This document shows, in pieces, positions 1 through 39,787 of a DNA stretch of 39,787 bases (positions within the stretch are counted from its first letter, which is position 1; each line of letters starts with the position of its first letter). The DNA is taken from IMG/VR virus record IMGVR_UViG_3300033067_000173, positions 1-39,787 of that record; one strand, 5' to 3'. This DNA comes from a virus. Taxonomy: Duplodnaviria; Caudoviricetes. The notes beneath the pieces were generated by a model. That model ran no database searches. It was not told the DNA's origin and was given only the letters and a program-made list of their open reading frames with translations. A program made the translations under genes and the position numbers.

Positions 1-1
1 A

Positions 2-271
2 CGTAGCCTCAATATCAATCTCATGCTGCGTGATGTTTTCCTGCACTTCCATCCCGCTATCGAGTGACAGAATCCAAGTCCCCGGCACTGTCGGCGCTGG
101 GTGCCATGCTGGCGCGGTGGCGAGGGCGGCTTGCCATGTCTTCCACTTAACACGCTGCATCGCGTTAGCGTAGGTGTCGCCTTTGCGCTCAAGCAGATCG
201 GTCTTGATGCTTGGGCAATCTTGCTCAATCCACTCGGTAGACCACGCTTCAAACGCTTCTCTGTCGGTCAT
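2..271 (-). CDS. Partial (3'-truncated) phage early protein, MTDREAFEAW...KWKTWQAAL type
   Basis: Not in ORF track. ATG at 271 overlaps the TGA of the upstream gene (ATGA); frame stays open to the window edge. Confidence 0.8.
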   Translation of the reverse strand, partial: MTDREAFEAWSTEWIEQDCPSIKTDLLERKGDTYANAMQRVKWKTWQAALATAPAWHPAPTVPGTWILSLDSGMEVQENITQHEIDIEAT

Positions 272-612
272 GGTGCTGGCACTCCCAATATTCGGCGCAC
301 TTCATTTGCAAGCGGCTTGCGAAGCTCGATGTTGTCGAATGCGTCAAGGATCAGGCGAACCTGTTCCTCTGTGTGGGCAGGGTGGATTGGCGTGTAGTGC
401 GTCTTAATCTTGTCCGGCTGCGCGTCGTACTGCGTCTGCGTCAGCTTTTTCAAGCCGCCTGCTTTGCACTCCCACGCCACTGGCTCACCTTGCGGCTGGG
501 CAAGGTGTGCGCGGAGAGCCTCGACCGCGTTGTTGCAGGCGTCATAAGCACCCGGCCAGTCTCGGCATTTATCCAGCGCATCAAGCGCCTGCTGCAAAAG
601 CTCTCTGGTCAT
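268..612 (-). CDS. Modular early protein D (MTRELLQQALDAL...EPVAW...)
   Basis: Start refined to ATG 612 (ATGA overlap; same N-terminus as 728..1207). Confidence 0.85.
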   Translation of the reverse strand: MTRELLQQALDALDKCRDWPGAYDACNNAVEALRAHLAQPQGEPVAWECKAGGLKKLTQTQYDAQPDKIKTHYTPIHPAHTEEQVRLILDAFDNIELRKPLANEVRRILGVPAP

Positions 613-731
613 TTGAAGCACCCCGTAGAACTGGCGATCACGAACATGATGCAGACTGATCCAAGGACCGCGCCAGCCATAAGACCCCAAACCCAGCCCT
701 TGAAGTATTCGCGTGTCGTTTCTTTGGTCAT
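609..731 (-). CDS. 40-aa single-TM protein MTKETTREYFKGWVWGLMAGAVLGSVCIMFVIASSTGCFK
   Basis: Below the ORF-track cutoff; ATGA overlaps at both ends; one hydrophobic stretch. Confidence 0.8.
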   Translation of the reverse strand: MTKETTREYFKGWVWGLMAGAVLGSVCIMFVIASSTGCFK

Positions 732-1207
732 GGCTTCCCCTTTATGCCGTGGAAGGCTTCGACTGCGCGGACGATGCGCTGTGATGTTGTTCCGTCACGC
801 CGGATAGCTGCGCCGCTTGCCGCTTCTTTCACGATTCTCGAAACCTGCTCATCCGTCATCGGCTTGCGCTCTGGCGCGCCGCTGGCAATCCCAGCAACAG
901 GGCATTTCATCCTTTCACCCTTGCAGTCCGACACCAGCCGGTCCGCGCCGCAGGTATTGCAGATCAGCGTCGGATTGCGATCTGGCTTCGTGGATGGGAA
1001 CGACTGCTCAAGCATCTCGATAGCCCGGTCGCGCAAATCTTGGATTTCCGCCTCGCTCATGGGTGCTGGCCCACCCTGCGGCTGGACTGGCTGGGCAAGG
1101 TGGGCGCGGATTGCCGCCTTCGCTCCGTGATACTTCGCCCCATCATACTTTTCGGAGTAGCAGCATTCCAGCGCTTCAAGCGCCTGCTGCAAAAGTTCGC
1201 GGGTCAT
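728..1207 (-). CDS. Modular early protein C
   Basis: ATGA coupling; shares modules with neighbouring genes; CxxC segment. Confidence 0.88.
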   Translation of the reverse strand: MTRELLQQALEALECCYSEKYDGAKYHGAKAAIRAHLAQPVQPQGGPAPMSEAEIQDLRDRAIEMLEQSFPSTKPDRNPTLICNTCGADRLVSDCKGERMKCPVAGIASGAPERKPMTDEQVSRIVKEAASGAAIRRDGTTSQRIVRAVEAFHGIKGKP

Positions 1208-1797
1208 TTCGATTCTCCTGTGATGCCGTGGAAGACTTCGATTGCGCGGACAAGGGCGATTTTGCTTCTCCAGCCAAACCCGGTCAGATGTATTCTGTGT
1301 ATCTCGTCTTCTGTCATCGGCTTGCGCTCTGGCTGCACGGGTGCTGGAGCGGCTGAGAGCAGTGCGCGTTCAATTGCAAGTGCTTCACGAACTAGGTTTG
1401 CGCCTGCGGTCGCGTATCCGTCTTCACCAATAGCCACCCCGAAATCTCGTATCTTCTGAGTCGCTTCAAGGGCTTGCTCCAGTGCGGCATCCGGCTCACG
1501 CAGCGCCCGGTCTGCATCGACATAGGCGCGCATCTGGTCGGCGGTGTATGCGCGGTGATACTCAGTCTGGCCGTAACTGACTGCTGGCGTCGGCAGCGGC
1601 GGGTAGTCTTTGTTCATGGTGCTGGCTCCTTGAGGAAGTTCCTGATAATCTCAATGCCGCGCATGATTCGATTGCCCTCAGCAAGCTGTCCACCGGCTTT
1701 GCCTTCGCTGATCATCACGGCGGCGTCACCATCGGCAACTCGGATCACTGAAAGCAGCGCGTCACGATCCAGCGCCGTCATCGGCTTGCGCTCTGGC
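855..1797. repeat. Three exact 21-bp copies of GTCATCGGCTTGCGCTCTGGC (855-875, 1313-1333, 1777-1797), encoding PERKPMT on the minus strand
   Basis: Direct sequence comparison. Confidence 0.95.
1204..1617 (-). CDS. Modular early protein B
   Basis: ATGA coupling; KDYPP, MRAYVDADRALRE, PERKPMT and FHGI modules. Confidence 0.88.
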   Translation of the reverse strand: MNKDYPPLPTPAVSYGQTEYHRAYTADQMRAYVDADRALREPDAALEQALEATQKIRDFGVAIGEDGYATAGANLVREALAIERALLSAAPAPVQPERKPMTEDEIHRIHLTGFGWRSKIALVRAIEVFHGITGESK

Positions 1798-2096
1798 TGC
1801 GCCTGTGGGGCGGCGTACAGTGGCACAACTCTTGGCATTTCAAGCCCGTTGTATGCCCGGTACTCAGCGGCCAATTCGGGGGTCTTGTAGACGTTGCCAA
1901 GGCGGTCGCCGTAGTAACTTGCCCAAAGGATCGGCTGCGCCTGTTCACGCAGCGCCCGGTCTGCATCGACGTATGCGCGCATCTGGCTTTCACTGTAAGC
2001 GTCTTGGGACGACACCCAAGCAAGTTCATAAGGACGGGCAGGAAATTCAATTTTCCCTTCTGGCTTCGGCGGCGGCGGGTAGTCTTTTGTTGTCAT
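1614..2096 (-). CDS. Modular early protein A
   Basis: ATGA coupling, AAGGAG RBS; modules shared with B and C. Confidence 0.88.
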   Translation of the reverse strand: MTTKDYPPPPKPEGKIEFPARPYELAWVSSQDAYSESQMRAYVDADRALREQAQPILWASYYGDRLGNVYKTPELAAEYRAYNGLEMPRVVPLYAAPQAQPERKPMTALDRDALLSVIRVADGDAAVMISEGKAGGQLAEGNRIMRGIEIIRNFLKEPAP

Positions 2097-2431
2097 GGTG
2101 TCACTCCTTGGTGTTGCATTGCCATCTGCTCGGCGCGGACGATAAGGTGGCCGAGGCCTTCCTCTTCAAGCACGCGGCGCAACATGGTGTTGATGTGGTT
2201 TCGGCGCTCGGCCTTGACTTCGCGGTCAACCTGCCTGTATCTCCCTTGCAGACGGTGGCGCTCGAGGCGCAGCCGGGCGATCTCGGCGTCGGTCTTTGCG
2301 CGCTCGTCCAGCGGGGTCTTGATCCCGGTAGCATGAAATTCAACCCGGCGCTCGGCGATGATCAGATCCAGCTCTGCGAGCCGAATGTCAATGGCCGCGA
2401 TTTGATCGGTCAGCTCTTGTCGCTTGCTCAT
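2093..2431 (-). CDS. Hypothetical coiled-coil protein
   Basis: AGGAG RBS, ATGA coupling. Confidence 0.82.
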   Translation of the reverse strand: MSKRQELTDQIAAIDIRLAELDLIIAERRVEFHATGIKTPLDERAKTDAEIARLRLERHRLQGRYRQVDREVKAERRNHINTMLRRVLEEEGLGHLIVRAEQMAMQHQGVTP

Positions 2432-2594
2432 GTTTTCTCCTGTTGAGGTTGGTCCCGCGCTTCAGGATCTCGACCGACTCGAGGGTGCTGAAGCGGTGTA
2501 GGTTGGCGCACTCGTAGCGCCTGCGTCTGGTGTTGCCGGCCCTCGGTCTCGAGTCGAGTAGATGGGTCCATGCGCCGCACTGTGGGCATTTCAT
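2388..2594 (-). CDS. NrdR-like Zn-ribbon protein lacking the ATP cone
   Basis: MKCPQCG...LDSR...RRRRYEC...HRFSTLE matches the NrdR N-terminal pattern; ATG 2594 coupled to upstream stop. Confidence 0.8.
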   Translation of the reverse strand: MKCPQCGAWTHLLDSRPRAGNTRRRRYECANLHRFSTLESVEILKRGTNLNRRKHEQATRADRSNRGH

Positions 2595-2728
2595 GGGCGC
2601 ACCCCCACCAGATCCCCGAGCGTCCACAGCGCCCACGCCACGACCGATTGCGGCACATCGCCGCCGGCCCGGACGTAGTCGAGGATGCTCGAGGCCTGCA
2701 GCTCCTCGAAGTTCATGTGCTCCCTCAT
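2591..2728 (-). CDS. Small hypothetical protein (alternative start at 2716)
   Basis: ATGA coupling. Confidence 0.65.
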   Translation of the reverse strand: MREHMNFEELQASSILDYVRAGGDVPQSVVAWALWTLGDLVGVRP

Positions 2729-2865
2729 GCCAGCACCGCCTTGACGAACCACGGCGTCTGCGGGAGCCTGCACATCACCCGAGAGACCAGCTCGCACTGG
2801 TCGCGCAGCAGGTAGCGCTGGCACTCAGACCGGCGCAGGCACATTTGTCCTTCGCATCCGGTCAT
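2725..2865 (-). CDS. Small Cys-rich hypothetical protein, 46 aa
   Basis: ATG 2865 overlaps the stop of the replication gene. Confidence 0.65.
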   Translation of the reverse strand: MTGCEGQMCLRRSECQRYLLRDQCELVSRVMCRLPQTPWFVKAVLA

Positions 2866-3719
2866 TGCGCCAACCCCTTCACGACCATGCTGGCAATCGA
2901 CGGGTGAACCGCAGGGGCCTGCTTGCCGACGACCCGGGCCTTGTAGGCGTGCCAGTGCTCGCGCTCGTCCCATTTCCCGAGTCCCATCTCGACGCCGCGC
3001 GCCTCAATGGCGGAGCGTGACTCGGGGTCGTGGGCGGCCGGGGCCACGGTGCGGCCGAAGCCCTGCTGCTGACCCTCGGCAACCCAGTCTGCCTTGAACC
3101 CCTGCCAGCCACGGGAGACGATCTCGGTGAGGGCGCCCTCCATCGTCCAGCCGGCCTTCACGGCCTCGCGTTGGATGCCTGCGATGGCGGTCTCGGTGAC
3201 CGGGGCTTTCTTGGCTTTGCGGTGTGCAAGGAAGTCCTGCCAGACACGATCTGAAACGCCGTCAGGCTTCGCGAGCTTGACTCGCGGCTCCCTTCCTTGA
3301 TCCTTAGATCCTTGATCCTTAGACCCTTGATCCAACAGCGAATCCTCGCGAGGATTCGGCGAATGCTCGCGAGGATCATCCGAACCCTCGATGGGGGGTG
3401 GAATCCGAGACTTGCTCGGCTTGTCAATCTTCTGGTGCGACAACCACTTAGCGATGGCGATGAAGGAATCACCATCGATTTCGTAGCGGATGATCGACCC
3501 TACAGTCACCAGCTCGTCGAGCCAGCGGTCGATGGAGCGGCGGGCGTCGTCGTCGTAGGGGTAAAGAAGGCTCGCGAGCATTCGCGAATTTCCGCGAAGC
3601 CTCCCCGAATCGTCGGCGAGGGTCCACAGAAGGATGAATGTCAGGCGAGCGTCGCGGCTGACCTTACCCATGCTCTCGCTTTGCGGGAACTCAGGCTTGA
3701 TGGTGCGGATGCGTGGCAT
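2862..3719 (-). CDS. Phage replication initiator (replisome organiser, functionally lambda O-like)
   Basis: N-terminal RIRTIKPEF...RLTFILLWTLADDSGR wHTH, low-complexity repeat linker, C-terminal VWQDFLAHRKAKKAP...RGWQGF domain. Confidence 0.85.
   Translation of the reverse strand: MPRIRTIKPEFPQSESMGKVSRDARLTFILLWTLADDSGRLRGNSRMLASLLYPYDDDARRSIDRWLDELVTVGSIIRYEIDGDSFIAIAKWLSHQKIDKPSKSRIPPPIEGSDDPREHSPNPREDSLLDQGSKDQGSKDQGREPRVKLAKPDGVSDRVWQDFLAHRKAKKAPVTETAIAGIQREAVKAGWTMEGALTEIVSRGWQGFKADWVAEGQQQGFGRTVAPAAHDPESRSAIEARGVEMGLGKWDEREHWHAYKARVVGKQAPAVHPSIASMVVKGLAQ
3295..3377. repeat. Iteron-like repeats inside the replication gene (putative ori)
   Basis: Perfect 18-bp palindrome GAATCCTCGCGAGGATTC at 3340-3357, imperfect copy at 3361-3377, adjacent 15-bp tandem CCTTGATCCTTAGA(T/C) x2.5. 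Confidence 0.7.
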
Positions 3720-3763
3720 GTTTTCCTCGATCTATGCAGTCCGAAGCCGGGCCGCTGGGTTTC

Positions 3764-3792
3764 AGTATACCTACCGCATGACAATACAGCAA
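3764..3792 (-). promoter_or_regulatory. sigma70 promoter for the replication gene
   Basis: TTGCTG-N17-TATACT in the only intergenic gap of this stretch. Confidence 0.7.
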
Positions 3793-3803
3793 GGCGCATG
3801 ACG

Positions 3804-3983
3804 TCACCGCAAGCCGATCCGGCGAATGGCACGCAGGATGCCGCTCTCGGTGACCCGGTTGCGCTGTGCGGCCTCGCGCCACGTCTTTCCACGGATGTAG
3901 ATGTCGGCGAGCGCCTCACGGATGTGGTGGGACGTTCGCGTTCCGCAGAGCGCCATCTTGGCGGTCAGTTCATGCTTTGTCAT
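3804..3983 (-). CDS. Small HTH DNA-binding protein
   Basis: GKTWREAAQRNRVTESGILRAIRR HTH pattern; ATG 3983 coupled. Confidence 0.75.
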   Translation of the reverse strand: MTKHELTAKMALCGTRTSHHIREALADIYIRGKTWREAAQRNRVTESGILRAIRRIGLR

Positions 3984-4507
3984 GCTGACTCCCTGTGGTC
4001 GCGGATGGCGTCGATCAGCATCACGGAGTTGATCTTGGCGCCGCCGAGCACCATCCCGTTGCTGCATGAGTGCGGCGGCGCGCTGAAGTAGCGGGCCTGC
4101 GGGGTGATGCCGACCCGGAACAAGTCCAGACGGTCGGCGTCCCAGCAGGCCGCCACGGTGGGGTCTTCGCTGGTCATGCCTTCCGGGTGGTAGCGGATGG
4201 CCCAGAACAGCTTGTCCATCTGGTCCTGCGTGACCGTGAAGAGTTTCTTCCTGCGGAGCATCGACGCCAGATTGGCGCTGCGCAGGCCGTGCGCCGGGTC
4301 TTCGCCCTCGTCGATGCGGGCGGCGTCGTGCAGCAAGGCGAACAGGCTCACGACGTGCTCGTCAGGCGTCAGGCCGGCGTCCTTCATGCTGCGCATAATG
4401 TTCTTGGCGTTCATGTAGACACAGGCCCAGTGCCCGATACCGTGGTATCCGTTGAAGTCGCATTTGAACTGGGCCTCGACGTTGGCGAGGAGTTTGGGGT
4501 CGAACAT
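3980..4507 (-). CDS. HD-domain metal-dependent phosphohydrolase
   Basis: H(GIG)H...LLHD...HG...IRYH...WDADRLD; start refined to ATG 4507 (TAATG overlap, AAAGGA RBS). Confidence 0.88.
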   Translation of the reverse strand: MFDPKLLANVEAQFKCDFNGYHGIGHWACVYMNAKNIMRSMKDAGLTPDEHVVSLFALLHDAARIDEGEDPAHGLRSANLASMLRRKKLFTVTQDQMDKLFWAIRYHPEGMTSEDPTVAACWDADRLDLFRVGITPQARYFSAPPHSCSNGMVLGGAKINSVMLIDAIRDHRESA

Positions 4508-4668
4508 TATTTTTCCTTTCTGAAGTCGAGTGGCTGCGCCAGCACCCACTTGGGGCCGAGCTTGCGCACTGCCCGAGCCCATGCCCGGCAGTTGTGGCGG
4601 ACGATGTGGCGGGGGACGTCGGGGCGGTCGAACATCAACCGGGCGCGGGTCAGCATGCGGGTGTTCAT
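4507..4668 (-). CDS. Small basic hypothetical protein
   Basis: ATG 4668 coupled. Confidence 0.75.
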   Translation of the reverse strand: MNTRMLTRARLMFDRPDVPRHIVRHNCRAWARAVRKLGPKWVLAQPLDFRKEK

Positions 4669-4910
4669 GGCGCCCTCGCTTTCAGCATTTCGTCTGCCAT
4701 CTCGTAGGCGATTTCCGCAATCATGTCCCAGTCTTCGTTGTCCCAATACCAGCTGCTGCCAAGCTCCTTGTCGTAGTTTTCCTTGAGCCGGGCCATCGCC
4801 ATTGGCATTGCCAGCCCTGCGAAGTGGTCGCGCAGGGTCATCCCGGGCTCGCCGCCGTGCGTTGGGTAACCGTGTGGGAACGCTAGTTCGCCTGTGTTGA
4901 TCGCGCTCAT
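4665..4910 (-). CDS. Conserved phage protein (GMTLRDHFA...AYEMADEMLKAR family)
   Basis: Recognisable motif; ATG 4910 coupled. Confidence 0.82.
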   Translation of the reverse strand: MSAINTGELAFPHGYPTHGGEPGMTLRDHFAGLAMPMAMARLKENYDKELGSSWYWDNEDWDMIAEIAYEMADEMLKARAP

Positions 4911-5203
4911 GCTTCCACCACATCGTTCGAGATCGCGAGGTGCTGGGCGATCTGGCGGTCGATCTCGGTGACCATCGCTTGGAAGTCGGCCATCGCCTTC
5001 TCCTTCTTCTTGCGAAGGTTCTCGACGAGACCGACGCGGATGTCGAAGTCGTCGGGGATCTCGACCTCGAAGTCCTGCTGGGTGATGAACACCCGCTCTG
5101 GGCTCTGGGGGCCGGCGATGTTGAAGGGCCAAATGTGGAGCTTGGGCTCGGTGTCCCAAGAGTTCTGCTCGGCGATGACGTAGCCGGTGAGTGTGACTTT
5201 CAT
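4907..5203 (-). CDS. Hypothetical protein
   Basis: ATG 5203 with AGGAG RBS. Confidence 0.8.
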   Translation of the reverse strand: MKVTLTGYVIAEQNSWDTEPKLHIWPFNIAGPQSPERVFITQQDFEVEIPDDFDIRVGLVENLRKKKEKAMADFQAMVTEIDRQIAQHLAISNDVVEA

Positions 5204-5204
5204 T

Positions 5205-5444
5205 TCAGTTCTCCTGATGGTTGATGATCTCTTCCTCGAGTCGCTCGATCTCGCGCTGGTCAAGCTTGCGTTCGAGCCACGGGGCCGGGCGGCCTCGTCT
5301 GTCCAGCACGTCGTACTCGAGTTCGACGTAGCCGTAGTAGTCGTCCGGGTTGTCAGCCCGGGAGTCTGGGCGCTGCCGCAGGTAGTGCGTGACACGGACC
5401 TGACAGGGGATGCCGCAGATGTGGACGTCGATGGGTGCTCTCAT
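5205..5444 (-). CDS. Hypothetical protein
   Basis: ORF track; GGAGG RBS; coupled. Confidence 0.8.
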   Translation of the reverse strand: MRAPIDVHICGIPCQVRVTHYLRQRPDSRADNPDDYYGYVELEYDVLDRRGRPAPWLERKLDQREIERLEEEIINHQEN

Positions 5445-5638
5445 GGCGCCTCCGGGCTGATGTGGCGTTCTGCTGCTTCTTTGGCGCCGAGGCCTTTGAA
5501 GTAGTAGTGCTTGGCCGTGTCCCAGTCGACCTTGCCGCGCTGGGACGGGTCCAGCTCAACGAGGCGGTCCTCGTAGTCGCCCATCCAGACAGCGCGGAAG
5601 GCCTCCTCGCGGCGGCCGGTGCGGTTGTGGACTCTCAT
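5441..5638 (-). CDS. Hypothetical protein
   Basis: ORF track; GGAG RBS. Confidence 0.75.
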   Translation of the reverse strand: MRVHNRTGRREEAFRAVWMGDYEDRLVELDPSQRGKVDWDTAKHYYFKGLGAKEAAERHISPEAP

Positions 5639-5643
5639 GGCGG

Positions 5644-5892
5644 CTACTCCCCGGTCGGCGAAAGGAAGTGCAGGAGGCGCGCTTGGGCTTCCTGAATCAA
5701 GTCAGCCTGCTCCCTACCGTCCTTCACGGTGGTGCAGATGTCGGCGACAGCCACGGCGTAGTGGCGCACTTCGGCGAGGATCGAGTCGGCGGCGTTCAGG
5801 TGGCTGCGCAGCTCGGCCTCGCAAAGGTTCCCAAGCGCCCGGTGGGCACGGGTGACGTGGTGCTCCATGCTGATGTATTGGTCGGCTCTCAT
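5644..5892 (-). CDS. Hypothetical protein
   Basis: AAGGAG RBS. Confidence 0.8.
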   Translation of the reverse strand: MRADQYISMEHHVTRAHRALGNLCEAELRSHLNAADSILAEVRHYAVAVADICTTVKDGREQADLIQEAQARLLHFLSPTGE

Positions 5893-5911
5893 GGTGATCT
5901 CCTTCAGGCGT

Positions 5912-5933
5912 AAAAAAACCCGCCGTGGCGGGT
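5912..5933 (-). terminator. Rho-independent terminator
   Basis: ACCCGCC-AC-GGCGGGT followed by a T tract on the minus strand. Confidence 0.85.
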
Positions 5934-6173
5934 GATTGGCGCCGGTTACGGTTCCGGCTCGCTATGGGTCGCGACGATCAGATGTCTCGCCGGGCAGACC
6001 CAACCTGCCCAGCCGTGGCGTTGACGCAGCCACGCAGCCCCTACGCTTCTCGCTACGGGTAATGCGGCCCCATTCTTTATCGCTGGAGGGGCGTCCAGCT
6101 GTGGTCTGCTCGGAGGGTAATGTCCGGGCTGGCGCCACTGCAATGCGCCCTGTCACGGCGCATCACGGTAGGG
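5912..6173 (-). ncRNA. Candidate structured ncRNA (multi-hairpin) ending in a terminator
   Basis: Gene-free gap in a gapless operon containing at least 5 hairpins plus a long-range TGGCGCC/GGCGCCA pairing. Confidence 0.5.
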
Positions 6174-6365
6174 TCAGGGCGTCAGTTCCGCAGCGCGCGC
6201 CTCGCTGATGGCCTTGGCCGCCTTGTGCTCATCCCAGACACGCTGGGTCTGTGCGGTGGCGTCGGCGTCGATCTTCTCGCGCTGGGCCTTGGTGAGCGGG
6301 ATGAGCGCCTTGGTGGCGTCCTCGCGTTGCTTCTCGAGGCGGGCAAGGGTGGTGATGCAGTGCAT
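6174..6365 (-). CDS. Hypothetical protein
   Basis: GGAG RBS. Confidence 0.75.
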   Translation of the reverse strand: MHCITTLARLEKQREDATKALIPLTKAQREKIDADATAQTQRVWDEHKAAKAISEARAAELTP

Positions 6366-6386
6366 GTGAAATCTCCAAAAAATCAG

Positions 6387-6416
6387 ATGATAAAGGTCTC
6401 TCGGGGATGGTGTCAG
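6387..6416 (-). promoter_or_regulatory. Possible internal sigma70 promoter
   Basis: CTGACA-N18-TATCAT. Confidence 0.3.
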
Positions 6417-6793
6417 GCTAGTTCGTCGGGCACCTCCACTTCCTTGCCCAGCTCCGACACCACATAGCAGCGCATGGCTGCGACCAGCGGAGTGGGGCCT
6501 GTGCTGAAAGCCGAAACCTTTAGCAAAACGGTGCTAAAAGACGGCTCCGCTGACCACGGCGTCTCGTCGTGATAGTGGGAGCGCAATGCGATGCACTTCT
6601 GCTCGATGATCGGCCCGCCTTGGGACCAGTAGGTGGTTGGCGCAAAAGATGTCCACCCGTAAAACTCGTCGGAGTCTATGCCGGGGGTTTCGATAAAGAC
6701 CTTCTTGTACGCCAGATTCGCTGTGTACCCTTTTGCTTTCGCCACCATCCAGTCAAGCTGGATGTTCGTGGCTTCGCTGACTTTGACTTTCAT
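6413..6793 (-). CDS. DUF2591/NinX-family phage protein
   Basis: LDWMVAKA...PTTYWSQGGPIIE...GPTPLVAAMRCYV..LGKEVEVP motifs. Confidence 0.88.
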   Translation of the reverse strand: MKVKVSEATNIQLDWMVAKAKGYTANLAYKKVFIETPGIDSDEFYGWTSFAPTTYWSQGGPIIEQKCIALRSHYHDETPWSAEPSFSTVLLKVSAFSTGPTPLVAAMRCYVVSELGKEVEVPDELA

Positions 6794-6811
6794 GGTGTTC
6801 TCCTTGGCGAC

Positions 6812-7036
6812 TTAGTTGGTGTCGATGCGGTACTTGCCAAGCGTTGTGGCGTAGGCAACGTACTGGCTGGCCCCGTACACGTTAAACATGACGAGCGCCA
6901 CCTCAAACGGGTTGCCCTCGGCTGTCGAGCGCACCGAGATGCTGTCGAGTAGGGCGCGCTTGATGGCCTGCTCTTCGGTGTCGCCATCGGCGACGGACTC
7001 GTTGCTTCCTGCGAGAAGTTTGACGCGGTAGCACAT
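6812..7036 (-). CDS. Hypothetical protein
   Basis: AAGGAGG RBS. Confidence 0.78.
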   Translation of the reverse strand: MCYRVKLLAGSNESVADGDTEEQAIKRALLDSISVRSTAEGNPFEVALVMFNVYGASQYVAYATTLGKYRIDTN

Positions 7037-7054
7037 GGTGTCCTCCTTGGTGAA

Positions 7055-7252
7055 TCAGAACGGGGTAGAGCGCCAGCGGCAGGCGCTGCAAACAAACCAC
7101 ATACGGCCGGCACGGAAGCCATGCGGGACCATGTAGCCACGGCAGGCCCATGCCGCAGCGCGGGGCTCGGCCGGGAGATCTGCAGCGGGGCGGCGCGATG
7201 GTGGCGGCTCGCTCACGCGGCCCGGTGGCGGGGTGAGTTCAAAGTCGGACAT
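7055..7252 (-). CDS. Hypothetical Pro-rich protein with C-terminal CxxC
   Basis: AGGAG RBS. Confidence 0.6.
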   Translation of the reverse strand: MSDFELTPPPGRVSEPPPSRRPAADLPAEPRAAAWACRGYMVPHGFRAGRMWFVCSACRWRSTPF

Positions 7253-7261
7253 GGCCGTCTC

Positions 7262-7711
7262 CTACATGTTGCAGATGACCTTCCAGCGGACGCCGGGCAG
7301 ATCTGCGGGGGTGAATACGATGGCGGGGTCGCCACTGGCGAACGTCATCCTGACGGCGGCAGCGCCCTCTTCGAGCATCTTGCGCAGGGTGACCAGCGCA
7401 GCGATGTCGTGGCGGCTGCGGGCCTCGACGACACGCGGGGTCTTCGAGATCCCGGTCGCATTCAGCAGGTAGTCGCGGGCCGCCTTGAACTGACGCTCGC
7501 GGTCAGCGGCTTCCTTGTGGGCCAGAGCCGATTCGCAGGCGCCGTCGTAGCTGTCGGAGACGAGGTGGTCGACCCCGTCCGGGCTCATGTAGCCCCAGCG
7601 CAGCGCATCGCCCTGCTGCTTGGCGAAGATGACGTAGGGGTACAAGCCCCCGGCGCTGTGACGCTGGATGCTGGAGCCGTCGGGAAGGTGGCCTTGGTAT
7701 ACATGGGACAT
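7262..7711 (-). CDS. Hypothetical protein
   Basis: Start refined to ATG 7711 (AAGGAG RBS). Confidence 0.8.
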   Translation of the reverse strand: MSHVYQGHLPDGSSIQRHSAGGLYPYVIFAKQQGDALRWGYMSPDGVDHLVSDSYDGACESALAHKEAADRERQFKAARDYLLNATGISKTPRVVEARSRHDIAALVTLRKMLEEGAAAVRMTFASGDPAIVFTPADLPGVRWKVICNM

Positions 7712-7731
7712 GAGGATCTCCTTGGGTTGAA

Positions 7732-7765
7732 ACACAAAGCAAAACGCCCTCAACCGAGGGCGCTT
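7732..7765 (-). terminator. Terminator-like hairpin
   Basis: GCGCCCTC-GGTT-GAGGGCGT followed by TTTGCTTTG. Confidence 0.6.
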
Positions 7766-7784
7766 CACTTGGGGCTCCGGGACT

Positions 7785-8045
7785 CTAGTCGCGGCCGAAG
7801 TATTCGAGGTTGAACCACTCGCCGTCGTCGGTCAGGACGCGGTAGCCCATAGGGCCGCCGTATGTGTAGCGTCCTTCGTGTTTCGACCAGTTGAAGCCCC
7901 TGTTGGTTGGGTCGCCGGGCTCAGACAGGCGCTTGAGCATCTTGTTCGCCAGCTCAGCCTGACGCTGGTTGAACTCAGCGCTCGGAGTGCGCTCAAGCTC
8001 GATCCAGATCTTGGGATGGTCGGTGTCGGGTTTCTTGTTTAGCAT
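7785..8045 (-). CDS. Hypothetical protein
   Basis: AAGGAG RBS. Confidence 0.8.
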   Translation of the reverse strand: MLNKKPDTDHPKIWIELERTPSAEFNQRQAELANKMLKRLSEPGDPTNRGFNWSKHEGRYTYGGPMGYRVLTDDGEWFNLEYFGRD

Positions 8046-8059
8046 GGTGGCTCCTTGGG

Positions 8060-8464
8060 CTAAAACGATGGGTCGCGGTAGTGGTCACGCTCGCCGATGA
8101 GCAGACCGAGGCCGCGCTGCTTGTTCAGCTTGCCGGTGTCAGGGTTGCGGATGACGGGCTCCCATCTCTGCGTTTTCTTCGAGAAGGCGAACAGGTGGGG
8201 GCTGCCGTCGCCGGGTGTGAACTCGTAGACTGCGCTGCCGTCGTGCCCGCTTCCGCTGACGACCTTGGCGTTGTCGCGGACAACCTCGATCTCGTACAGC
8301 CAGACCTTGCCGCAGTATTCAGACACCTTGGTGATGGTCGCTGCGTGGCGGTCGGTCCAGCTCAGGATGGTGGCGCCCATGCCCACCTTGGGGCGGGGCT
8401 GGCCGATGGTGGCGCGGCTGTGGATGTTGTTGACCAGCGAGCCGGTCTGTGATCCGAGTTTCAT
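8060..8464 (-). CDS. Conserved phage hypothetical protein (PKVGMGATILSWTDRHAAT...YRDPSF)
   Basis: AGGAG RBS; familiar phage motif. Confidence 0.85.
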   Translation of the reverse strand: MKLGSQTGSLVNNIHSRATIGQPRPKVGMGATILSWTDRHAATITKVSEYCGKVWLYEIEVVRDNAKVVSGSGHDGSAVYEFTPGDGSPHLFAFSKKTQRWEPVIRNPDTGKLNKQRGLGLLIGERDHYRDPSF

Positions 8465-8479
8465 GGCGTGCTCCTGTGG

Positions 8480-8839
8480 TTACTGGGTGACGACCTCGGA
8501 CAGGCGCCGGCCTTCGAGGTCGAAGAAGAAGGCGGGGTTGAATGCGCCCCACTTGGCAGCGCCGGGGCCGATCAGGGCGCCCTTGCCTGCCGCTGGGTTC
8601 CAGACGGCGATGCAGTCCTGCTGCAGATCCAGCGCAGACTGGTACAGCCGGTTGCCGACGGGCTCGTTGTGCAGGGCGGATGGGTACGCCTCGACGACGA
8701 GCGCCGGCTCCGTGTCAGACGCCACCAGCGTCTCGCGGCCAAGGACGAACCCGTTGGCGATCAGGATCTGCTTGGCGACCGTGGAGGTGATCGCGGTGGT
8801 GGCCCCGATGTTGAGGCCGATGTTCAGGGTGAGTTTCAC
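8480..8839 (-). CDS. Early protein, possible SAM lyase-like
   Basis: GTG 8839 with AAGGAG RBS; TEPALVV...LQQDCIAVW resembles T3 SAMase EEKTVRV...EQDCVLV; function tentative. Confidence 0.6.
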   Translation of the reverse strand: MKLTLNIGLNIGATTAITSTVAKQILIANGFVLGRETLVASDTEPALVVEAYPSALHNEPVGNRLYQSALDLQQDCIAVWNPAAGKGALIGPGAAKWGAFNPAFFFDLEGRRLSEVVTQ

Positions 8840-8849
8840 GATGCGCTCC

Positions 8850-9140
8850 TTAGAGGTCTGACAGGTTGAGGCGGGTGACTTCGCCGACGGACTCGATGGC
8901 CGCCAGCAGGTTTGCCGGCAGAACCGCACGGGCCTTGGCCGGGTCGAGGCGCACCACAAGCGTGGTGGACACGGTGGCCCGGTAGCTGCGGCCCTCGATG
9001 ACGCCGTCGCCGGCCGACTTGATCTCGGCCTTGATGGCGTCGGCCTGCTTGTTCAGTGCGCTGATCTGTGCATTGAGTGCGCCGAGGCGGTCAACGGAAT
9101 TGGCGAGACGGCGGGGGGAGAGTTGGACGACTGCTGACAT
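8850..9140 (-). CDS. First gene of the leftward operon, helical hypothetical protein
   Basis: Start refined to ATG 9140 with AGGAG RBS. Confidence 0.82.
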   Translation of the reverse strand: MSAVVQLSPRRLANSVDRLGALNAQISALNKQADAIKAEIKSAGDGVIEGRSYRATVSTTLVVRLDPAKARAVLPANLLAAIESVGEVTRLNLSDL

Positions 9141-9482
9141 GGTTGCTCCTGTGGTGATGGCAGAGCGTCCTACTTGGGCTCCTAACCCATGCTCACTCAG
9201 GCCCTTTCGGGTTGCTTGGTAAGGCGCTCTGGCATCCCTTGCGGGGTGCTTTGCAGGGCGTGATGCTTCGACGTCACACAACGCCTAGCCCTGCTGCAGA
9301 TCTACCCGGTGTGTCCACCGTCCCTGCTTGGATGTCCGTCTCTTCCAGCCGACGTAGCTGCTTGTCATGCCGCCTATCCCAGTTGTGATGTGGGGGCCGG
9401 GGGCCGTAGCTCGTTTGTTTTCCGCTGCTACCTGCGGTTCGGCTTGTTGGCTGCCTGTCGACCCGGCGATGCGGTATCGATG
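9141..9482 (-). ncRNA. Long structured 5' leader / candidate ncRNA
   Basis: Lies between the PL-like promoter and the first RBS; GAAA- and GCAA-capped stems, multibranch stem, G-U pairs favour the minus strand. Confidence 0.55.
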
Positions 9483-9488
9483 GGATGA

Positions 9489-9517
9489 ACTGTATACCCA
9501 TTCGGTTGACCAGTCAA
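9489..9517 (-). promoter_or_regulatory. Major leftward sigma70 promoter (PL-like)
   Basis: TTGACT-N17-TACAGT. Confidence 0.8.
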
Positions 9518-9663
9518 GTGCCGGGTCAAGTGCTGCGTTTCTCGAGTGAGAACGTAATCCGACCAAATCGCTGGGTTATTCGGCCGATCCTCGCGATTGG
9601 CGTGCGCATCACATCTGCGCATGATGTGATCACATGTTTCGTGTGCGCCATGACGGGCGAAGC

Positions 9664-9692
9664 TTCACAAGCGTGTCGTGCGCGCGTATGCT
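9664..9692 (+). promoter_or_regulatory. sigma70 promoter, probably giving a leaderless mRNA
   Basis: TTCACA-N17-TATGCT; ATG begins 7 nt after the -10 box. Confidence 0.6.
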
Positions 9693-9698
9693 CGCGGG

Positions 9699-10028
9699 AT
9701 GCGTTACCTGCCCGCTATCGCGCTATTCGTGTGCCTGTCTGCGCGTGCGGGTGTGCGTGAGCTATGGGGGCTCGAGGATGTGGGCGACCCCATCGATGGA
9801 GTGACCCAGCTCCAGTGGCTGGTCTGGCTCATCACCGTGGTGTGTGGCGTGCTCGGCGTGGGCCTGCTCGCGGAATCTCTGTCTAGTCGCGCCTCGCTCC
9901 CGTGGGCGGTGGGCATGCTGGGTATGGTCGCGGTGGCGTGGCTCTGGCCGGTCTGGGCCGCGATGATCGTGATGGTCGGGGTGCCGGCGATGATCGTGGT
10001 GGCGGCGGTCTGGCCCAAGGGTCGCTGA
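9699..10028 (+). CDS. Membrane protein with signal-peptide-like N-terminus and 2-3 TM segments
   Basis: MRYLPAIALFVCLSARA then long hydrophobic runs; own promoter and terminator. Confidence 0.7.
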   Translation: MRYLPAIALFVCLSARAGVRELWGLEDVGDPIDGVTQLQWLVWLITVVCGVLGVGLLAESLSSRASLPWAVGMLGMVAVAWLWPVWAAMIVMVGVPAMIVVAAVWPKGR

Positions 10029-10051
10029 ATACCCCTTCGGGGAATTACCTG

Positions 10052-10095
10052 CGCGTGTTGGAGATCCCTACGGGAACTCGGCGCGCGATTTTTTT
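10052..10095 (+). terminator. Rho-independent terminator
   Basis: Long G-U-containing stem CGCGTGTTGGAG...CTCGGCGCGCG followed by ATTTTTTT. Confidence 0.65.
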
Positions 10096-10117
10096 GCGTG
10101 CGTGTATGCCATAGGGG

Positions 10118-10146
10118 TAGACAGTAGCCCGGATGCGCGATAGAAT
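10118..10146 (+). promoter_or_regulatory. Rightward sigma70 promoter (PR-like), probably leaderless
   Basis: TAGACA-N17-TAGAAT; ATG 10153 begins 7 nt downstream, no SD. Confidence 0.75.
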
Positions 10147-10152
10147 TCCGTC

Positions 10153-10635
10153 ATGCGCAAAACTTACGAGACCCCCGCCGACATGTCTGTCGAGCGCGCC
10201 GTCATGGATGTTCTCGCCGCCCCCGGCGGGTTCACCGTGGAAAAGCTCGAGAAGTACGGACCCGCCGACTTCGCCCTCCTCAAGAACGGCCACGTCCGCA
10301 TGGTCTGCGAGGTGAAGAAGCGCAACAAGCACTACCCGCAGATGTTTGTGTCGCTCGCCAAGGTGCAGGCCCTGCGCGACTACGCCGCCATTGGGATTCA
10401 GGCCCGGGTGATCTTCGCGACCCCAGATGGGGTCTTCTCGAAGGAGATCGGCCCGGGGGAGATCGACGGCTGGATCGGGGTGGGCGGGAGATCCGATCGG
10501 GGCGACCCCAAGGACCGCGAGATGGTGGTCTTTTTCGGTGACTTCGTTGTCGGCGACAAGGTCTACAAGGAAGAGAAGCTCCCAATGAAGCTGGTGGCCG
10601 ACTCCAACCCGAGCTGGTTCGAGGTGGCGCGATGA
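10153..10635 (+). CDS. PD-(D/E)XK endonuclease-fold protein
   Basis: E...ADF...CEVKKR motif. Confidence 0.75.
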   Translation: MRKTYETPADMSVERAVMDVLAAPGGFTVEKLEKYGPADFALLKNGHVRMVCEVKKRNKHYPQMFVSLAKVQALRDYAAIGIQARVIFATPDGVFSKEIGPGEIDGWIGVGGRSDRGDPKDREMVVFFGDFVVGDKVYKEEKLPMKLVADSNPSWFEVAR

Positions 10636-10838
10636 ATACCTGTGACGGGTGCAAGCACTACAAACCGGCGAGGTCGATGTACAAAAGCGCTGTGTTCAAT
10701 GGTGATTGCGACAAGCTCGACAAGACCGCTGAAGACGACGCCCCTGAAGACGGCCTCGGGACTTGGGGCGCCTATGGAGAGCCGTCCGGGTTCCACGTCG
10801 GCCCGAAGTTCGGCTGCATCCACTGGGAGGCCAAGTGA
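10632..10838 (+). CDS. Small Cys-rich protein (CxxCKHY...FGCIHW)
   Basis: GAGG RBS, ATGA coupling. Confidence 0.8.
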   Translation: MNTCDGCKHYKPARSMYKSAVFNGDCDKLDKTAEDDAPEDGLGTWGAYGEPSGFHVGPKFGCIHWEAK

Positions 10839-11137
10839 GCGGGGCCACCGACAAGACCAAGGCGATGGTTCTGGAGCTGATGCAGGACGGCCAGACCCGC
10901 AACGTCCGTCAGGCCAGCATGGATCTGTTCGGGAAGTACAGCACCGCCGTGAACTACTGCCTGTCCAAGCTGTGCGAGGAGGGCGTCCTGATGAGGGATG
11001 CTACGAAAGAGACCGGGGCGCTGAACTTCCCGCGCCACTTCAAGCTTGCTGACCAGAAGGCCCCAGATGGGACCGTGGACAACAACCCGTTCCTGTGGCG
11101 GACCTACAGGCAATATCAACCGGAGAGCAGACCATGA
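10835..11137 (+). CDS. Winged-helix-like protein
   Basis: GTG 10835 coupled, GGAGG RBS; VLELM...AVNYCLSKLCEEGVL. Confidence 0.7.
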   Translation: MSGATDKTKAMVLELMQDGQTRNVRQASMDLFGKYSTAVNYCLSKLCEEGVLMRDATKETGALNFPRHFKLADQKAPDGTVDNNPFLWRTYRQYQPESRP

Positions 11138-11769
11138 AAGTAATACTCAAGGAGCGCGAGTTCGAGGCGCACCAGTGGTTCAAGAATGGGGATCACCCGC
11201 AGGACTACAGCGAGGTCCACGCCGACTTCGAGGGCGGAATCATGCGCGAGTTCACGGCGGCTGAGTGCAAAGCAAAGGGCTGGGAGGGCGACGTGGTGCG
11301 CTACTTCCGCCACCCGGAAATCCCCGGGAACACAATCTGCTCAATCTGTGGCAAGTACATGCATGAACATGGGTTCATCGACCTCGGCCCGGGAGGCTAC
11401 ACCGTGTGCCCGGGAGACTGGATTCTGACCGGAGCGACCAACGGGCTCTATGTGCCATTCTCTCGGACACAGCTCAATGAGCTGTTCGATGTGGTCGGCG
11501 GTGATGCCAAAACGCCTGCGGCCATCAACTTCGGCGATGCCATCGAGGCCTTGAAGGACGGCAAGCGGGCGACCCGGCGGGGGTGGAATGGCAAAGGGTT
11601 GAAGATAGCCCTGCAGAAGGTACGTGTACGCTCCGGCGGTGATATGGATCGGCCGTACATCTACATCGAGTACCCGCCGGGATATAACTACCCCCTCGGC
11701 TCCCGTGTGCCGTGGGCTCCAAGCCAGACCGACATGCTGTCGACCGACTGGGAGATCTTCGATAAATGA
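11134..11769 (+). CDS. Two-domain protein: N-terminal EAxQW/PGDWI domain fused to C-terminal DUF2829 (Tad2-like nucleotide sponge)
   Basis: FGDAIEALKDGKRATRRGWNGKG...PYIYI...VPWAPSQTDMLSTDWEI; ATG 11134 coupled. Confidence 0.85.
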   Translation: MKVILKEREFEAHQWFKNGDHPQDYSEVHADFEGGIMREFTAAECKAKGWEGDVVRYFRHPEIPGNTICSICGKYMHEHGFIDLGPGGYTVCPGDWILTGATNGLYVPFSRTQLNELFDVVGGDAKTPAAINFGDAIEALKDGKRATRRGWNGKGLKIALQKVRVRSGGDMDRPYIYIEYPPGYNYPLGSRVPWAPSQTDMLSTDWEIFDK

Positions 11770-12086
11770 GCAAAAAGTCCAAGGGCCGGTACTCGACCCC
11801 GGTCATCAGAGAGAAGGTCGTGCTGAACCCATTCCACTCCCAAGTGATGGGCGAATACCCGCAGACAGCCGCCCCAATCGGCGCCGCGATGTCGCTGGTG
11901 GTGATCGCCAAGCAACACAAGAAGGAGATCGGGCTCGGGGTTCGCCTGTGCCTGTTCGAGGCGGTCAACCTCTACTACAAGCAGAAGTACGACGGCCACC
12001 CCATGACCGAGGCCTTCATCAAGGCTGAGCTGCAGCCGCTGGTGGAGGCGCTGTCTATCGGGCTGCCGACGGGGACGAAGCAGTGA
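11766..12086 (+). CDS. Hypothetical protein
   Basis: Overlaps upstream stop. Confidence 0.75.
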   Translation: MSKKSKGRYSTPVIREKVVLNPFHSQVMGEYPQTAAPIGAAMSLVVIAKQHKKEIGLGVRLCLFEAVNLYYKQKYDGHPMTEAFIKAELQPLVEALSIGLPTGTKQ

Positions 12087-12225
12087 CCGTTCCTCTCACA
12101 TTCACCGTACACCTGATAAAGCCACGCCTGTTCTTTCGGAATGGGATGTGGTGGTGCGAGTCCAAACACAAGACCGGAGCCGGGCCGACCCCAAGGCTGG
12201 CCTATCGAGCGTGGAGTGATTGGGC

Positions 12226-12756
12226 ATGAACGAACGCCCCACTATCAAGGAGCGCTACGCACGCTCCGCAGAGACCTCCGACCTGACCTTGAGCTGGAAG
12301 GAGGTCGGATCTGCGGATGTGATGATGGCCGCCGGCATGGCCTCGCAGGGAAGTCCAGACCGGATGCTGGCGCTGGTGATCTGGCGCATGCTCGAGGGAG
12401 ACACCGCCCGCTTCAGCGAGTGCCGGGACGTGCTGGGTGAGTGGCTTCGCCATGAGATCACCCAGCGCAGGATGCAGGATCTTGGCCGGCATGGGGCTCG
12501 AACGGTGGCCGGGCGGACCCTGTTCTGGTTCCTGAATACCAAGTGCTTACCCTGCGAAGGGCGAGGCCACCCGGTGATCGAGAACACCCCGGTGCTGGAC
12601 GACACCCGGAACTGCCAGCACTGCCACGGGACCGGCAACACCCCTTTGGAGAGGGTGCTGCAACCCCAGATGATCCCGGCAGGCCGGATGCTGGCCGACC
12701 ACATCGACAGCCTGACCAGTCGCGTGTTCGGCGAAATGCGAAAAAAACTTAGTTGA
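12226..12756 (+). CDS. Q-like late antiterminator
   Basis: CLPCEGRG...CQHCHGTG Zn motif; last early gene, followed by a promoter and terminator. Confidence 0.75.
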   Translation: MNERPTIKERYARSAETSDLTLSWKEVGSADVMMAAGMASQGSPDRMLALVIWRMLEGDTARFSECRDVLGEWLRHEITQRRMQDLGRHGARTVAGRTLFWFLNTKCLPCEGRGHPVIENTPVLDDTRNCQHCHGTGNTPLERVLQPQMIPAGRMLADHIDSLTSRVFGEMRKKLS

Positions 12757-12778
12757 CTGTCATGCAATGTGGTATAAA
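12753..12778 (+). promoter_or_regulatory. Late promoter (pR'-like)
   Basis: TTGACT plus extended -10 TGgTATAAA; spacing is suboptimal. Confidence 0.55.
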
Positions 12779-12819
12779 CCGCGCAGCAATAAAGGCCCGG
12801 GTCGGGCATTAAATACGAT

Positions 12820-12854
12820 AGCTCCCGCCTGTTCAGGGCGGAGCTTTGCCTTTT
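12820..12854 (+). terminator. tR'-like terminator
   Basis: AGCTCCCGCC-loop-GGGCGGAGCT followed by TTGCCTTTT. Confidence 0.6.
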
Positions 12855-13000
12855 CGGGCTACTACACGCCCACGGCAAGCGGTCACACCGTTCAAATGGG
12901 CCGCAGTCTCCGATGCAGTCACGCGCTACTCAGCCCCACGTCCGCCATGGTCGTCTCCGGGCCGTAAGCGGGCAGGCGGACACATTCACGAAAGATCCCA

Positions 13001-13294
13001 ATGAAAACTGTTTGCATCCACCAACTGGATGACGGCACCTTCCGCGTCGAGCTGGAGCCGGCCAAGGGCCAAGAGTACCCCGAGATGCCCGAGGGCGCCC
13101 CGGGTGAGGTTCAGGCTGATGCAGCGGCCGGTGAGCCGACGCAGACATACCAGACCATCGACGAGGCTCTGGAAGCTGCACGGGGGATGTTCGATGCCCC
13201 GGCCGGCGAGGCCGCCGAGAAGCCCATGATGGAGGGGGAGGCAGACTTCGTGGGCGGGTTCAAGAACGTGCGCGGGAAGAACGGCGGGTTCTGA
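13001..13294 (+). CDS. Acidic hypothetical protein
   Basis: ORF track, phage codon usage. Confidence 0.8.
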   Translation: MKTVCIHQLDDGTFRVELEPAKGQEYPEMPEGAPGEVQADAAAGEPTQTYQTIDEALEAARGMFDAPAGEAAEKPMMEGEADFVGGFKNVRGKNGGF

Positions 13295-13554
13295 TGGCGT
13301 TCGACTCTGTCTCATTCAGGCACAAGAAGGACGGGTGCTCCTCGGTGCTCGTTCGTTATGCGGGAGAGGCCCCGCTGCATGAGACGACTGAAATGAGAGC
13401 CTCCGACTGGCGCACGGCGGACGGCGGAGAGTTCCAGCGCGGCGACGCGAGGGTTGTTCGCTGCTTCGACTGCGGCGAGACGATTGTTGTCAGCGCCCGG
13501 AATCTGGTCGAGTCCACGGGCCCCATCACTCAAGTGGTCGAGGAGATCGCGTGA
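13294..13554 (+). CDS. Hypothetical protein with CxxC
   Basis: TGATG coupling. Confidence 0.72.
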   Translation: MAFDSVSFRHKKDGCSSVLVRYAGEAPLHETTEMRASDWRTADGGEFQRGDARVVRCFDCGETIVVSARNLVESTGPITQVVEEIA

Positions 13555-13858
13555 TGGCGAAAGAGTACAAGATCCCATTCGACAAGGATGGGAACCAGCT
13601 GAGCTACGAGGGATACCGCGCAGAATTTGCGGACAACTTCGAGTTCGAGGACACGCTGGTGTTCACTGGCGAGTACGGCCGGGGCGTTCCTCGGTGACTT
13701 TTGAGTTGACCCGCCAGTCCAATGGAAAACTCGTCTCGTTTTTCGTGTCCGACTTTTCCACGCTGGTTCCACTGATGGACAAGGGTTCGGTCACGGGCAA
13801 GTTCACCTTCCACAAGAAGGGTCAGAACTACGGTTGCAGGATGGTCTCATGGTTGTGA
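13554..13858 (+). pseudogene. Frameshifted hypothetical gene (MAKEYKIPFDKDGN... / ...GRSSVTFELTRQSNG...KKGQNYGC)
   Basis: ATG 13554 with AGGAG RBS stops at 13697; one extra G in the GGGG run at 13681-13684 joins it to the frame ending at 13858. Confidence 0.7.
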
Positions 13859-14364
13859 AGGCAGCAAAGCCAAAGGCAAAGGCATCCCCGGTGGCAAAGC
13901 GCCCCGTGGGGAGGCCGACCTCCTATAAGGAGGAGTACGCCGAGCTGGCTTTCAAGTTCTGCCTGCTTGGAGCGAACAACGAAAAGCTGGCGCAACTGTT
14001 CGAGGTTGCGGGCGCGACCATTGACAACTGGATCAGAGACATCCCGGAATTTTTGGGTGCGGTCAAACGCGGGAGGGAGAAAGCGGACGCCGAGGTGGCC
14101 CATTCGCTCTATCACCGGGCTCTGGGCTACTCGCATCCAGAGGATGACATCCGCACGCTGAGCATCGGCCAAGGCCAGTCCGAGATCGTGATCACCCCGA
14201 CCATCAAGCATTACCCGCCTGACACGGGGGCCGCGACGCTCTGGCTGAAGAACCGCCAGCCCAAGCTGTGGCGCGACAAGGTGGAGAACGTCCACTCGAA
14301 CCCGGACGGCTCCCCACTCGACTTCAGCCTGAAGGTTGTCTTCGTGGAGCCCGGGCAGAAGTGA
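13849..14364 (+). CDS. terS: Terminase small subunit
   Basis: GRPTSY...LAQLFEV...TIDNW...ADAEVAHSLYHRALGY...WLKNRQPKLWRDK; directly upstream of TerL. Confidence 0.9.
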   Translation: MVVKAAKPKAKASPVAKRPVGRPTSYKEEYAELAFKFCLLGANNEKLAQLFEVAGATIDNWIRDIPEFLGAVKRGREKADAEVAHSLYHRALGYSHPEDDIRTLSIGQGQSEIVITPTIKHYPPDTGAATLWLKNRQPKLWRDKVENVHSNPDGSPLDFSLKVVFVEPGQK

Positions 14365-15647
14365 CGGAGGAGCGCCGGACGCCGTTCGCGGCCAAGCAGC
14401 GGTTCCTGTTCCTGCCAAGCCGTTACAAGGTTTTGCACGGAGGTCGTGGCTCAGGGAAATCTTGGGGGGTCGCCAGAGCGCTGTTGACGCTGGGCAGCCA
14501 GTCCCAGCTGCGCATCATCTGCTGCCGCGAGGTGCAGAAGTCGATCAAGGAGTCGGTTCACCAGCTCCTGAGCGACCAGATCATCGCGATGGGTCTGGGG
14601 GCGTTCTACGAGGTGCTGGACACAGAGATCCGTGGCATCAACGGGACGACCTTCAGCTTCAGCGGTCTGGCCCAGCACACGGTCGAGTCGATCAAGTCGT
14701 TCGAGGGCGCCGACATCTGCTGGGTCGAGGAGGCCGGCACGGTCAGCAAGAAGAGCTGGGACATCCTGACCCCCACGATCAGGCGCACGGACTCCGAGAT
14801 CTGGGTGACCTTCAACCCGGAGCTGGACACCGACGAGGCCTTTAAGCGCTTCGTGGTGAACAAGCCGGACAACTGCACCACGGTCGAGATGAACTGGCGG
14901 GACAACCCGTGGTTCAACGATGTGCTCGAGCAGGAGCGCCAGAACTGCTTGCGGTTCGCCCCTGACGACTACGACACGATCTGGGAGGGCAAGTGCCGCT
15001 CAGCGGTGGTGGGCGCGATCTACGCCAAGGAGATGGAGGCGGCGGTTCGCAGTGGTCGGATCACGATGCTGCCCTACGACCCGAAGCTCAAGGTCCATGT
15101 GGTCTACGACCTCGGCTGGAACGACTCAATGTTCATCAGCTTTGTGCAGCGCCACCTATCGAGCCTGCGCGTGATCGACTGCATCAAGGACTCGCACCGC
15201 ACGCTGGACGACTACGCGGCCGAGATCAAGGACCGCAAGTACAACTTGGGCAAGCACTGGCTGCCGCACGACGGCTACCACGCCGACTACAAGACCGGCA
15301 AGACCGCCGAACAGATCCTTCAAGGGTTCTTCGGCAAGGGTAAGGTCAGGCCTGTGCCCAAGGAGACCGTCGAGAACGGCATCAAGGTTGCCCGCATGAC
15401 GCTGGCGCAGACGGTCTTCGAGAAGACCAAAGCGAACGATCTGGTCGAGTCGATCAAGCGCTACCGCCGGGCGGTCAGCAGCACGACCAATGAGCCCGGA
15501 GCCCCGCTCCACGACGACGCCAGCCACGGCGCAGACAACTACCGCTACATCGCCCTGTGCGCTGAGCAGATGACCAACGACGAGGACGACGTCAAAGAGA
15601 CCGTCGTCAACGACTTCACCCCATTCGACGCAGAGGTCGGATACTAA
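14361..15647 (+). CDS. terL: Terminase large subunit (PBSX/Terminase_3-like)
   Basis: Walker A GGRGSGKS, Walker B WVEEA, TFNP motif, nuclease DLG...SHGAD; GTG 14361 coupled. Confidence 0.96.
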   Translation: MTEERRTPFAAKQRFLFLPSRYKVLHGGRGSGKSWGVARALLTLGSQSQLRIICCREVQKSIKESVHQLLSDQIIAMGLGAFYEVLDTEIRGINGTTFSFSGLAQHTVESIKSFEGADICWVEEAGTVSKKSWDILTPTIRRTDSEIWVTFNPELDTDEAFKRFVVNKPDNCTTVEMNWRDNPWFNDVLEQERQNCLRFAPDDYDTIWEGKCRSAVVGAIYAKEMEAAVRSGRITMLPYDPKLKVHVVYDLGWNDSMFISFVQRHLSSLRVIDCIKDSHRTLDDYAAEIKDRKYNLGKHWLPHDGYHADYKTGKTAEQILQGFFGKGKVRPVPKETVENGIKVARMTLAQTVFEKTKANDLVESIKRYRRAVSSTTNEPGAPLHDDASHGADNYRYIALCAEQMTNDEDDVKETVVNDFTPFDAEVGY

Positions 15648-15657
15648 GGAGCCCCCT

Positions 15658-16014
15658 ATGGCAACACGCAACGCAACGGTCAGCGACTTCAGCCTGACCG
15701 GCAACGCACGCCTGATCACTTGGTCTGGCATCCTCAACGGCGACGATGGCGCCCCGGCCCTGTGGATCGACTATGCCGACCGCTGCTTCCAAGTCACAGG
15801 CACCTTCGGTGCTGCTGGCTCGGTGACCATGCAGGGCTCGAACGACGGCACCAACTGGGCCTCGCTGACCGACCCGCAGGGCAACGCCCTGACCTTCACC
15901 GCCCAGAAGATCGAGCAGGCCATCGAGCTGCCGGTCTATGTGCGACCCCTTTGCACCGCAGGCGATGGCACGACCGACCTTGTGGTGACCCTTTGCATGC
16001 GAAAGGCAGGTTGA
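15658..16014 (+). CDS. Beta-rich virion-associated protein
   Basis: AAGGAG RBS; QGSNDGTNW motif. Confidence 0.8.
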   Translation: MATRNATVSDFSLTGNARLITWSGILNGDDGAPALWIDYADRCFQVTGTFGAAGSVTMQGSNDGTNWASLTDPQGNALTFTAQKIEQAIELPVYVRPLCTAGDGTTDLVVTLCMRKAG

Positions 16015-16015
16015 C

Positions 16016-16531
16016 ATGAACCAATTCCAAGAAGCCGCTGAGGCGATCCGTCGGGCCGCGAAGCTGAACGAGGGCTACGTCATCGCGGCTGCGATGCTGG
16101 ACAAGGTGGGCTCCTTCGATCAGGCGGCCAAGGAGGCCGAGAAGGCCCTGAAGTCTGCCACCGCTGCGCGCGATGCCGCTCTGGCCGAGATCGAGACCGC
16201 GAAGGGCGACCTGATCGCCTTGAAAAACACGGCAGCCGCCACCGAGGCAGAGGCCAAGCGTCGCTGCGAGAAGATGGTGGCTGATGCCAAGGCTGCGGTC
16301 GAGAAGATCTACGAGGATGGCAAGGAGCGCGCCAAGCGGTCGTCCTCCGCTGTCCTCGCTGCCGCGCAGAACAAGCTGGAGAAGGTCAACGCTGAGGCCA
16401 AGTCCGCCGAAGAGCGCGCCTCGCAGCTGGCGACCGAGATCAAGGAGATGATCGCCGAGCAGCAGGTTCTCGCGGCCGACCGCGACCGCCTGCAGACCGC
16501 CATCGACACCCTCAAGGCGAAGTTCGCGTAA
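16016..16531 (+). CDS. Ala/Lys/Glu-rich coiled-coil protein
   Basis: Composition and heptad pattern. Confidence 0.85.
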   Translation: MNQFQEAAEAIRRAAKLNEGYVIAAAMLDKVGSFDQAAKEAEKALKSATAARDAALAEIETAKGDLIALKNTAAATEAEAKRRCEKMVADAKAAVEKIYEDGKERAKRSSSAVLAAAQNKLEKVNAEAKSAEERASQLATEIKEMIAEQQVLAADRDRLQTAIDTLKAKFA

Positions 16532-16540
16532 GGTTTCAAC

Positions 16541-16969
16541 GTGGCCGCCTTCAACAAGTTCAATGACTTCGCCGAGCAGCTCGGCAAGGGCGTGCATCAA
16601 TTTGGCACGCACACCTTCAAGGTGGTGTTGACGAACTCTGCCCCGGTGGCGACGAACACCATCCTGTCGGACATTACCCAGATCTCGGGCACGAACGGCT
16701 ACGCCACGGGCGGCACGGCAACCACGGTCACCTCGGCCGAAGTTGCCGGCACGATGACCATCAGCGGCACCAAGGTCACCTTCACCGCGTCTGGTGGGGC
16801 GATGGGTCCGTTCCGCTATGCCGCACTCTACAACGATAGCGCCACCTCCCCGCTTGACGCGCTGGTGGGCTGGTGGGACTACGGTTCCTCGATCACGCTG
16901 GCCGACACCGAGAGCTTCGATGTGAAGTTCTCGGGCACTGACCCGGGCGCCATCCTCACAATTTCCTGA
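16541..16969 (+). CDS. Putative virion structural protein
   Basis: FKVVLTN...NGYATGG...FRYAALYN pattern of phage structural proteins. Confidence 0.8.
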   Translation: MAAFNKFNDFAEQLGKGVHQFGTHTFKVVLTNSAPVATNTILSDITQISGTNGYATGGTATTVTSAEVAGTMTISGTKVTFTASGGAMGPFRYAALYNDSATSPLDALVGWWDYGSSITLADTESFDVKFSGTDPGAILTIS

Positions 16970-17181
16970 TGGCGATTGTCTCGTCATCGTATGAGGTTGG
17001 CATCCCGCAAATTGACGGGCGCTGCTACGTCGTGGAGCTGCACACAGACAGCGCCGGAGAGGTCCATCGAGTCGAGTACGGGCCGATTGGCGTGGTTGAC
17101 TATGGCGCGATCATGGCGGCACGCGCCGCCCAAATGTCCGAAGACTTGGCGGCAGCAGAGGCTGAGGCGTTATGGCTCTGA
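16969..17181 (+). CDS. Hypothetical protein
   Basis: TGATG coupling. Confidence 0.75.
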   Translation: MAIVSSSYEVGIPQIDGRCYVVELHTDSAGEVHRVEYGPIGVVDYGAIMAARAAQMSEDLAAAEAEALWL

Positions 17182-17426
17182 GCCTCGTCCACCAGACCCC
17201 GGCACAGCTTGCTGCTCGGTTCCGCTCTGCGTACCGGGTCGCGACTGCTGAGCGCGCTGCAAAGATGGCGTACTGGCTGATCGAGCGCATTCAGTCCGGG
17301 GACTTCACTGATACTCAGGTGCGAACAGCTTTTAGCCTGACGACCACGCAATACGCAGCGCTGAAGGCGCGCATGACCACGCTGCATGATCAATACGCAG
17401 CCGTTCGGAACGCGAGGGGTGAGTAG
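17172..17426 (+). CDS. Hypothetical protein
   Basis: GAGG RBS; overlap with upstream gene. Confidence 0.75.
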   Translation: MALSLVHQTPAQLAARFRSAYRVATAERAAKMAYWLIERIQSGDFTDTQVRTAFSLTTTQYAALKARMTTLHDQYAAVRNARGE

Positions 17427-18739
17427 TGGCGACCCGTTACGTCAGGTCAACAGACGGCAACAACGCCGACAGCGGGGCGACATGGGCGCTGGCAAAGCTT
17501 GATCTTGTTGGGGTGGCTGCGATTGATACGGCCGGAGACACCATTTGGGTTTCGCAGAACCACAACGAAACCACGGCGGCCGCTATAACGATTGCCATCG
17601 CAAACACTGTTGCGGCGCCGGGGAAAATTCTCTGCGGCAATGATGGCGCGGCTCCGCCAACTGCGCTTGCGACAACGGCTGTGGTTTCTACGACTGGTGC
17701 AAGCGCGATCAATATCGGGAACGGTATTGCCCAGTTCACCTATGTATACGGGATCACATTTAAGTCTGGCAGCGCAGCTAATGCCGCGAACATCGCTATT
17801 GGGCACCCCGGAGAATATGAAAGTTGTGTTTTCTGGCTAAACAATACATCAACCTCGAGCCGCGTCACATTTGGTGGGACTTCAAATATTGTCTTGACAA
17901 ATTGCGGATTCAAGTTTGGAGCTGCCGGGCAGTCACTTACATCGACGGCCAACGGCGAGATAACCATAAACGGCGGCAGTATTTTGTCTGGCGGCACCTC
18001 TCCGACGGCATTTATTGGGTCGGCCAATAATCAAAACATCAGGATAAACGGGTTCGATTTTTCAAATGCGTCGTCGTCGATGAATGTGGTTGGCTCTGGT
18101 GGCGATGTGCAAAAAATAACGCTGAGAGACTGCAAAATGCCGGCAAGCTGGAGCGGCGTCCTGAACTCGTCTGCCCCGGGCGTTTCTTCTATTTGTGAAA
18201 TGTTTAATTGCGACTCTGGAGACACGAACTACAGGTACAGGAAGGCAACGCAATTTGGCACGATTCAGGATGAAACGACGCTAGTTAGGACTGGCGGGGC
18301 AAGCGATGGCTCCACGACGTACAGCCTGAAAATGGTCACGAACGCAAATGGAGAATACCCGGTTTCAACTCTTGGTTCGCCTGAAATCGTCAAATGGAAC
18401 AGCACCACAGGCAGCGCGATCACCGCCACCATTGAAATACTTTTCGACTCAGCCACGGCGCTGAAGGATGATGAAGTGTGGCTGGAGGTGATGTACTTGG
18501 GCGCCAGCGGCGTACCTCTGGCCTCGTTCATCAGTGACGCGAAAGCTAATGTACTGGCTACGGCAGCCGATCAAACATCGTCTAGTGTGACATGGACGAC
18601 GACTGGCATGGCGAACCCAAACAAGCGCTCTTTGGGTGTGACGTTCACTCCGCAGGAGGCTGGATTTATTCATGCCGTGGTGAAGCTGGCTAAGGCGTCA
18701 ACAACGGTCTATGTTGACCCACTGATCACGGTGACGTAA
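17426..18739 (+). CDS. Putative beta-helix (pectin-lyase-like) spike/receptor-binding protein
   Basis: YVRSTDGNNADSGATW N-terminus, ITF/NCGF/INGFDF/RDCKM beta-helix-like motifs; visibly more AT-rich. Confidence 0.65.
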   Translation: MATRYVRSTDGNNADSGATWALAKLDLVGVAAIDTAGDTIWVSQNHNETTAAAITIAIANTVAAPGKILCGNDGAAPPTALATTAVVSTTGASAINIGNGIAQFTYVYGITFKSGSAANAANIAIGHPGEYESCVFWLNNTSTSSRVTFGGTSNIVLTNCGFKFGAAGQSLTSTANGEITINGGSILSGGTSPTAFIGSANNQNIRINGFDFSNASSSMNVVGSGGDVQKITLRDCKMPASWSGVLNSSAPGVSSICEMFNCDSGDTNYRYRKATQFGTIQDETTLVRTGGASDGSTTYSLKMVTNANGEYPVSTLGSPEIVKWNSTTGSAITATIEILFDSATALKDDEVWLEVMYLGASGVPLASFISDAKANVLATAADQTSSSVTWTTTGMANPNKRSLGVTFTPQEAGFIHAVVKLAKASTTVYVDPLITVT

Positions 18740-19431
18740 TGGGCTACCAGCGCCTGATCCCGGGCGGTCCGCTACTCAATGAGGACGCGACAAGCCAGCG
18801 CCTGATCCCGGGCGGGCCGGTTGTCAACCAGAATGTCGCGGCAGCCGTCACGGTCCTGACCGCAAGCCCCGGCGCATTTTCCCTGACGGGCGCCAGCGCC
18901 ACTTTGGCGAGACATCTTGCGCTGACTGCCTCGTCGGCATCGTTCACTCTGACCGGTGCAAGCGCCGGCCTTGCTCGTAGGCTCTCGCTGGATGCCGGAG
19001 CTGGAAGCTTTGCGCTGACCGGGTCTGCTGCGACGCTGGTGGCGGCAAGACACCTGACTGCGGCGGCAGGATCGTTCTCGGTCACGGGGGCTGCGGCGAC
19101 GGTATCAGCGACACGGCACCTGACCGCCTTGGCGGGCTCATATGCCATTGCCGGCATGTCGGCGGGCCTTGTCCGTAGCAGGGTGATGGTTGCCGGTGCT
19201 GAGGCCTTCTTGTTGACCGGGGCTCAGACGTCTCTGGTGGCGAGCAGGCTGCTTTCAGTTGGTGCCGGCTCTTTCGATTTGGTTGGGTCGGTCGCGGTCG
19301 GGGTTGTTTTCAGGCGGATGTCCTGTGACTCTGGAGCGTTCTCACTCACGGGTATGTCGGCCGCCCTTGATCTCGCAGCGGCCAATGATGGCGACTGGCT
19401 GGTGACCGCAAGACGGCGCCAGCGCAGATAA
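18739..19431 (+). CDS. Repeat fibre-like protein (about nine 20-aa L.A..G.F.LTG..A.L units)
   Basis: Visible tandem repeat; duplicated N-terminal QRLIPGGP. Confidence 0.8.
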   Translation: MGYQRLIPGGPLLNEDATSQRLIPGGPVVNQNVAAAVTVLTASPGAFSLTGASATLARHLALTASSASFTLTGASAGLARRLSLDAGAGSFALTGSAATLVAARHLTAAAGSFSVTGAAATVSATRHLTALAGSYAIAGMSAGLVRSRVMVAGAEAFLLTGAQTSLVASRLLSVGAGSFDLVGSVAVGVVFRRMSCDSGAFSLTGMSAALDLAAANDGDWLVTARRRQRR

Positions 19432-19442
19432 AAGGATTTCGG

Positions 19443-21824
19443 ATGAACCCTCAGATTGACCTTGACGACGAAAGCCTGAGTGAGGCGGAACTCGCGCGCC
19501 GTGACGCGCTGGCCGCCCGCGTTGAGGCGTTCGGCTCGTCGCTGATCAAGAAGCGTGAGGAGGCCATTGCCGCCCGCACCAACTCCGGGATCGAGGACGA
19601 GTGGCGCGCGGCCGAGGAGGCCTATCAAGGGATCGACGACGCCAACCGTGACAGCTTGGTCCGTGGCAAGCCCAGTGGCCCGAACGGTGGATACGTCAAC
19701 GGGCCGGTGAAAAGCTCGACCCGCTCCACGGTGCTGCTGAACATCACCCGGCCATACGTCGACGCTGCCGCTGCTCGAGTTGGAGACATGTTGCTGCCGA
19801 CCGACGACACCCCATGGTCGCTGAAGACGACCCCGATTGTCTCTGTCGGGCAGATTCCGAAGCGGGAGCAGCCTCAAGAGCCGACGATGGCCCCGGGTCA
19901 GGAGCTGCTTCCTCCGCTGCAGCCGGGCCAGCCCGCGCCTCCCCCGGTCGATCCAGCTTTGCCCGGCGGTCAACCACCGGGCATGACGGGTCAACCGCAG
20001 CTCAACCCTCTGGCGCAGGCCATGAAGGACGCCGAGGACGAGGCCAAGGTCAAAGCCGAGGGGGCGACCAAGCAGATCGAGGACTGGCACATTGAGTGCC
20101 AATGGCACGCCGAGGTCCGCAAGATGATCGAGGACTGCGCCCGGCTGGGCACAGGCATCCTGAAGGGTCCGTTCCCAGTGAAGCGCACCAGCCGCAAGAC
20201 AGCGGTCGAGGGCGGCCTGATGGGGTTCGTGATGACCTCCGAGATCAAGCCCGCGAGCAAGGCTATCAGCCCGTGGAAGTTCTTTCCGGACGGCGGGTGC
20301 GGGGAAGACATTCACGATGGCTCTGGCTGTTGGGAGGCCGACACGATCAGCGCCAAGGCCCTTCGCGACCTGAAGGGGATGCCGGGCTACATCGACTCCC
20401 AGATCGACAAAGCTGTGGCTCTGGGACCGCAGGGCAAGAACCGGGTCAAGGGCTTTGACTACGGCAAGGTCACCGTCTCCGATGTCGACAACTTCGACAT
20501 CTGGTACTACTACGGGATCGCCGACCGGGAAGACCTCGAGGCCGCCGGGGTGGAGCTGCCGGAGACCGGTGATACCACGGTGCCCTGTGTGGTGACGATT
20601 GTCAACGACATCGTCATCAAGGCCAACCTGACCCCGCTGGATTCTGGAGAGTTCCCGTTCGATGTGATGCCGTGGACCCGCAAGACCGGGATGCCGTGGG
20701 GTTCCGGTGTGGCGATGCAGATCAACACCCCGCAGAGGATGCTGACCGCCGGGGTTCGCAACATGATGGACAACGCCGGTCTGTCTGCTGGCCCACAGAT
20801 CGTGATTCGAAAGGGCGCGATCACCCCTGCCTCCGGTGGGATGGAGCTGACCCCGAGGAAGATCTGGTACGCCAACGAAGGCGCCGACGTGAACACGGTC
20901 CAGCAGGCCTTTATGATCGTCAACATCCCGACCATGCAGAAGGAGCTGGAGGCGATCATCCAGTTCGCGCTCAAGATGGCCGAGGATGTCACGGGCCTTC
21001 CCATGCTGATGCAGGGTCAGGCCAGCCAGTCGACCCCGGACACCGTGGGCGGCATGCAGATGATCAACAACAACGCCTCGGTGGTGTTGAGGCGGATCGC
21101 GCGCATGTTCGACGACAAGGTGACCGAGCCCCACATCCGTCGCTACTACGACTGGCTGATGACCTACGGTGACGACGACTCGATCAAGGGCGACTTCCAG
21201 ATCGACGCCCGTGGCTCCACAGCTCTGGTCGAGCGCGACATCCAGAACCAAGCCATCCTTGCGATGGGCGCTCTGGCGACCAACCCAGCCTTCGGGGTGG
21301 ACCCCGAGAAGTGGTTTGTCGAGTCTCTGAAGGCCCAGCGTCTGGACCCGAAGCGGTTCCTGATGGACGAGGACAAGAAGGCCCAGATGGCCCAGCAACC
21401 CCCGCCCAAGGCCCCTGTCGTGGAGGCCGCCGAGATTCGCACTCAGGCCGAGTTGCAGAAGGCCGAGCTGGCGGCGCAGACCAAAGACAAGGAGATCGCG
21501 GCCCGGGTCGAGATCGCCAACACACAGGCGCTCTCCGAGTACGACCGCGACACCGCCTACGTTCAGGCTGAGAACCAGCGCACCGAGATGGACCATCAGG
21601 CCCGCAGGGAAGAACTGGCGCTCAAGCGTGAGCTGGCGATGCTCGAGTACGCCAACAACCAGAAGATCACACTCGACAAGGTCAAGGCCGATCTGGCTGG
21701 CAAGGCGATGGAGATCAACGCGACCAAGGAGTTGGTGGGCTTGAACGCCAAGGCCAGCCAGCTGCCGACGCCGCCTGTTGAGCCGCCGGGCACCGCTCCG
21801 GCTGGGCAGAGCTTCCAGCGCTGA
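19443..21824 (+). CDS. Portal protein (P22/BPP-1-like)
   Basis: 793 aa; VLLNITRPYVD, LGTGILKGP, AEDVTGLP motifs, C-terminal coiled coil; position. Confidence 0.9.
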   Translation: MNPQIDLDDESLSEAELARRDALAARVEAFGSSLIKKREEAIAARTNSGIEDEWRAAEEAYQGIDDANRDSLVRGKPSGPNGGYVNGPVKSSTRSTVLLNITRPYVDAAAARVGDMLLPTDDTPWSLKTTPIVSVGQIPKREQPQEPTMAPGQELLPPLQPGQPAPPPVDPALPGGQPPGMTGQPQLNPLAQAMKDAEDEAKVKAEGATKQIEDWHIECQWHAEVRKMIEDCARLGTGILKGPFPVKRTSRKTAVEGGLMGFVMTSEIKPASKAISPWKFFPDGGCGEDIHDGSGCWEADTISAKALRDLKGMPGYIDSQIDKAVALGPQGKNRVKGFDYGKVTVSDVDNFDIWYYYGIADREDLEAAGVELPETGDTTVPCVVTIVNDIVIKANLTPLDSGEFPFDVMPWTRKTGMPWGSGVAMQINTPQRMLTAGVRNMMDNAGLSAGPQIVIRKGAITPASGGMELTPRKIWYANEGADVNTVQQAFMIVNIPTMQKELEAIIQFALKMAEDVTGLPMLMQGQASQSTPDTVGGMQMINNNASVVLRRIARMFDDKVTEPHIRRYYDWLMTYGDDDSIKGDFQIDARGSTALVERDIQNQAILAMGALATNPAFGVDPEKWFVESLKAQRLDPKRFLMDEDKKAQMAQQPPPKAPVVEAAEIRTQAELQKAELAAQTKDKEIAARVEIANTQALSEYDRDTAYVQAENQRTEMDHQARREELALKRELAMLEYANNQKITLDKVKADLAGKAMEINATKELVGLNAKASQLPTPPVEPPGTAPAGQSFQR

Positions 21825-21833
21825 AAGGTCAAC

Positions 21834-22298
21834 ATGTTTCCACAGTACAACCAAGTGCGAGCCAACAGCCCGGCGGCGCCATCCGCAGCCGACCAGAGCG
21901 CATTCCGTGGCGGCTTCGACGGCATACGAAAGGCTATCGGAGGCGCCCTCCCCCAGCCCGCAACCCCAATGGTTGGGCGCATGGCTCCTCCTACACCGCA
22001 AGTGCAGCTGCCTCGACCGGTGGTCAGCACACCAGTGAGCCCGGCGCCTATCCGTGATAACACAACTCGCCCGCTCCAGCCGACGGTGCAAGCCCAGCCG
22101 AGTCAGATGCGCCCGGAGTTGGCGGCGCTGGCCGAGGGTCTTCGCGCGCGCGGCATGAACCCCCAGCAGATCATGTCGTCGCCGCAGTTTCGGCAGCTCG
22201 GGCAGAGCCTGCTGGCGACCCAAGATCAAGCGGCCTTTCATCAGGGCTTTGCCAACGTCAACCCCGGGCTTGTTCGCTACGGGATGCGGACATCTTGA
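21834..22298 (+). CDS. Pro/Gln-rich hypothetical protein
   Basis: AAGG RBS; fills the gap after the portal. Confidence 0.7.
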   Translation: MFPQYNQVRANSPAAPSAADQSAFRGGFDGIRKAIGGALPQPATPMVGRMAPPTPQVQLPRPVVSTPVSPAPIRDNTTRPLQPTVQAQPSQMRPELAALAEGLRARGMNPQQIMSSPQFRQLGQSLLATQDQAAFHQGFANVNPGLVRYGMRTS

Positions 22299-22492
22299 AG
22301 CTCGAGCCACTAGAGCTGCAGTCGGCCGTGTGGCTGAAGCTGCAAACACACATGGAGGAGCGCCTCGGACAACTGCGACAGCAGAACGACGGCGACCTCG
22401 ACCCCATTGCGACATCCCGCGTGCGCGGACGGATCGCAATGGTGAAAGAGATTCTTGACCTCGGGCGACCGGATCAGGAGCAGGAGGACTAG
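22295..22492 (+). CDS. Small conserved head-module protein (RQQND...RVRGRIAMVKEIL)
   Basis: TTG start coupled; typical gene between portal and scaffold. Confidence 0.75.
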   Translation: MKLEPLELQSAVWLKLQTHMEERLGQLRQQNDGDLDPIATSRVRGRIAMVKEILDLGRPDQEQED

Positions 22493-22519
22493 GACGCTCG
22501 CGCGCCTTGGTTCGTGATG

Positions 22520-22546
22520 ACCGCCCGAGTGGCGGTTTTGTTTTTT
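22520..22546 (+). terminator. Rho-independent terminator
   Basis: ACCGCC-CGAGT-GGCGGT followed by TTTGTTTTTT. Confidence 0.75.
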
Positions 22547-22557
22547 GGAGAACCCCA

Positions 22558-23412
22558 ATGCCACCGGAGGAAACAAACCAGATCCCCGAGACCACCACCA
22601 TCGATCCCTCTGCCTCGGCCCCGGCTGAGCAGGCGGAACAGGTCGAGCAGCAGGAAGCTGCGCCAGCGGATACGAAAGCATCCGACGACGCCGCATTCGA
22701 GCAGGGCTTCAACACCGCACAAGGTGCAGAAGAGCCGGCCCCTGAAGCCACGCCTGAGCCAGCCCCTGAACCGGCCTACACACCGGAACAGGTCAAGGAG
22801 CTGATCGACAAGGTGTCCGCGCTGCAAAGTCGCGAGGCCAAGGTCTTCGGAACGATGGGCGCTCTCAAGCAGCAGATTGACGCTTTGAAGTCGCAGCCGG
22901 CCCCGCCACAGCGGGAGATCAAGCTGATGGCCGACAAGTTCAAGCGGCTGGGTGCTGAGTTCCCGGAGCTGGCGAAGCTGATCTCGGAAGACCTGACCGA
23001 AGCGCTGCAAGGCGAGACGGTCGCGGACAACGGGCAAGCAACGCAACTGTTCGAGCAGCTCAGGAGCAAAGGCGAAGAGCTTGAACTCAAGAGCAAGAAG
23101 ATCGAAGCGCAACTCCTGACCGTCGCCCATCCTGATTGGCGAAAGGTCGTGGCAACGCCGGAGTTCACGGCGTGGAAGGCAACCCTGACCGAGCAGGACC
23201 GCAAGGATTTCGACGAGAGTTGGGACTCCGAGTACCTGTCCGCAAAGATTGCCGAACACAAGGACTGGAAAAGCAAGGCCGTCCAGCAGAAGCAAAGCAA
23301 CCAGCGCCGCCTCGAGACAGCGATTGCCCCCCGGGGCTCGCAGTCCGCGCCGGCACCCTCGGCCGATGACGCCTTTGTTCAAGGCTTCAGGCAGGCCCGA
23401 GGAAATCGTTAG
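22558..23412 (+). CDS. Capsid scaffolding protein
   Basis: Acidic disordered N-terminus, helical body, AHPDW motif; directly upstream of MCP; ATG 22558 with GGAG RBS. Confidence 0.8.
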   Translation: MPPEETNQIPETTTIDPSASAPAEQAEQVEQQEAAPADTKASDDAAFEQGFNTAQGAEEPAPEATPEPAPEPAYTPEQVKELIDKVSALQSREAKVFGTMGALKQQIDALKSQPAPPQREIKLMADKFKRLGAEFPELAKLISEDLTEALQGETVADNGQATQLFEQLRSKGEELELKSKKIEAQLLTVAHPDWRKVVATPEFTAWKATLTEQDRKDFDESWDSEYLSAKIAEHKDWKSKAVQQKQSNQRRLETAIAPRGSQSAPAPSADDAFVQGFRQARGNR

Positions 23413-23437
23413 CAACTCAACTTGAAAGGAGACAGAG

Positions 23438-24478
23438 ATGTCTACCCAAAACTTCAACACCCAAACCGCACGGGTGAACAAACTGAAGGGCGAGATCCTC
23501 GCCCACGCCATCCCCAAGGAGGTCTTGGGGATCACCGGCTCGCAGAAGCAGATGCCGAAAAACCAAGGTGACAACGTCATCTTCCGCCGCTGGCTGCCGC
23601 TGGGTGGCGTCGACAACAAGTGGATCACGTCTTCGAACGTGGCGACCTTCGCTGCCGACCACCTGACCGCAGAAGGCGTGACGCCGACCGCCGACACGCT
23701 GACCGCTGTCGACGTGACTGCGACGCTCGACCAGTACAGTTGCCTCTATGCGGTGACCGACAAAACGGTTGACCTCTACGAGGACGATGTGCCGGCGGAG
23801 ATGAAGAAGCAGTGCGGCGAGCGCATGGGTCTGGTCCGCGAGATGGTGCGCTACGGCGCCCTGAAGGCGATGACCAACGTGTTCTATGGCGGCACCGGCA
23901 ACTCGCCGAGCACCGTCAACGGCACGCTGTCCCTGAACCTACTGCGCAAGGTGACCCGCTCCCTGCGGATCAACCACAGCGAGCTGGTGACGCAGATTCT
24001 GGCCGCAAGCCCGAACTTCGCCACCGCCCCTGTGGAAGCGGCCTACCTCGTCTTCGGCTCGACCGACATGGAGCCCGCGATCCGCGATCTGCCGGGCTTC
24101 AAGCACGTCGCCGAGTACGGGAACCGCAAGCCCATCCACGAACTCGAGCTGGGCTCGGTGGAGAACTACCGCTTCATCCTGTCGCCTGAGCTGGCTCAGA
24201 CGGCGGGTGGCGGCGCTGCCGTGGGCTCCACCGGTCTGCAGGCGACCGCGTCCGTGATCGACATCTACCCGATGATCGTGGTCGGCGAGAACGTCTGGGG
24301 CCAGCTGGCTCTGCGCGGTGCGGACTCCATGGATGTGACGTGGATTCCCCCGGGCCAGAAGGACAAGAACGACCCGCTGGGTCAGCGCGGCTACATCGGC
24401 TCGAAGTTCTACCAGACCGCCAAGGTCTTGAACGACGGCTGGGGCGCGCTGGTCTGGGTCGGCACTCCGTCCCTGTGA
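23438..24478 (+). CDS. Major capsid protein, N4-gp56 family
   Basis: MPKNQGDNVIFRRW, EGVTP, ELGSVENYRFI, DPLGQRGYIG motifs; AAGGAG RBS. Confidence 0.93.
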   Translation: MSTQNFNTQTARVNKLKGEILAHAIPKEVLGITGSQKQMPKNQGDNVIFRRWLPLGGVDNKWITSSNVATFAADHLTAEGVTPTADTLTAVDVTATLDQYSCLYAVTDKTVDLYEDDVPAEMKKQCGERMGLVREMVRYGALKAMTNVFYGGTGNSPSTVNGTLSLNLLRKVTRSLRINHSELVTQILAASPNFATAPVEAAYLVFGSTDMEPAIRDLPGFKHVAEYGNRKPIHELELGSVENYRFILSPELAQTAGGGAAVGSTGLQATASVIDIYPMIVVGENVWGQLALRGADSMDVTWIPPGQKDKNDPLGQRGYIGSKFYQTAKVLNDGWGALVWVGTPSL

Positions 24479-24483
24479 TGAAT

Positions 24484-24505
24484 GACGGGGGCTTCGGCCC
24501 CCGTC
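24484..24505 (+). other. 9-bp GC stem with UUCG loop after MCP (no U tract)
   Basis: GACGGGGGC-TTCG-GCCCCCGTC. Confidence 0.75.
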
Positions 24506-24541
24506 TCATCGAACATTTCCAACCGAACCGAGGACTTCAAA

Positions 24542-24904
24542 ATGGCTGAAAACACCACCTACACCCTGACCCGCGAAAACTCGCCGTCGGGCAACCTCGT
24601 CAACGGCAAGATCGTTCTGGGCGCCACCGCCCTGACGGCCGCTGACTACATCGAGATCGACGTCGGCTTCAAGCCGACCTACGTCCGTTTCGAGAACGCG
24701 ACCAGCCGGATCGCTGCTGAGCACTTCTGGGGCATGGCCGATGAGTCGTGCATCAAGACGATTGCCAACGGCACCCGCTCGCTGGAAGTCACTGGCGGCA
24801 ACAAGGGCATCACCTTGACGTCGCGCGGCTTCCGGATCGCCCAGAACGCCACCCTTGCGGTGGTCGAGGCCAGCACCACGGCCTACTTCGTGGCGATGGC
24901 CTGA
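24542..24904 (+). CDS. Putative capsid decoration/minor head protein
   Basis: Follows MCP; GAGGA RBS; VGFKPTYVRF motif. Confidence 0.75.
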   Translation: MAENTTYTLTRENSPSGNLVNGKIVLGATALTAADYIEIDVGFKPTYVRFENATSRIAAEHFWGMADESCIKTIANGTRSLEVTGGNKGITLTSRGFRIAQNATLAVVEASTTAYFVAMA

Positions 24905-24976
24905 TAGGCCAACCCTGATGGCCGGGGCCTGAAAAACCCCGGCCAATCTTACATACAACGAATCGAGGACTTCATC

Positions 24977-25486
24977 ATGCAACTCTGGAAAAGAATCCAA
25001 GATCTCACGATCACGAAGCTGCTCACGCTGGGCAAGGGCGCCATCGTCAAAGCCTACGACGCGGCCGGCAATCTGGTATCGGTGCCCGTCGCGGTGGCCG
25101 AGACCCGCACTGCCACCAACACGCTGACTGCCGACGAAAACGGCAAGGTCGTGTTCCTGAACAGCACGACCGAGTTCGTCACCACCCTGCCTCTTCCGGC
25201 GCCGGGTCTGGCCTTCTCGTTCGTCGTGTCTGGTGCGCCTGCGTCCGCCAGCTACACCATCGTGACGAGCGGCAGCGCCAACATCATCAAGGGTGCCGTG
25301 TACTCGGCCGACCTGAATGCTGCGGCTGACGGCGACATCGAGACCTCCGGTGGCGACACCATTACCTTGGTCGACTCCAAGGCTGTGGCCGGCGACCGTG
25401 TCGATGTGGTGTGCGATGGCACGAACTGGTTCGCTCGCATCTTCGTGAGCGCCTTCGACGCGGCCACCATCACCACCGCCAGCTGA
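24977..25486 (+). CDS. Putative head decoration/fibre protein
   Basis: TLTADENGKVVFLN...TLPLP...GD.V...CDGTNW motifs. Confidence 0.75.
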   Translation: MQLWKRIQDLTITKLLTLGKGAIVKAYDAAGNLVSVPVAVAETRTATNTLTADENGKVVFLNSTTEFVTTLPLPAPGLAFSFVVSGAPASASYTIVTSGSANIIKGAVYSADLNAAADGDIETSGGDTITLVDSKAVAGDRVDVVCDGTNWFARIFVSAFDAATITTAS

Positions 25487-25505
25487 TCCGTCAGCGCCCC
25501 ATGAG

Positions 25506-25528
25506 AACCACCTTCGGGTGGTTTTTTT
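25506..25528 (+). terminator. Rho-independent terminator
   Basis: AACCACC-TTCG-GGTGGTT followed by a T tract. Confidence 0.88.
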
Positions 25529-25552
25529 ACGTCCATTTTCAGGAGATCCCCC

Positions 25553-26038
25553 ATGCCCCGTGGCATTCCCAATTCCAAGATCGATGCGGCCGCCGAGAAG
25601 ATCGGCCAAGACCGCCCCTTCGACATCCCGATGGAGGGCTCCGTCGCGGGTCTTCTGCGCGCTGATGCCGAGCAGATCCAGATCGTCGACGGCCCCTCTC
25701 TGGGCGCCTACGCTGCCGAACTGGCCTTCAACGAGGAAGTTGTGGACGTCATCGTCCATGAGTCCACCGAGAAGAACTCGTCCCCGCTGGTCGAGGTCTA
25801 CGTCAACGGAACCCCGCAGCGGTTCATCCGTGGCGTGGTCCAGTCGGTCAAGCGCAAGTACGTCGAGGTGCTCGCTCGCGCCAAGGAGACCGGCATCAAG
25901 ACCGAGGTTGACATGAGCAATGGCAACCCGGTCAACCGGATCACCCGCCACACCGCCCTGCGCTACCCGTTCTCGATCCAGAACGACCCGAACCCCAAGG
26001 GTCGAGACTGGCTTCGCAAGGTGCTGGCCTCGGCCTGA
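25553..26038 (+). CDS. Conserved head-tail region protein
   Basis: AGGAG RBS; VYVNG...IRG...VKRKYVEVLARAK motif. Confidence 0.85.
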   Translation: MPRGIPNSKIDAAAEKIGQDRPFDIPMEGSVAGLLRADAEQIQIVDGPSLGAYAAELAFNEEVVDVIVHESTEKNSSPLVEVYVNGTPQRFIRGVVQSVKRKYVEVLARAKETGIKTEVDMSNGNPVNRITRHTALRYPFSIQNDPNPKGRDWLRKVLASA

Positions 26039-26043
26039 TCTGA

Positions 26044-26715
26044 ATGTCGACCTATCTGCAGCTCTCGCAGCGCTTGCGTCAGGAGGCCGGGATTTCCGGC
26101 ACTGGCCCCAGCACGGTCGTGTCGCAGACCGGCGAGATGAGGAGAGTCGTCGACTGGGTCAACTCTGCGTGGCTCGACATTCAGATGGACAGCCCGTACT
26201 GGGACTGGATGCGGGATGACTTCAGCTTCGTCACCGTCGCGAATCAGCGCAGCTACACACCGGTTCAGGCCGGGATAACAACGCGGTTCGGTCGGTGGAA
26301 TCTGGACTCTATCGGGTTGAGTTCTGGCTCACAGAACGACGAGACCCTGCTCGATGAGACGAGCTACCGGTCTTTCCGCTTCATGTATATCGTCGGCCCA
26401 CAAACGGTTGGCAGACCGGTCTCCGTGACAGCGATGCCTGACCAGTCGCTTGGGCTTGGGCACACCCCGAACGCGGTGTTCACTGTTCGCGGCGAATACT
26501 GGAAGACCCCTCAGTCCTTGAGCGTTGACGCGGACATCCCGGAGATGCCCGAGCAGTTCCATGAAGCCATCGTCTATCGGGCGCTCATGCTGTACGCGCG
26601 CTACGAGTCTGCCGCCGAGATCTACTCGGACGCCGAGCAGAACTACAAGCGCTGGATGGGCCAGCTTCGTGATCACCAGCTTCCGGGTGTGACGCTGTCG
26701 GGGCCGCTTGCATGA
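26044..26715 (+). CDS. Head-tail adaptor (tail tubular A-like)
   Basis: TYLQL...VVDWVNSAW..IQ....W.W; MPEQFHEAIVYRA; position. Confidence 0.8.
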   Translation: MSTYLQLSQRLRQEAGISGTGPSTVVSQTGEMRRVVDWVNSAWLDIQMDSPYWDWMRDDFSFVTVANQRSYTPVQAGITTRFGRWNLDSIGLSSGSQNDETLLDETSYRSFRFMYIVGPQTVGRPVSVTAMPDQSLGLGHTPNAVFTVRGEYWKTPQSLSVDADIPEMPEQFHEAIVYRALMLYARYESAAEIYSDAEQNYKRWMGQLRDHQLPGVTLSGPLA

Positions 26716-28733
26716 ACCCGGTCAAGGTCGAGCTGGACTACTTCGCTTTTGCCGGCGGCATCAACGAGGTGACCCCGGCCATCGCGGTCCCCGCAGGCCA
26801 GCTCTTCTTCGCGCAGAACTACGAGCCCGACATCAACGGAGGCTACCGTCTGGCCGGAGGCGCGGAGCGCTTCGACGGCCGCCCGCGACCGAGCGATGCC
26901 AGCTACACCCTGTTGGCTTGCACGATGCTCTCGACCCCGGCCTCCGGGGCGACCATCGTGATCGGGGCGGCGACCTGTCGATTCGTCGGGCTGGTTACTG
27001 GAGGGATCTTGGTCACCTCGGTAACCGGAACCATCCCCGCGTCTACCAGCATGACGGTGTCCGCCGTTCCTGTTGGGACGACATCGTCCGATACCGCGCT
27101 GTCTGCACCGAGCGTGAAGGAGGATGCGGAGCACAACCTAGCGGCACAGGGGGTCTACCGATCCGACATCGCCGCCGTCCCCGGCTCTGGATCGATCCGT
27201 GGCGTGTGGCTCTACGCTGGTGTCGTCTACGCCTTCCGCGACAACGCTCTCGCGACAGCCTGCGTGATGCACAAGAGCACGTCCGGTGGATGGTCTGAGG
27301 TGACCCTGCCGAAGGAGATCTCGTTCTCCAACGCAAACACCAGCGTCACGGATGGCGACACCCTGACACAGGGAGGGGTGACCGCAACCGTTGCCAAGGT
27401 CGTCGTGGAGACCGGGAGCTTGGTCAGCGGGACCAATACTGGGCGCCTGATCATTACCGGGGTTGCCGGAGGGGCGTTCGCGGCGGGTGCTGCAACATCG
27501 ACTGGAGGCGGGTCTCTGACATTGTCCGGGGCGGCATCGCAGATCACGCTGTCGGCCGGCGGCCGCTACAGGTTCTGCAACTTCAACTTCTACGGGCAGC
27601 AGTCGTCGATCAGGATGTACGGATGCAACGGGCTGAACCGGGCCTTCGAGTTCGACGGGACCACACTCATCCCTATCAACACCGGGGCAGCGACTGACAC
27701 CCCGTCCTATGTGGTCGGCAACCGGGCCTACCTCTACCTTGCCCAAGGATCGTCGCTGATGAACTCGTCGGTTGGGGAGCCCTTGCGATACGTCGCCGCC
27801 GAGGGCGCCGCCGAGATCGGGGTTGGGGACACCATCACTGGTCTGGTCGCTATGACTGGCGAGGCGGTGGGTGTGATGTGCAAGAACTCCACCTACGCCT
27901 TGACCGGGGCTGATCCGTCGACGTGGAGCCTTCAGGTCATCAGGTCTGATACCGGGGCAAAGGATGCGACCACGGTGGCGATGTCGGACACCTACATGCT
28001 CGACGACCGTGGGGTGATCTCTTTGACATCCACAAACGCATACGGGAACTTCCTTGATGCCGTGCTTTCTCGACTGGTGCAAACATCGGTCACGCAGCTT
28101 CTCCCGCTCGCGATCACGGCCTACGCGAACAGAACCAAGGGTCACTACGTCATCCTCGGAAGCGATGGGTCTGGTCTGGTGATGGGCATCTCACAAGGCA
28201 AGCCCAACGGGTTCACCACGATCAAGTACCCGTTCAACCCAACCTGCTCTGTTTCGGGTGAGGACTCCAGCGGGATTGAGCGCATTTTCGTGGGCGCCTC
28301 CAACGGGTACGTCTACGAGTTGAACCGGGGCACAAGCTTCGACGGGGCCGCCATCGAGGCCTTCTGCAAGGTGTTCTTCAGCCACAGCAGATCGCCACGG
28401 CTCAGGAAGCGCTACCGGCGCTGCGTGCTGGACATCAGCAACTTGGGCTACTCGGAGCTGTCATTCCAGCCGGAGTTCTCCTACGGGTCCAGCGACACAG
28501 ACTCGCACCGCACCCAGAGTCTGGTAGCGAACGGGCTTGGCGGGGCTTGGGACATCTCGGCGTGGGACGCATTCGCCTACGACGGTCAGGCCAGTGTGAA
28601 CCAGCCCAATCTGTCGATTGAGGGCACCGGGGTCAATGTGGCCCTGATCTTTTACTCGAACACCGCACTCGATGCCGGGCATGTCCTGCAAGGGGCGATG
28701 GTGCATTACTCACCCAGACGAATGGAGCGCTGA
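26712..28733 (+). CDS. Tail hub/nozzle (P22 gp10/T7 gp12-like)
   Basis: 673 aa, beta-rich, FAGGIN start; follows the adaptor. Confidence 0.78.
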   Translation: MNPVKVELDYFAFAGGINEVTPAIAVPAGQLFFAQNYEPDINGGYRLAGGAERFDGRPRPSDASYTLLACTMLSTPASGATIVIGAATCRFVGLVTGGILVTSVTGTIPASTSMTVSAVPVGTTSSDTALSAPSVKEDAEHNLAAQGVYRSDIAAVPGSGSIRGVWLYAGVVYAFRDNALATACVMHKSTSGGWSEVTLPKEISFSNANTSVTDGDTLTQGGVTATVAKVVVETGSLVSGTNTGRLIITGVAGGAFAAGAATSTGGGSLTLSGAASQITLSAGGRYRFCNFNFYGQQSSIRMYGCNGLNRAFEFDGTTLIPINTGAATDTPSYVVGNRAYLYLAQGSSLMNSSVGEPLRYVAAEGAAEIGVGDTITGLVAMTGEAVGVMCKNSTYALTGADPSTWSLQVIRSDTGAKDATTVAMSDTYMLDDRGVISLTSTNAYGNFLDAVLSRLVQTSVTQLLPLAITAYANRTKGHYVILGSDGSGLVMGISQGKPNGFTTIKYPFNPTCSVSGEDSSGIERIFVGASNGYVYELNRGTSFDGAAIEAFCKVFFSHSRSPRLRKRYRRCVLDISNLGYSELSFQPEFSYGSSDTDSHRTQSLVANGLGGAWDISAWDAFAYDGQASVNQPNLSIEGTGVNVALIFYSNTALDAGHVLQGAMVHYSPRRMER

Positions 28734-30493
28734 TGGCGAACCCTTACTACACCAACACGACCACTCTGGTTCCGCTCGCCAAGGCCCGTGCCGGCGACTT
28801 GGAGACCAAGTTCGGGCTTGTCGAGGATGGATTCGATGCGGTCGAGACGGCGGTCAACCTGAAGGCCCCGCTCGCGAGCCCGACCTTTACCGGAACCCCT
28901 GCTGGGCCGACGGCCGCGCCGGGCACCAACACGACCCAGCTCGCCACGACCGCGCATGTGTTCGCAGAGCGATCTGCGGCGGTCACCCTGACCAACAAGA
29001 CCCTGACCGCCCCGGTGGTCAACTCGCCCACGGGCATCGTCAAGGCGGATGTCGGTCTTGGAAACGTGGACAACACCAGTGACGCAAGCAAGCCGATCAG
29101 CACACTGGCTCAGGCCGCCTTGGACCTGAAGGCGCCGATTGCCAGCCCAACCTTTACCGGCGTCCCTGCGGCCCCGACCGCTGCCCCCGGGACCAACACC
29201 ACCCAGCTTGCAACGACCGAGTTTGTGATCCAGCAAGCGTTCGCTGCTACGCTACCGGACCAGACTGGGAACAATGGGAAATTCCTGAAGACCGACGGAT
29301 CGACTGCATCGTGGGACACCACTGGAGCCGGAACTGGGTCTGTGACCAGTGTCGCGATGTCTGTCCCCGCCTTCCTGAGCGTGGCCGGGTCTCCGGTGAC
29401 TGCGGCTGGAACTCTGGCAGTTGACTTCTCCGGGACCGCCCTGCCTGCAGCCAACGGCGGGACCGGAAACATCAGCTACACCATCGGCGACATCCTGTAC
29501 GCGAGTGGGGCCGCAGCCTTGGCAAAGCTTGCCGCCGTAGCGACCGGCAATGTCCTGATCTCCGGCGGTGTTGGCGTCACCCCTGCGTGGGGCAAAGTCA
29601 GCCTGTCTGGAACCCAGCATGTGAGCGGGACACTTCCCGTTGGCAACGGCGGGACAGGGGCGATCACGCTGACTGGCGTTCTCAAGGGCAACGGGACGAG
29701 CGCGTTTACCGCAGCTTCTGCCGGGACCGACTATGTAGCTCCGGGCGGAGCGCTGGGAACGCCTTCAAGCGGCACGCTGACGAATTGCACGGGTTTGCCG
29801 GTGGCTGGTGGCGGCACCGGCAGAGCCACCGGCACCACGGCCTACGCTCTGGTGGCAACCGGCACCACCGCCACGGGCGCGCAGCAGAGCCTTGCCGCAG
29901 GAGCCACGACTGAGGTGCTTGTTGGTGGCGGGGCTTCCGCACTACCCGTCTGGACGACCGCAACCGGCTCTGGCGCACCTGTCAGGGCAACGAGCCCGGT
30001 GCTGACAACGCCGAACATTGGCACGCCGTCTGCGGGCACTCTGACGAACTGCACAGGGCTGCCCCCTGCCGGCGTCGTTGGCACCGCTGCGGTGTTGGGC
30101 GCGAACACGTTTACGGGTGATCAGGCGCTTGGCAACAACGACATCACGGGCGTCAAGACCATCGGGTTCACCGCCGAGTACGACAATGGCAACTCCGGCG
30201 CATCGGACACCATCACGCTGGCGAACGGGCAGAAGCAGAAGTCCACACTGACCAACAACACCACCCTGACGATCAGCACGACCGGCGCAACGGTTGGTAG
30301 CTACCAGCTTCGCTTGATTCAGGACGGATCGGGCGGAAGAACGGTGACTTGGAGCGGATTGACTTCGACCCGCTGGATTGGCTCGACTTCAGCCCCGGCC
30401 ATCAATGCGGCCATCGCCGGGGAAACCATCATCACGATGTTCTTTGACGGAACCAACATCACGCAAAGCCTTGGCAAGGTGGGGGCAGTGTAA
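28733..30493 (+). CDS. Tail fibre protein
   Basis: Two KAP.ASPTFTG.P..PTAAPGTNTTQLATT repeats, VGLGNVDNTSDA.KPIS, LP..NGGTG and GTLTNCTGLP repeats. Confidence 0.9.
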   Translation: MANPYYTNTTTLVPLAKARAGDLETKFGLVEDGFDAVETAVNLKAPLASPTFTGTPAGPTAAPGTNTTQLATTAHVFAERSAAVTLTNKTLTAPVVNSPTGIVKADVGLGNVDNTSDASKPISTLAQAALDLKAPIASPTFTGVPAAPTAAPGTNTTQLATTEFVIQQAFAATLPDQTGNNGKFLKTDGSTASWDTTGAGTGSVTSVAMSVPAFLSVAGSPVTAAGTLAVDFSGTALPAANGGTGNISYTIGDILYASGAAALAKLAAVATGNVLISGGVGVTPAWGKVSLSGTQHVSGTLPVGNGGTGAITLTGVLKGNGTSAFTAASAGTDYVAPGGALGTPSSGTLTNCTGLPVAGGGTGRATGTTAYALVATGTTATGAQQSLAAGATTEVLVGGGASALPVWTTATGSGAPVRATSPVLTTPNIGTPSAGTLTNCTGLPPAGVVGTAAVLGANTFTGDQALGNNDITGVKTIGFTAEYDNGNSGASDTITLANGQKQKSTLTNNTTLTISTTGATVGSYQLRLIQDGSGGRTVTWSGLTSTRWIGSTSAPAINAAIAGETIITMFFDGTNITQSLGKVGAV

Positions 30494-31137
30494 TGGCGTC
30501 GCCGACCGTACACGCCGCCACAACAACGTCTACTGCGAGTAGCACCTCGCATACCATTAACATCCCTGCTGGGGTTGCCGCAAATGACGTGATTTTGATT
30601 GTATTTGCGGCGACATCAACGCTGTCCACATTCACCGGGTACGCAAAGCTTGACGGCAGCGTGTCTCCTTGTGAGGTAATTTGCAAGCTGGCGACGGGCT
30701 CTGAGGGCACGTCTGTTGACGTGTCTACCTCGGGGGCCACGCCTTCTGAATCGTTGACGCTGTTGATCAGAGGCGTCTCTGTCGCCAGCCTTGGGGTCGC
30801 CTCCAATATTGACTCTGGCATCGCCACAGGAAGCTCAGCGAGCCCAAACCCTCCATCACTGGCGCCATCAACCTTAAGTGCAGGAGATGGTGTTTTGTGG
30901 CTTGCTGCTGCCGGATTCAACGCGGGCTCCCTTTCCGGCACACCATCCGGCTACACATCGCAAGGCATATCAGCATCCGGCTCCTTGAGTGCGGGTGTTG
31001 GCTCTAAAAGCAGCACGGCAACAAGCGAAGACCCCGGCGCTTTCTCGGCTGGCTCCGACGCCACATGGCGCTGCTTCACCATAGCCATCGGCACGCTTCC
31101 GGCGGCCGGAGGTCTTTTCAATCTGGAGGCTTTCTGA
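30493..31137 (+). CDS. Fibre-tip/adhesin-like Ser/Thr/Gly-rich protein
   Basis: TAATG coupling to the fibre gene; composition. Confidence 0.7.
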   Translation: MASPTVHAATTTSTASSTSHTINIPAGVAANDVILIVFAATSTLSTFTGYAKLDGSVSPCEVICKLATGSEGTSVDVSTSGATPSESLTLLIRGVSVASLGVASNIDSGIATGSSASPNPPSLAPSTLSAGDGVLWLAAAGFNAGSLSGTPSGYTSQGISASGSLSAGVGSKSSTATSEDPGAFSAGSDATWRCFTIAIGTLPAAGGLFNLEAF

Positions 31138-31622
31138 TGTACGCAAAAGTCATTGCCGGGGTGCTCATGCAGTACCCCTACACCTTCGCAGACCTTCGGG
31201 CTGACTGGCCGGATACGTCGTTCCCGACGGCTCCGAACGTGGCCCAGCTTGGTGAGTTCGGTATCGTGACCGTGACCGCAACAGCAAAACCCGCCTTCAA
31301 CCCCGCGACACAGGTCGTGGACGAGGTTGACCCAGTTGACGTTGGCGGTGTCTGGACCCAGCAGTGGGCCATCCGAGCCGCTACTCAGGATGAAATGAAC
31401 GCCTACGCCGCCCAGCAAGCCGCCGCAGCACAGGCCGCCGCCGACTCCGCAGACCGGCAGGCAGCCAAGGCCGACAGCGTGATCTCATATCTTGTGACCC
31501 GCACCCCGGCCGAGATTTCCGCCAAGGTGGACGCCGATGTGACCAACCTCGCATCAGCCAAGACGTACATTGCCAAGCTGGCAGTCGCGGTGAGCGTGTT
31601 GGCGCGCAAAGAACTGCGCTGA
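31137..31622 (+). CDS. Fibre-associated protein (YPYT..DLR...P.TSFP family; possible assembly chaperone)
   Basis: ATG 31137 coupled (TGATG). Confidence 0.75.
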   Translation: MYAKVIAGVLMQYPYTFADLRADWPDTSFPTAPNVAQLGEFGIVTVTATAKPAFNPATQVVDEVDPVDVGGVWTQQWAIRAATQDEMNAYAAQQAAAAQAAADSADRQAAKADSVISYLVTRTPAEISAKVDADVTNLASAKTYIAKLAVAVSVLARKELR

Positions 31623-31647
31623 CCCAAGAAAATTTACTGGAGCCAAC

Positions 31648-34600
31648 ATGGCAACTGGACTACTCGGAACGCTGTCGCAGTACAACCCGACCGCTGACTT
31701 GAGGCGGGAGACCTACACCGCCCAGACCAAAGAGATCGACCCGAGCAAGGAGACGGTCAAGGGTCAGGTCACCCAGATGATGAGGGATGACGACCCTCTG
31801 ATGCAGCGCGCTCGCGCGCAGGCTTCGATGGGCGCCGCAGGAAGGGGTCTGGTCAACTCCACGATTGCGGCCGGCGCCGGAACCGCCGCGATGCTGGACA
31901 AGGCCACCGAGATCGGCAAGGCCGATGCGGACCTCTACAACCAGCGCACGATTGCAAACATGGGCGCCACCAACGAGGCGGGCCAGTTCAATGCCGGCGA
32001 GACCAACAAGCTGGTGGGGCAGGGTCTAGGCATTGCCTCGCAGTTCGGGCTGCAGAAAGATCAACAGTCGTTCACGGCCGGCCAAAGCACGGCTGAGAAC
32101 AACTTCAAGGCGGCCCAGTCGCAGCTCGACCGCGCCCAGCAGACCGCGCTGGCCGACAAAAGCATCGAGGCCCAGAAGGCCTTGCAAGTGGCTCAGCAAA
32201 ACTTCGATGGCGCACAGGGTGAGTTGACTCGCGTGAACCAGCGCTACCTGCAAACGGACGCGCAGACCTTCCAAGCCGGCCAGAACACGCTGGACCGCGC
32301 CCAACAGGAGAAGATTCTGGTTGCGACCCAGAACTTCCAGCGGGCTCAGGCCGATCTGGACCGAGCCCAGCAAGTGGTGTTGGCCGACAAGAGCATCGAA
32401 GCCCAGAAGGCGCTGCAGATCGCCACCCAGAACTTCCAGCAGGCTCAGGCTGAGCTTGACAGAGCCCAGCAGACCACGCTCCAGACTTCTCAGCAGACCT
32501 TTCAGGCGCTGCAGTCCGGGCTGGATCGCAACCAGCAGGCCGTCCTTCAGGACAAGCAGTTTACGTTTCAGGGCTCTCAGGCCGACATGGACCGCACCCA
32601 GCAGCTTCTTGTTCAGAAGTTGCAGGAGTCCGGGATGGATGCCCGTCAGGCCACCCAGCTGGCGGAGGCGAGCCGCAACGCTGCTCTGGACCGCACTCAG
32701 CAAACAGATCTGCAAACGTCCGCCCAGAACTTCACCGCCGGCCAAGGGCTTCTCGACCGCGAATTCCAGTCCGGCGAAAACGCACTGACCCGCCAGCAGC
32801 AGACCGACCTACAAGCCTCCGCTCAGAAGTTTGGCGCATCCGAGTCGGTTCTTGAACGCGCCCAGCAACTCATGCTGGCGGACAAGACGATTGATGCGAA
32901 CAAGGCGTTGCAGCTTGCGCAGCAGGAATTTCAGCGTGGCGAGAGCGGGCTTGATCGCCAGCAGCAGACGGATCTGCAGACGGCGGCTCAGAAGTTTGGC
33001 GCATCCGAGTCGGTTCTTGAACGCGCCCAGCAACTCATGCTGGCGGACAAGAGTATTGATGCCAATAAGGCTTTGCAGAAAGCCCAGCAGGAATTCGACA
33101 GCGGTGAGAACCAACTCACGCGAGAGCAGCAGACAGCGCTTCAAAAAGCTGCTCAGGAGTTTGGCGCATCGGAGTCCGTCCTAGAGCGCGCCCAGCAGAT
33201 CACCATTGCCGACAAGTCGATCGACGCAAACAAAGCCCTGCAACAGGCCCAACAGGAATTCGACAAGGGTGAGAACCTGTTGAGCCGCGAGCAACAAACC
33301 GCGCTTCAGAAGGCGGCACAGGAGTTTGGTGCGAGCGAGGAGGTGTTGAACCGCGCCCAACAGATTACGCTGGCCGATAAATCGATTGACGCGAACAAGG
33401 CCCTCCAGCTTGCGCAACAGCAATTCCAAAGCGGAGAGAGCGCCCTCGACAGAACTCAGCAGACCGCCCTGCAAACTGCCGCTCAGGAGTTCGGCGCAAG
33501 CCAGTCGGTGCTTGACCGTGCCCAGCAGATCATGTTGGCCGACAAATCTATTGACGCCAACAAAGCACTGCAAAAAGCGCAGCAGGAATTCCAGACCGGA
33601 GAGAGTGCTCTGGACAGGACTCAGCAAACCGCTCTTCAGGAGGCCGCCCAGACCTTTGGGGCGAGCCAAGCCGAGAAGGATCGCGCGCAGCAGATCTTGC
33701 TGGCGGATAAAAGCATCGACGCGAACAAGGCCTTGGAGATGGCCCGGCAAGAGTTCACGAAGGGCGAGAACGTGCTTGATCGCTCGCAGCAAAGCGCACT
33801 TCAGACGGCTCAGATCGAAGCCCAAAAGAGCTTGCAGACGGCCCAGCAGACCTTCCAAAGCGCTCAGGCGGAACTGGATCGCGCGCAGCAGACTGCCCTG
33901 ACCGACAAAGGCATCGAGGCGCAGAAAAAACTGCAGGACGCCCAGCAAGTCTTCAACGCGGCCCAGTCTGATCTGGACAGAACCCAGCAAACCAGCATCG
34001 CCAACCTGCAGATTGGCGCACAGAAGACGCTGCAAGACAACGCGCAGGAGTTCAACAAACTGCAGGCCAGTCTTGATCGGACTCAACAAACCGACCTGAT
34101 GAAGCTGCAAGACTCCTTGAACAGCGCAAGCGTTGCCAAGACCTACGCGGCAAACATTTCGATAAGCACGCTGAATGCGTTGAATGCGATTCAGGCGGAC
34201 CCGAACCTCACTCCGGAGGCCAAGGCGGCGGCAACCACCAACGCCATCGGCGCCGCGAACGCCAACATGGCATGGGGTGCGACCTTCTACAACCTGACCC
34301 TGCCGGGGTTCGCGGCGCCGGGCGCCACGCCGGGCGTGATTTCGCCCGACCCCTTGGGCTCGCCTGATCCAGAGGTTCGTCACAAAGGCATGGTCGAGCA
34401 GGCCTATGCCAGCATCGGAAGAAGCGGCATCGGCACCGGGGTGAACAATGTGGACCAAGCCGGCATGGACTGGTGGACCGAGCAGCTCCGCACTGGCGCG
34501 GTGACCGAGGCGCAGTTCAAAGCCACCTTCGACAACGCCGTGGCCGAATACGCCAAGAACAACCCGGACAGCGAGCAGGCCAAATACATCAGCGGATACA

Positions 34601-34794
34601 AGGCTCAGCAACCGGCGACGGGCTTGATCGGAACAGCGCCAGCTGGAGCGGCGCCAGCCGCGACGGGTTTGATCCAGATGGACCCGTGGGGGCGGCTGCC
34701 CGGCGACCCGAAGTATGGGGTTCCGCCTGACAACGGCGGCGCGGCATTGAGCCCGGGCGACACTGGCGGCAGTGGTGGTGGCGGTAGTGACTGA
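31648..34794 (+). CDS. Giant Gln-rich ejection/pilot protein with hendecad repeats
   Basis: GGAG RBS; AAGRGLVNSTIAAGAG pilot-like motif; L(D/E/T)R spaced 22 or 33 aa apart. Confidence 0.85.
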   Translation: MATGLLGTLSQYNPTADLRRETYTAQTKEIDPSKETVKGQVTQMMRDDDPLMQRARAQASMGAAGRGLVNSTIAAGAGTAAMLDKATEIGKADADLYNQRTIANMGATNEAGQFNAGETNKLVGQGLGIASQFGLQKDQQSFTAGQSTAENNFKAAQSQLDRAQQTALADKSIEAQKALQVAQQNFDGAQGELTRVNQRYLQTDAQTFQAGQNTLDRAQQEKILVATQNFQRAQADLDRAQQVVLADKSIEAQKALQIATQNFQQAQAELDRAQQTTLQTSQQTFQALQSGLDRNQQAVLQDKQFTFQGSQADMDRTQQLLVQKLQESGMDARQATQLAEASRNAALDRTQQTDLQTSAQNFTAGQGLLDREFQSGENALTRQQQTDLQASAQKFGASESVLERAQQLMLADKTIDANKALQLAQQEFQRGESGLDRQQQTDLQTAAQKFGASESVLERAQQLMLADKSIDANKALQKAQQEFDSGENQLTREQQTALQKAAQEFGASESVLERAQQITIADKSIDANKALQQAQQEFDKGENLLSREQQTALQKAAQEFGASEEVLNRAQQITLADKSIDANKALQLAQQQFQSGESALDRTQQTALQTAAQEFGASQSVLDRAQQIMLADKSIDANKALQKAQQEFQTGESALDRTQQTALQEAAQTFGASQAEKDRAQQILLADKSIDANKALEMARQEFTKGENVLDRSQQSALQTAQIEAQKSLQTAQQTFQSAQAELDRAQQTALTDKGIEAQKKLQDAQQVFNAAQSDLDRTQQTSIANLQIGAQKTLQDNAQEFNKLQASLDRTQQTDLMKLQDSLNSASVAKTYAANISISTLNALNAIQADPNLTPEAKAAATTNAIGAANANMAWGATFYNLTLPGFAAPGATPGVISPDPLGSPDPEVRHKGMVEQAYASIGRSGIGTGVNNVDQAGMDWWTEQLRTGAVTEAQFKATFDNAVAEYAKNNPDSEQAKYISGYKAQQPATGLIGTAPAGAAPAATGLIQMDPWGRLPGDPKYGVPPDNGGAALSPGDTGGSGGGGSD
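32785..33774 (+). repeat. Six tandem 165-bp (55-aa) repeats
   Basis: ADK(S/T)IDANKAL recurs every 55 aa; 67-bp exact copies at 32821-32887 and 32986-33052. Confidence 0.95.
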
Positions 34795-34799
34795 GCACA

Positions 34800-35240
34800 A
34801 TGATCCACCGCAAAGCCAAGCGCGAAGATCTGGATGCGGTCATTGAGATCGCAGTGACATCGGTCTCCAATGACCCGCTTCCGGTCCAGATCGACCGGGC
34901 GGCCATGATGGAGACAGGACAGACCCTGTTGAACCCGGCCCACTTCCTGTGGGTCACCGAGGTGGACGGCAAGATCGTTGCCGCTCTGGCGGCATGTGCA
35001 CAGCAGAGCTTCTGGTTCACCAAGCTGCAGTGCTCGGTGCTGCTGTACTACTCGACAGTTCCCGGGGCCGGGCTGCCGTTGATGCGTGAGTTCGCGCGCT
35101 GGGTGAAGAGCAGATCCGGGATCAAGATCGCAGTGATCGAGCTGGAGCCCGGGGTGGACCAGAGGTTGGTGAAGGCATTCAAGCGTCTCGGCTTTTCGCG
35201 CGAGTCGATCAATTTAACGTATGTGAGGGAGCCGACATGA
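34800..35240 (+). CDS. GNAT-fold protein of the ejection module
   Basis: IHRKAKREDLDAV...VTEVDGKIV...LMREFARW...FKRLGF. Confidence 0.75.
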   Translation: MIHRKAKREDLDAVIEIAVTSVSNDPLPVQIDRAAMMETGQTLLNPAHFLWVTEVDGKIVAALAACAQQSFWFTKLQCSVLLYYSTVPGAGLPLMREFARWVKSRSGIKIAVIELEPGVDQRLVKAFKRLGFSRESINLTYVREPT

Positions 35241-36037
35241 GCAAGGTCGTAAAAAGCATCGGGAGGGGCTTGAAGAAGGTCGTTTCCGGAATCGCGAAGG
35301 TCGCGAAGAAGATCGTGAAGTCTCCCATTTTCAAGGCCATCGCTTTTGCTGCGGCGGTCTACTTCACCGGGGGCGCCATCATGGGCGCGATGGGAGGGGC
35401 CGCAGGCGGCATCTCGGGGGCAATATCAGGGGCCGGCGCTGGATTGAGTAGCGCGGCATCCGGGATCTCTGGGGCGTGGTCGTCCCTGCTCGGCGGCGAG
35501 TTCGCTGCGGCTGGAAGCTCTCTGGCTGGCGGCCTGAGCGGCGCCAGCGCGGCCGGGTCTGCCGCTGCGGGACTTACCACCGCGACCACCGCAGCCACCA
35601 CTGGAGGCGCGGCGCTCTTTTCCAGCGGCGGAGCCAGCGCGGTCGGAGGTGCACTTGGGGACACGGCCTTGGCCGCCACCCCATGGACCGGCAGCGGTCT
35701 CGCGAGCGCCGGAGCGGCGTCGTCTGCTGCGACCCCGTTCGGCGCTGGCATGGGCACGGGGCTGACCGCCCCTGCCTCGGCGCTTGGGACCGTCGGGTCT
35801 TCCGTGGGTGGCGCGGCTGGCGCGGCCGGGGCTGGCTCGCAAAGCCTTTTTGCCCAGATCATGGCGAGCAAGTACGGTGGTCCAGCACTGATTCAGGCGG
35901 GCTCTCAGCTGGCCGGCGGGCTGATCAGCTCCTACGGGGCCAGCCAGCAGCAGAAGCACCAAGAGCAGCTTGCCGAAGATGACCGCAAGCGCTACAACTC
36001 CAACGTCGGCTACAACGCCGGCTGGAAAACCTACTGA
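35237..36037 (+). CDS. Gly/Ala-rich ejection (DNA transfer) protein
   Basis: Amphipathic basic N-terminus, AAAVYFTGG, G/A-rich body. Confidence 0.75.
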   Translation: MSKVVKSIGRGLKKVVSGIAKVAKKIVKSPIFKAIAFAAAVYFTGGAIMGAMGGAAGGISGAISGAGAGLSSAASGISGAWSSLLGGEFAAAGSSLAGGLSGASAAGSAAAGLTTATTAATTGGAALFSSGGASAVGGALGDTALAATPWTGSGLASAGAASSAATPFGAGMGTGLTAPASALGTVGSSVGGAAGAAGAGSQSLFAQIMASKYGGPALIQAGSQLAGGLISSYGASQQQKHQEQLAEDDRKRYNSNVGYNAGWKTY

Positions 36038-36045
36038 GGACTGAC

Positions 36046-36531
36046 ATGACCCCGAACGGACCCACGATGCCGGTGAAGCCAAAGGTTGCCCAGATGCCAG
36101 CAGGGGAGGCCCCTGACGACGGACAGGACGACGAGAACAATCCGGCCTTCAAGGCCGCGATGGAATTCGCGATGAAGGCCCTCTACGAGAAGAAGGCCGC
36201 CATCGATGTCGCCAAGGCCTTGAAGATGTCGAAAGACCCGGTCGAGGCGCTGGCGAACGCGGCCTACGAGATGACCTCGATTGCCGACGAGAAGACCCAA
36301 GGTCAGGTGCCCGGCGATCTGTTGGTGCTGCTGGCCTCCCGGATTCTCGAGGAAGTCGCAACCATTGCGGAAGCGGCCGGTATCGACGTGAAGCCATCCG
36401 TGATCGCGCAGGCCCTCAAGCAGATGATCCTGCGCTACCTCGGGGAGCAGGGCGCCAACACCACCGAACTGCAGGGGGCGATGGACAAGGTCGACCCGGC
36501 AGAGTTCGACCGCATGGGAGAGCAAGCATGA
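36046..36531 (+). CDS. Hypothetical helical protein of the ejection module
   Basis: GAGGA RBS. Confidence 0.82.
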   Translation: MTPNGPTMPVKPKVAQMPAGEAPDDGQDDENNPAFKAAMEFAMKALYEKKAAIDVAKALKMSKDPVEALANAAYEMTSIADEKTQGQVPGDLLVLLASRILEEVATIAEAAGIDVKPSVIAQALKQMILRYLGEQGANTTELQGAMDKVDPAEFDRMGEQA

Positions 36532-37595
36532 GCAACGGGTTGATCTGGGAGGGTCTGGGTCGCGCGCTTTCGCAGGCGGGCACGACCGTTGGCGGCTACA
36601 TGGCGCAGGACGCCAAGGATCAGGAGGCCGAGCGCCTTCTCGCTTTACGGGAAGAGGCCGCCGAGAAGCGCCAGCTTGCCCTGATGGACGCCAAGGAAGC
36701 CAAGGAGGAGGCATCGGCCAAAAGGGAGGGCCTGATCGTCGTCGAGGCCGAGAAGAGCGCCAAGAAGGTCGGAGAGGACCGCAACTTCGAGAAGTTCAAG
36801 AACGCATTCCGGGCCGACGAGCAAGGCTACCCGGAGATGGAGAAGTGGTCGGACGAGCGTATCCGCGCGGCCTACGACGAGCAGCGCGGCGGCGGGAAAG
36901 ACCCTGAGTACACCGACAAGTACAGCACGCAAAGGCAGGACGTGCTGGACGAGATTCGCAAGATGGGCGGCAAGAGCAAGACCATCGAGTCCGCCCAGAG
37001 TGACGTCAAGATCGCTCAGGCCGCTGAGGCGGCTCAGGCCAAGGACGACCGCGAGAGGCGCAGGCAAGAGGCAAAGGATGTGAAAACTGAGGTCGACGGA
37101 AAAATCGCCCAGCAACGCGCCGATGCCGCCTCCACCATTGCCGCAGCCGCCCTCACTCGCGCCGAGAAGGCTGGGTCTGGTGGAGGCGGCAGCAACGCCC
37201 GCGACCGCACCAGTGAAGAGGAGCGCAAGCGCTACACCGCCCTGCTGTCTGACACCACCCGAGAGTTGAACAGCATCGACAAAGCCATCTCCGAAATCAC
37301 CAAGAAGCCCGGCAAGATCAAAGAGGGGTCTCAGGACTTTATTGACCTGACCAACCTGCGAGAGCAAAAGCAGCGCGCCATCGATGACCGCGCAACCTAC
37401 AGGAAGCTGCTAAGCGGGGATGCCGGGAGCGCCGACGCACCGGCCGAAAAACCAGCTTCTACTGTCGCCCAGAAAGATGGACAATCTACCACTGGGTCGA
37501 CCATCAAAGCGCTGCCGCCCGGCGCCGTGAAGGTGGGGACTTCTGGCGGCAAGACCGTCTACGAGGTCAACGGCAAGCGGTACATCCAGCAGTAA
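36528..37595 (+). CDS. Putative ejection protein
   Basis: GLGRALSQAG N-terminus, charged helical body; coupled. Confidence 0.78.
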   Translation: MSNGLIWEGLGRALSQAGTTVGGYMAQDAKDQEAERLLALREEAAEKRQLALMDAKEAKEEASAKREGLIVVEAEKSAKKVGEDRNFEKFKNAFRADEQGYPEMEKWSDERIRAAYDEQRGGGKDPEYTDKYSTQRQDVLDEIRKMGGKSKTIESAQSDVKIAQAAEAAQAKDDRERRRQEAKDVKTEVDGKIAQQRADAASTIAAAALTRAEKAGSGGGGSNARDRTSEEERKRYTALLSDTTRELNSIDKAISEITKKPGKIKEGSQDFIDLTNLREQKQRAIDDRATYRKLLSGDAGSADAPAEKPASTVAQKDGQSTTGSTIKALPPGAVKVGTSGGKTVYEVNGKRYIQQ

Positions 37596-37603
37596 GGACG
37601 GCA

Positions 37604-39787
37604 ATGGCGTACATTGAATTCGACGGCAGGCTTGATGACGAAGACGAGAAAAGCCGAGGCTTTGTCGAGTTCACAGGGAAGCTTGACATCGAGCGCGCCA
37701 ACATCCGCCAAGACGCCGAGATGGACCCGCGCCGTGTTGACGCGCCTGCGCCAAGCAATTTCTCATTCGACCAGCTCAAGAAGGGCGCCAGCGACCTGAT
37801 CGGTCTGGTGACCCCAAAGGAGAAGAAGTCGGTTCTCGAGGGGGCTCCTGCCCCAGCCAGCGAAGACCTGATGCTGCGCCCCGAGTACATCGAGAAGGTT
37901 CGCGAGCAGATGGCCGCGATCCCGGTCGAGGACCAGCTCAACTACCTGCGCGCCACCGCCGAGAACGACAAGACCGTCTACGGCCGAGCCGCCAAGGTTC
38001 TGCTGGCTCGCGCCGAGGTCGAGAACGCCAAGGTCACACCAGAGGGTAGGCTCGAGGCCCGTGAGCTGCTGAAGAGTGAGCCCGTCGCCCCGCGCCCGCG
38101 CAAGACCGGAACCCTTTCGCTCCCGCCCAAGGCATCCTTCCCGAACGCCGAGCCCAACATGCTGGAGGCCTACGACGGGGTGACCCGTCAGGATGTGGCG
38201 CAGGAGAGCCTGACGGCGGCCGGGCTGTCGGATGCGCGCGAGAAAGCCAAGACCGACACCGAGGTCGGATTTGACGGATACCTGCGTGAGAAGGCTGCAC
38301 AGAACAGTCCAAACCTTGCGGCCTTGACGTCCGGAGTTGCGAGCACGCTGGCCGGCACGATCAATGCGCCAGCGGTTGCAGCCGACGCCTTCAACAAGAC
38401 GGTGGTCGACCCGCTGCTCGGGATGATTGGGATGGCCCCGCTGCCCAAGGTCTCGACCATGCCGGGGACGGAGTCGCTCACGAAGATGGCGTCCGAGTAC
38501 ATGCCGAAGGTCGCCAACATGGGGCTGGATGAGGCGTGGAAGTCTGACAACTTCGGGCTGTGGCTGACCACCAACCTTGCCGCCAACGTGCCTCAGATGG
38601 CGCAGAGCATGATCGCCATGTACGCCGCCCCGCTGCGGTCGATGCTTCTCCCGGCTATGGGCGCGCAGGCTGCCGGATCAAGCTACGTTGAGGGCGACGA
38701 CTCCCGTGTTGCGCTGGCAAAGGGTGGTGTCGAGATCGTCACCGAGATGCTCCCGCTGGCCGCCTTCGACAAGATCGGCAAGGCCATCGCCGGGCTCACG
38801 CTGCCGAGCCAGAAGGCCGTGCTGGCGGTCGCCGGCCAGAAGCTGCTGGGCGCCGGGGCCTCGATCACCGTCAACTCGGTCACCAACGCTATCGAGGAGA
38901 CGGCCGCCCAGTTTGGCGGCAACGCTCTGGACAAGTACGTCGCCGGCAAGGACATCGAGCTGACCAAGGATGTTGGCAAGTCCGCGCTAATCGGAGCCCT
39001 GAGCGGCGGAACCATGAGCATGCCGCAGAGCGCGGCCATGCTGGCTACCCCGGGCTCCAGAGAGTCTGCCGCAGCGAGAGGCTTGAGCGACGTCATTGAT
39101 TCAGCCAACTTCACGCAGGCCGGCGTCAATACCGATGCGTCCGAGCTGATCCGTACCGGCTCAGTCACAGGCCAGATCCGGCCTGACGCCACCGCCCTGC
39201 CCGGCCAGAACCCTAAAGCCCTCGACTTCGAGCGCTCCCGCCTCGAGCAGCTCCGCGCCACCGCCTTCACCCCCGAGGAGACCGCGACCGCCGTCACCGA
39301 CCCGGGCATCGAGTCCATCGACGAGGCGATCTACACCGCTCAGGCCACGGTCGACCAGACCAACAAGGCCGCCAACGCTGACGCCATCCTGACACGGGTG
39401 GATCTGGCGCAAACCCTGCCATCCGTTTTCGATAACCCGACCACCCCTTCTGCGGAACCTACCCTCCCCACGGCCGGAACCCTCCCCGGGGTTGAGCCCG
39501 TCACGATCTGGACCGGGCGCAAAGGAGACGGCTACGACACGCAGGATGCGGCCAAATCGGGCCTGAACACGGTCACCAAGGCCAACCCCTCACTGGACTG
39601 GAAAATCGAGCCTATGGCCTCCGGCAAGTTCCGGGTGGCCGGGTATGAGCGCGCTCAGGCTGGCCCGGTCCAGCGGGTCACCGAGATCCGGGACAATGCC
39701 GCCCTGTCGGCCTTCGTCAACCAGCAGGTTGCGGATGCCCCGGTCGAAGCTCCGATTTCAAATCGGACCTTTCCAGACTCTGGTCAA
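37604..39787 (+). CDS. Large internal virion/ejection protein, 3'-truncated (>728 aa)
   Basis: Not in ORF track; ATG 37604 with AAGGA RBS (MAYIEFDGRLD...); the same frame is open at the window end; start and end were translated by hand, the middle was not checked codon by codon. Confidence 0.85.
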   Translation, partial: MAYIEFDGRLDDEDEKSRGFVEFTGKLDIERANIRQDAEMDPRRVDAPAPSNFSFDQLKKGASDLIGLVTPKEKKSVLEGAPAPASEDLMLRPEYIEKVREQMAAIPVEDQLNYLRATAENDKTVYGRAAKVLLARAEVENAKVTPEGRLEARELLKSEPVAPRPRKTGTLSLPPKASFPNAEPNMLEAYDGVTRQDVAQESLTAAGLSDAREKAKTDTEVGFDGYLREKAAQNSPNLAALTSGVASTLAGTINAPAVAADAFNKTVVDPLLGMIGMAPLPKVSTMPGTESLTKMASEYMPKVANMGLDEAWKSDNFGLWLTTNLAANVPQMAQSMIAMYAAPLRSMLLPAMGAQAAGSSYVEGDDSRVALAKGGVEIVTEMLPLAAFDKIGKAIAGLTLPSQKAVLAVAGQKLLGAGASITVNSVTNAIEETAAQFGGNALDKYVAGKDIELTKDVGKSALIGALSGGTMSMPQSAAMLATPGSRESAAARGLSDVIDSANFTQAGVNTDASELIRTGSVTGQIRPDATALPGQNPKALDFERSRLEQLRATAFTPEETATAVTDPGIESIDEAIYTAQATVDQTNKAANADAILTRVDLAQTLPSVFDNPTTPSAEPTLPTAGTLPGVEPVTIWTGRKGDGYDTQDAAKSGLNTVTKANPSLDWKIEPMASGKFRVAGYERAQAGPVQRVTEIRDNAALSAFVNQQVADAPVEAPISNRTFPDSGQ

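Follow-up and report, generated by a model that had tools for sequence, protein, structure and literature searches.

The window analysed here is the whole of a virus record of 39,787 nucleotides (39.8 kb; IMG/VR IMGVR_UViG_3300033067_000173, Caudoviricetes), with a CheckV completeness of about 55%. Terminase, portal, capsid and tail fibre genes are encoded on its plus strand and a replication initiator on its minus strand, where a leftward operon of 26 open reading frames led by ribosome-binding sites (RBS) extends over 9.5 kb from a promoter at 9517-9489 and runs off the contig. The promoter is of the sigma70 type (9489..9517, minus strand), with the boxes TTGACT and TACAGT 17 nucleotides apart as the initial annotation had read them, and transcription is predicted to start at 9482/9481. 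The gap of some 340 nt that had been noted ahead of the first RBS-led gene is indeed a non-coding leader of 342 nt, followed by a gene (8850..9151, minus strand; RBS 9151-9146, start 9140) for a protein of 96 amino acids. A palindrome, TTGAC-TG-GTCAA, covers the -35 box (9506-9530) beside the direct repeat CACTTGAC, and further palindromes such as TGTGATCACA occur upstream of the promoter (9608-9636); judged by their letters these look like operators, and no repressor was identified. Within 9664-10028 (plus strand), a promoter-like site at 9664-9692 precedes a hydrophobic open reading frame, which seemingly starts at 9699 without an RBS and possibly encodes a membrane or exclusion protein. The plus strand also encodes a protein with a Tad2-like (Thoeris anti-defence) domain (11095-11769) and, ahead of the terminase, a Q-like zinc-finger protein (12229-12756); its gene stands at the head of the opposite operon, as does a Q-like gene in the phage G002, which is regarded here as a lead only. 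The host is probably a betaproteobacterium, because a relative of an early protein is named from Rhodoferax mekongensis and a Betaproteobacteria-1 RNA is present in L330, a phage contig in which this Rfam RNA (4576-4705, plus strand, 87.6 bits) precedes the leader by 1.3 kb on the same strand. Integrase matches were found in two of the five records searched, the window not being one of them.

Relatives of the leader were sought by sequence, by pattern and through neighbouring genes. Among 90 loci fetched by their proteins, nhmmer retrieved one homologue, L017 (E 1.4e-8), in which the promoter and the first 185 nt of the leader are followed by a different gene. Pattern scans gave real matches in 1 of 9, 2 of 115, 6 of 62, 1 of 37 and 5 of 18 cases, those without the promoter and the core described below being rejected and treated as chance, and neither of the two matches from a scan for the junction at the 3' end of the leader was real. 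Three members (L321, L324, L331) were found without the promoter pattern. After duplicates had been merged, ten distinct cores remained (alignment A1); as these members are related, they represent fewer than ten independent events. A blastn comparison of three leaders with cultured phages produced no real match, and the T7 A1-A3 region does not match the core model. The first gene fetched ten distant loci, none with the core RNA, genes 2 and 5 fetched none, and only L017 has the core RNA among 80 loci fetched through the terminase, many of which have short flanks. Since the member G002, a complete 82-kb phage, has no match to the terminase of the window, the core RNA is not confined to a single type of virion. 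The promoter tail TAnAGTTCAnCCCATCG is widely shared, occurring at 115 viral loci (L100-L214) with many different structured leaders behind it (e.g. L111, L135, L206); being common to so many phages, it is by itself no evidence of membership.

The leaders of the members are about 260-440 nt long and non-coding, and their first genes vary, a homologue of the window's first gene lying further down the operon of L340. The commonest early gene, which the window has and which turned up in 8 of the 13 stretches searched (several of them overlapping or short), encodes the conserved protein phrog_18383 (window 7265-7711, minus strand), which has 49 relatives and an invariant YxGHxxDGSSxQxHSAG motif and often accompanies the core RNA. 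No copy was found in 13 kb of L340 or in 400 sampled genomes of one class, the gene sits after the first terminator in G002, and a PDB profile search gave only a weak match, to a chain named H10; as a partner of the core RNA the protein is a weak candidate.

The core consists of the first ~77 nt of the transcript (9482-9406, minus strand), in which two hairpins with conserved loops are followed by an H-type pseudoknot. This most conserved part of the leader had been missed in the initial annotation, and nested folding programs cannot draw a pseudoknot. Hairpin A (9458..9480) begins at about +2 and has a 5'-terminal stem, a small internal loop or bulge and a CAUCGN loop closed by G-C; its outer stem is paired in all ten members, one pair changing from G-C to A-U in two of them and the inner pair flipping between C-G and G-C. 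Hairpin B (9441..9455) combines a 3-bp stem with an A-rich loop of 8-9 nt beginning AGC, and its middle pair is C-G in eight members, G-C in the window and A-U in L287. For eight pairs across the two hairpins, all 80 of 80 cells are paired, four of them being compensatory. The invariance of the hairpin columns is partly built in, because many of them, the letters of loop A included, were in the search patterns; the loop A motif is kept in L017, L200 and two X3 contigs, all found without it in the query, and the loop B motif in members from scans whose pattern left it out. A long-range helix enclosing the core was dropped as a candidate, given that hairpin B covaries.

The pseudoknot (9406..9437, minus strand; S1 9437-9434/9425-9422, S2 9431-9427/9410-9406) lies at +43 to +46, 2-4 bases after hairpin B, in all ten members, and no search pattern contained it. 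Its register came from an exhaustive search, so that the weight rests on the controls: its score was reached by 0-3 of 200 shuffles per member, and 4 of 100 distinct promoters of the same type pass the pseudoknot test, two of these being members, which leaves 2 of 98 unrelated ones. S2 has ten different sequences in the ten members, and exchanging partners between members gives full pairing in 2 of 90 combinations for S2 and 13 of 90 for S1. Loop 3 is A-rich (66% A across the members). That the pseudoknot keeps its shape and not its sequence speaks against base-specific contacts at this site. In 10/10 members, including the three that were found without the promoter pattern, the core follows the -10 box of a sigma70 promoter at a distance of 5-6 nt. 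The window has a single copy, as does each of five whole records, the count in these records having been made with model R1, in which the S1 pairs stood one column off; the corrected model R2 gave the same picture on the sets that were rerun.

With G-U pairs included, the pseudoknot scores higher on the transcribed strand in nine of the ten members, which speaks against a DNA-level element such as an operator or origin, although hairpin A is built of ATCG repeats that overlap the start site. A small open reading frame fares no better: no frame is open across the members, and since, in addition, the spacing of the core shifts by one base between them, the leader is not a conserved coding region. 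We regard both of these explanations, together with a self-cleaving ribozyme (see below), as most improbable. The proposal of the initial annotation that a conserved structured RNA heads the early transcript is borne out by covariation in the relatives, among which the structure is conserved. That it belongs to no recognised family also agrees with Rfam, where neither the window at gathering thresholds nor 9141-9482 at E up to 10 has a match; the homologue leaders likewise match no riboswitch, ribozyme or sRNA, and EAR, which is in Rfam, does not match the leader. No description of the core RNA was found in the literature covered, which includes part of the supplements of PMC10690425, a source of 10,006 viral candidate RNAs; an earlier listing is possible. 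We conclude that the core is a real RNA family, apparently not catalogued before, whose predicted fold is strongly supported and whose function can be inferred.

A structured 5' end that serves mRNA stability would occupy exactly the same position as the core, a point that counts against the antitermination reading preferred below. Hairpin A at +2 and the pseudoknot could form a 5' shield that stabilises the early transcript by blocking pyrophosphate removal and 5'-end-dependent decay, while leaving elongation unaffected. Terminal hairpins of this kind are known stabilisers, only 1-2 unpaired 5' nucleotides precede hairpin A in all members, and a pseudoknot conserved in shape and not in sequence would suit such a role. 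However, loop sequences and spacings are conserved beyond the needs of a shield, loops A and B holding even in members found without them, and 96 of 100 promoters of the same type have no such pseudoknot behind them. If RNase III cuts before the first gene, moreover, a shield would not protect the mRNA, and we consider this explanation unlikely.

The same promoter class offers a second kind of comparison. A motif that we take to be boxA (10 or more of 12 positions) occurs behind 8 of 100 same-type promoters, in five cases at +45 to +54; these are L120, L151, L107, L156 and L187 (promoter at 1201-1237 of the locus), where hairpins are followed by a near-perfect copy. L120 and L151 have the order hairpin-hairpin-boxA, with boxA at +45/46, the slot in which core members have hairpin-hairpin-pseudoknot. 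The hairpin-boxA signals of lambda nut and rrn thus have a counterpart in the same slot behind the same type of promoter, and the 5' strand of S1 reads NGCUC in five of the ten members. The members themselves have no boxA (the best sites reach 7-9 of 12 in seven loci, and the window lacks even the GCUC half), and the core was therefore rejected as a nut/rrn boxA signal.

Beyond the core, the leader (190-370 nt) is a mosaic of swappable modules, with blocks common to different subsets of phages. In the window, all the stems that had been listed can be located (9231-9219/9173-9161, 9211-9202, 9189-9175, 9249-9232, 9294-9253, 9320-9307 and 9360-9346), and two of the loops described as GNRA, GAAA and GCAA, are of that type, whereas GACA is not. 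In the thermodynamic sense the label 'highly structured' fails, since the whole leader has z = -0.97 and 18 of 100 shuffles fold equally well; the 3' junction alone stands out in stability (9236-9155, z -3.4, 0 of 200 shuffles; z -2.8 on the opposite strand too). The variable middle (9253..9405, minus strand; hairpins 9395-9377, 9360-9346, 9320-9307 and 9294-9253) has no excess stability (z +0.97) and is alignable partly to L017 and weakly to L331 (E 0.002). In X3 record 1 the changes, read by hand, preserve the stem and loop at 9320-9307, and in another X3 contig 9364-9433 is replaced by 147 other letters. In L224, L321 and L324, about +82 to +125 of the leader forms a second pseudoknot module that covaries and that the window lacks. 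Four leaders (L250, L265, L269, L329) share a module, CCGAACGAGAUG...CCGA(U/A)GACC, that has hammerhead-like words but no canonical core and no Rfam match.

The last part of the leader begins with a hairpin bearing a GCAA tetraloop (9232..9249, minus strand), identical in L269, which competes with the basal extension of a long helix of 12 pairs and one mismatch (9161..9231, minus strand) capped by a three-way junction (9211-9175). This is the multiway junction before the RBS on which the initial annotation had laid most stress. It is present and covaries with L269, both sides being changed in 5 of 20 pairs and pairing being kept in 39 of 40 cells (in two sequences only, and as reached by 19 of 500 shuffles), but it is common to just one of the ten other leaders compared and is therefore an optional module. 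In the close relative X3 record 1 the junction is replaced by a short loop while the enclosing helix stays, and because of this the 3' end is more likely an RNase III-type processing site, the helix probably being its functional part and the junction cargo. Most members close the leader with a long helix, interrupted by a small internal loop, whose end coincides with the RBS or falls near it. The early RNase III sites of T7 (R0.3, R1.1) are similar to this 3' module, and to this module only, in having a long helix with an internal loop shortly before the first RBS, but have no counterpart to the apical three-way junction; the stretch before T7 gene 0.3, presumably an RNase III site, folds much like the members' terminal helix. 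The helix of at least about one turn that an RNase III site calls for is present in the 3' module, and the minimal E. coli RNase III substrate is given as 34 nt (PMC1540722).

The junction also bears on the ribozyme explanation, since, with the CUGA that it contains, it is conserved between the window and L269; it nevertheless lacks, on reading by hand, the hammerhead GAAA and cleavage triplet, and no ribozyme family was matched at E up to 10. A riboswitch-like sensor that controls the first gene, also suggested originally, would find some support in two alternative helices that overlap at 9236-9232 and in the compact H-type pseudoknot with its A-rich loop 3, a form that recalls small aptamers. 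The lack of any Rfam match, the free variation of the pseudoknot bases, the distance of about 260-440 nt to the RBS of unrelated first genes and the lack of a predicted terminator within any leader all speak against it, and we judge such a sensor very improbable.

If the leader were cut at the terminal helix, it could instead persist as a stable RNA of 260-440 nt that acts in trans, with swappable decoy modules for host RNA-binding or defence proteins. A strong promoter, a protected 5' end and a long 3' helix would fit such an RNA, as would the exchange of modules among phages in the manner of early genes and the second covarying pseudoknot in L224, L321 and L324. Phage RNA decoys exist, pseudo-ToxI being one, and the 32-36-nt H-type pseudoknot with A-rich strands of ToxI and pseudo-ToxI, found in phage, resembles that of the core (PMC5086642). 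The core differs from ToxI in being a single copy and not a tandem repeat, in having no conserved pseudoknot sequence and in being fused to two hairpins; as no tandem repeat of 34-36 nt lies in 9141-9482 among the 20 largest repeat families listed, it was rejected as a type III antitoxin or mimic. A Csr/Rsm sponge was likewise rejected, GGA motifs not being enriched in the leaders (28-232 of 300 shuffles reach the count). Besides the want of tandem repeats and of GGA enrichment, the invariant position of the core points to a role in cis, and no target was identified, so that a decoy acting in trans appears distinctly unlikely.

Both sites at which internal terminators had been placed, near 7750 and near 5920, carry suitable structures (7770-7737 and 5933-5918), but the first may not be a terminator: the 15-pair helix with a U-rich tail at 7737..7770 (minus strand), before an RBS at ~7720, resembles the RNase III-like helices and could be either a terminator or a second RNase III-type site. 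The other (5910..5933, minus strand) looks like an intrinsic terminator, a hairpin with U8 that is separated by 26 nt from the next start codon; the replication initiator gene (3719-2862) lies downstream of it. Intrinsic terminators are predicted in seven of nine operons, and 12 of the 16 sit 17-45 nt before an RBS-led start; no consensus promoter lies beside any of the 16. In L287 and L224 none is predicted in the 3 kb examined. A single small gene precedes the first terminator in L269 and in G002, the two genes being unrelated. No N-like gene was recognised: the N36 profile (PF11438) matches in none of five records, N proteins being divergent and four of the five records incomplete, and the genes before the first terminator have at most 4 Arg per 12 residues and no Arg-rich motif.

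The second structured intergenic region, at 5912..6173 (minus strand; z -1.7, 7 of 200 shuffles), comprises a long hairpin after a stop codon, a possible pseudoknot from 6099 and the U8 terminator, and could be a separate transcript from a promoter-like site at 6416-6387. The initial annotation had paired it with the leader in a two-RNA system. A search of 341 loci gave no homologue of this region, the core does not recur in it, and the best score of its pseudoknot was reached by 13 of 200 shuffles; with neither a homologue nor a significant pseudoknot, the two-RNA idea is unsupported.

Among known RNA antiterminators, HK022 put is the closest in setting. Like putL, which spans ~70 nt just downstream of PL, the core is a cis element of about that length at the start of an early transcript that crosses terminators, with no dedicated protein recognised (PMC9378689). 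Two long stems and a triplex make up put, for which no pseudoknot is reported (PMC9378689), and each genome has two copies, whereas the core has two short hairpins and a pseudoknot and occurs once. The core sits, as put does, directly downstream of the early promoter and upstream of the terminators. Read-through by put is factor-independent and works via the beta-prime zinc-binding domain. Once putL had been placed in HK022 through 16 of the 16 positions that PMC9378689 gives, the likeness of nine of ten leaders to putL proved no better than chance (reached by 40-197 of 200 shuffles), whereas putL retrieves putR with a score of 72; the tenth leader, that of L224, stands at 3 of 200, which we take as chance among ten tests. 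Nor does the core model match the HK022 region, and with no similarity to putL or putR and no two-stem V-shaped fold the core was rejected as a put RNA. Both conAn2 of pLS20 and EAR resemble the leader in being long structured RNAs (260-600 nt) near the start of a multi-terminator operon, but they belong to Gram-positive plasmids or chromosomes, and conAn2 needs the adjacent ConAn1 protein (PMC8191782); no adjacent gene is shared among the members, and conAn2 was rejected as well.

Of the interpretations first offered for the leader, antitermination stays the best guess, a riboswitch having become unlikely and the 3' junction only an optional module. Our leading, though still tentative, interpretation from the sequence comparisons is that the core is a new antitermination RNA that acts in cis, its fold being predicted to form in the nascent transcript. 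By itself, or together with host Nus factors or a phage protein that went unrecognised, it would bind the elongation complex and so make host RNA polymerase read through the terminators inside the long early operon; RNase III would cut the long helix at the RBS, separating the leader from the first mRNA. What we infer in this reading is where transcription starts, that the RNA folds in vivo, that it binds the elongation complex and that read-through results. It is based on the covarying fold, the fixed spacing to the promoter, the single copy, the changing downstream genes and the predicted terminators before promoterless genes, and it is favoured by these terminators, the lack of an N-like match, the boxA in the same slot and the lead provided by the Q-like gene, taken together. 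Several points weigh against antitermination. The promoter-like site at 6416-6387 (10 of 12) may start a core-less transcript that still meets the 5920 terminator, and terminators inside phage operons are frequent and might just be leaky. The scans would miss phage-activated promoters or a divergent N, and the window holds only about 55% of the genome.

A bolder form of the antitermination reading, which we think rather unlikely in full, is a protein-free class of processive antiterminator, in which a pseudoknot RNA in the boxA slot would bind RNA polymerase directly and head a leader of exchangeable modules that RNase III releases as a stable multi-purpose RNA. RNA-based processive antiterminators are few: only put, EAR and conAn2 are counted in PMC8191782 (2021). 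The 77-nt core, with its ten natural variants and boxA-bearing counterparts, makes a small testable candidate for another class, for which the natural S2 variants supply compensatory mutants. If the bolder form is true, a pseudoknot RNA would have replaced boxA in its slot behind a class of betaproteobacterial phage promoters. The mosaic leader indicates that these phages exchange non-coding RNA modules as they do early genes.
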